DNA of 64,000 bases. It comes from Salpingoeca rosetta. Lineage: Eukaryota > Protista > Choanoflagellata. The position numbers were made by a program, and so were the translations under genes. A model generated the notes under the pieces. That model saw nothing but the letters and a program-made list of their open reading frames with translations, searched no databases and was not told the origin of the DNA. The stretch spans positions 2,316,973-2,380,972 of the forward strand of contig JAWQFM010000001.1 of assembly GCA_033442325.1 (NCBI GenBank). The letters are read 5' to 3'. This document shows positions 1 through 64,000 of the stretch, in pieces; position 1 is the stretch's first letter, and each line of letters starts with the position of its first letter.

Positions 1-124
1 GTGTACGTGCGCGTGTGCGTTGCTTGGGCCACCCATCAACGATTGTGTGAGTACAACAATGTGTGAGATCTGTGAACATCGTGCTCATCAATGACTGTAT
101 CTGAATCACCACGCTTTACCACAG

Positions 125-492
125 GTCGCTGGCATGACTCCAGGTGCTTTTACTCTTCTGGTGTCGCCAACTGGATCGATGGCATTGTTCCAGGAATGCG
201 TCTCGGCGGGGACAACGCATATGCAACGAGTCATCGCGTAATTGTAGTCAACAATCACCCAGAGCTCAAGCGAGTTCGTGTTGCGGTGGAGTGGGGTTTT
301 GGAAACGTCGCCAATCACTGGCGATTCCTGCGATTCAGCTCAAACCTGAGGGTTGGGCTGAGCCCCGTCGGGAAGTATATTGCTTTGGGGTTTCTCTTGA
401 CAAACTGCCACGTGTGCTTGTATGGATGCGAAGCGAGCACATATTTTCACGTGTCTCCACCGCGACTTGAGTCATACTTGTTCTCACCATAG
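125..492 (+). CDS. Harbinger/HARBI1-like DDE transposase, last exon (5' exons upstream of window)
   Basis: Motifs GRWHDS, GDNAY, RVAVEWGFGNV..W.FL, LLTNCHVCLYG and YF..SPP.LE.YL are typical of the DDE_Tnp_4 C-terminal half; acceptor acag at 121-124; stop at 490-492. Confidence 0.85.
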
Positions 493-764
493 ACTTGTGT
501 ATTCAAGTTGTTGCACATAAACACAAGCAGTGCAAACGGAACACTTGCATTCACACGCAAGCACAGACATTACAACACACAAGCATACAGGCATACATGC
601 ACACACGCATGTGCACATCCACACCCATACACACACCATACGCAAACACACGCGCATGAGATACGTAACTATGTTTGAACAAAGCACACCCGTTCACAAT
701 ACACGACCCACCATAACGTAACACGAGCAAGGTAGTCGGACTGCATGCCGCAATGGAGTAACAG

Positions 765-2044
765 TCACAGAGCACCAGCCACACCACGACCATCATCAGT
801 GTCATCATTGGCACGTCCATTGTCACGCCCACGGAGCGACTTTGTCAGCTCACCCTGTATGTGGGAGTGGCAGTTGCACCATGTGAGGTGTATGAAACAT
901 GTATTTTGCATACTTGCCCACACATCTAGGTCAAACATCCACGCATATGCACACATGCACGCCACGATCGAAGAAAAAAAAGGTACATGCCCAACAGTTC
1001 ATTAGAATGTGACAACAATAGAGGTTCTTACGAGCGTGGCCATGGTTGTCTGCATGAAAGCCATCATCTGTGTGTGGCGTTCGTCGTCCCTGACAGACCG
1101 GCGCTCCTCAAGCTCAAGCCGTTTGCGTTCCAATTCTATCTGCTGCTGGCGCAGATCGTGATCCCTGGTGTTGAGCGGGGTGTACATGGGAGTGTGAGAC
1201 AAGTGCTATTGGTTGTTCGGGCTCAATGGGAATTCACACACCAGAAGCACACGCACACACACACACACACACATACACAGACACACCTTGACGAGATAGC
1301 CTGAAGAACGTCGTCGTCTTCATCACCACTCGTCTCTCCCGTGGATGGGAGCATGGACGAGTACACCAAGGCCGCATCTTCCTTCGACTTCTTTCTGCGC
1401 TGCTCATCCTTAGCATCGGTGGCCTCATCAACGCGCTCGGAAAACGTTCGCGCCGCCTCCATGATTACCTCCGGATACGGAGCCAGACTTGAGCCAGAGT
1501 GAGACTCCATCGAATCTGCCGCCTTGACATCCTCGACAACTCTCGAGACACGAGCCTGAGCAACCAGCAAAGAGAACGTCTAAGATGACTACAAAGGAAG
1601 CTTACACAGAGACACGCCAACATGTACATACTTCAGACGGATGAAAACGCATGCATCTCTCACCTGAACGGCCTTCCCTGATAGTGGGGGCTGACTTGGA
1701 TGCTTCTGCTGGAACTCATTGGCGACCTTGGTCCACTCCCGACGAACCCCATGGTGACCTTTCTTCCTGGGCAGATCATGTTGCAGGGCCAGCGCCATGA
1801 GAGCCTGAAGCTCAGCTGTGGTCAGCCGACGATGCTTGTGGATCGACCCTGTGTCTTGTTGCTGTGCCTGCTGCGGTTCTTGTGTCTGCTGCGATTGTTG
1901 TGACTCGTCCTCGCCATGATCAAGCACGTTGGAGAAGCCAGGAACCGGACGATGCGGCTGCTGCTGCTGCATCTGCTGCAGCTGTTCCTGTGTGTGACCA
2001 TCCATTCTCTCTGTCTCTGTGATGTGGAAATTTTGCGATGACAT
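765..2044 (-). CDS. Harbinger-associated Myb/SANT-like DNA-binding protein (about 4 exons)
   Basis: RRLTTAELQALMALALQHD...RREWTKVANEF is a Myb/SANT-like helix pattern; later exons give a coiled coil (LRQQQIELERKRLELEERR) and the last exon GELTKSL...GAL*. The start could be 2044 or 2005. Confidence 0.65.
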
Positions 2045-2398
2045 ACGCAAAAAGGTTTGTTCCAGTGCGTTTGTGGCGGTCACAAAAGCGGATCTCGAAA
2101 GCGTGATCGGAACAAAACTGGAACGTTCCAGATACTATTTGTCGTGTCGCAAACTCCACTTTCCACCGCGTTTGTGGCAGTTTTGTGCTGATTGCATTGT
2201 TCCACAACGTCTCTAATGCAATGCAGTCGTGGCAGAGTTGCATCCAATCAACAGAAGGGGACACGAGAACTTGCTTGTGTGATGACTTGCTGCTCTTGTA
2301 TTGAGCTACAAAAAGGCTAATGGCATTTTTTAAGCAAAAAGGTCATTTATATACCTCAGCAGACGGCAAACGTCTCGTTGACTACTACCCGCACAAGA

Positions 2399-2558
2399 CC
2401 CGGTCCGACTGGCTGCATTCACACTTGATGTTGCAAAACCAGACTAGTCTCGGCATGATGGGACGTACAGAGGGACACGTAGTTGATGGCAATCAATGCG
2501 AAGCGTGTGGCTACTTCACAACAGACCCGGCACAAAACCGCGCGAAAGATTGCCATAT
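2399..2558 (+). repeat. Dispersed repeat copy matching 30209-30326 plus part of the 139-bp array unit
   Basis: Shared strings GACTAGTCTCGGCATGATGGGACGTACAGAGGGACA, GATGGCAATCAATGCGAAGCGTGTGGCTACTTC and ACAACAGACCCGGCACAAAACCGCGCGAAAGATTGCCATAT. Confidence 0.9.
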
Positions 2559-3054
2559 GTACTTGAGTTGTGAGGCAAACAAGGATGTAGGATGAATGAA
2601 CACTCTAACAAAAAGAAACAGAGCAGGAGACAAGAATTGTCGACAACGCAAAGTGGTCACGTGGCAATGTTTGTTGAGAGTTGTGTGGTTATGTGGCGTG
2701 TTATGCAAGAGCACGTAGCAAATTGTGGTGTCGCAAAGAAAAGAAGTTAATTTAAATGAGGGTTTGGGCACGTGTGTTGGATGTAGAAACGAATCAGTTC
2801 GTACAATATGGTTCGTGTGCGTCCCTGTTCTCTGTGCGGGCAAACAGGGCCCCGCACATATTACATACAAACTCTTTGAGCGATGCGTGCCCATATGGCG
2901 AGGCCCAGGCCGGACAACATCGCACACGGGACACACCTCGTGATCGTCGCTGGGTAGAATGGTGTCCCCTATCAGCCGCTCCAGTTGACGCAGCGCGACG
3001 CGCGTGCGCGTCGTTGTTAACATCACTGTTCCAGTGTCAATTGTTGCAAGTTCA

Positions 3055-3154
3055 NNNNNNNNNNNNNNNNNNNNNNNNNNNNNNNNNNNNNNNNNNNNNN
3101 NNNNNNNNNNNNNNNNNNNNNNNNNNNNNNNNNNNNNNNNNNNNNNNNNNNNNN
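3055..3154. other. Assembly gap (100 N)
   Basis: Run of 100 n; a round number typical of a gap of unknown size. Confidence 0.99.
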
Positions 3155-3696
3155 GTAGCAGTGTGTAGCAATGTGTAGCAGTGTGTGCGATCGATCTCGA
3201 TATAGGGCGATGGTGTATTGGTAGATGAACTTGTAAGGCAAGAGAAGGTAGGAAGTACAAGGTGGAAGTGACAGGTGGAAGCGGAGCAGGTGAGGCCTCA
3301 AGAAAGGGAAGACAAAGCAGGAGAAAATCGATGCAAGATATGCACGCTAATCTATTCAAGGTTCTAACATCATCGATGACTGTTGACATCACTGTTCCAG
3401 TGTCAATGCTTGCTGAGTCAGCAAATTCTGCTGTAAACGTTTCTGTGCACGTGCGCCCAGAAACGGGCGTTTCTGGTTGTTTTGCCACGTGGCACTTCTC
3501 TCTCTCTCCTCCAGTTTTCTGTCTATGTGTGAGAGTGTCTCTCAGTTCATGTTCATTCATCCTACATCCTTGTTTGCTTCACAACTCAAGTAAACACACA
3601 CAACTTCCTCTTGCCAAGACAATCTCCCACACAACACACAGCACACTCTGCACACACAGCACACACACACAAGTCTCCAACAACAGCACCACCACC

Positions 3697-4082
3697 ATGA
3701 ACTCGCAACAGCAGGAACCCCCAGTACGGACTGAACCACGACGATGGTACACAAGACGACGACGATGGGGATGTGGATGTGGATGAGCCAGTGGAGGTCG
3801 AAGAGGACCGTGCACAAGACGACGACAATGGGGATGTGGGTGCGGATGAGTCAGTGGAGGTGCAAGAGGAATTTGACGTGACAGAGCTATCACAGCAGCT
3901 GAAGGAGGAGCAGGCGCACATGCAGAGTGCACTATCGCAGCAGCTCAAGACACAGCAGGAGCATATGCAAAAACAAGTGCAGCAGCAGTTGAAAGGCATG
4001 AAGCAGTGGCTGAGGGAGCAGGCGAACATGCAGAGTGCGCTATCGCAGCAGCTGATGGAGCTGAAGAATAGCATGCAGCTAG
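3697..4082 (+). pseudogene. Acidic/coiled-coil protein fragment, probably frameshifted
   Basis: MNSQQQEPP.. (ATG 3697) is in a different frame from a duplicated QDDD.GDV..DE.VEV.E motif and the heptad-like repeats MQSALSQQL; lies within the repeat patch. Confidence 0.3.
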
Positions 4083-5564
4083 GTGTTGACAGGCGAGTCC
4101 TGCCTGCTGAGTCATATCATTCACCTCCCTTCTTCACGACACCACAAATTTGCATTCACCTCTCTTGTGTTCTGGAATGTTCACGTGATTTCCCTCCAAC
4201 CTGTTGCACGTGCAGTGTTTAGCTTGTGTGGTTGCTCGATGTTACATGCTCTTGCATAACACACCACATAACCACACAACTCTCAACAAACACTGCCACG
4301 TCACCACTTTGCGTTGTCGACAATTCTTGTCTTCTGCTCTGTTTCTTTCTGTTGGAGTGTTCATTCATCCTACATCCTTGTTTGCTTCACAACTCAAGTA
4401 AACACACACAACTCTCTCCTGCCAAGGCAATCTCCCACTCAACACACAGCACACACAGCACACACGAGGTGAATGCAACGTTGTGGTGTCGTGAAGAAGG
4501 GAGGTCAATTATATGACTCAGCAGGAAGGACTCGCCTGTAAACACGTACACGACCGAGGCGTTTCTGCGACCCAGACGCGGACATCGAGGCCGCGAGGAG
4601 CTGCGTCGACAAGGTTAGCAGGTGGTCTGGGATCAATTTCGCCCCCACTGTTTAGCTGCCACTCTTGTGTGCCCCCAACTGAAACCTTGATTCTTTGTTC
4701 CAATGTCTTCTTGTCTGTCAGTGGCATTTCTTTATCTCTTTCCCCATAAAATAGATGCGTGCACAGCACCACAAATACAACTGAATCATTTGCATGTGTG
4801 TGTGTGCGTGAGTGTAAGTGAGCGTGAGTGCTCTGTATGTGTGCGTGAGAGGAGAGTTTTGTCCCTTGCGCCGTTCAGACCATCTTCACCAGGGGAGCCG
4901 CCATGAGTATGCAACACCAACTGCACGATGCTAGGGTTACAATTATATTGAAGAATCGAGTGTTGTAGTTGTGATATTCATGTGCTTTAATTGTGACATC
5001 ATGCACATCAAAAGTGTAAACAGACAGCATTCGCTCAAGTGAGCGCATGCGGTGGTGTGGTGGTGAATCTAGATGGTGTGGCAAGCAGCAATTGCAGTGG
5101 TTTCACTCCAGCACTCTCTACTTGCGGACCACCTCTATTTCACATCACACACAGCACCAACCACTCTGCACTTGTACTTGCACTTGCTGTGTTTATTTAC
5201 AGTTGTTTCCCCCCCCCCCAAATACACATCTCCAACACGAAAGCCGCTACACAAGGCGGTGGTAAGCGAGATGCTGTGTTATTGCATTCTGACAACCAAG
5301 TATAGGACACTACCCTAATTAAAGGACACAAGTACGTCGCTCGCTGCCACGATTGTCCCTGGTGCAGCTCGCTCAACCCCAAACACATCATCGTCATCAT
5401 CAAGCTGCTGCCACGCGTCAAACTGCCTTTACTGAATTGCCTCTCAAACACGCGGGGTGAGAGTCTCCCACCAGGGCCCAGAACACACACACACACACAC
5501 ACATAGAGGCAGAGACGAAGAGAAAGACACACACAGACACCCACTCACACACATGCGGAAAAGT

Positions 5565-12551
<6,987 letters not shown>

Positions 12552-12746
12552 TGTCGCTCGCACCAATCCAGTTCACACAAACAAAAGGCAACAAAAAAGC
12601 GGGCGAAAAAACGAATGCAGGCAAAGCAAGGCGAGGCAAGGCAAGGAGAAGAGGAAGACAGTCCTGCCTGGTTGCCTGACCTTGTGCTGGTTGTGCTTGC
12701 TGTGTGTGTGTGCACTGCTGCGCACTAGCAGCTTGGTTGTGGGGAG
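12552..12746. promoter_or_regulatory. Probable bidirectional promoter, DNMBP/L2HGDH
   Basis: Divergent ATGs separated by 195 bp; contains GCAA(A/G) iterations. Confidence 0.55.
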
Positions 12747-13167
12747 ATGGCGACGCTGCGGCGACTGGCAGTGGCCCTTGCTACCGCAGGCACTGCCGTG
12801 GGCGGAGTGCTTGTGACTCGAGCACAGGGAGGGTTGGGAAACAAAGAGCTGGGCCAAGGCGGGCGTGACAGTGGCCATTTGGATCCCGTGGAGTATGGCA
12901 AGACCTTTGATGTCGGTGTCATTGGCGGTGGCATCGTTGGCCTTGCCACAGCTCGTGAGCTGCAGCTGCGACACCCTCACCTCCGCATTGTCGTCTTTGA
13001 AAAGGTGTGCTGTGTGTGTGCCTGTGTGTCTTGTGTATGTGCGTGCGTGTGTATGTGCATGCGCGTGTGTGCGTGCGTGCCTGTGTGTCTTGTGTTTGTG
13101 CGTGCGTGTGTGTGTATGTGTGTCTTGTGTATGTGCGGGCGTGTGTGTATGTGTGTGGGGTCTCCTC

Positions 13168-13216
<49 letters not shown>

Positions 13217-13946
13217 GTCCGTCTCTGTCTGTCTGTCTCTGTCCGTCTCTGTCTGTCTGTCTCTGTCCGTCTCTGTCTGTCTGTCTCTGTCCGTCTCTGT
13301 CTGTCTGTCTCTGTCTGTCTGTCTCAACGTTCCTGCTCGCCTTTGACTCCGCAGGGAAGTCAAGTTGCGGAGCAGCAGACGGGCCACAACAGCGGCGTTG
13401 TCCACAGTGGGGTGTACTACAAGCCAGGCTCACTGCGGGCACTGCTGTGCACAAAAGGCAACGCACTCATGTACAACTACTGCGAGGAGCACGGCATTCC
13501 GACCAAGCGCTGCGGCAAGCTCATCGTTGCTGTTGAAGAAGAGGAAGTGCCAAGGCTTGAGGGCATCTTTGAAAACGGGAAACAGAACAAGGTCCCGGGA
13601 CTACAGTGGATTGAGCAAGGCGACATTCGCCACTTTGAACCCCATTGCAAGGGCGTGGCTGCCGTCTACTGCCCCTCGACCGGCATCGTTGACTACGCGC
13701 AGGTGTGGATGTGTTGGTGTAGAGAGGGGGGCGCTGTGTGTGCGTAGCTGGGTGCGACCGCGAGGTGGCCGCATGTGCACGCCGTCATGGTTATTGGTGG
13801 CGCTCGTACCGCCTCCAAACACAGACACACACACGCACACACACGCACACACGCACACACACATACACACACGCACACGCACACACACACACACACACAC
13901 GCACACACACGCACACACATACACACACATACACACACACACACAC

Positions 13947-13979
<33 letters not shown>

Positions 13980-14414
13980 TTCGCGCATTCCTAAATGCCA
14001 GGTGGCGAGGACCATGGCGCAGGAGTTTGAGGGTCTTGGTGGAACGATATTGACGTCGTGTAAAGTCGTCGATCTGACCGGTCCGGCAGGGGAAGCTGCA
14101 GACTTTGGCAATGGCGTCCGCGTGCACACGCAGGACCACGGCAACGGTTTTATCTGCGCGCACATTGTGTCGTGTGTTGGTGCTTACTCAGACAAGTGAG
14201 TGGGCAAGTTAGTGGGCAAGTGAGTGGGCAAGTTAGTGGGCAAGCGTGCGTGCATGTGTGTGCGTGTGTGTGTGTGTATGTGTGTGTATGTGTGTGTGCG
14301 TGTGCGTGTGCACGCGTGACGTGCTGAGCACTTGCATCTGTGTTATTACTCTCTCATTTGGTGCCTATCTTCCCATATCCCAACCTCTCTAAACCGCTTG
14401 TGCATGTGCATGTG

Positions 14415-14445
<31 letters not shown>

Positions 14446-16025
14446 TGGGAATGGTTTGCGCTTGGCGAACAGGATTGCTGTGATGACGGGGTGCGCGGAG
14501 ACTCCGAAGATGATTGGCGTTCGTGGGGAATACCTTGTCCTGAAACCGGTACATATGCACCGCATCACGTGCCAAATCGTTGCTCGCGTGTTTACACACA
14601 GCAAGCACTCCCTCTCCTCCTCACGCTTTTCCTGCCCCTTCTTGCCGCCGCTTCCTCCCCCCCCCCCACGCCACTCACGTCTCAACCAACACGCAATGTC
14701 GCCCGGTAGGAGAAGAGGCATCTTGTGAAAGGGAATATTTATCCCGTACCAGACCCGCGTGTACCATTTCTTGGGGTGCATTTCACGCCCCGCATCGACG
14801 GCAGTCTTTGGCTTGGCCCCAACGCTGTGCCCGCGTTTGCTCGCGAAGGATACTCCTACTCCACCATAAACTGGTGCAGTCGCATGTGTGTGTGCTTGTG
14901 TGCGCTGTGTGTGTGTTTGTGTGCGACTCTGTGTGTGTGTGTGTGCTTGTGTGCGCTGTGTGTGTGTTTGTGTGCGACTCTGTGTGTGTGTGTGTGATGC
15001 ATAACTGTGCGAGACTGTGCGCGCGCGTGTGAGTACGCACATGTGTACGACGGTTTTTCCTGTTGCACGTGCGTTTGTCCTGTGCGCGCACGTACTTTTT
15101 TTTTGCTCACTCACTCACTCGCACACTCACACACATACGCACACTCACACACTCACACACTCACACACACTCGGTCCGTCTCTTTGGTTGATTGCTGTTG
15201 TGCGACGGCACGACCACGGCTGTGCAGGGGCGAGCTGTGGGATGCAGTGTCATACATTGGGTATCTGCGACTTGCGCTGGCCAACGCCGACTTTGGTCTT
15301 CGTGAGCTCTACCGCTCCATTCGCACTGCAGCACAGGTGCACATGCATGTCTCGGAGAATGTTTGCGCCGCAGGGTTTCGGCTGGACCTGGCGTTGCTCC
15401 CTTCTTGAAGTGGGTGCAGTGATTGTGCTGCTGCCCATGCTAACCTGTCGTGGCGTGTCGTGGCGTGTTGTTGGTAGGTGAAACAGTTGCAGCGGTACAT
15501 CCCCGAGTTGACGCTGGACGATGTGGAGCCAGGCCCGGCCGGCGTTCGTGCTATAGTGCGTGTGTGTTTGTGTGCGCATGTGTGTGTGTGTTTGTGTGTG
15601 TTTGTGTGTGTTTGTGTGCATGTGTGTGTTTGTGTGTGTTTGTGTTTGTGTGTGCATTTGTGTGTGCATATGTGTGTGTGTGTGCCGAATTTGCTCTTGC
15701 TAGGTTCAATGAAACATGGTTTGCACTCGCACTTTTGTCTCCTTTGATTGTGTCCGTGTGCGATTGTGCCTGTTTGCTTTACTTGTTTCACGCATGCTGA
15801 TGCGACAACCCTGCATGTTTTCATGGCACCATTGCTTGAACACCCACACCCGCAGGCGCTTGATGAAGATGGCAACCTTGTGAAGGACTTTGTCTTCGAT
15901 TCTGGAACAGCGACAGGTGAGTGAGTGGAGTGAGAGAGAGAGAGATAGAGACAGCGTGTGCGTGCGCGAGTTGGGACAACGATTTGTGTGCCTGTGTCAC
16001 ATGTGTGACTCTGTTGCTCCTCCTT

Positions 16026-16061
<36 letters not shown>

Positions 16062-16241
16062 ACATGCACACAAATGCATGCACACACATGCACACACACA
16101 CACACAGCCAAAGGGAGGGTGATTCATGTACGCAATGCGCCGTCGCCTGCAGCCACGTCCAGCTTGGCCATTGCGGAGATGGTTGCCAACCGCGCCCAGG
16201 AAGAGTTCAAATTGCCCGGCAGCATTCAGATGCCACATTAA
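12747..16241 (+). CDS. L2HGDH: L-2-hydroxyglutarate dehydrogenase (FAD-dependent), multi-exon
   Basis: Targeting-like MATLRRLA; [19 protein letters not shown]; [22 protein letters not shown]; STGIVDY; RGEY; [19 protein letters not shown]; GPAGVRA; [17 protein letters not shown]; stop at 16239-16241. Confidence 0.95.
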
Positions 16242-17155
16242 ATGAGCACGCAATCATTCATTTTGGCTGATTCAGCGGTTTTTGCATGAATGCAACAACC
16301 CAGTTGGCGTTGGTCAGGTTTCGCTTCTCAACCCTCGTGCATGCAGGCAACCACAGCTGCGCAATCAGTTGAGAACGCCCGCTTCTGAGAAACGGTGGCA
16401 GTTGAGATGCTGCTGATTTGCGAAGAATATCCAAATGTTTTCCTTGCCGGTGACGGTTGTGTTGCTGCAAAACGCGCGACGGTGGATCGAGGCCATCACC
16501 GAGCAACGAAACGGCCCTCCCTCCTCAGTGCGTTTGTGTGTGCTTAGCTTCCACGGTTGTGGCGTGGCGACGGGGCCAACGGACTGACCAGCAGCGCAAC
16601 GGCCGCACATCCGCATCACATCCAGCAACTCGCTCACTGCTTTGCTTCTGCTTCTCCTGTTTGGCATTCCGTTGCGCGCAGCGAAACATGCATTGTTTTG
16701 CAGCGGTTTGATTGGTTGTTGTGGACTGTCACTGAAAGAGGTGGGGTGGGGTGCGTTTGTGTCGCAAAGGGGCGAAGCAAGCAAGAAGCAAAAGCAGCAA
16801 CGCAAAAGCGCAGAGAGGGGGGTGCGAATGCCACTCAAACATTGACGCAAAAAAACTGACCGTTGTGAGTGGCAGTGAAGGTGCTGCTGCTGCGCGTGCG
16901 CATGTGTGCGCATGTGTGTGCCTGCCTGCCTTTTTGCGCTGCCAAGAGTCTGCGTCTCTGGGTGCGTGTGCGTGTGTGTGCGTGTGTGCCTCTGTTCATT
17001 TCTCTCAACTGTTCGTTTGTCTCACAAGCAGACAACGACTGTCCATCTCTCCCCCCCCCCCACACACCTCCAAACCAACCACACACAGATACAACCTTCC
17101 TGATCGCATCGTGCTCGTTGCCGAGACTCATCGACAACAGCAGCAGCATAGCAAG

Positions 17156-20100
17156 ATGCGTGTGACGACTGTGTTGACCGTCACGCTCGTGGCGCTTGTG
17201 GCGTCAGTGTCTGGTCAGGCCACCATCTGTACCGACACCTGTCGCACATCCAACAACGGCATCTGCGAGGATGGCGAGCAGCCCATTATGGGCGCCGGTA
17301 ACTTTCTCGCAAACGCCCAGAACCTCTGTGAATTTGGTACCGATTGCTCCGACTGCGGCCCCCGAAGTACGTTTTGCGACATGGATGCTTATTGGTGTTG
17401 TCTGATATCAGGGCTTGTGCGTGTGTGTATGTATGTATGTATGTTATGTATGTATGTATGTATGTATGTATGTATGAATGAATGTATGTATGTATGTATG
17501 TGTGTGTGTGCGTGTGTGGCTTGTGTGGCTTGTGCGGATGCGTGGATGCGCTGCGTTGTGTTTTCTGTGAGACATCCCCATCCGACTCGTTGTATTGTTG
17601 TTGCGTTGCTGCACTGTCATCTTTCACAACTTTTGTCACCCGCACACCCACGAACCTAACCTTTTCACTCTTCTGCCGGAACTCACCCATCCTCCTCACC
17701 CTTTCTCCTCCTCGCTTCACCTTTCCATCTCTCTCTCTCTCCTTTCTGTCGCAGCTGAGGCTGACCGTAACCTGAACCTCAAGGCCCCACTCAAGGGACA
17801 GCGTGGTGACCCAGGTGACATGGGTGACAACGGCATCCAGGGTCCAAAGGGTGACAAGGGTCGTCAGGGAACCCCGGGCTTTGATGGCACCAACGGCGAC
17901 AAGGGCGAGAAGGGCGTCCGCGGCCCCTCTGGTGCGCCCCCCCCCCCTTCTTGATTTGATGCTGTGTTGCCCTTGGTTGGTTTGCTGTATTATTATTGTT
18001 AGTGCTCCTTGTAGAACAAATGGCACGTTGTCACCGACTTACACCTGAACATGCACGCACTATCATCAACGCTTTCGCTTTTGTCTCACACCAACACACA
18101 CACACACACACACACACACCCAAACCCACATCTGTCTCCCATCCATGTATGCATGCATGCATGCATGCAGGCGAGGACGGTCTGCCCGGCCCCCGTGGCT
18201 TCCCTGGTCGCGATGGTGACAAGGGCGAGCGCGGTGACACTGGTCGCCAGGGTGATCCTGGTGTCGATGGTGTTCCCGGACGCAAGGGTCAACGCGGCCC
18301 GCAGGGTGCCAGCGGCGACAACGGTACCCCTGGTACGTACAGCTCTAGCATGCGTGCTTGTGTGTGTGTGTGGTTTTTTTTTTGGCTTGTTGTGTGCTTC
18401 CATCGTCTTGATTTCCCTGATGTCCTTTACGCACATCATATTTACTCACACGCACAACACCTCGCTCCCTCACTTCTGTACAACAACAACACCACCACCA
18501 CCAACAACACCACCACCACCACCAACAACAACGACAACAACAATGCACAACCGAAACAGGCAACGACGGAACCAACGGACGGAAAGGTCAACGTGGTGCT
18601 CCTGGTCCAGATGGAACGCCGGGTACTGATGGTGCCCCTGGCGTCGATGGAGTCGATGGTAACCCCGGCCCGCAAGGCCCCAGGGGTGAAGACGGGCTCC
18701 CAGGCGCTGTGGGTGACCCAGGTACCGATGGCTTCGATGGAACAGATGGCGTCCGCGGCGATCGCGGTGACAAGGGTTTCCGCGGCGCAACCGGTGCTCA
18801 GGGCGCGCGCGGCGAGGACGGCCTCAACGGCGACGCTGGTGACCCAGGCTTTGACGGCACGGACGGTGTCAACGGCCCACGCGGTCCTCGTGGCCCCGTC
18901 GGTCTCCCAGGCAAGTCTTTTTTGAAGTCTTGCGCTAGTGCGCTGCATCCAGGCATCCTCTCGTTGCTGCTCGTTTGGATGCTTGGATGGGAGGGCTCGT
19001 TTGCTTGTTTGATTGCAGGTCCTCTTGTTGTGTCTGTGTCTGCGCACGCTTCTTGTGTTATTTGCAAACCCGCTACAGTGCTGCGTCCCCAACTATCATC
19101 AGATCATCTCCCAATAGCAATGCATAATCTCTTGCTTGATCTACGTCTCTAACGACCGATCGACTGCTTACTCTCTTACTCATCGTTGGACTTTCTGTCC
19201 TCTCCTCACACCCTTTGTCGCGCTCCCAACACACCACAGGCATGAAGGGTAACCAGGGCGAGGATGGTCTGCAAGGCATTGCAGGCACTGACGGCTTTGA
19301 TGGGACTGATGGCCCTCGTGGTGACCCGGTATGTTGGTGCTGTCTTTGTGGTCTGTGACATGCACGCAGCACGTTCGTATGTGGTGTCCTCATTTTTTTG
19401 TTTTGGGTTTTTGCCGCACTTGTGTGTGCCGTTTTTCCTCACCCACCCGTGCCCTCCCCCCCGGGTTTTCTACATGGTGTAGGGTCTCCCTGGTGAGCCT
19501 GGTGCTCGGGGTTCCCGTGGTCCCTCCGGTACCCCTGGTACCCCTGGTAGCAAGGGCCAGCCCGGCCCACGCGGCCCCGACGGTGTGAACGGTGCTGACG
19601 GTGCTGACGGCGCCGATGGCCCCAAAGGCTACAAGGGTCAACAGGTGCGTAGCATGTGTCTGTGTGCGTGTGTGTAGATGTAGATGTGCAATTGCGTGCG
19701 TGCATGTATGTCCACGTGCATGTGCACACGTGCGTGCGTGCGTGCGTACCACTGTTTTCCTCTTCTGCGCGTCGTTTCATAACGGCCGACCTTTTCCTGA
19801 CAACGCTACATCTTTGTTTCTCACACGATCAACCAATCAACATGTAGGGTAACTCTGGTACCCCTGGTGAAGATGGCCTCGATGGTCGCAAGGGCCAGCG
19901 TGGCCGTGACGGTGAAGGAGGTCTGCAGGGTGACCGCGGTGCTCCTGGCAACCCTGGCCCAACTGGCCTCAAGGGTAACGTCGGGTACGTTTGCTTCTCT
20001 TGTTTGTCGCCATCTTGGCTACTTTGTGCATGCGCGGGTGTGGTTGTGTCTCCACGTCCTTGAGAGTGTCCTTGCGCTCGCTTTCCTTGCTCGACGTGCA

Positions 20101-21226
20101 CTCGTTGTTCAGTCAGCATCGCGTGTTTTGTCCTCGACCCAACTCGCTCCCTCACTCACACGAAACATCCACAACTCACACGAAACCTGCACACACACCT
20201 CGCACAAACGCTGCACATCCACCACCATCATCAACATTGAAACATGTGTAATTGCTTAATGGCAGCCCCATGGGTCTGCCTGGTCCGGCCGGCGGCGAGT
20301 GCGTGTACGGCGCATCCGATATCGCCTTCATTCTCGACTCGTCTGGTTCCATCCTCCCCGAGGACTACAGCCTGCTGAAGCAGTTTGCCGAGAACGTCGT
20401 TGACGAGCTTGTCATCTCCGAGTCTGAGTCGCGCATTGCCGTCGAGATTTTCTCGGACGTGCAGGAGGTCTCCCTCCAGTTCAGCTATGACAAGCCCACC
20501 ATTGTCGACACCATCCGCAACCTGCGCCACATCCAGCGCGGTACTGCTACCGGTGCTGCGCTCGAGCTCGCGCGCCGCGACATCTTCAGCAGCTCCGACC
20601 CCAACTACCGCAACCTCGCCGTCCCCGCCATTGCCGTCGTCATCACAGACGGTCAGTCGCAGGAGGAGCCCGCGTTTGTTGCAGAGCAGGCCCTCCGCCT
20701 GCGCGAGCTTGGCGTCACTGTCCTTGCCCTCGGCATTGGCGACGGCACCGACCCCGACGAGCTCCTGGCCATTGCTGGCTCTGCAGACCGCGTCGAGCAA
20801 GTCGAGCAGTTCGGCGACCTCGTGCAAGAGTTTGTCCGCGCCTTCCTCCAAGGCATCTTCTGCGCTGATTCGCCCGACAAGGGCGCTCGCGGCCGCACTG
20901 GTGACCCCGGTGTTCCTGGCACGGTGCGTTTTTTGGCAGTCTGCTTGCTTGCTTTGCTTTGCGTTGTCACTTGTGACTGTTTTTGTTGTGTTGTGTTGCG
21001 TGTTTGACTGTGTTTGTTTGTTTACCAAACGTCACCACGATGTGATAGCACTGCTGCTTGCTTGGTTGTGATTGCATGTGTTTGGTGGTTGCTCTTTTTC
21101 TGTTTGTGTGGATACTAGCATGCACACGCAAAAGTCTATTGCGCTCACGTTTCTTCTTCCACGTCCAACCTCACCCTGTAACCAACCACACACACACACA
21201 CGCACACACACACACACGAACACACG

Positions 21227-21265
<39 letters not shown>

Positions 21266-24200
21266 ACGCACATGCATATACAAACCATTAATAGGACGGA
21301 GCTCGTGGTCCTCAGGGTCCTGCTGGCCGCGCTGGTGAGGACGGTTTGAACGGTACACCCGGACGCGATGGCGAGCAAGGCCTCAAGGGCGACCCAGGGT
21401 TTGACGGCACAGACGGTGTTGACGGCCGCCCTGGCCCTCGTGGTGCCACTGGTGCACGTGGTTCCCGCGGTGAGACTGGCTCCCCTGGTGAAGATGGTCT
21501 GGACGGGCGCAAGGGTCAGCGAGGTCCCAGCGGCACGCCAGGTTCTGACGGGACACCAGGAGCTGACGGGACACCAGGCGTCACTGGCGACAAGGGCGTT
21601 CGCGGTCCCAGCGGACCTCAAGGTCCTGCTGGTAGGGATGGTGCCGATGGTGCTCCCGGCCGCGACGGTGAAGACGGCTTGCCCGGACGCAAGGGCCAGC
21701 GCGGCCCCGCTGGCCTCAAGGGCGAGCAAGGCGACGTTGGTCCGGCCGGTCCTCAGGGTCCTTCTGGCGGCGCAGAGTGCGTTGGCCGTGCTATTGACGT
21801 GTTCTACCTCATTGACGGCTCCGGCTCCATTGTGTCCTCGGACTTTGAGCGCGAGCGCACCTTCCTCAGCGACCTGACGGACGCCCTCTTTGCCTTCCCC
21901 GGCAACGACGTGCGCATCAGCATTGCCGAGTACTCCACCACTTACACGCAGGTCCTCGTCCCATACACGGCTGACGAGACAACCGCGCAGAACACCATCT
22001 CCAACGTTGTGCAGTCTGGCGGCGCTACAGCTACGGGCACGGCGCTTGGCCTTGCCGCAGATGACATTGGTGCAAACGCCCGCCCCGACGCCGCGCGCGT
22101 GCTTGTGCTCCTGACTGACGGTGCCACCTCAGATGGCGATCAGCAGAACATTGACCCATCCGTGTCCGACCTCAACAGCATTGGCGTGTCCATCACCGCC
22201 ATTGGCATTGGCGACAACGCTGACGAGACTGAGCTGCTGCAAATTGCCGGCGACCCCACCCGCGTCTTCAACAACATTGCCTTTGTCGACCTCGGCGACT
22301 TTATCGACGAGATTATCGGCTCTGTCCTCGACTGCGTCGGCTATGACGGTGTGGACGGTGCCAAGGGTGAGCGTGGCGATGCTGGCACCCCGGGTCCTCG
22401 TGGTCCAAAGGGCTTTGCTGGCAACGACGGTATTGATGGTGCTCCTGGTGACAAGGGCTTCCAGGGTACTCCAGGTACCCCTGGTCGCGATGGTGAGGAT
22501 GGTCTTGTTGGTCCTGCTGGCGATCAAGGTCCTCGCGGTGCCCCAGGCGACACTGGCAACCCAGGTGTGTAACCCTCAGCTCACGCGTGCAAACAACCGC
22601 ACAATTTACGTGTTATGTTTGCGTCTACATGTCTGCACAGCTGTGAACAGCGTGCGTTTGTTGTGTTGTGATGATGTGATGATGATGTGCGCGTAGGCGC
22701 TTGCGACAGCCAACGCGCACATGATCATCATGATGCACAACAACAACAACAACAACAACTGCACTCACGTGTTTATTGCTCGCTCACTTACTCACCCCAC
22801 TCATCAACAAACACATCATCACACACATTACGTCATATGGCATCACATCTTAGGTGCAAACGGTTCTGATGGTGTGCCCGGCTCTGATGGCCCCAGGGGA
22901 GCACCCGGTGAGCAAGGCTTGAAGGGCCTTCGCGGCGACCCTGGCTTTGATGGTACAGATGGCATTGACGGCCGTAACGGCGCTAACGGTGCCCCTGGCC
23001 CTGACGGTGCACGCGGATCCCAAGGCGATCGCGGTGATCGTGGTGCTTCGGGCACCCCTGGCGAGGACGGCCTTCGCGGTATCAAGGGCTTTGCTGGCTT
23101 TGATGGTACGGACGGCATTGACGGCCGCGACGGAACCCCTGGGCCTCGTGGCGACCCTGGTGATGTCGGCGCTCCAGGTCCTCAGGGCCCTGCTGGTCGC
23201 GACGATAACACTGTCTACTTCAAGGGTCAGCAAGGCGAGGACGGCCTCCCTGGCGACGTCGGCCCAGCTGGCCCCAAGGGTGAGCGCGGCCCTGCAGGAA
23301 ACACTGGTCCCCAGGGTCCACGCGGTCCTGACGGGCACCAGACGTGCATGGGCTCCACAGACCTTGTTCTCATTCAGGACAACTCTGGCTCCATTTCCGA
23401 GGAGGACTTCCAACAGTCCATTGCCTTCCTGCGCGACATTGTGCAGACCCAGATTGATCTCGAGGGCACGGGCTCACGGGTTGCTGCCATGACATTCTGC
23501 GCCACGCAGACGCTCCTGACCACCTTCACCGGTGTCACGACGGACGCCCTGAACGCCCTCGACTCTGCAGTCAACACCGTGTCTTGCGGCACAGCCACGG
23601 GTGCGGCCCTCGACTTTGCCATTGCCAACATCCTCAACGACAACAGCAACCCGGGCGCGCGCCGCGTGGTGATTGTGGTCACCGATGGTGCTTCGCAGGA
23701 GGATTCGTCGTTTGTGACTGCGGCCTCAGACCGCCTCCACGCTGAGGTTGACGAGGTGTTTGCCATTGGCGTTGGTCCCGCATCCAACCTTGCTGAGCTG
23801 CAAACCATTGCCACCTCCAACGACAACGCCTTCATTGAGACCGACTTCGACGCTCTTCGCGACCGCGATCTGACGCAGCAGCTCTGCTCTGGCTATGACG
23901 GCGTTGATGGTACCCCTGGACAAGACGGTACCCCTGGTGAGCCTGGCCTCAAGGGCCTGCCTGGTGACGACGGCTTCGACGGTACAGATGGTGTCCCCGG
24001 CCGCCGTGGCGCTGACGGGCCTCGTGGTCCCGAGGGCTTCAAGGGTGAGGCTGGTCTCGATGGACGGCCAGGTAACCCAGGGCCTGATGGCACCCCAGGA
24101 AACAAGGGTCGTCGTGGTGACTCAGGTCTGCCTGGCCGCGATGGTATTCCAGGCCCTCGTGGTGCTACTGGCGACAAGGGTTACAAGGGCTTCCGCGGAC

Positions 24201-24375
24201 GCACAGGCATCAAGGGTGCCATTGGCGAGCGTGGTGATCCTGGTATCGGCGGGCCAAACGGTGACTCTGGTGAGAAGGGTTACAAGGGCGAGAAGGGCCC
24301 CACTGGTCCTCGCGGCACCCCCGGTACTCTGGTACGTCAAAAACACGCCTCGAAACACATTGCAGTGCTCCACTT

Positions 24376-24413
<38 letters not shown>

Positions 24414-27400
24414 GATGATGACGCCTTTCTTGTTCATCATCACTATTATGGTTGTCATGATTGCTCGTCGAGTGGCTTTTGCTGTTTTTCTGCGACAGTA
24501 TCGATCATTCGTGTCCTTTTCCTTCCTCCCTCCCCTTCTTTCTGCGTACTTGCACACCAACCCACTCCCATCTGCTCACCCCCTGTCATTTAATGTTTTT
24601 CCTCGTCAATAGGGTGTGAACGGTCGCCCAGGCTTCAACGGGCTGGACGGCTCGGATGGTCCTCGTGGTCGCGACGCCGACGATGGTGCTCAAGGTGACA
24701 AGGGCTACAAGGGAAGCCGCACAGTCGGCCCCTCTGGCGACAAGGGCTACAAGGGCACACTCGGTTACAAAGGCATGCAAGGTGACAAGGGTATGCAGGG
24801 TGACCGCGGCAGCGCCGGCGACTGTGTTGACCGCGCTGAGCAAACCCGTCTTCTCGACAGCTGGAACGCGTGGCTGCAGACGTTTGACGACTACCGCCAG
24901 GCCGTGGCTGAGGTGTGCAACGGGACCGCTGACCGCACGGCTGAGCTCAATGCCAAGCTCTCTGCGGTGCGCATGATTGTCTCGGAGAACTTCACGGACG
25001 TTTCCAACTACATCACATCCACGCGCGACTCCAAGCTGGCCCTGATTGACGCCTACTCGCAGGCGCTCAACGACCGCGTGCAGGCCGACCGCGACAGCTA
25101 CGTTGCCCGCTACGACGCGCTCCGCAGCGAGATTCTCGACTACGTCTCTGTCAACCGCATGGGCGACAAGGGCGTCAAGGGTGTCAAGGGCCAGACAGGC
25201 GCCCCAGGCATCAAGGGTGAGGCTGGCGAGCCCGGTCTGCCTGGTCTGGACGGTACGGATGGTGTCAAGGGCATCAAGGGTGAGACCGGCAACCGCGGTG
25301 ACAACGGCGCAACAGGCGATCGCGGCGACAGCGGCATCCCAGGCGACAAGGGTATCAAGGGCCGCACTGGTGAGGACGGCCTGCGTGGCGAGCCCGGCTT
25401 TGACGGCACAGATGGTCGCCGTGGCATGCAGGGTGACAAGGGCTTCCGCGGCGCTGACGGTGCTGATGGCATTGATGGCAGCCCAGGGCCACGTGGTGCA
25501 CCTGGTGACAGCGGCGCTGATGGGCGCCCTGGCGAAGACGGCCTCAACGGGACCCCTGGCGTGGATGGTGGCCCTGGCGACCCTGGTGATGCAGGTGCAC
25601 GCGGACCAAAGGGTTTCCGCGGCGCTGACGGTACCCCAGGTACAGATGGGACCCCTGGTGACAAGGGCCAGCGCGGTGACGCTGGTGAGACAGGCCTTCC
25701 CGGCCCCAGCGGCGAGTCTGGTGACAAGGGCTTCAAGGGCCAGCGCGGCGTTGACGGTTTGGACGGCACCGACGGTGCTCCTGGTGCCCCTGGTGCTCAG
25801 GGTGAGTCTGGGCTCAAGGGACAGCCAGGTGATGCTGGCTTCCGCGGTGCACCTGGCAGCGATGGTGTCCCTGGTGAGGACGGTGAGAAGGGCGAGCGCG
25901 GTCCACAAGGCCGTGCTGGTGAGGATGGCCTGATTGGTGCTCCTGGCGACGATGGCTTTGATGGTACCAACGGTGCTCGTGGCCCTGCTGGCCCTGCTGG
26001 AAACGACGGCATCCCAGGGACTGACGGTGCTGACGGTGCGCGAGGCACGAAGGGAATCCAGGGCGAAGATGGGCTTCCTGGTGTCCCTGGTTTGACTGGA
26101 ACAGACGGGCCTCGCGGCCCTGATGGGTCGACTGGTGCAAAGGGTGACACTGGCGAGCCTGGCTTTGATGGTGCCGAAGGAGTGAAGGGTCTCACTGGTG
26201 TTGCTGGTGATAAGGGTGTGCTCGGGCCAAAGGGTTATTCTGGTCCTAAGGGTGACCCAGGCCTTGATGGTACAGACGGTGCAGATGGTGCTGTTGGTGA
26301 TCCTGGCCCCTCTGGTATTCCAGGACCGAGCGGAACCCCAGGCTCAGACGGCGTTGACGGGCCCAAGGGTCTGCGCGGCGATGATGGCGTGAACGGTACC
26401 CCAGGTAGCGATGGTGCCCCAGGGCCTGTTGGTGACACTGGCCCGCAGGGTACTCGCGGTGACCCTGGCTTCTCTGGCCTCACAGGCACAGATGGACCTC
26501 GCGGACCTGCAGGCCCCGACGGTGCGTTGTTCTCTTTGTTGTATCCATGTCAAGAAATTGTGTTTTGACGTTTACATAGCATGTGGTGCACTGCTCGTTC
26601 ACAACACGTTGCCTGGCTCAGTAACAAGGTGTTGCTTGTTGTGAATTTGAACGTTTGTATGTTTCTTTGTGTGTGTGCATGTTGTTTGTTTGTTTGTTTG
26701 TTTGTTTGGGTGGTTGGTTTTATGTGCATTGACGTACGTATGTTGTTTGTTTGTTCGTGTGACAATGTGTGGAATATCGTGTGTGTGTGTATGTGTGTTT
26801 TGTCTCCAACGTGCTTGTGCGTAACAAAACTGCGACGACACTCATTCACGTACCCCCTCCCTTGCTTGCATTCTGCTACTGATAGGCATTCCTGGTACCC
26901 CTGGTACTGACGGGACTGACGGTGCCAAGGGACAGCGCGGTGAGCGTGGCGACACTGGTCCTGTTGGTGCCCCCGGCTTTGACGGGACGGACGGAACCCC
27001 TGGCCGCGACGCCAGCAACGGTGCAAACGGCGATACTGGCGACACAGGCCCTGCTGGACCCCAAGGCGTCAAGGGCCGCGACGGGTAAGCCGAACAAGTG
27101 CAATTGTTGCTGCTGCTTGTTGGTGTTTAAGTTGTTGTTGCTTGTGGGTGTTGTTGTTGCTTGTGGGTGTTGTTGTTGTTGTTGTTCATTGTCTTGCCCT
27201 TCAGCCTTCCTGCCTCGATTGCCAATGCGATCACGCACACACGCACGCACTGGCACGAACTCACACACGTTGTCTGGACTCGCTTTGTGATGCTTGATCG
27301 TCTCCCCCCCCCCCCCTTTTCTCAACCCACCACCACCACGCGCACACATCCACCTATGTATACAGTGAGGTTGGCTTGGAAGGTCCTCGCGGTCGCCCTG

Positions 27401-29079
27401 GTACGGACGGTGCGAAGGGTGAGAAGGGCATTGCTGGTACCCCAGGTGCCCCTGGCCCCCGTGGTCGCCCTGGTGAGGACGGTCTGGATGGGCGCAAGGG
27501 TCGTCGTGGCGACACTGGCCCCGCAGGCAGCGACGGAAGCGACGGTGCAAACGGCGCGAACGGCGACAAGGGCCTCACAGGCCCTGAAGGCTTGAAGGGA
27601 CGCCAAGGCGAGGACGGTATCCCAGGTACCCCAGGCTTTGACGGCACGGATGGTGCTGTTGGTGACCCAGGTATCAACGGGCCCCGTGGCGAGAAGGGCG
27701 AGCGTGGCATCGACGGGATCGACGGAAACCCAGGCACGGATGGAAACCCAGGTGCTGATGGTGCTCCAGGGCCCGACGGCGCAAAGGGTGTCAAGGGTGT
27801 TGCTGGCGATCGCGGTGACGATGGTACGCCAGGTCCCCGTGGTGAGCGCGGTGACATTGGCCCTGACGGCGCGGATGGGACCCCAGGCGTTGATGGTTCC
27901 AACGGTTCCCCTGGTCTCAAGGGTCAGCGCGGCTTCACTGGACTCGTTGGCGAGCCAGGCGACGACGGCCTTCCTGGCAGCGATGGTGCCCCCGGCCCTG
28001 CTGGGCCAAAGGGATTGCGAGGCACCGCGGGGCCTGCAGGACGCCAAGGCGAGAGCGGGCTTGATGGCGACGTTGGCGAGCCTGGCCTTCCCGGAGAGCC
28101 TGGTGAGGACGGTGCTGACGGTGCGGATGGTGAGGACGGAACCCCAGGTGCTCGTGGAGACAAGGGCTTCGCAGGTACCCCAGGCACAGATGGTGAGCCC
28201 GGTGCTGATGGTGCTGACGGTGCCCCCGGCCCACGAGGCATCAAGGGTCGCGCAGGCAGCAACGCGCCTGATGGTGCCCCTGGTGACCCAGGCTTCACAG
28301 GCACGGACGGTGCACAAGGCCCACGCGGTCCGGACGGCCCAGCAGGCCGCGATGGACTTCAAGGTCTCAAGGGTGGCCGCGGTGACCCTGGCGAGGCTGG
28401 CCTCTTGGGCGCCCCAGGTGACGTTGGTCTGAAGGGTGCGCGCGGCCGTGACGGCGAGAAGGGTGTCAAGGGCTTCCGCGGACACCTTGGTGCTGATGGC
28501 GACGAAGGCGAGCGCGGTCCAATGGGCCCTATGGGCGACACTGGCACAGACGGACGCCCTGGTACCCCTGGCTTGCCGGGTGCCCCTGGTGATGACGGCC
28601 GTGACGGTACCAAGGGACGTCGCGGTGACAAGGGACAGGCTGGTGACGCGGCTGTTGGCGACAAGGGCCGCGCTGGTGCGCCTGGCGATGACGGCATCAA
28701 GGGCGTTGCCGGCCTCAAGGGGTCGGAGGGCGCCGAGGGTGCTTGCATCTCCACCCCAGAGTGGGAGGCGTGGACAGCCTCGCTCACGTCCTGGATCTCT
28801 GCCTGGAACGACTTCATGAACGCTGGCGGCATCACCCCGTGTGCCGACTACAACGACACTGCTGACGAGGTTGACAGCTTCATTGACAGCATGCTGTCGT
28901 GGTACCGCGAGCTGCTGGCTGAGCGCCTGGACATGTACGAGCGTGCATTTGACCAGCTCGACGTCGACATTGAGACGGCGCGCCAGAACTGCGAGGAGGC
29001 GCACGACGATCAGGACCTGCTCATCTCATCCCAGCTGGATGACATTGAGGCCCAGATTGACGCCATCTGCAACCCTTGA
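17156..29079 (+). CDS. Secreted collagen-like protein: signal peptide, Cys-rich N-domain, Gly-X-Y repeats, three VWA domains, internal and C-terminal helical domains (about 13 exons)
   Basis: Signal [20 protein letters not shown]; C..TC....[20 protein letters not shown]; hundreds of Gly-X-Y triplets in register across the junctions checked; VWA MIDAS motifs DSSGS (~20335), DGSGS (~21815) and DNSGS (~23380); stop at 29077-29079. Confidence 0.9.
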
Positions 29080-29696
29080 GCTGGCTGCTTGGTGGTGGTG
29101 ATGATGCGACGGTGATTTGCCGTGGCCATGTACAGCCACAGCTGTGCTTAGGCTCATTCAGCGGTTTACTGTCGTTTGTCCTCCCTCCCTCCTCTTCCCC
29201 CGTCTTTTCTGTTTACCTTTTCTTCTCCTCTTCCCCTCTTTCTTTGTCCTTGTCCCTTGTGATGTGCTTCCTACCAGTTTTGCACGGCCTTCGAGCTACC
29301 GTGGTGCAGCACAAGACACACATGTGCGTGCGATTTCCATTTGTCTTGCCAGCAGCACTGGCAGTTTGTCTTGTCTAGCTGGTGTTTTGAGGCGGTGTGT
29401 TGCTTGAATTTGGGTGTCTCATTGCTGCCGCTGCTTGATGCTTGTGCGATTGTTGTTTCTGTGTTTGTGCTTCCATCTCTGTCAACCCTTTCTTCCTACC
29501 TCAACCATACACACGCTCACATTGTAACACGTCCCAACACTTGAGTGCTTTAATTGTGACATTCGTGCATGTGGTGGTGATGGTGTGTGACGTGAATCAT
29601 CCAGCGTGCATGGGTCAAACACAGCAGAGGTTCGAGGGCAAAACAAAAGTGGCCTGGGGGGAAAGTGAACCAATGAGCCGTGCACAACCGAAGCAC

Positions 29697-29741
29697 ATCA
29701 GCTGAGGCCGGCAACACAGTGCTTTACGGCAACAGCATCAC
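29697..29741 (-). promoter_or_regulatory. Orphan duplicate SECIS element
   Basis: Identical to the SECIS at 37216-37260, but preceded only by a frameshifted MsrA last exon. Confidence 0.75.
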
Positions 29742-29964
29742 AAAGCATGGACAAAACAATCACCCATTCAATGCCAGCATACACTCGCGCATGCTGCTGA
29801 GATGTAACGTGGTCGCATTGGTACAGAACATGAAAAAGCAGAAGGCACAACAAAGGTTGTGTGTAAGTGTGTGTGTATGTGTGTGTGTGTGTATGTGTGT
29901 GAGCGGTCATCGTAGTAATGACGCGCAGGCGTGCGGCGTGGGCTTGATCGGCGGCACCACGCAA

Positions 29965-30022
29965 TCAAAGAGAGTTTCCGTGCTCAGTAGAGGGGGCCGA
30001 GCAGGGAGCGGTCCAAGTATTT
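29965..30022 (-). pseudogene. Orphan MsrA last exon with a +1 frameshift
   Basis: Reads KYLDRSLLGPLY* versus KYLDRSLLGPSTEHGNSL* in the other copy (G5 vs G4 run); no upstream MsrA exons. Confidence 0.75.
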
Positions 30023-30415
30023 CTGTCCATGCAGGCAAGAAGGCACGACCAAACGAGCAATAGCAGCGACAGCAGCGACAGCATTCAAGTGAGGGCAAGT
30101 GAGAGACGTAGAAGAACGCAAACAAGAGAAGGAGAAGGAGCCGAAGAAGAGGAGGAAGAAGAACAAGAAGAACAAGAATAGCAAGAACAAGCCAGGCTCG
30201 CCTCTCTCCCGGTCGGGCTGGCTGCATTCCCACTTGATGGGGCAAGACCCGACTAGTCTCGGCATGATGGGACGTACAGAGGGACAGGTAGTTGATGGCA
30301 ATCAATGCGAAGCGTGTGGCTACTTCTTACATGCGACTGGTGGGGGCATTGGTTTATTCGAATGGGAAGAGGGGTTGGTGTGTTCGACTGGAAGACTTGC
30401 ACGGGAGGACAGGTG

Positions 30416-31008
30416 ATTCAGGGCTGCACAAAGACAAACGTCAGCAAACGTGTGGCTACTACAGTACCACAACACAACGGGCCTGGCACAAAACCGCGCG
30501 AAAGATTGCCATATCATTCGAGTGGCGACAAGCAATCGAAACACAGCAACTTGCGCGCGAATTCAGGGCTGCACAAACGTCAGCAAACGTGTGGCTACTA
30601 CAGTACAACAACACAACAGACCCGGCACAAAACCGCGCGAAAGATTGCCATATCATTCGAGTGGCGACAAGCAATCGAAACACAGCAACTTGCGCGCGAA
30701 TTCAGGGCTGCACAAACGTCAGCAAACGTGTGGCTACTACAGTACAACAACACAACAGACCCGGCACAAAACCGCGCGAAAGATTGCCATATCATTCGAG
30801 TGGCGACAAGCAATCGAAACACAGCAACTTGCGCGCGAATTCAGGGCTGCACAAACGTCAGCAAACGTGTGGCTACTACAGTACAACAACACAACAGACC
30901 CGGCACAAAACCGCGCGAAAGATTGCCATATCATTCGAGTGACGACAAGCAATCGAAACACGGCAACTGCGCGAATTCAGGGCTGCACAAACGTCAGCAA
31001 ACGTGTGG
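30416..31008 (+). repeat. 139-bp tandem array, about 4.2 copies
   Basis: Unit ATTCAGGGCTGCACAAACGTCAGCAAACGTGTGGCTACTACAG...CTTGCGCGCGA; ORF ends recur at 30459, 30598, 30737 and 30876 (period 139). Confidence 0.97.
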
Positions 31009-31116
31009 TGAGAAAGCATACATCCGACTCCGAGATGGCGGGAAAATCCATCGCACGAGTGGCTACACAAGCGAGTACCGCGTGTTGGAGAGACGGAGCG
31101 ATGCAGTTTCTGAGCC

Positions 31117-31591
31117 ATGTCTTTCTTGCGTGTGGTGAGTGTGGAGGGGAGGCGAGTTGTGATCGAGGCCGATGCAGGTAGTGTGAGGGTGTCCTTCTGT
31201 GAGGAGGGGGATGCGATGGTGCACGACGATGGCGGGGCTGTGGCGGTGGCGATACAGGGCGACATCTCGCTCGCCACCGCGGAGGCAGCCATGACGACGC
31301 TTCCCACCCCAGACGTGTGGTGGTTGGTGAGGGTGGCGTGGCTAGCGCAACAGGGCAAACTCTTGCCCTGTTGTGTCTGCGGCGTCGCCCTATCCAGCCT
31401 CAACGCATGTGGGCGACACTTCGATACCGCCCATGCACCCCTGTTCCGAGCGACGCCTGAGGTGTGTATCAACATACATGTGCGTATGTGTACTGCCTTC
31501 TTACGTGCTTCGACTTAGGCGGTGGTGCTGGCTGGCTCGTGTCCCTCTCGCCTACCCCCCTCTCGCTGACTGCTTTCCACATACATGCACA

Positions 31592-31678
<87 letters not shown>

Positions 31679-32827
31679 TTAGGGACCCCGTGATACCGCG
31701 GTCGCGATCATTGCGATGATCGCGCTGTGTGCCGCAAGGCACACCCGCGGTATCACAGAGCGCCGCGTGGCGCGCCTCGCCAGCCAGGCATGTTACGCGG
31801 TGCTGGAAGGCCGCGGCGAGACACTCTCTGTGGATGGCGAGTGTCAGGTGTGCGACCTGCTTTTGTCACCTGCCATTGAGCCTTGCGGTTGAGCCTATGT
31901 TTGTGCCTTTCGTTCATGTATATTCACACACATACATACACACACGCGCGCACACACGCATACATACACACATACATACACACATACACACACGCACACA
32001 CACGCACACACACACACGCACACACACGCACACACACACACGCACACACGCACACACACACACGCACGTGTACACACATACACACGCACACGCACGCACG
32101 TGTATACACATACACACGCACACACACGCACGTGTACACACATACACACACACGCGCGCACACGCACGCACAGATCTGCTTTCACAGATCAGTGCGTATA
32201 TCGAGGCACATGTACCGCCATGCACCCCCGCGGTACGTGTGTCAGATATGCGCGCACCGCTTTGAGCGGCAGGACACCATGGCCACACACAAATATGCCA
32301 TGGTGTCGGATGCGTCCGGTGACGCTGCGCCCCAACTACACGAGCACGCCCCAGCTGATCGCAGCAGCGACAACAGCAGCGACAACAGCAGCGACGGCAG
32401 CAGCGACGGCAGCAGCGATGTCAGCCACAGGGATGCTCGCACTCATTTCCGCCGTCGGCACCATCGCCGTCACTCCCGCCACTCCCGCCACGCCCAACGC
32501 CACTCCCGCCACTCCCGCCACGCCCAACGCCACTCCCGCCACTCCCGCCACGCCCAACGCCACTCCCGCCACGCCCAACGCCACTCCCGCCACCACCGCC
32601 ACGCCCAACGCCACTCCCGCCACTCCCGCCACGCCCAACGCCACTCCCGCCACCACCGCCACGTCCAACGCCACTCCCGCCACCACCGCCACGCCCAACG
32701 CCACCACCGCCACGCCCAACGCCACTCCCGCCACCACCGCCACCGCAGCAGCAGTGGCAGCGACAGCGACAGCAGTCACAGCCACCGGGGTGTTAGCATC
32801 CATGCCCATCGCCTCAACCATGCCTGA
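31117..32827 (+). CDS. C2H2 zinc-finger protein with His/Arg-rich tail (3 exons)
   Basis: Exon 1 has [22 protein letters not shown]; phase-0 junctions give ECQ|[16 protein letters not shown] then [19 protein letters not shown], followed by (RHSRHAQ)-like repeats to TGA at 32825-32827. Confidence 0.6.
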
Positions 32828-33209
32828 GAAGCGACAGGGAGGCTGGCGGCCCTTGTGATTGTTTGCATTTACCCTTCGATGACAGAAAGCCACGTAGGCA
32901 TATGCAGATGTGTTGGTGTGTTGCCTTTGTTTTGCTGCCCATATGCTATGCTGTGCTGTTTTGTTGAAGGCGCGTGACTGTTGCTTGCACATCCCCTTCC
33001 CTTCAGGAATTACAAGGTTGTGTATTTGAACCTACTCTTGGCACTGTTGGCACAAGCAACAGCAAACTTGAGACTGGGAGAAAGCACACTGCAACGAGAC
33101 AGCACACGACAATGACACACAGACACAATGACACACAGACACACAGACACACAGACACACTCTTTCACGGCCACTGCTCAAGGATGGAATGGCTTGGACT
33201 TTGACTGGC

Positions 33210-33422
33210 CTACAGCTTCTCGCACTCGCGGAGCAGATTCAAATCGGGCGACTCAATGTGATCCTGGTGCTGGTGCATGGGATGATGACGCGGTGTAAGA
33301 CACGAGCAAGCCGAACACAAGCACGCGTGCATAGACAGACAGAGACACAGACAGAGACACAGACAGAGACACAGACACAGACACAGACACAGACACACAG
33401 ACACACACAGACACACACACAG

Positions 33423-33453
<31 letters not shown>

Positions 33454-33676
33454 AGCTGACCTTGCTCTGGATGAGCCGCAGCTCTTTGTGCCGCGCCGTC
33501 GGTGCTTCCACATGGCGACAGTACTCGTACGTGTGTTGGCACACACCCTGCACACCCCCACATCACACAGGCGACTCGTGGTGTGAGCACGCACACACTC
33601 ACTCACACTCACTCACAAAGCAACAGACATAGAGACAGACAGGCAGGCAGAGACAGACAGAGAGACAGGCAGGCAG

Positions 33677-33722
<46 letters not shown>

Positions 33723-35397
33723 GGAGGGATGCTGCTGCCTTTGCGACCGCTGTCATCGGGTCTGCAGGCGCCTCCCACGTGCGCGCGAGGATGAGCGCAG
33801 AGAGCAGGTCGCCTGATAACGCGTGCGGATATGGTGATGTGGCCGTCGACGGTCACACAACTCACGACCAAGACACACACAACACTGCCACACACGGTCA
33901 CACGGTCACACAGTCACACAGTCACACACACGCAAACACGCACATGCACACACAAACACGCACACACACACGCAAACACACACACAAGCACGCACACGCA
34001 AACACGCACACACACGCAAACACACACACACACCTACCTGTGCCGGTGAAGTAGAAATCGAACCGAGGAACAGTGAGGCGGTATCGTGTCAGCTCAGACG
34101 TCACGTCTCCGTCACCTCCATCACCGTCCGCAGTGCTTCCCTGTGCCGCTTCTGCCTGTTCCTTGCTTCGCTGTGGATGGGCACAGCCGAGCAAGGTAAT
34201 CCGCTCGCGGGTGTCGCCGTGGAAGCTGGTCAGCACGGCGTGCTTGATACCGAGTGCCAAGCACCGCTGCAGCGCCTCAAACGCCATCGCCTCAGATTTG
34301 ATGTCGCACTCTAAAATGGGGCGGCGTGTTGCGGTGTGCGTCGTGTGAACAATGGAGCGGGTGAGATGCTACATTGGACAGTAGACCAGTGGGTGATGAA
34401 CGTCCATGAGAGGAGGAGGCGCATTGCAGTTGCACAACAGGCAGGACATCGCCGAGAGCGCTGTTCAACGGACCCAAGATCATCTCCAGCTCAAACTGGT
34501 TTGGCGTGACAATGTCGGCGAGCGGTATCAACTCTGTGCGAAACACAGGAACCAAGTCTGCACCCCATGCAAACGCGACGGCACGCGGAAGCAAATGCGT
34601 GATTGAGCGACAGAAGCATCACTATCATAGACAAGCCGTCACACGGACATCGACGGGCAGCGACACACACGCCTCGACGATACACACACAACCTGCTGGG
34701 ACGTAGAGTTGGCCATGGTCTCCGAGGACTGGGTCACAATATCCGGGTTCACCTTGTTGTTGTAGTGGTGGGGAAGAGCCAATTGGTGAGCTGGCTGAGG
34801 CGGTCAGTGGATGAGCACAACATAGACTTTGCATGTACACAGACAGACAGACAGACACACACACACACACAGACACACACACGCACACACAGACACACAC
34901 ACCTCCTTGAGTTTCCGCACAATGCGCACGACAGTGGAGAGGAACTCCGCACTGCCAACATAGCCTGTGTTGGACAAGGCGCGGCCAGGGGGGAAGCAAG
35001 TTACATGCATGCATGCGCGCGTGTGCAAGCGTGTGTGTGTGTGTGTATGGCAGAAACGGAGGCATTGGATGTGCATGCACACGTGCTGTGGCGTGGTGCA
35101 ATGCCAACGCATGGCCATGTGTGTGGAAACATGGGTGCATGCTCGCAGGTGCACGAGACAACGCACCTGTGAGGATGTGGGTGTAGGAGAGAAGGTCGTT
35201 GTGCTCGAGTCCGGAGAAGAGGTCCCACAGCTCCTCGGCCGTCTGCTTTGTCCCTTTGACTTGCGAGTACCCTGCAGGCGCGAGAGTCGGGGTGAGGAGG
35301 TAGGCAAGAAGGATGAGCGGTGTGGAAGAGAGGAGATGTACGTGTGCAGAGTGTGTGGTGATGAGGAAGCCGAAGGGACAGTCGCAAACACACACAC

Positions 35398-35459
<62 letters not shown>

Positions 35460-35488
35460 AGGCACACAGGCACACACACACACACACA

Positions 35489-35541
<53 letters not shown>

Positions 35542-35672
35542 GTGTGGTTTGAGAACTGGACAGAGTTGATGGCGTCGACCTCAAAGCCAAGCACTTGGAG
35601 CGGGAAGGTCGCTGCCTTGTTCCCGACATAGCCATGCACCACATGGCTCTGAATCGACAGCACCCGTGCCAT
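33210..35672 (-). CDS. PDXK: Pyridoxal kinase, multi-exon
   Basis: [44 protein letters not shown]; YTHILTG; [14 protein letters not shown]; [12 protein letters not shown]; FTGTGD; ELRLIQSK|DHIESP; stop at 33210-33212. Confidence 0.95.
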
Positions 35673-36135
35673 GCCGTGTTGTGAGTGTGGTGGTGTGTCA
35701 GCGCGCAATAATTGGCGTCTGTTGTTGTTTGTGTTTGTTGTGCATGCACTCTGATGATGATGATGTCAGTGAACGTGGTGCTGTTGTTGTTGCTGGTTGC
35801 TGTTGTTGTGATTGGTTCCAGCACCCAGCACGCAGCAGCAGCGGCACCAACGGCCGCTTGTCCATGCCAGGTGCGTACGTTGCCGGAGGGGAGGCGGGTC
35901 ATGTGGTTGCTACACTGTTGCTGCACGCTTGCTCGCCATTTCAGTCATCACCACTCCACTGTGCGCGTGTGTTGTGTGTTGTGTGTAGGATGCGAGTCTG
36001 TGCAAGCCAATCCAAGGACAGCGGCCGGAGATCTTCGGCTTCACCGCCCAGTACTGGAGACAGTAAGCACACACACACACACACACACACACACATCCGC
36101 ACGGCTGCACATAAACACACGTACACATAAACACA

Positions 36136-36188
<53 letters not shown>

Positions 36189-36258
36189 TTTCATTCACAC
36201 ATACGCACACACCCAACACACACTCACTCATCATTTCATTCCAGGTTCAACTTCTCCC

Positions 36259-36598
36259 TGCTTGCATCTCCACCCCAGAGTGGAAGGCGTGGACAGCCTC
36301 GCTCACGTCCTGGATCTCTGCCTGGAACGACTTCATGAACGCTGGCGGCATCACCCCGTGTGCCGACTACAACGACACTGCTGACGAGGTTGACAGCTTC
36401 ATTGACAGCATGCTGTCGTGGTACCGCGAGCTGCTGGCTGAGCGCCTGGACATGTACGAGCGTGCATTTGACCAGCTCGACGTCGACATTGAGACGGCGC
36501 GCCAGAACTGCGAGGAGGCGCACGACGATCAGGACCTGCTCATCTCATCCCAGCTGGATGACATTGAGGCCCAGATTGACGCCATCTGCAACCCTTGA
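36259..36598 (+). pseudogene. Orphan copy of the collagen C-terminal domain
   Basis: CISTPEWKAW...IDAICNP* (E>K versus the intact gene) with no upstream collagen exons. Confidence 0.75.
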
Positions 36599-37215
36599 GC
36601 TGGCTGCTTGGTGGTGGTGATGATGCGACGGTGATTTGCCGTGGCCATGTACAGCCACAGCTGTGCTTAGGCTCATTCAGCGGTTTACTGTCGTTTGTCC
36701 TCCCTCCCTCCTCTTCCCCCGTCTTTTCTGTTTACCTTTTCTTCTCCTCTTCCCCTCTTTCTTTGTCCTTGTCCCTTGTGATGTGCTTCCTACCAGTTTT
36801 GCACGGCCTTCGAGCTACCGTGGTGCAGCACAAGACACACATGTGCGTGCGATTTCCATTTGTCTTGCCAGCAGCACTGGCAGTTTGTCTTGTCTAGCTG
36901 GTGTTTTGAGGCGGTGTGTTGCTTGAATTTGGGTGTCTCATTGCTGCCGCTGCTTGATGCTTGTGCGATTGTTGTTTCTGTGTTTGTGCTTCCATCTCTG
37001 TCAACCCTTTCTTCCTACCTCAACCATACACACGCTCACATTGTAACACGTCCCAACACTTGAGTGCTTTAATTGTGACATTCGTGCATGTGGTGGTGAT
37101 GGTGTGTGACGTGAATCATCCAGCGTGCATGGGTCAAACACAGCAGAGGTTCGAGGGCAAAACAAAAGTGGCCTGGGGGGAAAGTGAACCAATGAGCCGT
37201 GCACAACCGAAGCAC

Positions 37216-37260
37216 ATCAGCTGAGGCCGGCAACACAGTGCTTTACGGCAACAGCATCAC
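37216..37260 (-). promoter_or_regulatory. SECIS element (type II, GUGA variant) in the MsrA 3' UTR
   Basis: Minus strand reads GUGAU-GCUGUUGCCG-U-AAA-GCA(CUGUGU)UGC-CGGCCUCAGC-UGAU: UGAN/NGAN quartet, helix II with 8/10 pairs, unpaired AAA and a mini helix III; about 220 nt after the stop. Confidence 0.85.
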
Positions 37261-37483
37261 AAAGCATGGACAAAACAATCACCCATTCAATGCCAGCATA
37301 CACTCGCGCATGCTGCTGAGATGTAACGTGGTCGCATTGGTACAGAACATGAAAAAGCAGAAGGCACAACAAAGGTTGTGTGTAAGTGTGTGTGTATGTG
37401 TGTGTGTGTGTATGTGTGTGAGCGGTCATCGTAGTAATGACGCGCAGGCGTGCGGCGTGGGCTTGATCGGCGGCACCACGCAA

Positions 37484-37819
37484 TCAAAGAGAGTTTCCGT
37501 GCTCAGTAGAGGGGCCGAGCAGGGAGCGGTCCAAGTATTTCTGTCCATGCAGGCAAGGCAGGCACGACCAAACGAGCAGTAGCAGCGGCGACAGCGGCGA
37601 CAGCATTCAAGTGAGGGCAAGTGAGAGACGTAGAAGAACGCAAACAAGAGAAGGAGAAGGAGCCGAAGAAGAGGAGGAAGAAGAACAAGAACAAGAACAA
37701 GAACAACCACAGCAGCAGCAGCAACAACAACAAGAAAAACAAGAACAACAAGAACAACAAGAACAACAACAACAACAAGAACAACAACAACAACAAGAAC
37801 AACAACAACAACAAGAAAC

Positions 37820-37883
<64 letters not shown>

Positions 37884-38804
37884 CCAACTGCTGTCGCACC
37901 TGGTGGTAGTCCTCTGCGAGGTAGAAGGGGCCAAGTGGAGCGACGTGTGTCGCAATCTTGCGCCCGCGATAGCGAGCCTTCTTCTCCTCGGCCTCAATTG
38001 CCTTGAGAATGGCCTGCTTCTGGTCTTCTGTCTGGTACCACAACGCGCTCTGATACTGGCGGCTGGACTTGCGTGACGCGTCATGCTGCACCCTGTTCAA
38101 ACCGAGTTTCATGCAAGCAAACAAGACAGGCAGGACAGCAATGTTGTTACATGACGGGCTGTTACATGACACTAACTAACACCACCAACAAGAAGAAAAA
38201 AATTGAAATGCGCAGGCAAGCAAGCAAGTGGTACGTCGTTGACCGTGGAGTGCAGACAAACCAAAGAGGTGATCCAAACCAAGGGCGTGTCATCACACCA
38301 ATGTGTTACATTTGTTAATCCACTCACTCAGACACACACACACATATACACACATACACACACACATACACACAGACACACAGAGAAAGACAGCATGCAC
38401 ACCACCCCAATCACCACCACCATCACCACCAATCAATAACAGCGACGCATGCACACCACCACAATCACCACCACCAACAACCACCAACCAACAACAGCGA
38501 CGCAAGCGCACCAGAACTTGTCGAGGAGCTGTTCGAATGTGACGACCTTGGGGTCGAATTCAATCTGCACAGCCTCTGTGTGATCTCCGAGGCTGTAGTA
38601 GGTGGGGTTGCTCTTGTGCCCACCCGTGTACCCGACGCGAGTTCGCAACACCCCAGGCATTGTTGCAAAGGCCACGTCGGGTCCCCAAAATCAGCCAAGC
38701 GCAAACGTCGCCGTCTGCAGCTTGTCCGAGGGTGTTTTCACTTCAATCAACGGGCACCCCGTTGACGAGCCTCCAGAGTTCTCCAGGCTCATGATGCACC
38801 CCAT
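37484..38804 (-). CDS. MSRA: Methionine-S-sulfoxide reductase A, selenocysteine form (3 exons)
   Basis: QTATFALG-[TGA 38691-38693]-FWGPD..GVLRTRVGYTGG..PTYYSLGDHTEAVQIEFDP..LLDKFW|..QYQSALWY..FYLAEDYHQ|KYL. The TGA sits exactly at the catalytic Cys of GCFW. Confidence 0.93.
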
Positions 38805-39930
38805 CAGCACAACAACACAGCACAGACAGAAGGACAAGGAAGGAAGGAAGGAAAGAAGGAAGGAAGGTGGTGGGTGTTGTGAGAAGAGAAGTGCGTGTGT
38901 GGAGGAAGAAGAAACAGCGACAAGCAGACAGCAAAGCAAAGCAAAGCAAAGCAAAGCGAGCTGAGCTGGCCTGTTTGCTTGCTTGCTTGTGCGTTTTGTC
39001 TGCGCAACCGATTTTTTCCGTCCCATTCATTCATTCGCCACCTTCGCTGATTGCTTCGAGCCTGTTTTCAAATTCGGCACTTCGGTGCGTGTTTCGAAAC
39101 ATGCGTGCGTGGCGTGCGCGCTTCGTGCTTCGCGCAGTGACTGCTGTGGTTGCTGTGCGGCTCGATCACGCGCTGGCCGTGGCACTGGTGATGCCGCATG
39201 GCGCACATCCACAGCTGCTGTTCCCAGGACGGAAGCTTGGCGACTCGTGTAGTACGTTGGAGACAGCGCTGCGCCACGGCTCGTCTCTGTCGCGAGCGAC
39301 GTGCCTGCGTTCTTCCTTTCTTCCGTTGTTGCAAAGCGACGCAGGCGCAACCCCTCTCCCACCCACACGGTATCGCTCAAGCAACAAATCGCCGCACTTG
39401 CACTCTGCGTGCCGTTCAACTCCGTCCATCTTTCGTGCCAGCCCAGCCAGCGCTCTGCTGCCCCCGACGCAAGCACCACCATCCGAAAACACCACCACCA
39501 CCACCACCACCACCAGCAGGAGGGAGGGTTTCAGCGGCGATCTGAGGTGCAGCAGCAGCAGCAGCAGCAGCAATACAAGTTGAAATCAGCGGCACCTGCA
39601 GCACGGCAGTACCTTGGCTGACTCTGGGTAAGCTTTCTCCCTCCCCCTCTTGACCTCATCCCTCACGCACTCCAAACAAACACAAAGCGCGTCATTTTGA
39701 GTTGTGAATGCACGAGATCCCTTGACAGACACGACGCCTTTCTTCCCTGTTTGTTTGATGATTACCATCGCCATCGTCAGTGACACCAACCCTCTTTGAC
39801 TCAAATCGCTGCTGTTTCACGCACAGCACACTCGCTCGCACTCAACCAAACATTTTGTCTCACCCTTTCCCTCTCCTTTCCCCCTCCTCTCCTCTCCTCT
39901 CTCTGTCTCTCCCTCTCCCTCTCCCACTTC

Positions 39931-39985
<55 letters not shown>

Positions 39986-40079
39986 ATACGCATACGCATA
40001 CAAACACATACTCACACACTTCTGTGTCTCCATATCTGTGCGTCCATCAAGGCCATCTGCTTGTCCCACTCGTCTCGAG

Positions 40080-45601
<5,522 letters not shown>

Positions 45602-45744
45602 CTGATCGTACATGGTTGCCGTGATGTCGTGCTGCTTGTTGTTGATGTTGGTGGTGTGTTGTTCCGTGCTATGTGTGTTGTACTGTGCTGTGTGTGGTGT
45701 TGTGTGTGCTCGTTCTTCGTTGTTGAGAGTATGTGCTTTTGCCA

Positions 45745-45776
<32 letters not shown>

Positions 45777-46034
45777 GACGGCACTCCTGCATTCATTCTC
45801 ACTCCCTCCTCCTCCATCACTTTGCATAAATCTTTGTGCCCGATCGATGCTCACCCAATCACTCCGTGTCTGCTGCCCCACATTACTTGACTGCAGCTGC
45901 GTGCCTGGTTCTCGCCATGGTGACTGCTATTGCTCGGAAGCGCTCACCAGACGCATCCGGCACAGCCGATTGGACCCTGCCCTCCACCGGCCGCTCCTAT
46001 TCGCTGGCCTCCTGAAGTTGTGCTTCATTGTCTG

Positions 46035-46091
<57 letters not shown>

Positions 46092-46669
46092 TGTGTGTGT
46101 GTGTGTGTGTGTCTGTGTGTGTGTGTTGTGCACGTGCGTATACCCTGTGTGCATATGTGCGCATGTTTCTGTGCACATCCTAGCTTTTGTGTATACGTGT
46201 GTTTCAGTGTGCGTTGCATTGTAGCGTGTTGGTGCGTCGCACATGCGCCCCTACTATCATGCGTCCCTTTTCATTTCCCAGTGCCCCACATCACATCTAC
46301 CCCCCCCTTCCCTTCTTCACTCATAGCTATTATTGGTTGCCCCACCCCCTTCCCCTCTCTGTTGGTTCTCACAATGTGTGCTTGACAACAACGTCAACAG
46401 CAGCAGTCGTTGTGTTGGTTCATTAATGGCTGACTGAAGTTGCGACTGTATAAACACCTTGTACACACGTCACAAGCGGGTCACCCCCAAACGGCCGCCG
46501 GGTCATATGCCCACCACCCCCTCCTCCTCCTCCTCACACACGCGCAGGCACGCGCTTCCGCCCGTGCGCTTACATACAGATGCTGGATCACAATCACCAC
46601 CACACCGCAACCACAACCACAGCCACCACCAACCACATCTGCAAATGAGAGCCACTGCTATTGCTGTTG

Positions 46670-47941
46670 TTATTGCTGTTGTTGTTCTGCTTCGTCGTAG
46701 ACAAAGCTGTGCGACTTCCACTTCTCCCTGTTCTTGTTCTTCGACAGTGTGGAGTGGGAGGATATGTGCTGGGCGAGGTTTGGGATGAGCTCAAAGTTCC
46801 TCAGCCTGAGCATGGCGCCAAAGTATCCTGGGATGAGCCAGTCCACGGGCCGCTCGAGCTTGTTCTCAAGCAAAAAGTCTGCGAGCCCAGGCACGTGCTT
46901 GCGGTGCATGAGCAGGGCCACTGCACCGTGCCGCCCGTCCCCGCCGTGGAACCAGCCCTCGTCGTCCTTGGCCGTGAGCTCGCGCCACGGCGCTGGCGGG
47001 GGCGGGTTCAGCCCGCTGTACAGCGACACGTACCCAAAGTCCTGCGTGGGCAAGGCGCTGATGCGGTTGAACATCTTGGTGGTGAAGTTCTTGGCCGGCG
47101 ACGCGTCGTCCTCCAGCAGCAGCACGTGCGTGACATTGAACTCTGCGCACCGCTTGAGGGTCATGGCAAAGTCGGCGACCTGGCGCGATCGCCACCGCAC
47201 GCGGTCAATCGGATCGCCGAGGGTCAGCTTGATGTCCGGTGCGTTGAGGTCCTTCCAGCCAACCGTGTCCACCTCCACCACAAAGCCGAGCTGCCGCGCA
47301 TACTGTCGCTGCTGGACGTTGTTGCGGGCAGAGTATGCCTGGCGAAGCACGACCCTGTCCTTGTGGCCGTCAATCTCTTCCCGGAGGGATTTGAGGCGGG
47401 AGAGGATGAGGTCCATGGGTGCGCCGGGGCGGGCAGCCGAGGGCACGGCAATGCACAGTCTGCGCGGATCCCGCTCGCTGATGGAATGGCTGAATGCGTC
47501 GTCGTCGTCCTCCGACTCTGCCGGTGCAGCCTTGGCGGGTTGATCTTGCTGCTGCTGGCCTTGCGCATGCTGGGGCCCTCCTTGGTGCTGTTGGTGTTGC
47601 TCGATGTTGTGCTTGAGTTGTTCTTGCTGGACAGCCTGGTCATCCAAGGCGGCACTGAGGGCCTTGAAGGCGCCCTGGAGTTGTTGCACCATATGTGTGA
47701 GCTGATCCACGCTCTGGCCTAGAGCGTCGTCAACATCTCCCCGCGCACCGCGTGCGCCGTGTGCACTGGCATCACTGCCGGCGACGAGCGCTGCGCCTCC
47801 AGTCTGTTGCGAGTACTGTAGGGTGGTCTGTAGCTGCTTCACCGTATCGCTCATGGCGTTGAGGCGCGCCTGCATCACAAGCAGCACGATGACGATCATC
47901 GCCGCCACGGCAGCCACCACAACCCCTTGCAATCGCGCCAT
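46670..47941 (-). CDS. Intronless type II membrane glycosyltransferase, MGAT4/GT54-like
   Basis: N-terminal signal-anchor and coiled stem; LCIAVPSAAR, WRSRQVADF, VLLLEDD, PVDWL and PNLAQHISSHSTL parallel MGAT4 motifs (IGIPTVxR, WRxKQNLD, QLEDD, PIDWL, PSLFQHVGxHSSL). Confidence 0.75.
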   Translation of the reverse strand: MARLQGVVVAAVAAMIVIVLLVMQARLNAMSDTVKQLQTTLQYSQQTGGAALVAGSDASAHGARGARGDVDDALGQSVDQLTHMVQQLQGAFKALSAALDDQAVQQEQLKHNIEQHQQHQGGPQHAQGQQQQDQPAKAAPAESEDDDDAFSHSISERDPRRLCIAVPSAARPGAPMDLILSRLKSLREEIDGHKDRVVLRQAYSARNNVQQRQYARQLGFVVEVDTVGWKDLNAPDIKLTLGDPIDRVRWRSRQVADFAMTLKRCAEFNVTHVLLLEDDASPAKNFTTKMFNRISALPTQDFGYVSLYSGLNPPPPAPWRELTAKDDEGWFHGGDGRHGAVALLMHRKHVPGLADFLLENKLERPVDWLIPGYFGAMLRLRNFELIPNLAQHISSHSTLSKNKNREKWKSHSFVYDEAEQQQQ

Positions 47942-48446
47942 GCGTGCGTGCTTTGCTGACGATGGTGGTGGGTGTGCGTGTCAAACGCTGATGGATGGAT
48001 GGATGGGGATGGATGGATGGATGGACGGGCGAATGCGATGCGATGTGATGTTCGTTGGGTTGATGTGACGACATGTACTGGTTGAATGATGATGGTGGTT
48101 GATGGTTGCTGTTCGAGGTGTGACGGCAGCCAGAGAAGAAGGCGGATTGAGCCTTCACTGTGGTCTTTGCTTACGAGAGAGCGACAAGTGGGTGGAAGGG
48201 ATGGGAGACAGGGAAGGATAGGCGAGGAAGAGGAGTGGTGTATATCCAGCGCTGACAACTGCAGCGTGTGCGTGCGTGCGTGGTTTGCTGGCAACGGAAA
48301 AGGGTTTTTTGTGCTGTTCAGACTTCTTCTTTAATTGACAGTCATCATGTTTGATGATGGATGGATGGATGCAATGCATGTATGTTGGGGGTTCCTTCCT
48401 GCTTGCTTCTTGCTTGCTTGCCTGCTTGCCTTCACGTCAACATGTG

Positions 48447-49007
48447 TCACTCAAACTCTGGGTTTGCCTTGAGCCACCTCTTGTACTGCTTGTACTTGGC
48501 TGCGTGTGGGCACAGGACAAAGTGTTGGACGGGGAACGCGGGGGGGGGGGGATGAGGGCGACGTGTGGAATGGTTTGAGTGTGTTGAGTGTTGATGATGT
48601 TGAGTGGAGTTTGGGTGTGCGATAAGTGTGTTGAGCGTCTCGAGTGTGCAGTTGCGGATGCTAGCACAACAGCACAGTGCAGTGACAGATGATGGTACAG
48701 CAGCACAGGACAAGGTACAGATGCTGGTACAACGGAACAGTGCAGTGTACAAGTGCAAGGGGTGAACGTACTGCTCTTCAGAAGGCGCCGTCGCTCCTCC
48801 ATCTCCTGGTTCTGCTGGTATTTTTTTGCCTTGGCCGCATCCCAGCAATGCTGCGCCCACACCTCCGCCCGAAACCCGGGGTTGGACTCGCACAGGTACT
48901 ACCATGCCACAAACGCACGTGTCAGCATATGCGTGAGCGCTCAAACGTGTGTGCATGCGAGCATGTGTGTATGCATTCATGTAGGGTGGACTGGGCTCAC
49001 GCCTGCT

Positions 49008-49056
<49 letters not shown>

Positions 49057-49524
49057 TGCACGCGGCTGCCTCACCTCATACTTCCCCTGAGAGAGCCCCA
49101 GGTTGCGTCGGATGAGGTATTCCTTGTCTTCCTCCGTCGGCTCTTCTCGCTTGAACGTCAGGCGGTAATGCCAGCTCACTACCCACGCAACATACTGCGC
49201 AATCGTGTATGGCCTTGGAGCAGATGTTGTCGTGCGTGTTGGGCAGCATCGCAGCGAGTCAGCACATGGGGCAAACGAGAGCGGGGAGATGGGGGGGGGG
49301 GTTACGATGAGAACACAGATGCGCGCGTTTTAATACAAACGCAATCATAAACAACGTTATGCACCTCAACAACTCCCAACATGGCAACTAACAGCATGAC
49401 GATGCGGCAGGCGAGCAAGCTCTGTATCGAGGGTGGGCCGTAGTCGCCGCGCAGATCAACCATCTCTAGTACCGCAGCACTCACAAGCGCCTCCTTATCC
49501 GCCTGGCATCATGTACACGAACAC

Positions 49525-49571
<47 letters not shown>

Positions 49572-49897
49572 CACACACACGCACACACACACACACGCAC
49601 ACACACACACGCGTGTACACCCGCAGGGTGTAGTCAGTCCCGAGAAGCGGCCAAGAAGAGAGAGGGGGGAATGTGTGCGCAGCGCATGCCTCGAATCCCA
49701 CAAACACACGCACACACACACACAACGAAGCACGGAGCGTCGACTGACCTTTGACTTTGCCTGCTTCCACCGGCCATCATCCAAGACAACCCGCTTTGCT
49801 TTTCGACGCAAGTGCTCGTTCTGTGTCGCCAGATCCTTCATCGTCGCATGGTATCGCCACTGGTTAAAATACTGGAGTTTGGTGCGATTTTGCGTAC

Positions 49898-49928
<31 letters not shown>

Positions 49929-50024
49929 TATTCATGTGTGCGTGTGTGTGTGTGTGTTTATGTGTGCGTGTGTGGGGGGAGGGAACCGGTACATGTAAGA
50001 TTTCTGCTTTCAGAGGCATGACGC

Positions 50025-50107
<83 letters not shown>

Positions 50108-51103
50108 CAGACAGACAGACACACACACACAGACAGACAGACACACACACACACACAGACACACACACACACACAGACAGACAGACAGACACACAGACAC
50201 AGACAGACACACGCGCACGCACACGCAGCGACTGCCTGGTACCTGAAAAGCGGAAATGACGCTGATAAATGTGATGATGACCGGCATCACATCCACTTTG
50301 GGGGCAGCACGACGCTTGTAGTAGCGGTAGATATTCGCATAGTACTCGTCTGCACCACAACGAAACGAAAACACGCACAAACAAACACGCACAAGCAACC
50401 AAACAAACAAACAAACAAACACGTGAGGGAAGAGCAATGGCAAAGACAGCAGTGACAATAGCAAGCTAGGCCGCATGCAGTCGTGCTTCAACTTCACCTG
50501 GGTGTTCGAGGAAGTAGTCGTACTCCTTGCGCATGTCGGCATCCTTCAGGACCTCGTATGCGTTGGCAACTTTGTGGAACTGCTCGGCGGCATCCTCAGC
50601 CTTGTTTCGGTCCGGATGAAGCACGCGGGCTTGTCGCCGATACGCTTTGCTAATTTCCGACTGCAAGTGCCCAATGTCCGTGCGGGAGACCAAGTGTCCA
50701 GGACGAGAAAGAAAAATAAACACAAACGGGAATGACGAAAAGAAAAGGAGGAATGTTAAGTGCCTTGAGAAGAGATCGAAAGCGCACGCTTGTACAAATG
50801 CACATATCCACACGTGCAACCGTCACACAAAGATACAATGATGCAAACACACATGCACGCTCACATATGCAAGTTCACCTTCGCACACACGCTCACACAC
50901 ACAAATTCAAATTCACACACCCACACATACATACGCAAACACGCACACACCTGGGATGCTGTGCGGTCAACACCAAGGATGTCATAGCAGTTGTCATCGC
51001 CGCAGTAGATGAACATCTGAGCACTGGTGCCGTGCAGCACAGCCAACAGCAGCAGCAGCACGGCCGCTGCCGCCGCCTGTGTCGTTGTTGCCTGAGTCCT
51101 CAT
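48447..51103 (-). CDS. DNAJC25: DnaJ homolog subfamily C member 25-like ER membrane co-chaperone
   Basis: Signal peptide; [13 protein letters not shown]; [13 protein letters not shown]; YEVLKD..RKEYDY; YYRYY-like stretch before PKVDV and a TM; [12 protein letters not shown]; [10 protein letters not shown]. Confidence 0.9.
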
Positions 51104-51298
51104 GGTCGTGAGTCACTCGAAAATCGCTGAAAGATATCCACTAATCGCCACGACTTGGCTGGCGTTGGAGGACAACAACTGCAAGCAAGAAGCAAAGCAA
51201 AGCAAAGCAAAGGCAAAAGCAAGCGACATACACCTCCACATCCACTCCCAACTCACATCAACGCCGAAGACGACGACAGACGACGACGACGAAGCGCG
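51104..51298. promoter_or_regulatory. Probable bidirectional promoter, DNAJC25/TM-RhoGEF
   Basis: Divergent ATGs separated by 195 bp; central (GCAAA)n tract. Confidence 0.55.
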
Positions 51299-52043
51299 AT
51301 GCTTTCGGCAACACAACGCGTGTGGCTTGGCGTGGTGTTTGCAGATGCCATCACCTTTGTCATCCTCGCAGCCGTGAGTTCCCATCACCAGCCATGCTTC
51401 AGAGGCGTTTGATTTTGTTTTGGCTCCTTCCGTCCGTTGGACCATTGCTTTGATCGGTGTTGAGCCATGTTCTGTCGCTGACACACGGTTTTGCCTGGCA
51501 CCCAGCCTTTTACACACAGACACACAGATGGGAACAAGCAGACGCGCACACAGACACACAGCTACACACGCACACACACGCACATACACATTCGCTCATG
51601 CTGCTCACACCACTTGTGGATCCACACAGGTGCTGGGCGCAAGCTCAAAGTTTGTGTTCAACTTGGCCAAGTACAGCGTCTCTGCAAACGTGACAGATAT
51701 TCTGCTGGTCCGTGCTTCCGCAACTTGCGTGTTGATGTGAAAGTGTGCGCTTCAACAGCACCTCATGCATGATATAAGGTTTTGTCTTGCCCACACCTAT
51801 CTCTTCGCTGAGAGGTCATTGCTTGACCTGTCCGCTTCGCTCCGCCGTCGTGCTCACCCCAGCCCATCCAACACTGCCTTTGCTTTGCAGCTGTCGTTGT
51901 TGCGGTCGCTCATTCAAGTCGGGCTGGATGTGCTTCGCTTCATCTTCAGTGTCGACTCCAAGGCACTCACCTGGTGCACCGTCATCATGGAGGGCGTCTG
52001 CCTCGCCTTTGCTTGCTACAAGGTTTGTGCCTGGACGTGCTGG

Positions 52044-52092
<49 letters not shown>

Positions 52093-52420
52093 GGGGAAGT
52101 GATGTCTTAAGACATGCACAAGCGCTGCTAAACAAGTGACCCGCTGTTGCTTCAGATGGTTGTGGTGCATCCGCACATGGCGCCCGGCCCCGTTGGCGCC
52201 AATGATGCGGTGCTGGTCCTCTCGGTGATCTTCCCTGCCCTCCATTTGATCAACCTCATCCTCACCCCGTGGTTCGAGGACACATCCGAACAAAAGGTTT
52301 GTTGCCTCGGCGACACGAAGCACATGCACAATCTCAACGTCCCGCACTGCGTGTCACGCTGCACGAACACACGAACACACACACACACGCACACGCACAC
52401 ACATTAACTCACACGCGCAG

Positions 52421-52456
<36 letters not shown>

Positions 52457-53410
52457 GCACACACACACACACACACTATCGCCTGCAGGCTGCGGAGCGC
52501 CGGCCGCTGCTGAGCCCGGCCGGACGGGCGGTGCCCTCAACTGCAGAGAGCAGATTTACGCGCACGAGCGAGTCGGTGCGCTACCAGTCCACCACCGTCG
52601 CCGTGGTGGTTGGCGACAAGAACAACAACAACACCAACAACAACAACAGCCACAGCACTGCTCATACAGCCACTGCGCAACAGACCGCCCCGCCGCCACG
52701 ACCACCGCCGCCAAAGTGGGGACAATCCTCGTGTCGGCAGTCGCTGTTGTTGTACTTGAGTCTTTGTTGGTGTAGGCTGTGCTGGTCTGGCTTTTCGGCG
52801 TTCGGTGTTGCTGTTGCTGTCGGTGTTGGTGTTGCTGCTGCTGCTGCTTTGTTCGTCTCAAACGTTACCTTGACGCACTGACTTGCTGCATATACTCCAT
52901 AATGCCGCCCGTTCAATGCACATGTTTGTGCGTGTGTGTACATGTGTTTCCCAGACTTCATCCGGAGACTACAGCGCAGTCGCACGCTGCTGCTCCCGAT
53001 GATGATGATGACTACGATGAGGACTATGATGACGGTGGTGTTGCGGATCGCAATGCGGTGACTCACGCGCTGACCAGCGAAGCGGCAGCATTGGTGCCAG
53101 GCGGAAGCCACGGCCATGGCCAAGACACATTTACGGACACGCGCGCAGCCCGTGGCGACTGGGGCGATGTTGCTGTGGCGGCAGAAGCCATGGGGGAGGA
53201 GGAGGAAGAGAAGGAAGGTGTTGCTGATGCACTTCAGGTAACGGTCCAGCTCCAAGCGCAGGAAGAAGAAGAAGAAGAGCAAGAAGAGCAGGAGCAAGAG
53301 GATGAAGAAGAGCAAGAGCAAGAGCAAGAGGGAGAGGAGGAGGAGGAGCAGGAGGGGGAGGAGCAGGAGGAGCAGGAGGAGCAGGAGGAGGAGGAGGAGG
53401 AGGAGGAGGC

Positions 53411-53506
<96 letters not shown>

Positions 53507-56154
53507 GCAGCAGCAGCAGCAAACGAGCAGTGCCATTGCGGCTGGCTTGTCGAGCGATGAATTTTCGCAACGCGTTCAGCACCACAACGCCAGCGGTGAC
53601 GACGATGCTGGTGGTGATGTGTTGGATGAGGAGTTTCATGATGCGCTTGATGCGATGCACGATGCCAGTGAGCCCGCTGCTGATGCCGGTAACGACGGGG
53701 ATGGTGGTGGTGACGGCGATGATGATGGGGATGGTGATGGTGCTGCTGATGATGACGCTGATGATGACGCTGATGATGATGATGGGGATGGGGATGACAT
53801 AACAGCACAACAACCGACAGCACAAGCCTCGACGACGCAGGAAGCGGCAGCACAAGAAGCAACGACGCAACCCGGACAAAGTGCTAACGGCGATGAGCAG
53901 AGCGGTGCTGCGCCTGACACAGACAGCAGCGGCCGTCCAGTTGTTGACGACCACGATGACATTGACGTTGACACGTTCGATGCAGCAGCCGATGCGCCAC
54001 CACACGACAAGAACGCGCCCGCTCCGAGCCGCCCCATCGTTATCCGCGCTGCCTCGATGCCTTCCATCAACCCAACAGGTCTGCAGAACCGTGTGGAGAG
54101 GGTGCACGTATGAGTGTGAATGGGCGTTGGGAATGAATGAGAGACTGTTTGGTTGTTTGGTTGTTTGTTTGGTTGTTTAGTTGTTTGTTTCTTGTTTGTG
54201 TGTGTGTGTGGATGTTATGAATGTGCGTACATGTGTGTGTGTTCATATGCACATGTTCGCAGCGGTCAAGGCTGCCTGCTTCTGCTATGTTGTTCGTTCA
54301 ATTCTTTGTGTCCCGCGTGCTGACTCCACCGCCATGCCACTGCATTGCTGCATGACATTGCTGCATGATCTGTTCTTCAGCGGTTCAACACGAGCTCATT
54401 CTTGCGAACAAGCCCGACATTCCGCCGCAGCGCGATGACGGTGAGTTGTCCATGGCAGAGACGACGGAAGAGATGTGCACATGCTTGGCTGCTGCTGCTG
54501 GGCCACATTGTATGCTCTGCTTCACGACGAACTTTGCAATGTGTGTGCACACGCACGCATCCACGCACATTCACGCACACGCACACGCATACACGCACGC
54601 ATGCACACGCACGCGTGTGCACAAACCCTCTAACACACTCACATACACGCTGACGCACTCACGTCCTCGCACTCTCCCCCACGCACATACACTGCGCACC
54701 AAACTGCGATCAGAAACGGAAGAAGAAAAGAATTACCGAAAGCGGATGTTGATTGTTGGGGAAATTGTCAGCACGGAGGAAAGGTGGGCGACACAACCCA
54801 ACAGTGTCTTCGTTCACAATACGCGGCACAACCATGTTATGTTCTCCTTTCTTGTTTGGTTCTTCCACCCCATGCACACGTCACGCGACAACCTCACGCT
54901 GTCTGCTACTTGCTGTCTGCTGTCTGCGCATCTCTGTTGCATCTCTGTCACTCACACCTACTCGCTCTTCATCGTTTCGTCCATGCATGCGGCTCACGAT
55001 CCGTGTCGCTGCACGGTTTGAACATCTCTCGCTCGCTCGTGTACAGCTTTGTGACCACGCTGCACATGCTGAACGACGTCTTCATCAAGCCGCTGCAGGA
55101 CCGCGCAGACGCACACGCGGACGGGGACGGCCCGCACGTCACGCACAAGCAGATCAACGCCATGTTCCCCGAGGTGCAGCCGCTGATCAAGGTGAACACC
55201 ATACTGCTGCGGCGCCTGCAGGACCGCTACCAGCACTGGCACCCGGCCCAGAAGATTGGAGGTGCGTCCCCCTGCCCAACGACCTCTTGTTGATGAATTG
55301 AGTCGAGCACAGTCCGTGATGGTGCTGATGGTCGTGATGGGTGGGAGATGATGGTGGTGATATGAGGAGGGACGTTGATGCGTTGTGGAGGAGAGGGCGT
55401 TTGGTCGCTGCCGTGTGATGCCGTTGCAGTTGCTTCGGCATGCTTCTCGCATTGCATCCAAACCTAGCAAAGGAACTGACCGCCCACCGCGCATGCACAC
55501 GTGTGTGCATTGATGCCCTGCTTTGCGTGCGACGTGTGCGATGTGTCCAGACGTGTTTTGCCAGGTGCTGCCGTACCTGAACCACTTCAACATGTATGCG
55601 AGCAGCTTTGATGCCGCTCTCTCCACCGTCGCCGCCTGCAAGGAACAGCCCTCCTTCCGCGACTTTCTCCTGTGCGCCCATCCACCTGTTACTGTTTGTG
55701 TTGTGCTGTGCTGCGTATGTGTGTGCGTGCGTGCTGTGCTGCGTGTGTGTATATGTGTGCGTGCGTGTGACTGATGTGAACTCCTTGCATCTGATAGCTT
55801 GTTCCTGTATCGCATTGTGATAGGCGAGCAATGTTGTGTTGTGTTGCTTCCCACCACCCTGAATACCATCACACGTGCTGACACACATACACACACACAC
55901 ACACACATACATGCACACACACACTCTCACACACTCACACTCACAACCATCACCACGATGCATGGGCACGAGAGCAGGCAGTGCCGGCAGGACCCGCGGT
56001 GCGAGAAGTTGTGGCTTGAGGACCACCTGATCACGCCCGTGCAGCGCGTTCCACGCTATCGCCTCCTCCTCGCGGACCTCCTCAGCAAGACCCCGGCCTC
56101 TCACCCCGACCACGACCACATTGCACTGGTAGCACTCTGCCTCACTGCACTTGC

Positions 56155-56201
<47 letters not shown>

Positions 56202-56976
56202 TGTGTGTGTGTGTGTGTCTGTGTGTGTGTGTGTCTGTGTGTGTGTGTGTCTGTTAGATCAAATGGTGGTTGCGGCCTCTTGGCGTTCAGCACAGCGACA
56301 CACTTGACCTTTCTTCTCCAACCCTCATCTTCATTCACCTTCGCCCTTCATTCACCACTACCACCACCATCATCATCGTCGTCCTCGTCCTCGTCACCTC
56401 AACAGGCGTTGCGGCAAGTGGAAGAGCTTGCCTCAAACATTAACATGAAGAAGAAGCAGTTTGAGTCGAGGTGAGCGCTCCTTGGTGTTCCTTTCCCTTC
56501 ACCGTCTCCTCATTCATTCATGCAGACACCACTCACGCTTCCACCTACCTCCTACCACTGCCGACGCTGACGCCACGTTTGGCTCACCTGCACTGCACTG
56601 CATTGCGCATCAACACGCCACCAACCGGCAGCGTGGCCATTGTCGAGATCCAGCAGAAGGTGAAGCACTGCCCGGAGATTGTGCAGCCATCCCGTCGCCT
56701 CGTCACGCAGCTTGAAGGCACCGAGTTCATTCGCGCAGACCTGCAGGGTAACGATGTTGTGACCACCACCTGTTCTCGCATGCCGCCGCTGTTCTTGTGT
56801 TGCGTTAGGTCGTGTTATATTGCGTTTGTGTACACGCGTAAACGCACGTGCACACATGTGGCGCTGGTGTGCACGTCGAGTGGTTGCGCGTTGCGCTGCA
56901 CCAGTTCTACACATGCTGTTTGTTTCTGTCCACTGCTGGCGTGAAGTCCTGCTCTTCCTCCGTCTCCTCACACACA

Positions 56977-57009
<33 letters not shown>

Positions 57010-58199
57010 TGCCATCTCGCAGACCCAACCACAACGGCAGAAACACCAACAAGCCTCGTTCCTGTACGTTCACACTTGGTACCCATGCACTGTGTCCAGC
57101 ACTGGTTCCCGTATGTATATTAGTCACTGTTGCCAACTGCATGCACTTGCTGTCATCTTTGACAATGTATGTTCACACTCACATGAATGCTCTCTCTCAC
57201 TCTCTCACACACAAATGCACACCAACACACATCCGTGCACAGCATCGATCTGTTGTGATTTATCTGTTCAACAACATGCTTCTGTTGGCAACGCACGAGC
57301 GCGTGGAGAGTCTCTTCGGAAGGTGCGCCGGCATCCCGTGTGCATAGTGCATGTTGCAGAGTGCATGGCGTGTTCGTGTGTGTGGTGCTTGCATCTTTCC
57401 ACTGCTTATCGTGCTCCTGCTGCTGCGATTGTTGTTGCTTGTCCGCTCTGCAAAGGTTACACACAACGATGAAGAATTACTGGCAGAACAACGACTAGTA
57501 AGTGGCGTGAGTGTGTTGTCTGATTCCATGCTTTTCACTTTAGTGATGTTGCCACGCTGTCAGAATCGCTTGCCAAACCAAACACACGTAGACGGCCACG
57601 AAGTACAAATACATCAACACTTGCATTCGCTCACCTTCTGTGCACGTGTTTGTTGTGATGGTGATAGCATGCAGCCGATGACTGAGGAGAACGGCAAGCG
57701 CGTCGTGCACAAGTTCAAGTACATTGACTCTTCAGATCTGCTGGGCGCAGTGGTGCGTACACATGGCGGTGCAGGCAGAATTGGATACGGTGGCAACTTG
57801 CAGCACCGGCTCTTGCCTCCCTCGGTTGTCTGTTTCCTCGTGCCTGCGATGGCTTCGTGCATGTGTCCATGTTTGTTCATATGCGTCTGCTATGTACACG
57901 TGCTTACGCGTGTGCCTCTCTCTCTCTCTCTGTCCCCATGTGCCAGGTGGGCGACTATGAGGACGATCCGCCGCTGTGCAACGCCGATGGTGAGAGTTGT
58001 GGGCTGACCGTCTTCCTGCCAGGAAAGGAGTTCTTTGTTCTCGCAGCGACACCGCGCGATCGCGACACGTAAGCACAACCGCCACGCGGGCAGCAACTAA
58101 CCTGGGGGAGCGGGGGGCGGGGCGGGTGAGAGGGAATGATAGTGATGATTGTGAGCAAGTGGGCTTGCGTACAGACGAACTGACACACACACACACATA

Positions 58200-58275
<76 letters not shown>

Positions 58276-58717
58276 GCACAGGTTCAAAGCAGCGTTCTTG
58301 GAGGCGAAGCAGACACACGCGAGCGACACGTCGCACCTGCCAGCAGAGCGGTTCACGGGCGGAGATGCCGGGTGGCAGCCGCACACGCCGCAGCCACACA
58401 CGCAGCAGACGCGCAGTCGCACACGGCGGGCACGGCGCAAGAGCAAAGGGACGCGACGCGGCAAGCAGGCCGGTGCAGGCGATATGCAGCAGACGCAGAG
58501 GGGGAAGAGCAAGAAGAAGGCAACTGCTGCCACTGCTGCTGTTGCCACTGCAGCAGCGACGGGTGCGGATATGGGCGGCGATGCGGCTGCACCGAAGCTG
58601 TGCTTGGATGGGGTGTACGAGCTTGCATCGGAGACCGTTGTTGACGACGAAACGGGCCAGGGATCTGTGCGGCCGCTCGCCCTCAACCACAACAACACAG
58701 ACGACACAGATGCATGA
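51299..58717 (+). CDS. Multi-pass membrane RhoGEF: 4-TM MENTAL/TMD0-like domain, acidic and poly-Q linker, FGD-like DH-PH
   Basis: Phase-compatible GT-AG exons 51299-51373, 51630-51707, 51891-52022, 52156-52296, 52489-52715 and 52955-~54078 lead into DH motifs KRMLIVGEIVSTE, LITPVQRVPRYRLLLADLL..TP..HPD and PH motif IYLFNNMLL; stop at 58715-58717. Confidence 0.75.
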
Positions 58718-59028
58718 TCCCACTTTTGTGCGCGTGTGTATGCGTGTGTATGCGTGTGTATGCGTGTGTGCGTGTGTGTATTTGTCAATAGTCACAAACG
58801 TTGATGTACTTGGTGTGCCTTCCATGATTCTTGCTCAACCCATATCCTATGTGACCTGAACTGACAGTGAGTGGGCTGTGTGCGGGTTTTAATGTCACTG
58901 CGCGGTTACTTGGTGACTTGTTTACTCATGTGTATAGTGAGTGGGTGCGCACTCATGTCAAATTGAGTGCACCAGAACAAAACGCAAAACCCATGCATGG
59001 ACCAAATGTCAACGGCACTGACGCGGCC

Positions 59029-59093
<65 letters not shown>

Positions 59094-59132
59094 CAGAGAC
59101 ACAAACGCACGCAAACAGAGGCACACGCGCTG

Positions 59133-59387
59133 CTACCATCGCTCTAACTCGTGTGGATATATGTCTCTTCCGAGCGGTTTCATCTTCACCTTCCCCGTGT
59201 CGCGGCTGAGGGACTTGCGCATATCTGCATGAGCACGGCCGGCATCGCACGTGGTGTGAGCGTGGTAAGACAGCTCAAACAGATACGGCAGCAGTGATGG
59301 AAGGATAGGCATACCAGCATACATAACCCTCACACACATATACCAGAGCACATTCAAGCGCCACACGAACATAACACACACACAGAG

Positions 59388-59427
<40 letters not shown>

Positions 59428-60473
59428 GTACACACACACACAGAGGCACAAGCACACACACACAGAGGCACAAGCACACACACACAGAGGCACAAGCACA
59501 CAAGCCTACACACAGACGTACACACAGACATACACGCTCCCTCTTCCCCTGCCACAGATGTGCGCACGGCCTCTTTACCGTATGCGTCTTCGGGATACTC
59601 TCCCGAGTAATAGCCGATGACCTTCCTGTAGATATCGTAACCAAGCCCCTTGTACATGCCAATGGCCACGTCGTTTGACTTGCGCACAAACAAGTCCACA
59701 AAGTAGCCCTCGTGCTGCTTGTCGGAGATGTGCTCCAGTTCGCCCATGAGCTGGTTCGCCAGGCCGAGCCGGCGGTACTCCGGAGCAACTGTAAGGGCTG
59801 TCACGTGCCCGTGCCAGTCGTCGCCCGTTCCTTCCACCTTGCCCATGACTGCAAGCAACGTTCATGACAGAGAGCAATCCAACGTCAACGTGTGCCCGGG
59901 CAAGTAAACACACGTACTGTGTGCTTATTCCTTCGTGCGTGCATATGCGTGTGCGTGCGTGTGTGCATGTACATCTCTCCCTCGCTCTCTCCCCCGTCTA
60001 TGCACGTACGTATGTGTGCGGGTGAACCCAAGTCATCAAACCATCACACGACTTGACACGACACAATACACGCACACTGCACGCGACACATGCTGAGTAC
60101 ACTGCACGCGAGGCTTACTGTATCCCATGAGGTTTCCGCTGCTTGATTCCGCAACAGTAAAGTACTCTGGCCACTGAGCAAGGTACAGCAAGTAGAAGCT
60201 CATGTTGTACGTCTCTGTGAGTGGATCCAAGTTCCTGAAGCGTGGATAAGGATGGACAGCGGCAGGTGTACGTTGGTGAGGCATCAAAGCGTCAGTTGAT
60301 CCAACCACAACACAGGGTGATGGTGGTGATGCAACGGCCACAAACGCCGCCAAGAGGAATGCACAGCCTCACACTCTCACATGCAAATGGATTCATGCGT
60401 GCACATAACATCCCACGTACACTTTGTTGAACTTCCACAGGTCATCACAGGTGAACTCGCGAAGCGTGGTCAT
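59133..60473 (-). CDS. NAA20: N-terminal acetyltransferase B catalytic subunit
   Basis: MTTLREFTCDDLWKFN|NLDPLTETY..YLAQWPEYF; MGKVEG..WHGHVTALTVAPEYRRLGLA; FVDLFVRKSN; EDAY|DMRKSLSRD. Confidence 0.96.
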
Positions 60474-60602
60474 GGCTGCAGTTGGGGTGCTGGCTCTTGT
60501 GTGCTGGTGATTATTTGTGAATGATTTCTATCAATTTTCAGAACTTCACTGCCAAGAAAGCAGAAGAAGGCGCGCTTGACAAGACAACAGAAGACAACAG
60601 CC

Positions 60603-61849
60603 ATGTCTCGTGTCTTGATCTGCCCAGGTGTGTGCCATTGTGTGTGTGTGTGTGTGGAGTGTGTGTGTGTGTAGTGTGACGCACGTGTAACATATGAGTG
60701 TGCCCTCGTGGTGCTATGAGCTCGCGATTGATTCATGACGTGCTTGCTTGCGTGCTTGTTGCGTGTTCAGAACAATGGTCAAGCTCGCGCATCATCACGC
60801 TGCCCGACCCACGCCATGGTATGTGCAAAAGCATCGCATTCACGCTTGCTCAGCCAAGCTGTTGCTGATCGAGCTTCTGTGAGACAGACGCCTTGTTGTT
60901 TCTGCCACTGCCGGTTTTACCGGTGTTGGCTCTGTTCCTGTGGTGAGGGTTGTTGTCTTCCTGCTGCTAGCATTGCCTCTGCTGCGTATTGAGATGATCG
61001 CACATGCTTGCACTTGCATGGTGTGCTGCAGGCCAACAAAGACAGTACCTCCTGACACAGCAAGGCATGTACGAGGTTATGCGCTGGAGTGACGATGTGC
61101 CAAGATCATGGATTATCGGCGACATGGTTCAAGAAGGTGCGTGTCTGCACGTGCGTAAGTGAGTGTGTAAGAAAGCGAGTGTCAGGCGTCTGACTACGTG
61201 TACATGTGCACGTGCGAGTATGTGTACGTGTGTGAATACGTGTGCGCTGGTCAGTCTACTGGATACTGTTGTGTTCTTCCAGGCCTTCGGCCCCATCGAT
61301 TCTCCTTAAACCGGTTGCCTCACTGTAACCCTCGCTTGTGCTGTGTCTCCTCCACACTCCCGCCGACATGCCGACCAGATGGCTCGTTCTACGTTTGTAT
61401 GCGCGTGGATCCCCTTTTCCTTGTCATTCCATATTTGACAAAAGCCAAGAAAGATAAGGTGCGCAGCCTCTACAATCAGATTTCACGCACACACGTGCAC
61501 ACATGGACATGCACACAGATACACATGCACACACCCTCGCACCAGCGTGTCGTGCTGACCACATGCAAGCTGTCGTTTCGCTCACGCGTGCTCTTCCCTG
61601 TTTGTTAGAACGTGTTTACAACCCTTGACGTCATGTTGCCGTTCCAAGAGCATCCTGGTTTCAGGCACCTGGACACCGATCCCGAGCGACAGGGTGCGTG
61701 TGCACGCTCCTCTGTGGTGGCCATGCAAGCCTGTGTAGTCGTCTTTACAGTTGCATGTTTGCCTGCTTGTGTAGGCTTCCCTTGCGTCTCTGTTTCTCTC
61801 ACCAGTGCTCACCTACACCTCACCACAATACACAACCATCCTTTCTTCT

Positions 61850-61899
<50 letters not shown>

Positions 61900-63493
61900 G
61901 CACACGCACACACGCACACGCACACGCACACACGTTCATTTGCCGCTTGTATTCCCTTGCAGATCTGCATGGGTGCCTTGATCTCGTGTGCGATGTGAAG
62001 GGCAGCGGCGATGTTCGCGCCTTCCGTCTGAACGACGAGAAGCTGCTGCGCTGGCTGAAAGCAAAGGTTCGCACTGCTTACAAGCACACACCAAGCACAA
62101 CGCACACGATTGTTGCGCTTGTACGCTTGCTCATGCATCTGTCCGTTCGTCCTTCCCGGACTGGCTTGACACCCGCACACACGCACATGTACACACACAC
62201 GCACATGTATACACGCACATGTATACACGCACACACACACACACACGCACATGTACGCACACACACACGTACACACTCTCACACTCACACTCTCTCACAC
62301 TCTCTCATTCTCTCACACACGCGGCCTCCCTCTGTGTTCAGACGATCATGTTTGCGCGCCAGCTGCCAGACCACCTCACGTCGACCGGCGCCACGTCTGC
62401 AAACTTTGTTGCCCGCGCATCAGCAGCAAAGGACATTCCATACGAGCTCAAGCTCAACTTTGCCTTTGGTCAGAACCCGTGCCCCTGTTGTCGCTGCTCG
62501 TGAACGTTGTGGGCGGTGCTTGTCGATGTGTGTGTGTGTGTGCTTTTTGTAGTTGATGATAGACTCACTCTATCCGTGTGTGTGTGCGTGTGTGTGCGTG
62601 CGTGTGTGTGCGTGTGCGTGCGTGCGTGCGTGTGCGTGCATGTGTGTGTGTGTGTGCGTGTGTGTGTGTGTGTGCGTGCGTGTGTGTGCGTGTGCGTGTA
62701 CATGTGCGTGCATGTGTGTGTGTGCGTGTGTGTGCGGCGCAGGCGCGGTGTCGCGATATCTGTCGCCGGACCTGGAGGATCTTCTTCGCTCCGAACTCGG
62801 GTGCAGTCCCTGTTCGCGTGCAGCAGCGGTGGCGGTGGTGGTGGCAAATAAGATGATGGTGTTGATTGTGAGCTGGCGCCCCTGTGTTGGAAAAAATGCT
62901 GACACCTCATGTGCGTTTCCTTCACGCTCCACCACCCGCGCATGCAGCATTCGTACGGAGAGCGATGCAGTCGGCGGTGACGGGAGCGGAGATCAGGACG
63001 GGCAGCAGTTGGGAAAGTACGCCGGACTTGAACCTACAGATGACTACAGCAAGACTGCCACCGCTGGTAACCAAGACGACAACCCAGGAAAGGTGCGAGC
63101 CGAACCGGCGATGGCCAAGCCAACACCCCCGCCCCAGCTTCTCCCCACGTGATTGTGTCTGTGTGTGCGTGTGTGCGTGTGTGTGTGTCTGTGTGTCTGT
63201 GTGTTTGCGTGTGTGTGTGTGTCTGTCTGTCTGTCTCTGTCTGTGTGTGTGTCTGTCTGTCCCACGCTCACTCACTCACTCTCACTCACTCACTCTCACT
63301 CACTCTCACTCACTCACTCTCACTCTCACTCACTCACACACTCTCTGTTCTGCGTGTGCTGCTTGACTGCTTGTGAGTACAGAAGGCAAAACTCACTGCT
63401 GCACAGAAGCGGCTGGCAAAAGTGGACAAGACAGGCATGAAGTCCATTGCATCCTTCTTTGGTGGCGGTGCAAAGAAGAAGAAGAGCAAGTAG
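60603..63493 (+). CDS. RNASEH2B: Ribonuclease H2 subunit B
   Basis: LPDPRHG; [12 protein letters not shown]; [11 protein letters not shown]; [15 protein letters not shown]; EPTDDYSK; C-terminal [24 protein letters not shown] (PIP box); stop at 63491-63493. Confidence 0.92.
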
Positions 63494-63892
63494 TGGTCGT
63501 GTTATGGTGCATCTTGTTCTGCTTTGTCTGCATTGCTTGCTTGCTTGCTTGGAATAAGTGATCATGTGCTGCTGGTGCTGCTGGTGCCTACATGTACCCC
63601 ATTTCCGCCATCTATTGGTGTGTGGTGGTATGACTTTCCTTGGTGCTGGTGTTCGTTTGCAGCTTGCTCTCGCTCAGTGCCAATGTGTGCACATGCTCCC
63701 TTTCGTCTCGCGCGCGTCTTAGTTTGCTACCCAATGATGAACGATATCATGACTGAATTCGTGTGAAAGCAGGCGAAAGCAAGAAACGCAATAAGCCAAT
63801 GAGGGCCGCGATGCACAACACACACACACACACACACTCTCTCTCTCATGCATGCGCGCATACTCACACACACACACACACACGCACGCACG

Positions 63893-63942
<50 letters not shown>

Positions 63943-64000
63943 CGAACACAACGCCATGAACACGAACACGAGACACATCAGCACATGACGGTGAGGCACA

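Follow-up and report, generated by a model that had tools for sequence, protein, structure and literature searches.

The window analysed here, a 64,000-nucleotide stretch of Salpingoeca rosetta DNA, contains on its forward strand the gene for a secreted 2847-residue VWA-collagen, in which two non-collagenous blocks, one internal (24823–25161) and one C-terminal (28744–29076), are very probably paralogous copies of one undescribed helical domain, as judged from profile comparisons of their sequences. Each block is a domain kept in other organisms, and the order internal block, ~980-residue helix, C-terminal block is likewise conserved across organisms. By analogy with known systems, it is probably this domain that keeps the three chains together, a task that other domains perform in animal collagens. 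The best explanation as a whole, to which we assign a probability of about 0.55, is that the blocks are paralogous ~115-residue helical domains that pack as disulfide-locked three-chain bundles and that register and nucleate triple helices.

Accounts of how the extracellular matrix arose leave open how long triple helices were registered before, or outside, animal COLFI and NC1. Reviews report choanoflagellate collagen repeats and COLFI in separate proteins only, label the VWA-collagen "unusual" and leave its non-collagenous ends undescribed (PMC3308698; bioRxiv 10.1101/2021.10.08.463732). Newly defined here is a conserved, testable domain family exactly where a registration module would be expected, and the helix carrying it has a length that is conserved across organisms (979 residues here, 978–980 in the environmental sequence L009).

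Architecture of the VWA-collagen and its helical blocks

Pfam scans placed Gly-X-Y stretches and three VWA domains on one S. rosetta chain. The gene thus agrees with the description of a choanoflagellate "unusual VWA collagen", an S. rosetta chain with multiple collagen stretches and VWA domains (Hynes 2012, PMC3308698). The probable first coding exon (predicted, 17156–17400) comprises a Met, a hydrophobic signal-like peptide (20 residues) and a Cys-rich N terminus, and has no Pfam match. VWA domains are found at 20318–20821 (PF00092, E = 8.6e-29), 21796–22305 (E = 3.9e-27) and 23360–23863 (E = 9.7e-26), the second and third with Gly-X-Y on either side. The exon of the internal block has its acceptor AG at 24611–24612 and opens with a collagen stretch (24613–24822), of which the last triplet is G-D-C, its Cys being the start of the internal block. 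This block runs for 113 residues from Cys to Met (first Cys at 24823–24825, second Cys at 24916–24918, final non-collagen residue at 25159–25161), and Gly-X-Y restarts immediately afterwards, at 25162. The major triple-helix region is divided among three exon parts (25162–26521, the small exon 26886–27084, and 27366–28743, the last with a PF01391 match), whose splice sites were picked by Gly-X-Y phase and GT/AG. Joined from window coordinates for triplet phase and length count, the three parts sum to ~979 residues, which lack Gly-Pro-Pro and have three small imperfections. The C-terminal block comprises 111 residues from its first Cys (28744–28746), with the second Cys at 28840–28842, and is followed by the stop codon at 29077–29079, which is also the end of the 2847-aa public gene call (GCA_000188695.1).

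Both blocks lie in forward-strand exons where the initial annotation had placed them, and the two 27-residue strings it had aligned without gaps were located there, with six identities between them. Both also sit directly C-terminal to Gly-X-Y as it had described, with the first Cys as the Y residue of the final triplet (G-D-C in the internal and G-A-C in the C-terminal block) and a second Cys 31–32 residues after the first. The domain plan of ~115 residues, shared by both blocks and their relatives, consists of a G-x-C junction, an aromatic a/d helix, a loop Cys and a helix of 74–78 residues. The first helix has 25–33 residues, with Trp, Phe, Tyr, or Leu at the a/d positions. In the internal block the aromatic a/d helix and loop Cys are followed by an invariant ENFTD motif and a helix of ~78 residues, and in the C-terminal block a Trp/Phe a/d helix leads through a GG-x-x-P-C loop into a helix of ~74 residues. 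AlphaFold2 monomers of both blocks are helical hairpins of the same layout (internal: H2–34, loop, H39–116, pLDDT 81.5; C-terminal: H6–29, loop, H38–111, pLDDT 70.5). The long helix had been described as heptad-like and of about 80 residues; a long helix is indeed predicted, but in both families its hydrophobic periodicity is strongest at 3.6–3.67 residues and close to zero at 3.5, which removes the heptad from that description. A clean a/d heptad pattern is present in the first helix only (contrast 0.54–0.58). R-h-x-x-h-E is a trimerisation motif, and R-L-D-M-Y-E occurs in the C-terminal block of the window but is not conserved in relatives, and it was set aside.

A full HMMER search of 1.84 billion proteins returned 13 true environmental relatives of the C-terminal block (E = 3e-34 to 1e-4), together with the false positives P0015 (a TPR protein) and P0016 (a long coiled coil), which were reused as decoys. 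The domain follows Gly-X-Y with a G-x-C junction in 11 of the 13 (P0013 being counted by its cluster mate P0025), and P0004 and P0010 begin at or inside the domain; it is at or near the protein C terminus in all relatives except one truncated fragment. Across both families, the two blocks and all relatives with a fragment running from Gly-X-Y into the domain have the G-x-C junction. The internal block has three environmental relatives, giving a family of four sequences, and is 74% identical to the TARA fragment P0017 and 46% identical, without gaps, to L009. The latter, an intronless environmental contig, carries a single 1711-aa ORF composed of VWA, collagen, the internal block, a helix of 978–980 residues and the C-terminal block, and in L005 the end of the internal block is followed by ~1000 residues of helix and then by the C-terminal block. 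L010, from a metagenome scan with a 4-sequence alignment, is a bacterial false positive. Word-index protein searches gave zero matches for the C-terminal block within its 567-aa exon and for the internal block within the 1711-aa L009 ORF, and returned P0017 alone for the internal-family profile; an ESM Atlas feature search gave no usable match for either block.

An orphan copy of the C-terminal domain with one change (Glu to Lys) is found further downstream on the forward strand (36259–36598), at the start of a ~1.45 kb direct duplication. Over 36259–36595, this copy is 100% identical to, and contained within, the 144-aa hypothetical protein PTSG_00273 of S. rosetta.

Proposed role in chain association

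Since the collagen part already joins three chains and the long amphipathic helix would be unstable alone, three copies of each block would most likely bundle. In the proposed mechanism the three copies pack as a three-chain helical bundle, which interchain disulfides at two Cys levels would lock. For the 979-residue triple helix, nucleation and register would come from the C-terminal bundle; the internal bundle would serve the helix N-terminal to it in the same way, and possibly also the helix that follows. More speculatively, the internal copy may be what is left of a domain that was once C-terminal and was moved inside the chain by tandem duplication or gene fusion. We infer trimerisation from the position of the domain and its conserved Cys pattern, with collectin necks and the collagen VI coiled coil as analogues. 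The initial annotation had the domain splitting the chain into two folding units, which is too simple, because the three VWA domains also interrupt the collagen and leave at least five collagenous segments. Several features sit less comfortably with a trimer: the 3.67 period and the bulky core Trp are atypical of canonical trimeric heptad coiled coils, a homotrimer with a single Cys per level has one Cys left unpaired, and a hairpin, as in the monomer models, would be awkward for a domain linking two collinear triple helices.

It is possible, if rather unlikely, that the blocks are paralogous helical domains that do not nucleate trimers, with each chain folding its own hairpin or bundle. Such a fold could give the chain a hinge, a fold-back point or a spacer, could bind ligands or lipids through its surface, could serve in end-to-end or lateral assembly, or could be a propeptide and be removed later. 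The AlphaFold2 monomers are in keeping with this, as they resemble generic helical hairpins: a wide VIA-align search with the internal model returned these alone, at Z ≤ 9, which is under the meaningful level for helical models. A Foldseek search of the PDB with the C-terminal model gave no match. Against a per-chain fold, ~45 residues of the long helix project past the hairpin, and their conserved hydrophobic stripe needs partners. In favour of a per-chain fold, the period of 3.6–3.67 is that of amphipathic helices with 11-residue repeats, and apolipoprotein-like amphipathic helices are the best of the weak PDB sequence matches of the block profiles; against it, the three copies are necessarily kept together by the triple helix. 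The VWA domains show that the chain tolerates non-trimeric interruptions, whereas the invariable place of the blocks after Gly-X-Y fits a role tied to the helix. Also against a per-chain fold, nearly every member keeps a Cys precisely where the triple helix ends, an arrangement familiar from interchain disulfide knots. Were a three-chain bundle to form, the domain would offer a compact new tag for recombinant collagens, and because S. rosetta is genetically tractable its role is directly testable.

Relationship between the two blocks

Compared directly, the two blocks have marginal similarity (BLASTP E = 0.01 with 26% identity; Smith-Waterman p of about 0.015–0.016 against 2000 shuffles). The profile-profile alignment that the initial annotation had proposed as a check was run, and the similarity, marginal for the pair, became significant at the profile level once relatives were included. 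Aligning the two family profiles with hhalign gave P = 5–7e-5 and a probability of 63–67% over 97 collinear columns, the probability dropping to 37% with the window's own sequences out of both profiles. The hhalign score of 30.7 compares with control maxima of 19.0 (300 column shuffles), 28.3 (200 heptad-block shuffles) and 20.5 (136 coiled-coil decoy windows), and with 20.7 for the reversed alignment.

The description of the blocks as a duplicated domain is well supported by the C-terminal-family HMM with the window sequence left out, which aligns over the full length of the internal block in two organisms. It scores the internal block of the window at 20.2 bits and that of L009 at 19.5 bits, the match spanning positions 1–109 with E ~5e-8 for one comparison. 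Shuffled and reversed sequences scored with the same HMM reached at most 9.8 bits and 6–9 bits, respectively, and coiled-coil decoys scored with the full C-terminal-family HMM reached at most 10.5 bits. Out of 1424 open frames, it was the exon carrying the internal block that matched best outside the C-terminal family (E = 0.005). In the reverse test, the internal-family HMM, built from four sequences, scored C-terminal sequences weakly except for P0013 (17.4 bits) and P0004 (10.2 bits), and in six-frame genome searches at E ≤ 10 neither block, used singly or as its family profile, recovered the other.

The marginal pairwise values, the modest hhalign probabilities with and without the window sequences, and the mostly weak reverse test could be read as convergence or chance between non-homologous blocks that both leave a triple helix with a Cys and are both helical. 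We consider this improbable, given that the internal blocks of two organisms score ~20 bits over their full length, 9–10 bits above reversed sequences and decoys, and that P0013 acts as a bridging sequence through its score with the internal-family HMM. With 113 and 111 residues the blocks are also of like length, and they agree in junction phase and aromatic register, in where the second Cys lies, and in the lengths and period of their helices. Still less credible, to the point of dismissal, is that the blocks are gene-model artefacts, intronic or untranslated sequence read as protein, as both are in frame inside long exons, both are conserved at the protein level in intronless environmental ORFs and the public product ends at the same stop codon.

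After the internal blocks, the next best match of the C-terminal-family HMM, at 9.4 bits, is a second long secreted S. rosetta collagen (G000:C5, about 1928181–1936200). Its helical tail of ~100 residues directly follows Gly-X-Y and has a W/F/Y ladder and a loop Cys like those of the domain described here, but it is without the junction Cys. This resemblance falls short of significance (hhalign probability 16%, P = 0.0015), and the HMM gave the tail 13.6 bits, the best shuffle 12.6 and the reversed sequence 10.9.

Comparison with known collagen domains

COLFI, NC1 and C1q motifs had been called unrecognisable in the blocks, and Pfam scans concur: COLFI (PF01410) has no match at E ≤ 1 in either block, the exons or the 14 family members, and collagen IV NC1 (PF01413) and C1q (PF00386) have none at the same threshold. 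A clear hit to a known collagen domain was looked for and found neither in the Pfam scans nor in PDB sequence searches. PDB profile searches at E ≤ 10 gave no NC1 or C1q chain, and profiles A1 and A4 gave no collagen chain at E ≤ 10 among all PDB chain sequences, in a copy that may lack the collagen VI cryo-EM chains. Sub-threshold Pfam matches (DUF5856, DUF725 and others) differ from member to member and were taken as helical noise.

Trimerisation of collagen VI is driven by a Cys-rich trimeric coiled coil that directly follows the triple helix and precedes the C1 VWA domain (PMC12354898, cryo-EM 2025), and a helical oligomerisation domain adjoining the triple helix is an established principle (McAlinden 2003, as cited in PMC12354898). 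The blocks accordingly represent a new family within a known kind and no new principle. As in collagen VI, the S. rosetta domain is a helix directly C-terminal to the last Gly-X-Y of a collagen with VWA domains, and has a Cys at the helix base, where those of collagen VI form interchain disulfides. Chain association in collagen VI is driven by hydrophobic a/d residues, and its coiled coil is missed by sequence-based predictors. The collagen VI region is, however, short, heterotrimeric and followed by VWA domains, whereas the S. rosetta domain has ~115 residues in two helices, the first rich in Trp and the second with a 3.67 period, and either ends the chain or is followed by more collagen. Collectin necks, class A scavenger receptors and transmembrane collagens (McAlinden 2003, as cited in PMC12354898) also have a helical bundle beside Gly-X-Y that registers three chains, a function that is only proposed for the S. 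rosetta domain. Domains of the collectin-neck type are canonical heptad coiled coils of ~30–60 residues, without a G-x-C start or a loop Cys, and Pfam scans detected no sequence relationship to them.

The COLFI C-propeptide is likewise a C-terminal domain after a triple helix of ~1000 residues (979 in S. rosetta and 1014 in type I collagen), with chain registration as the presumed shared role, but COLFI is globular, of ~240 residues and of a different fold. In choanoflagellates COLFI is found in proteins without collagen only (PMC3308698; bioRxiv 10.1101/2021.10.08.463732). We tentatively propose, as a broader and less secure reading, that the domain meets, in a pre-metazoan or parallel way, the need that COLFI serves in animals: a helical three-chain module, disulfide-locked and dedicated to this task, that would register and nucleate a triple helix of fibrillar length (~980 residues), used twice per chain for segment-by-segment folding, and perhaps distantly shared with the tail of the second long S. 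rosetta collagen as a choanoflagellate superfamily of collagen-terminating domains.

Gene architecture and anatomy of the two blocks

The two helical blocks lie in a multi-exon gene on the + strand (~17156–29079 of the window), which starts with a signal-like N-terminus predicted from sequence (~17156). Matches to PF00092 with E between 1e-26 and 1e-29 mark three VWA domains interspersed with Gly-X-Y stretches, and the collagen exons are long. The internal block extends from its Cys at 24823 to 25161 within the single exon 24613–26521, and the C-terminal block from its Cys at 28744 to 29076 in the last exon (27366–29079), with the stop codon at 29077–29079; neither is flanked by intron boundaries. 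The collagen helix between them is 979 residues long and encoded in three exon parts (25162–26521, 26886–27084, and 27366–28743), with splice sites picked by GT/AG and triplet phase; it has three small imperfections and lacks Gly-Pro-Pro. Each VWA domain is bracketed by Cys residues, one just past the preceding Gly-X-Y and one just ahead of the next (20250–24000; for example, ...GGAECVG... and ...LDCVGYDG...), and these stand in a different phase to the last triplet than does the G-x-C junction in the helical blocks.

A near-identical second copy of the C-terminal block was found at 36259–36595, differing by one amino acid (Glu to Lys), as part of a direct duplication of ~1.45 kb (28740–30200 and 36259–37720, ~99.7% identity). 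The 5' edge of the duplication coincides exactly with the collagen/C-terminal-domain junction, starting inside the Ala-Cys codons. Over 117 residues the copy matches PTSG_00273 of S. rosetta ATCC 50818 with 100% identity; this hypothetical protein has 144 residues, and its public model splices the domain to a short upstream exon without a signal peptide or collagen. An assembly artefact is ruled out, since the duplication is present in both the public assembly and GCA_033442325.1. Beyond the 3' end of the collagen gene, the spacer also includes a 139-bp unit repeated three times in tandem (30434–30968, 98–100% identity). The upstream neighbour of PTSG_00273 in GCA_000188695.1 encodes a product of 2847 residues, the end of which matches the stop at 29079. 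This gene is evidently the "unusual VWA collagen" mentioned for both sequenced choanoflagellates, with its ends left undescribed (Hynes 2012, PMC3308698). A 2021 preprint on choanoflagellate collagens gives VWFA as the commonest partner domain and leaves a helical terminal domain unmentioned (bioRxiv 10.1101/2021.10.08.463732).

Both blocks begin with a Cys that occupies the Y position of the final Gly-X-Y triplet. At core positions 10, 14, 17, 21, and 24 after this Cys, the internal block has L/W/W/F/Y and the C-terminal block W/L/W/W/F. AlphaFold2 monomer models of both consist of a helix, a loop, and a long helix (residues 2–34 and 39–116, pLDDT 81.5, in the internal block; 6–29 and 38–111, pLDDT 70.5, in the C-terminal block). 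The initial annotation had described a second Cys followed by a heptad-like helix. The second Cys is found 31–32 residues past the first in both blocks, with the long helix after it; the heptad is not, as in both families the hydrophobicity of this helix repeats every 3.6–3.67 residues and has hardly any power at 3.5, and the helix is predicted to be hendecad-like or straight.

Conservation in environmental relatives

When the C-terminal block was searched in full with HMMER against 1.84 billion proteins, 13 of the hits were true relatives (25–54% identity, E 3e-34 to 1e-4), all short environmental fragments from Tara, JGI, or ENA metagenomes or metatranscriptomes. Gly-X-Y is followed by G-x-C and then the domain in 11 of the 13 (fragment P0013 being counted via its longer cluster mate P0025); fragments P0004 and P0010 begin at or inside the domain. 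All except P0012, a truncated fragment, stop at the domain end or within ~30 residues of it. Other cultured choanoflagellates contributed no long annotated protein to the hits; the family may be limited to S. rosetta and uncultured relatives, or the searched library may be incomplete.

Two environmental contigs preserve the wider layout. L005 (3.9 kb) encodes the tail of the internal block, a ~1000-residue helix, and the C-terminal block, and L009 (5.5 kb) is one 1711-aa open reading frame comprising collagen, VWA, collagen, internal block, helix, and C-terminal block. The internal block of the window is 46% identical, without gaps, to that of L009, and 74% identical to Tara fragment P0017. 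Because each block has relatives and L009 has the same arrangement, both are, judged from sequence, conserved domains in a conserved layout around a helix of conserved length. This major helix (25162–28743) compares with 978–980 residues in the orthologue (L009:2119-5052), and a small imperfection sits at the same place in both, ~30 residues ahead of the helix end (G-D-A-A-V-G in the window, G-R-G-I-P in L009); the helix length appears to be under constraint. The internal block carries in its long helix an E-N-F-T-D motif (24985–24999) that the four known sequences all share unchanged and that includes an N-x-T glycosylation sequon.

Relationship between the two blocks

The homology of the blocks claimed in the initial annotation is marginal at the pairwise level (BLASTP E 0.01, 26% identity over 62 residues; shuffle test p 0.016), and six-frame genome searches with each block and each family profile did not retrieve the other block at E ≤ 10. 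Profile comparisons give it firmer ground. Alignment by hhalign of the C-terminal-family profile (14 sequences) with the internal-family profile gave P 5–7e-5 and a probability of 63–67%, with 97 collinear columns spanning both domains. The score of 30.7 was above every control maximum: column shuffles (n = 300) peaked at 19.0, shuffles that kept 7-column blocks together (n = 200) at 28.3, the alignment in reverse at 20.7, and windows cut from the best coiled-coil false positive (n = 136) at 20.5. With the window sequences removed from both profiles, the probability drops to 37%.

Against a C-terminal-family HMM built without the window sequence, the internal blocks of two organisms reached 20.2 bits (window) and 19.5 (L009); the alignment covers their full length and contains one gap of a single residue (E ~5e-8 per single comparison). 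Shuffles reached at most 9.8 bits (9.3 with the full HMM), reversed sequences 6–9, and coiled-coil decoys at most 10.5 with the full HMM. When 1424 open frames from the window and fetched loci were scored, the top non-family match was the internal-block exon (14.1 bits, E 0.005), and the second-best domain in L009 for the C-terminal-family HMM was its own internal block. The four-sequence internal HMM scored C-terminal sequences mostly poorly, the exceptions being P0013 (17.4 bits) and P0004 (10.2 bits). Taken together, these data suggest that the two blocks are homologous, with a probability of about 85%.

Proposed role and comparison with known collagen domains

By analogy, the domain could serve as a three-chain registration module. 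Consistent with this, it is always positioned after Gly-X-Y (seen in 11 of the 13 C-terminal relatives), the junction and loop Cys are conserved, ~45 residues of amphipathic helix would be unsatisfiable within one chain, and the triple helix already tethers three chains. Against so simple a picture, the AlphaFold2 monomer models are hairpins, neither a Trp-rich core nor a 3.67 period is usual for trimeric coiled coils, and a homotrimer with one Cys per level leaves one odd Cys. For the internal block, topological reasoning would favour a parallel collinear bundle over a hairpin, because two triple helices must be joined.

As the initial annotation had held, COLFI, NC1/C4, and C1q have no Pfam match in the blocks, nor does any other family at or above threshold; PDB sequence searches with both family profiles, Foldseek with the C-terminal model against the PDB, and ESM Atlas searches with either block also gave no match. 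A second long collagen gene of the genome (G000:C5:1928181-1936200; L016, L017:528-842) ends in a ~100-residue helical tail that has a loop Cys, a W/F/Y ladder, and the motif ECEE, recalling NCEE of the C-terminal block; its comparison with the family gave an hhalign P of 0.0015 (probability 16%) and an HMM score of 13.6 bits, versus 10.9 for the reversed sequence. At 979 residues, the major helix is close in length to the 1014-residue helix of animal fibrillar collagens. By sequence, the domain forms an undescribed family inside a known functional class, and precedents also favour the registration-module reading: in collagen VI the helix leads directly into a trimeric, Cys-rich coiled coil, where core mutations abolish trimer formation (PMC12354898), and coiled-coil domains adjoin most collagens, according to McAlinden 2003 as cited there.

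What the first reader, a model, noticed from the sequence alone, without database searches (positions are those of the whole stretch)
37216..38804. Hidden selenoprotein: Sec-MsrA with an in-frame UGA and a GUGA-type SECIS
Seen: the ORF track breaks at TGA 38691-38693, exactly the catalytic residue (G-U-F-W), and conserved MsrA sequence continues in frame. A well-formed type II SECIS with G instead of A before the quartet lies about 220 nt after the stop. No C-terminal resolving Cys is visible. Known: Sec-MsrA occurs sporadically in algae, some invertebrates and bacteria, whereas vertebrate MsrA uses Cys. Standard annotation would likely truncate or mis-splice this gene.
Basis: partly seen in the sequence, partly recalled or inferred. 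Interest (0 to 1): 0.75.

Follow-up and report, generated by a model that had tools for sequence, protein, structure and literature searches.

The report
Hidden selenocysteine MsrA gene, choanoflagellate
This Salpingoeca rosetta gene almost certainly makes a methionine-sulfoxide repair enzyme with selenocysteine at its active site, which the public annotation cuts short at the UGA; this kind of selenoprotein is already known, so the result is mainly an annotation correction, with a few unusual clade-specific features.

Summary
A three-exon MsrA gene lies on the minus strand (ATG 38804, stop 37486-37484). It has an in-frame TGA (38693-38691) exactly where homologues carry the catalytic Cys of GCFWG. 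The Pfam PMSR match runs on both sides of it.

The public S. rosetta protein (132 aa) uses the same splice sites but starts at the first Met after the TGA, so it lacks the active site.

A type II, GUGA-type SECIS lies 216-275 nt past the stop (37268-37209). It scores 25 bits, below Rfam's cut-off of 35. It and its duplicate were the only SECIS_1 matches the genome search reported.

Four related environmental or transcriptome mRNAs keep TGA at the same codon, with synonymous changes around it. Each has its own SECIS-like hairpin.

The genome holds tRNA-Sec, and exons matching SepSecS and SPS.

The nearest solved structure is the Clostridium oremlandii selenoprotein MsrA. This clade, however, lacks that enzyme's essential C-terminal helical domain. 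It has instead an N-terminal MG(C)xxS acylation motif and a conserved Cys 21 residues before Sec.

Sec-MsrA and GUGA SECIS elements are both already published, so this is a new member of a known kind.

The scan had already flagged other hidden selenoproteins in this genome, but not this one.

The parts
38512..38804 (-). Exon 1 of the Sec-MsrA gene. The ATG at 38804 opens MGCIMS..., followed by the conserved Cys17, the Sec codon, and the first half of the PMSR domain. It ends in phase 2 (..TTC TG|gt).
   Evidence: the N-terminus is conserved in relatives
38691..38693 (-). In-frame TGA, the predicted selenocysteine codon at the catalytic position (G-U-F-W-G).
   Evidence: TGA at the same codon in 4 related mRNAs; Cys at this position in homologues
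38093..38511 (-). Intron 1 (GT...AG), rich in TG/GGT microsatellite.
   Evidence: the junction is the one in public protein P0001
37900..38092 (-). Exon 2, the second half of the PMSR domain (..HDASRKSSRQYQSALW...AEDYHQ).
37541..37899 (-). Intron 2 (GT...AG), largely (GTT)n.
37484..37540 (-). Exon 3 coding part, KYLDRSLLGPSTEHGNSL plus stop TGA (37486-37484).
37209..37268 (-). Type II SECIS element with a GUGA core: UGA-U / U-GA-U quartet, a 4+4 bp helix with an internal loop, unpaired AAA 12 nt after the quartet, and an apical mini-stem.
   Evidence: Rfam SECIS_1 25 bits; folding of the inner part -13.6 kcal/mol, z -2.05; own pattern scan
28740..30178 (-). Orphan 99.2%-identical duplicate of 36259-37703. 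It holds the end of intron 2, an exon-3 copy (30022-29984, one extra C, reading ...LLGPLY*), the 3' UTR and an identical SECIS copy (29749-29690). It has no exons 1-2. It also carries the 3' end of a convergent collagen-like gene.

Best explanation
The locus is a functional three-exon gene for a selenocysteine-containing methionine-S-sulfoxide reductase A of about 180 residues.

The UGA at codon 38 is recoded to Sec by the type II SECIS in the 3' UTR, acting with the organism's tRNA-Sec and Sec-insertion machinery. Sec38 would attack the sulfoxide of Met-S-O and form a selenenic acid.

The enzyme belongs to the same MsrA subfamily as the Clostridium oremlandii selenoprotein MsrA. It is, however, a single-domain form without the C-terminal helical domain.

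Inferred, not shown: the N-terminal MGCIMS motif directs myristoylation, probably with palmitoylation of Cys3, and so places the enzyme on membranes. The conserved Cys17, 21 residues before Sec on a flexible arm, may resolve the selenenic acid into a selenenylsulfide. Alternatively the enzyme is recycled by glutaredoxin/GSH, as the 1-Cys clostridial enzyme is.

The public 132-aa model is an annotation truncation at the UGA.
For: Shown here:

- Reading frame. The PMSR domain is continuous across the TGA. Active-site residues align with CoMsrA (PTY, HTE, RQY, YHQKY).
- Sec/Cys pair. The TGA aligns with Cys of Cys-form homologues.
- Conservation. TGA is invariant in 5 of 5 orthologous sequences, while flanking codons differ synonymously (ACG/ACA/ACC, GGC/GGA/GGG, TTT/TTC, CCC/CCT/CCG).
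- SECIS in S. rosetta. At E up to 10 the whole-genome search reported only two SECIS_1 matches (121 of 335 first-look candidates were scored). Both are this element and its duplicate copy. It lies 216-275 nt after this gene's stop.
- SECIS in relatives. Independent SECIS-like type II hairpins lie in the 3' UTRs of the related mRNAs: L012 (AUGA), L013 (GUGA), L027 (AUGA) and L020 (AUGA, atypical apex). The background rate of my scanner is 0.26 per kb.
- Sec machinery. tRNA-Sec with a UCA anticodon scores 67 bits. Colinear exons match SepSecS and SPS.
- Gene model. The public model uses the same exons but starts after the TGA.
- Structure. The closest PDB entries are CoMsrA 4LWJ-4LWM, 4U66 and 4W8C, by sequence (E 5e-29) and by fold (TM 0.76, 44% identity).

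Literature:

- Sec-MsrA is widespread in early animals (PMC3473315).
- GUGA SECIS elements occur in algae and sponge.
- CoMsrA is recycled by glutaredoxin (PMC4333827).
- Mammalian MsrA has a myristoylated form (PMC10469991).
- The N-terminal MG[CGN]xxS motif and the Cys at -21 are seen in 4 of 5 relatives.
Against: - The SECIS score (25 bits) is below Rfam's gathering score (35).
- Rfam did not call the hairpins I found in the relatives. Those were selected by a structure filter of my own, so they are not independent proof.
- I had no S. rosetta RNA-seq, cDNA or proteomic data, so neither retention of the UGA in the mature mRNA nor the mRNA 3' end is directly shown for this species.
- The window is 100% identical to the public assembly, so the base call has no independent confirmation.
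- CoMsrA loses activity without its helical domain, and this protein has none.
- PSTK evidence is weak. eEFSec and SBP2 were not searched.
- In one relative (L024) an upstream in-frame ATG precedes the MG motif. In S. rosetta the frame stays open upstream as far as ATG 39026.
Confidence: 0.9

Rival explanations
1. The public model is right. Translation starts at the Met after the TGA (ATG 38660) and gives a 132-aa MsrA-like protein without a catalytic residue. The upstream frame is 5' UTR or a uORF.
For: This is the deposited annotation (P0001). Gene callers produced the same truncated product for relatives (P0008, P0018, P0020).
Against: The 37 codons before the TGA are conserved at the protein level, with synonymous DNA changes, in five sequences. 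They complete the PMSR profile, adding about 11 bits (searches compared). A product lacking GCFWG has no nucleophile. A SECIS lies in the 3' UTR.
Confidence: 0.03
2. The gene is a pseudogene or nonsense allele of a Cys-MsrA, or the TGA is a sequencing error for TGC/TGT.
For: A single base separates TGA from TGC/TGT. The window is identical to the single public assembly, so there is no independent read support. A canonical Cys-MsrA elsewhere (C24) could make this copy dispensable.
Against: The same TGA occurs in four other species' mRNAs. All three exons are intact with canonical splice sites. A SECIS and the Sec machinery are present.
Confidence: 0.03
3. The UGA is decoded, but not as Sec: near-cognate read-through inserting Trp, Cys or Arg. 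The hairpin is a chance SECIS look-alike.
For: The SECIS is below Rfam's curated threshold. My simple scanner finds 0.26 look-alikes per kb.
Against: The hairpin and its duplicate were the only SECIS_1 matches reported in 55 Mb. Each orthologue has a comparable hairpin in its 3' UTR. Trp or Arg at the nucleophile position would be inactive. This MsrA subfamily is overwhelmingly Sec-encoding in bacteria and in early animals.
Confidence: 0.03

Closest known systems
Clostridium (Alkaliphilus) oremlandii selenoprotein MsrA (CoMsrA; PDB 4LWJ-4LWM, 4U66, 4W8C)
   Same: It is the closest solved relative by sequence (E 5e-29) and by fold (TM 0.76, 44% identity). Both have Sec in GUFWG, the same active-site residues, and no Cys downstream of Sec.
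   Different: CoMsrA has a C-terminal five-helix domain (PF20939) that is essential for its activity. The choanoflagellate clade ends 6-16 residues after YHQKYL, and the genome has no PF20939 match. CoMsrA has no Cys at all; this protein has Cys3 and a conserved Cys17 in an N-terminal extension. It uses a eukaryotic 3'-UTR SECIS, not a bacterial in-ORF one.
Sec-MsrA of early-branching animals and green algae (Amphimedon, Trichoplax, Nematostella, Capitella, amphioxus; Chlamydomonas) as catalogued in PMC3473315
   Same: These are eukaryotic MsrA genes with an in-frame UGA at the catalytic Cys position and a 3'-UTR SECIS. The GUGA_AA core is common in sponge and green algae.
   Different: A choanoflagellate MsrA was not mentioned in any paper I could search. 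In my tree the choanoflagellate-like clade is separate from the sponge and mite sequences, which keep the helical domain; the branching order is unresolved.
Mammalian myristoylated cytosolic/endosomal MsrA (PDB 2L90)
   Same: It is an MsrA with an N-terminal Met-Gly myristoylation signal that places it on membranes. Here MGCIMS fits the same consensus.
   Different: The mammalian enzyme is a Cys form with C-terminal resolving cysteines. The N-terminal sequences are not shown to be homologous. Acylation of the choanoflagellate protein is only predicted.
Canonical Cys-type MsrA of S. rosetta (G000 C24:1087344-1087919)
   Same: It has the same PMSR fold family and lies in the same genome.
   Different: It has GCFWG with Cys, the longer HNPT..RQGPDVGTQYRS loop, and a C-terminal Cys-containing tail (..YCGA). 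It has no in-frame TGA.

Membership tests
MsrA / PMSR (PF01625) | Match to the PMSR domain over its whole length | tested here: met
   Exon pieces score 63.3 and 43.5 bits. Read-through covers profile 1-73 at 74.7 bits. P0001 scores 114.6 bits.
MsrA / PMSR (PF01625) | G-[C/U]-F-W-G nucleophile motif at the start of the domain | tested here: met
   The sequence reads ALG-TGA-FWGPD. Cys-form homologues read ALGCFWGPD.
MsrA / PMSR (PF01625) | Met-S-sulfoxide reductase activity | not testable with these tools
   This needs an enzyme assay of the recombinant or native protein.
Eukaryotic selenoprotein gene | In-frame UGA aligned with Cys (or Sec) in homologues and conserved in orthologues | tested here: met
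   TGA in 5 of 5 orthologous sequences with synonymous flanking changes. Cys in P0002, P0005, P0036 and P0052.
Eukaryotic selenoprotein gene | SECIS element (UGA../..GA kink-turn core, about 12-nt helix, unpaired AA, apical structure) in the 3' UTR | tested here: met
   Rfam SECIS_1 matches the full model at 25 bits, below the curated 35. This element and its duplicate were the only matches the genome search reported. The structure was checked by folding. I could not run SECISearch3. The mRNA 3' end is not known.
Eukaryotic selenoprotein gene | Sec machinery in the genome (tRNA-Sec, SepSecS, SPS, PSTK, eEFSec, SBP2) | tested here: inconclusive
   tRNA-Sec scores 67 bits against a cut-off of 47, with a UCA anticodon. 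SepSecS and SPS exon hits are colinear but below the whole-protein cut-offs, as expected for single exons. PSTK matches are weak. eEFSec and SBP2 were not searched.
Eukaryotic selenoprotein gene | Selenium actually incorporated | not testable with these tools
   This needs 75Se labelling or mass spectrometry.
Two-domain selenoprotein MsrA (CoMsrA type, PF01625 + PF20939) | C-terminal MsrA_helical domain | tested here: not met
   P0001 and P0017 have no PF20939 hit, while the sponge and Gemmataceae relatives do. There is no match in the whole genome. Tails are 6-16 aa, against 62-90 aa in most of the other relatives.
Two-domain selenoprotein MsrA (CoMsrA type, PF01625 + PF20939) | 1-Cys (1-Sec) type: no other Cys in the protein | tested here: not met
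   No Cys follows Sec, but Cys3 and Cys17 precede it. Cys at -21 is conserved in 4 of 5 relatives, and lies at -18 in the fifth.
N-myristoylated proteins | N-terminal M-G-{EDRKHPFYW}-x-x-[STAGCN]-{P} | tested here: met
   MGCIMSL, MGCLLSV, MGGKIST and MGNQPSS fit the pattern; MCSRLMR in the most distant relative does not. The true start codon and the modification itself are untested.

The most novel reading that the evidence does not exclude
Choanoflagellate-type Sec-MsrA may be a distinct architectural variant. It would be a lipid-anchored (myristoyl-Gly2, palmitoyl-Cys3), single-domain selenoenzyme that has dispensed with the helical domain essential to its clostridial relative. It would recycle its selenenic acid through a conserved Cys on an N-terminal arm 21 residues before Sec. 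I do not know of such a resolving position in any MsrA (from memory, not searched).
Probability: 0.3. Interest if true: 0.5.

Novelty: new member of a known kind. Interest (0 to 1): 0.35.

Why it matters
- It corrects a public gene model in a widely used model organism for animal origins. The deposited 132-aa MsrA lacks its active site.
- It adds MsrA to the choanoflagellate selenoproteome. This places Sec-MsrA and the GUGA SECIS in the sister group of animals, next to the sponge, placozoan and cnidarian cases.
- Together with the tRNA-Sec hit, it contradicts a published statement that no tRNA-Sec gene could be found in choanoflagellate genomes (PMC6188563).
- The clade's features (no helical domain, acylation motif, conserved N-terminal Cys) give a simple natural experiment on how 1-Sec MsrAs keep their active site and are recycled. 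S. rosetta now has genome editing (PMC7314544), so this is testable.

Tried and rejected
- Exon 2 alone as a word-search query found nothing. The public protein P0001 had to be used instead.
- Minimum-free-energy folding of the 91-nt SECIS region does not give the SECIS shape (z -0.74). This is expected, because the G.A quartet is not in the energy model. Folding the inner part does give it.
- Rfam did not call SECIS elements in the relatives' mRNAs. I found them with a home-made filter, which is partly circular.
- ARAGORN did not find the tRNA-Sec; Infernal did.
- The S. rosetta record found through P0001 is the same sequence as the window (100% over 7177 bp). It gives no independent check of the TGA. 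No S. rosetta RNA-derived contig was available.
- The tree does not resolve whether the clade is sister to the animal sequences or to bacterial ones, so I make no claim about vertical descent versus transfer.
The N-terminal arm has low pLDDT (52-75).
- The PSTK search was inconclusive.
Exon pieces by reference and the public proteins P0001 and P0017 were used instead.

Full report
**What is there**

The window is eukaryotic. It is 100% identical over 7177 bp to Salpingoeca rosetta GCA_000188695.1 scaffold GL832955.1. The genome handle is 55.4 Mb.

On the minus strand, the sequence from ATG 38804 reads MGCIMSLENSGGSSTGCPLIEVKTPSDKLQTATFALG-TGA-FWGPDVAFATMPGVLRTRVGYTGG...DKF. The TGA is at 38693-38691.

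The gene model is:
- Exon 1, 38804-38512. It ends ..TTC TG|GTGCGC.
- Exon 2, 38092-37900. It follows ..AACAG| and ends ..CAC CAG|GTGCGA.
- Exon 3, 37540-37484. It reads KYLDRSLLGPSTEHGNSL and stops at TGA 37486-37484.

The public protein P0001, named 'methionine sulfoxide reductase A [Salpingoeca rosetta]' (132 aa), uses exactly these junctions. It begins, however, at MPGVL, the first Met after the TGA. Its CDS span of 1177 nt equals window 38660-37484.

**Is the frame real across the TGA?**

Pfam PMSR matches the 59 residues after the TGA from profile position 9 (63.3 bits). It matches exon 2 at profile positions 87-141 (43.5 bits).

A six-frame genome search with PF01625 reads through the TGA and covers profile 1-73 at 74.7 bits, reporting '1 TGA' inside.

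Cys-form homologues read ...KATFALGCFWGPD... (P0002, P0005). The TGA therefore sits exactly on the nucleophile.

**Conservation in relatives**

The nearest database relatives form one clade with 98% SH-aLRT support. They come from EukProt transcriptomes, a Logan assembly, and ENA/JGI assemblies.

I fetched the DNA of four of them. All are intronless and mRNA-like. All carry TGA at the same codon.

Around that codon the third positions differ synonymously: ACG/ACA/ACC, GCG/GCA/GCC/GCT, GGC/GGA/GGG, TTT/TTC, GGA/GGT/GGC, CCC/CCT/CCG, GAC/GAT. One gene caller even translated the codon as Trp (P0017...FALGWFWGPD...).

This rules out a private nonsense mutation or a base-call error as the likely explanation.

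**SECIS**

Rfam SECIS_1 matches 37268-37209(-) over the whole model at 25 bits. The gathering score is 35. E is 0.066 for the 2.5-kb stretch.

In the whole genome, the search reported only two SECIS_1 matches at E up to 10. These are this element and an identical copy at window 29749-29690. That search scored 121 of 335 first-look candidates, so it was not exhaustive.

The element reads G-UGA-U GCUG UU GCCG U-AAA-(mini-stem) CGGC CU CAGC U-GA-U:
- a U.U/G.A/A.G/U.U quartet with G before it;
- a 4+4-bp helix;
- unpaired AAA 12 nt from the quartet;
- an apical mini-stem, which makes it type II.

It is about 650 nt after the Sec codon in the spliced mRNA.

Each relative's 3' UTR holds one comparable hairpin of different sequence:
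- L012, AUGA, 217 nt after the stop;
- L013, GUGA, 123 nt;
- L027, AUGA, 38 nt;
- L020, AUGA with an atypical apex, 83 nt.

My filter finds 0.26 such shapes per kb in the window. These hairpins are therefore supportive, not proof. Rfam did not call them.

The GUGA_AA core is already described as the majority form in green algae and in the sponge Amphimedon (PMC3473315). SECISearch3 defines the core as UGAN/KGAW, without the preceding base (PMC3753652).

**Machinery**

Infernal finds one tRNA-Sec (67.1 bits against a cut-off of 47) at C34:611578-611663. It has a UCA anticodon and the long acceptor and D stems. ARAGORN misses it. This may explain why PMC6188563 reported no tRNA-Sec in choanoflagellates.

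Colinear exon matches to SepSecS (C22) and to SPS/SelD (C8) are present. PSTK is inconclusive. eEFSec and SBP2 were not searched, though SBP2 of Monosiga is mentioned in PMC2746813.

Earlier notes of this scan list other hidden selenoproteins in this genome: PRXL2C-like, SelS-like, a GPx fusion and SelH.

**Which MsrA?**

By sequence, the best solved relatives are the Clostridium oremlandii selenoprotein MsrA entries (E 5e-29). An AlphaFold model of the full-length relative P0017 (mean pLDDT 87.6) superposes best on them (TM 0.76, 44% identity).

About 110 of the 120 best database relatives begin right after the catalytic motif. Their genes were evidently cut at a UGA. This subfamily is therefore mostly Sec-encoding.

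Most relatives carry a tail of about 62-90 residues after YHQKY, many with a PF20939 'Selenoprotein MsrA helical domain' hit. This includes a sponge and a mite sequence. In CoMsrA, removing that domain collapses the active site (PMC4333827).

The choanoflagellate-like clade ends 6-16 residues after YHQKYL. The genome has no PF20939 match.

The genome also has a canonical Cys-type MsrA on C24.

**Clade-specific N-terminus**

The five N-termini, aligned on Sec, share a Cys 21 residues before Sec: GCPLI, GCPLV, ACPYI and PCPLV. In the most distant one the Cys is at -18.

Four of the five start with MG[C/G/N]xxS, the N-myristoylation consensus. Two of these have Cys3, a typical palmitoylation partner.

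No Cys follows Sec in the S. rosetta protein.

I infer membrane anchoring, and possibly an N-terminal resolving Cys. The arm has low model confidence (pLDDT 52-75), as flexible resolving tails do. Neither inference is shown.

Caveats: one relative has an upstream in-frame ATG. In S. rosetta the frame is open up to ATG 39026, through microsatellite-like sequence.

**Duplication**

Window 28740-30178 is a 99.2% copy of 36259-37703. It contains the C-terminal end of a convergent collagen-like gene. On the minus strand it contains the end of MsrA intron 2, exon 3, the 3' UTR and the SECIS, but no exons 1-2.

The orphan exon-3 copy has one more C and reads ...LLGPLY*. This is the ending shared by the relatives (...PLY...TLY...KLY). 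The exon attached to the gene reads ...LLGPSTEHGNSL*. The gene's tail may therefore carry a recent 1-nt deletion or a homopolymer error.

**Verdict**

The finding is a genuine, mis-annotated Sec-MsrA gene (confidence 0.9). Its kind is known: Sec-MsrA in sponges, placozoans, cnidarians, annelids, amphioxus, algae and bacteria (PMC3473315), and GUGA SECIS elements.

I found no paper naming a choanoflagellate MsrA selenoprotein. I rate it a new member of a known kind, with a modestly interesting architectural twist.

I used exon pieces by reference and the public proteins P0001 and P0017. No S. rosetta RNA data were reachable.

Noticed in passing
window 28740-30178 and 36259-37703: A 1446-bp direct duplication (99.2% identical), 7.5 kb apart. 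It carries the 3' end of a collagen-like gene on the + strand, and an orphan MsrA exon 3 with its SECIS on the - strand. The orphan exon keeps the ...GPLY* ending seen in relatives; the gene's own exon 3 has one C fewer and a different tail.
   Followed up: partly
proteins P0021-P0133: About 110 of the 120 best database relatives of this MsrA start just after the catalytic motif (M/V-x-GV-I/V-RTRVGY...). This points to mass truncation of Sec-MsrA genes at the UGA in metagenome annotations. A few are translated with Trp at that position (P0017, P0022, P0043, P0075).
   Followed up: partly
proteins P0003, P0006, P0009, P0010, P0011: These MsrA homologues (one is labelled Candidatus Saccharimonadales) have Asn in place of the catalytic Cys (ALGNFWEPEY). 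They are therefore probably not reductases.
   Followed up: no
G000 C34:611578-611663 (L001 1501-1586): A tRNA-Sec gene found by Infernal at 67 bits with a UCA anticodon. ARAGORN misses it. A 2018 paper (PMC6188563) reported that no tRNA-Sec could be found in choanoflagellate genomes.
   Followed up: yes
L008 about 2966-3015 (G000 C8 about 997.75 kb, + strand): A well-formed GUGA-type SECIS-like hairpin (GUGA-A-AGGCUG..AAA..mini-stem..AAGCCU-U-GA) about 1.3 kb downstream of the last detected SPS/SelD exon. It hints that SPS is itself a selenoprotein here and that GUGA cores are common in this genome.
   Followed up: no
protein P0132 (Oopsacas minuta): This sponge MsrA model keeps the helical domain but lacks the G-x-FWG motif. 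It is probably mis-spliced around a Sec codon.
   Followed up: no
G000 C24:1087344-1087919 (L002): A second, canonical Cys-type MsrA gene (GCFWGA..., C-terminal ..YCGA). Its introns are full of (CA)n/(TG)n.
   Followed up: partly
window 30434-31008: A tandem array of about four 139-bp units (98-100% identical) just upstream of the orphan MsrA 3' fragment. Its function is unknown.
   Followed up: no

Follow-up and report, generated by a model that had tools for sequence, protein, structure and literature searches.

Dbl-family exchange factors (GEFs) are normally soluble and are usually recruited to membranes reversibly, through lipid-binding or adaptor domains. A locus of the choanoflagellate Salpingoeca rosetta, contained in a 64,000-nt stretch of DNA (the window), raised the question of whether a natural factor of this family has been permanently built into a membrane. 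A preliminary description of this DNA had proposed a four-helix, endolysosomal-type anchor fused to a DH-PH module. Such a GEF would tie the activation of Rho GTPases to one compartment; the host belongs to the closest living relatives of animals, a group that relies on phagocytosis and vacuole traffic for feeding. The locus holds a genuine gene for a Dbl-type GEF of unusual design with a predicted membrane tether; its exon structure, its transcription as joined exons, its DH domain and its hydrophobic N-terminal region were all observed. The complete reading, one expressed gene whose product is a Dbl-family exchange factor integral to a membrane and has a putative endomembrane address, is considered probable.

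An independent exon model gave 18 exons on the plus strand of the window (51299-58717), all of whose introns are GT..AG, and a protein of 1112 aa free of internal stops, from an ATG at 51299 to a TGA at 58715-58717 (Table 1). Exons 1-8 are entered in phases 0,0,0,0,0,2,1,1. The exon boundaries, phases and peptide strings given in the preliminary description were all found at their positions, and most of the junctions reappeared in RNA reads or contigs; boundaries, phases and open frame agree far more than chance would allow. In the protein, the hydrophobic helices (aa 8-134) are followed by ERRPLL, a proline-rich stretch, an acidic/polyQ linker, the DH domain, a PH-like region and a polybasic tail. 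Reading of the 5'UTR sequence revealed no upstream ATG, and the codon at 51299 is the first AUG of the mRNA. According to the neighbor annotation, a DnaJ gene lies head-to-head with the GEF gene, with its ATG at 51103 on the minus strand.

Table 1. Features of the membrane-tethered GEF gene (nucleotide positions in the window).
Feature	Position	Strand	Evidence
5'UTR, minimum extent	51155..51298	+	144 nt before the ATG in contig X5-7, reckoned from the exon-3 offset
Exon 1: ATG and the bulk of helix 1, aa 1-25	51299..51373	+	Joint 51373/51630 in reads and contigs; same start base in the public CDS
Exon 2: helix 1 (end), loop 1, helix 2 (start), aa 26-51	51630..51707	+	Joints 51373/51630 and 51707/51891 seen
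Exon 3: helix 2 (remainder), helix 3, aa 52-95	51891..52022	+	Joints on either side with 6-10 reads, in contigs
Exon 4: loop 3, helix 4, juxtamembrane WFED, aa 96-142	52156..52296	+	Exon 5 joined to exon 4 in contig X5-7
Exon 5: ERRPLL (52495-52512), Asn-rich stretch, PPPRPPPPK	52489..52715	+	Joint 52715/52955 with 5 and 19 reads
Exon 6: acidic/polyE/polyQ linker, ~375 aa, predicted disordered	52955..54078	+	Frame open throughout
GAG/CAA repeat within exon 6, 256 nt	53252..53507	+	Sole stretch unbridged by the listed contigs and reads; depth near 0, repeats skipped in read placement
FFAT-like motif, aa 444-450: EFHDALD behind an acidic tract	53631..53651	+	Single pattern match in the protein
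Exons 8-13: DH (RhoGEF) domain, aa 622-845	54714..56747	+	Pfam PF00621 on exons 9 and 11; local DH profile; splice joints
Exons 13-18 (start): PH-like region, ~aa 838-978	56632..58330	+	Directly 3' of DH; PH domains of relatives align weakly and collinearly in two local stretches
Exon 18: end of PH-like region, polybasic stretch, acidic C-terminus, TGA	58282..58717	+	Exon model

The transcription of the gene as one unit was analyzed with stranded RNA reads and contigs, in which ten GT..AG joints were detected: 51373/51630, 51707/51891, 52022/52156, 52715/52955, 54078/54381, 54440/54714, 54783/55047, 55261/55551, 55671/55978 and 56470/56632. All of the reads on the anchor exons were in sense orientation. 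Starting in the 5'UTR, contig X5-7 (1231 nt) covers exons 1-5 and reaches exon 6; contig X5-8 (916 nt) extends from near 53508 in exon 6 to DH exon 9. The junctions singled out in the preliminary description were recovered, 52296/52489 inside contig X5-7, 52715/52955 in reads, and those from linker to DH in contig X5-8; transcripts ending before ~52950 had also been considered there, and contig X5-7 instead continues to 53251 without a stop. At joint 56747/57023, loose read ends spell the start of exon 14. Read support for junctions reaches 57049, and the junctions of exons 14-18 and 56128/56406 rest on the exon model. The intron at 56128/56406 is a GT repeat. Further loose ends of reads, at 52818, 52848 and 52997, were considered as alternative exons and discarded: the DNA beneath them is of low complexity (GCT/GTT/GAT), the window contains no copy of their sequences, and they were read as cross-mapping from other loci.

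The transcripts also bear on a reading without any fusion in the cell, in which the anchor exons code for a short protein of the membrane, while an internal start of its own gives rise to the GEF. It would be in keeping with the unbridged repeat in exon 6 and with a coverage that is 2-5x higher in the 3' half. However, contig X5-7 passes stop-free from the anchor into exon 6, contig X5-8 begins in the same open exon, and the open frame of the 53252-53507 gap between them contains neither a stop codon nor an intron. Moreover, the junction counts climb gradually from 5' to 3', from ~1-10 reads at the anchor junctions to 17-46 at the DH junctions, without a single step; starts of molecules were not reported to cluster in the gap, and the public annotation has one gene. 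Two separate products are therefore regarded as very improbable. The rise in the counts fits a 3' bias, and would also allow a minor soluble isoform from an internal start.

The public S. rosetta annotation uses the same ATG, and its product has 1068 aa, that is, 44 fewer than 1112 and equal to our model without exon 3 (44 aa). A joint from exon 2 to exon 4 was absent among the listed read junctions. When exon 3 was searched against 1.84 billion representatives, only a junk tandem-repeat protein was returned, and no protein of the GEF gene. The public gene model probably lacks exon 3, which the reads include. Two of the four helices are lost in a model without this exon, so the anchor would be hidden from domain surveys. 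A 42-nt candidate mini-exon (57456-57497), which also keeps the frame, was left out of our model because the annotated length equals the model minus exon 3 exactly.

The catalytic part of the protein was identified by profile searches. Pfam PF00621 (RhoGEF), whose curated cut-off is 27.6 bits, matched exon 9 (E 6e-07, 30.2 bits) and exon 11 (E 2e-15, 57.8 bits), and the spliced aa 622-845 reached 132 bits against a local DH profile built from FGD-like relatives. When aligned to intersectin-1, both CR1 (TE..[YF]; STEESF, exon 8/9) and CR3 (PVQR.PRY.LLL; LITPVQRVPRYRLLLADLL, exon 11), the conserved motifs required for exchange, were intact. The best PDB matches of exon 11 were intersectin-1/2 and FGD6, and the sequence of the DH domain is nearest to those of intersectin and FGD. 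The DH half of the proposed DH-PH module was confirmed, and the PH half was only weakly indicated: its two collinear local matches correspond to 1.2 bits in hmmsearch and a probability of 0.5% in hhalign, the profile searches of this region (including Pfam on single exons) gave no significant match, and the signature Trp of PH domains is replaced by Phe. The protein resembles the FGD and intersectin GEFs in a DH domain with both conserved regions and a PH-like region after it, and differs from them in that this region is too divergent to score, in that the FYVE, SH3 and EH domains are all absent, and in its attachment by predicted integral N-terminal helices instead of lipid-binding domains.

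A metagenome scan with DH exon 11 provided 24 relatives, which were FGD-like, DH-PH or DH+MORN+cNMP+GRAM proteins, the closest being DH-PH and DH-PH-FYVE. None of the 24 carries an N-terminal hydrophobic region, and no match to the anchor was obtained among them (best E 0.28). A word-indexed protein search with the unique part of the exon-6 frame returned nothing, and an orthologue of the same architecture was found neither in the protein searches with exon fragments nor among these 24 proteins. A natural transmembrane Dbl GEF was likewise not found in the searched literature. The architecture had been presented as unfamiliar, and this holds: one transcription unit joins a multi-pass hydrophobic anchor and a DH domain, without a natural precedent in that literature.

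Hydropathy analysis confined the strongly hydrophobic 19-residue windows to aa 8-134 of the 1112. Hydrophobicity is clear for helices 1, 3 and 4 and marginal for helix 2, which contains two Arg and two Asp and falls below a simple insertion-energy cut-off. Four transmembrane helices are likely but unproven because of this helix. Of the proposed 4-TM anchor, the multi-pass hydrophobic N-terminus and three strong helices stand, and the remaining helix is charged and marginal. The claimed [DE]xxxLL motif is present as ERRPLL (aa 145-150), 11 residues past the last helix, and suggests an endomembrane address, either endolysosomal or at the food vacuole.

The preliminary description had further compared this anchor with two known targeting modules. 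ABCB9 (TAPL) has in its TMD0 a four-helix lysosomal targeting module at the N-terminus; this likeness is a putative one, and the searches with single anchor exons gave no match of any kind. MENTAL (Pfam PF10457) is a domain of four transmembrane helices in about 140-170 aa with its two ends in the cytosol; it resides on late endosomes, binds cholesterol and forms homo-oligomers. The spacing of special residues in the S. rosetta anchor appears to agree with that of human STARD3 and STARD3NL: helix 2 has Y-x7-DI-x2-L-x3-R, helix 3 has W-x10-AF-x3-K, and helix 4 has P-x11-WF-x-D. When exons 1-4 were scanned singly with Pfam, no family was matched even at E<=10; these pieces of 25-47 aa give low power, and each must score below roughly 13 bits, so close membership in MENTAL is excluded. 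Descent of the anchor from a MENTAL domain is possible, and we lean somewhat against it. Were the anchor MENTAL-like, the origin of this domain would lie before that of animals, and it would have been paired with an effector other than START.

The whole protein might even be built like STARD3, with a diverged MENTAL anchor at the late endosome, a VAP-binding FFAT motif and a RhoGEF effector replacing START; Rho signaling would then switch on at endosome-ER contacts. STARD3 consists of an N-terminal helical anchor, an FFAT motif and a C-terminal effector (PMC8472075), and the S. rosetta protein would follow the same layout, with a compact multi-helix anchor with short loops, a candidate FFAT-type motif and a predicted cytosolic effector. 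The FFAT consensus is EFFDAxE with an acidic flank (PMC8306308); EFHDALD, behind its acidic tract, is the only core of this type in the protein, as called by pattern matching to the consensus, and the pattern arises in 1.7% of 20,000 linker shuffles. However, position 3 of the core is His instead of Phe, the acidic linker makes such matches likelier, and ~310 residues separate the motif from the membrane, compared with a position close behind the anchor in STARD3. In addition, the linker has ~460 aa here and a few tens in STARD3, the cytosolic N-terminal extension is just 7 aa, the effector is DH-PH and not START, and single anchor exons gave no profile match. This layout is considered unlikely for the S. 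rosetta protein. A still more specific version, in which a pre-animal MENTAL-type anchor and a working FFAT motif would hold the RhoGEF on endosomes or food vacuoles, docked to the ER via VAP, and activate Cdc42/Rac-type GTPases at the contact, appears more doubtful yet.

Alternatively, the anchor could be a hydrophobic bundle that is specific to the lineage, has no kinship with MENTAL or TMD0 and may reside in any membrane, including the plasma membrane, the collar or the ER; ERRPLL and EFHDALD would then have arisen by chance in sequence of low complexity. Novel combinations of domains are a known trait of choanoflagellate genomes. The absence of profile matches for the anchor exons, of usable matches when exons 3 and 4 were queried in a language-model atlas, of any relative of exon 3 among the representatives searched, and of an N-terminal transmembrane region in the DH relatives all favor this origin. 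By contrast, every search was carried out with fragments of 25-47 aa, which are blind to distant homology between transmembrane domains, and the apparent agreement in spacing across three helices would be an odd coincidence. A lineage-specific origin is given a little short of an even chance.

For the integral-membrane GEF preferred here, we infer membrane insertion and exchange activity from the sequence. The compact bundle of aa 8-134, with its three hydrophobic helices and one charged, marginal helix, would be inserted in the membrane, and everything beyond aa 135 would be cytosolic under either topology (four helices with N-in or three with N-out), between which the distribution of charges does not discriminate. 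The flexible segment of ~460 aa that comes next, comprising the juxtamembrane ERRPLL, the proline-rich stretch and the acidic/polyQ spacer, would bring Rho-family GTPases of the same membrane or its vicinity within reach of the intersectin/FGD-type DH domain and its divergent PH-like partner. As anchor and segment would keep the DH domain at its own membrane, activation would be confined to the compartment of the anchor. DH domains tethered or recruited to membranes serve as optogenetic tools that drive local Rho-GTPase activation. The S. rosetta protein would share with these tools a membrane-tethered DH domain; they are artificial constructs, whereas here a natural gene provides the domain with a predicted permanent integral anchor.

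The gene model of the putative membrane-anchored RhoGEF was built independently of the preliminary description, by reading window positions 50800-59200 and translating all three forward frames. The gene has 18 exons on the + strand with all introns GT..AG, an ATG at 51299 and a TGA at 58715-58717, and its 3339-nt coding sequence gives a product of 1112 aa without internal stops. Exons 1-5 and their phases are identical to those of the preliminary description, and every peptide quoted there is present in the product. A possible 42-nt mini-exon (57456-57497), flanked by an AG acceptor and a GTAAGT donor, could be added between exons 15 and 16 without breaking the frame.

Organization of the predicted protein, from N- to C-terminus
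Feature	Position	Length
Four hydrophobic segments	aa 8-134	
Juxtamembrane segment WFEDTSEQKAAERRPLL	aa 135-150	
Asn-rich stretch, then PPPRPPPPK	after aa 150	
Acidic/polyE/polyQ exon	after PPPRPPPPK	~375 aa
DH domain	aa 622-845	
PH-like region (putative)	after the DH domain	
Polybasic stretch, then acidic C-terminus	after the PH-like region	

A search of sequencing runs gave three for S. rosetta that consist of raw stranded RNA-seq reads; several further runs shared 0.37-0.46 of the window's words, which equals its exon fraction, as expected of transcript contigs. For alignment to 51050-57049 (6000 bases), two of the raw runs and two sets of contigs were used, and nearly all of the reads were oriented as expected for + strand RNA. 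GT..AG joints were seen at 51373/51630, 51707/51891, 52022/52156, 52715/52955, 54078/54381, 54440/54714, 54783/55047, 55261/55551, 55671/55978, and 56470/56632. The 52296/52489 joint, absent from this list because its intron is a CA repeat, was contained in the transcript contig X5-7, and loose read ends at 56747 matched exon 14 over its first 30 bases. X5-7 (1231 nt) comprises ~144 nt of 5'UTR, exons 1-5, and the linker exon (exon 6) as far as 53251; a second contig, X5-8 (916 nt), extends from ~53508 in the same exon through exons 7 and 8 into DH exon 9. The GAG/CAA repeat at 53252-53507 lies inside this one open exon and was bridged by no listed read or contig. Transcripts ending before ~52950, with a separate start for the GEF, were not found, and the single transcription unit previously proposed stands. 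Junctions in the anchor region carry 1-10 reads and those in the DH domain 17-46; the increase is gradual, as in 3' bias, and given these rising counts there may also be a minor isoform from an internal start.

At 52818-52848 and at 52997, many reads and high-depth contigs break off over GCT/GTT/GAT low-complexity DNA, with loose ends whose sequence is absent from the window; alternative exons at these places were rejected on both grounds, and the ends were read as cross-mapping from other transcripts. RNA reads of two runs (11 and 13) link opposite strands at two intronic places, 54175 and 56856, which may reflect either an inverted element common to both introns or reads caught from a repeat elsewhere. 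The RNA reads uniformly disagree with the window at 56839 and 56841 in intron 13 (T>C, A>T) and at 52821 in intron 5 (C>T); these are likely strain differences or, at 52821, reads of other loci.

The model was also compared with the public S. rosetta record (GCA_000188695.1, contig GL832955.1), reached by exact look-up of a neighbour protein. One gene there begins at the equivalent of window base 51299, and its product has 1068 residues, exactly the length of our model without exon 3 (51891-52022; 44 codons, phase 0 on both sides). An exhaustive protein search queried with exon 3 did not recover a product of this gene. From the product length and this failed search, we infer that the public gene model skips exon 3, which would remove half of helix 2 and the whole of helix 3. 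No exon 2-to-4 joint was listed in the RNA aligned to 51050-57049; exon 3 is therefore included in these RNA data. The equal length suggests that the other 17 exons, including the 57668 acceptor, agree with the annotation.

Windows passing either hydrophobicity cut-off, Kyte-Doolittle >1.4 (first 260 aa) or summed Hessa insertion energy <3 kcal/mol (whole protein), were found only in the first 134 residues. Hydrophobicity is clear for helices 1 (best window 9-27), 3 (76-94), and 4 (113-131); helix 2 (48-70) contains two Arg and two Asp and passes the Kyte-Doolittle test only. Two topologies are possible. All four helices may cross the membrane, leaving the N-terminus in the cytosol; or only three may cross, in which case the N-terminus (7 residues) would be lumenal and helix 2 would rest on the cytosolic face. 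The charge distribution favours neither, and the predicted location of the GEF is the cytosol under both. As regards the suggested likeness to MENTAL (PF10457), Pfam searched exon by exon with the four anchor exons (25-47 aa each) gave no family match even at E<=10, a result that rules out close membership of PF10457 or any other family but has little bearing on distant kinship. No match was obtained in a language-model atlas with exons 3 and 4. As a lead, the unusual residues of helices 2-4 presumably have the same spacing in human STARD3/STARD3NL (Y-x7-DI-x2-L-x3-R; W-x10-AF-x3-K; P-x11-WF-x-D). MENTAL ancestry of the anchor is regarded as a real possibility, on the unlikely side.

Beyond the anchor, ERRPLL (aa 145-150), 11 residues past helix 4, fits [DE]xxxL[LI]. 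The only FFAT-type core in the whole protein, EFHDALD (aa 444-450), is flanked upstream by DDDAGGDVLDE, the consensus being EFFDAxE with an acidic flank (PMC8306308); when aa 143-600, a very acidic segment of 458 aa, was shuffled 20,000 times, the strict pattern arose in 1.7% of cases. In STARD3, MENTAL is followed by FFAT and then START (PMC8472075; PMC7705450), and the RhoGEF protein also has the order anchor, FFAT-like motif, effector. The parallel is suggestive, but unlike in STARD3 the motif lies ~310 residues from the membrane.

Pfam RhoGEF was matched by exon 9 (30.2 bits) and exon 11 (57.8 bits). Among solved structures, exon 11 was nearest to intersectin-1/2 and then FGD6, and exon 9 alone had no match in the PDB. 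The spliced segment aa 622-845 aligned at 132 bits, as far as the first PH strand, to a local DH profile made from four FGD-like metagenome relatives. The DH domain is an ordinary Dbl-family member, near the intersectin and FGD groups. Profile comparisons gave no significant match for the PH region; two weak local PH alignments were found in the right order, one placing YLFNNMLLL on the beta3-beta4 motif and the other covering the last two strands and the helix, with Phe in place of the signature Trp. We call this region PH-like, a putative PH domain.

A metagenome scan with exon 11 detected 24 loci, whose open frames encode DH-PH, DH-PH-FYVE, or DH with MORN, cNMP-binding, and GRAM. None of the long open frames examined at these loci has a hydrophobic N-terminus, and no anchor match was found in any frame of the 24; the fusion may nevertheless occur outside S. 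rosetta. One locus (L002:1-2868, contig Ga0058864_1380632) has a 956-aa open frame with RhoGEF, MORN, cyclic-nucleotide-binding, and GRAM, and shares 80% identity with exon 11 in the CR3 region of its DH domain. In a survey covering 175 eukaryotes, 13 Dbl GEFs were counted in S. rosetta and no transmembrane member was mentioned (PMC5499878). When the literature was searched by phrase for RhoGEFs that are naturally transmembrane or membrane-anchored, the only results were engineered constructs and unrelated uses.

The evidence best fits an exchange factor of DH-PH type whose integral N-terminal bundle would fix it permanently to one membrane, with a long, presumably disordered tether linking bundle and exchange module; activation of Rho-family GTPases would then be confined to the site of the anchor. 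Judging from short motifs, ERRPLL may direct adaptor-dependent sorting to endolysosomal compartments, and the FFAT-like motif could allow docking to the ER.

Additionally, two neighbouring genes were observed on the minus strand. The product of the intronless gene at 46673-47941, a type II membrane protein of 423 aa, weakly matches MGAT4 (PF04666) and is identical in sequence to an annotated S. rosetta protein (GCA_000188695.1, GL832955.1). A DnaJ gene (48447-51103; 324 aa, PF00226) is head-to-head with the RhoGEF gene; their start codons are 195 bp apart, the RhoGEF 5'UTR extends at least to ~50 nt from the DnaJ ATG, and the gap looks like a compact bidirectional promoter.
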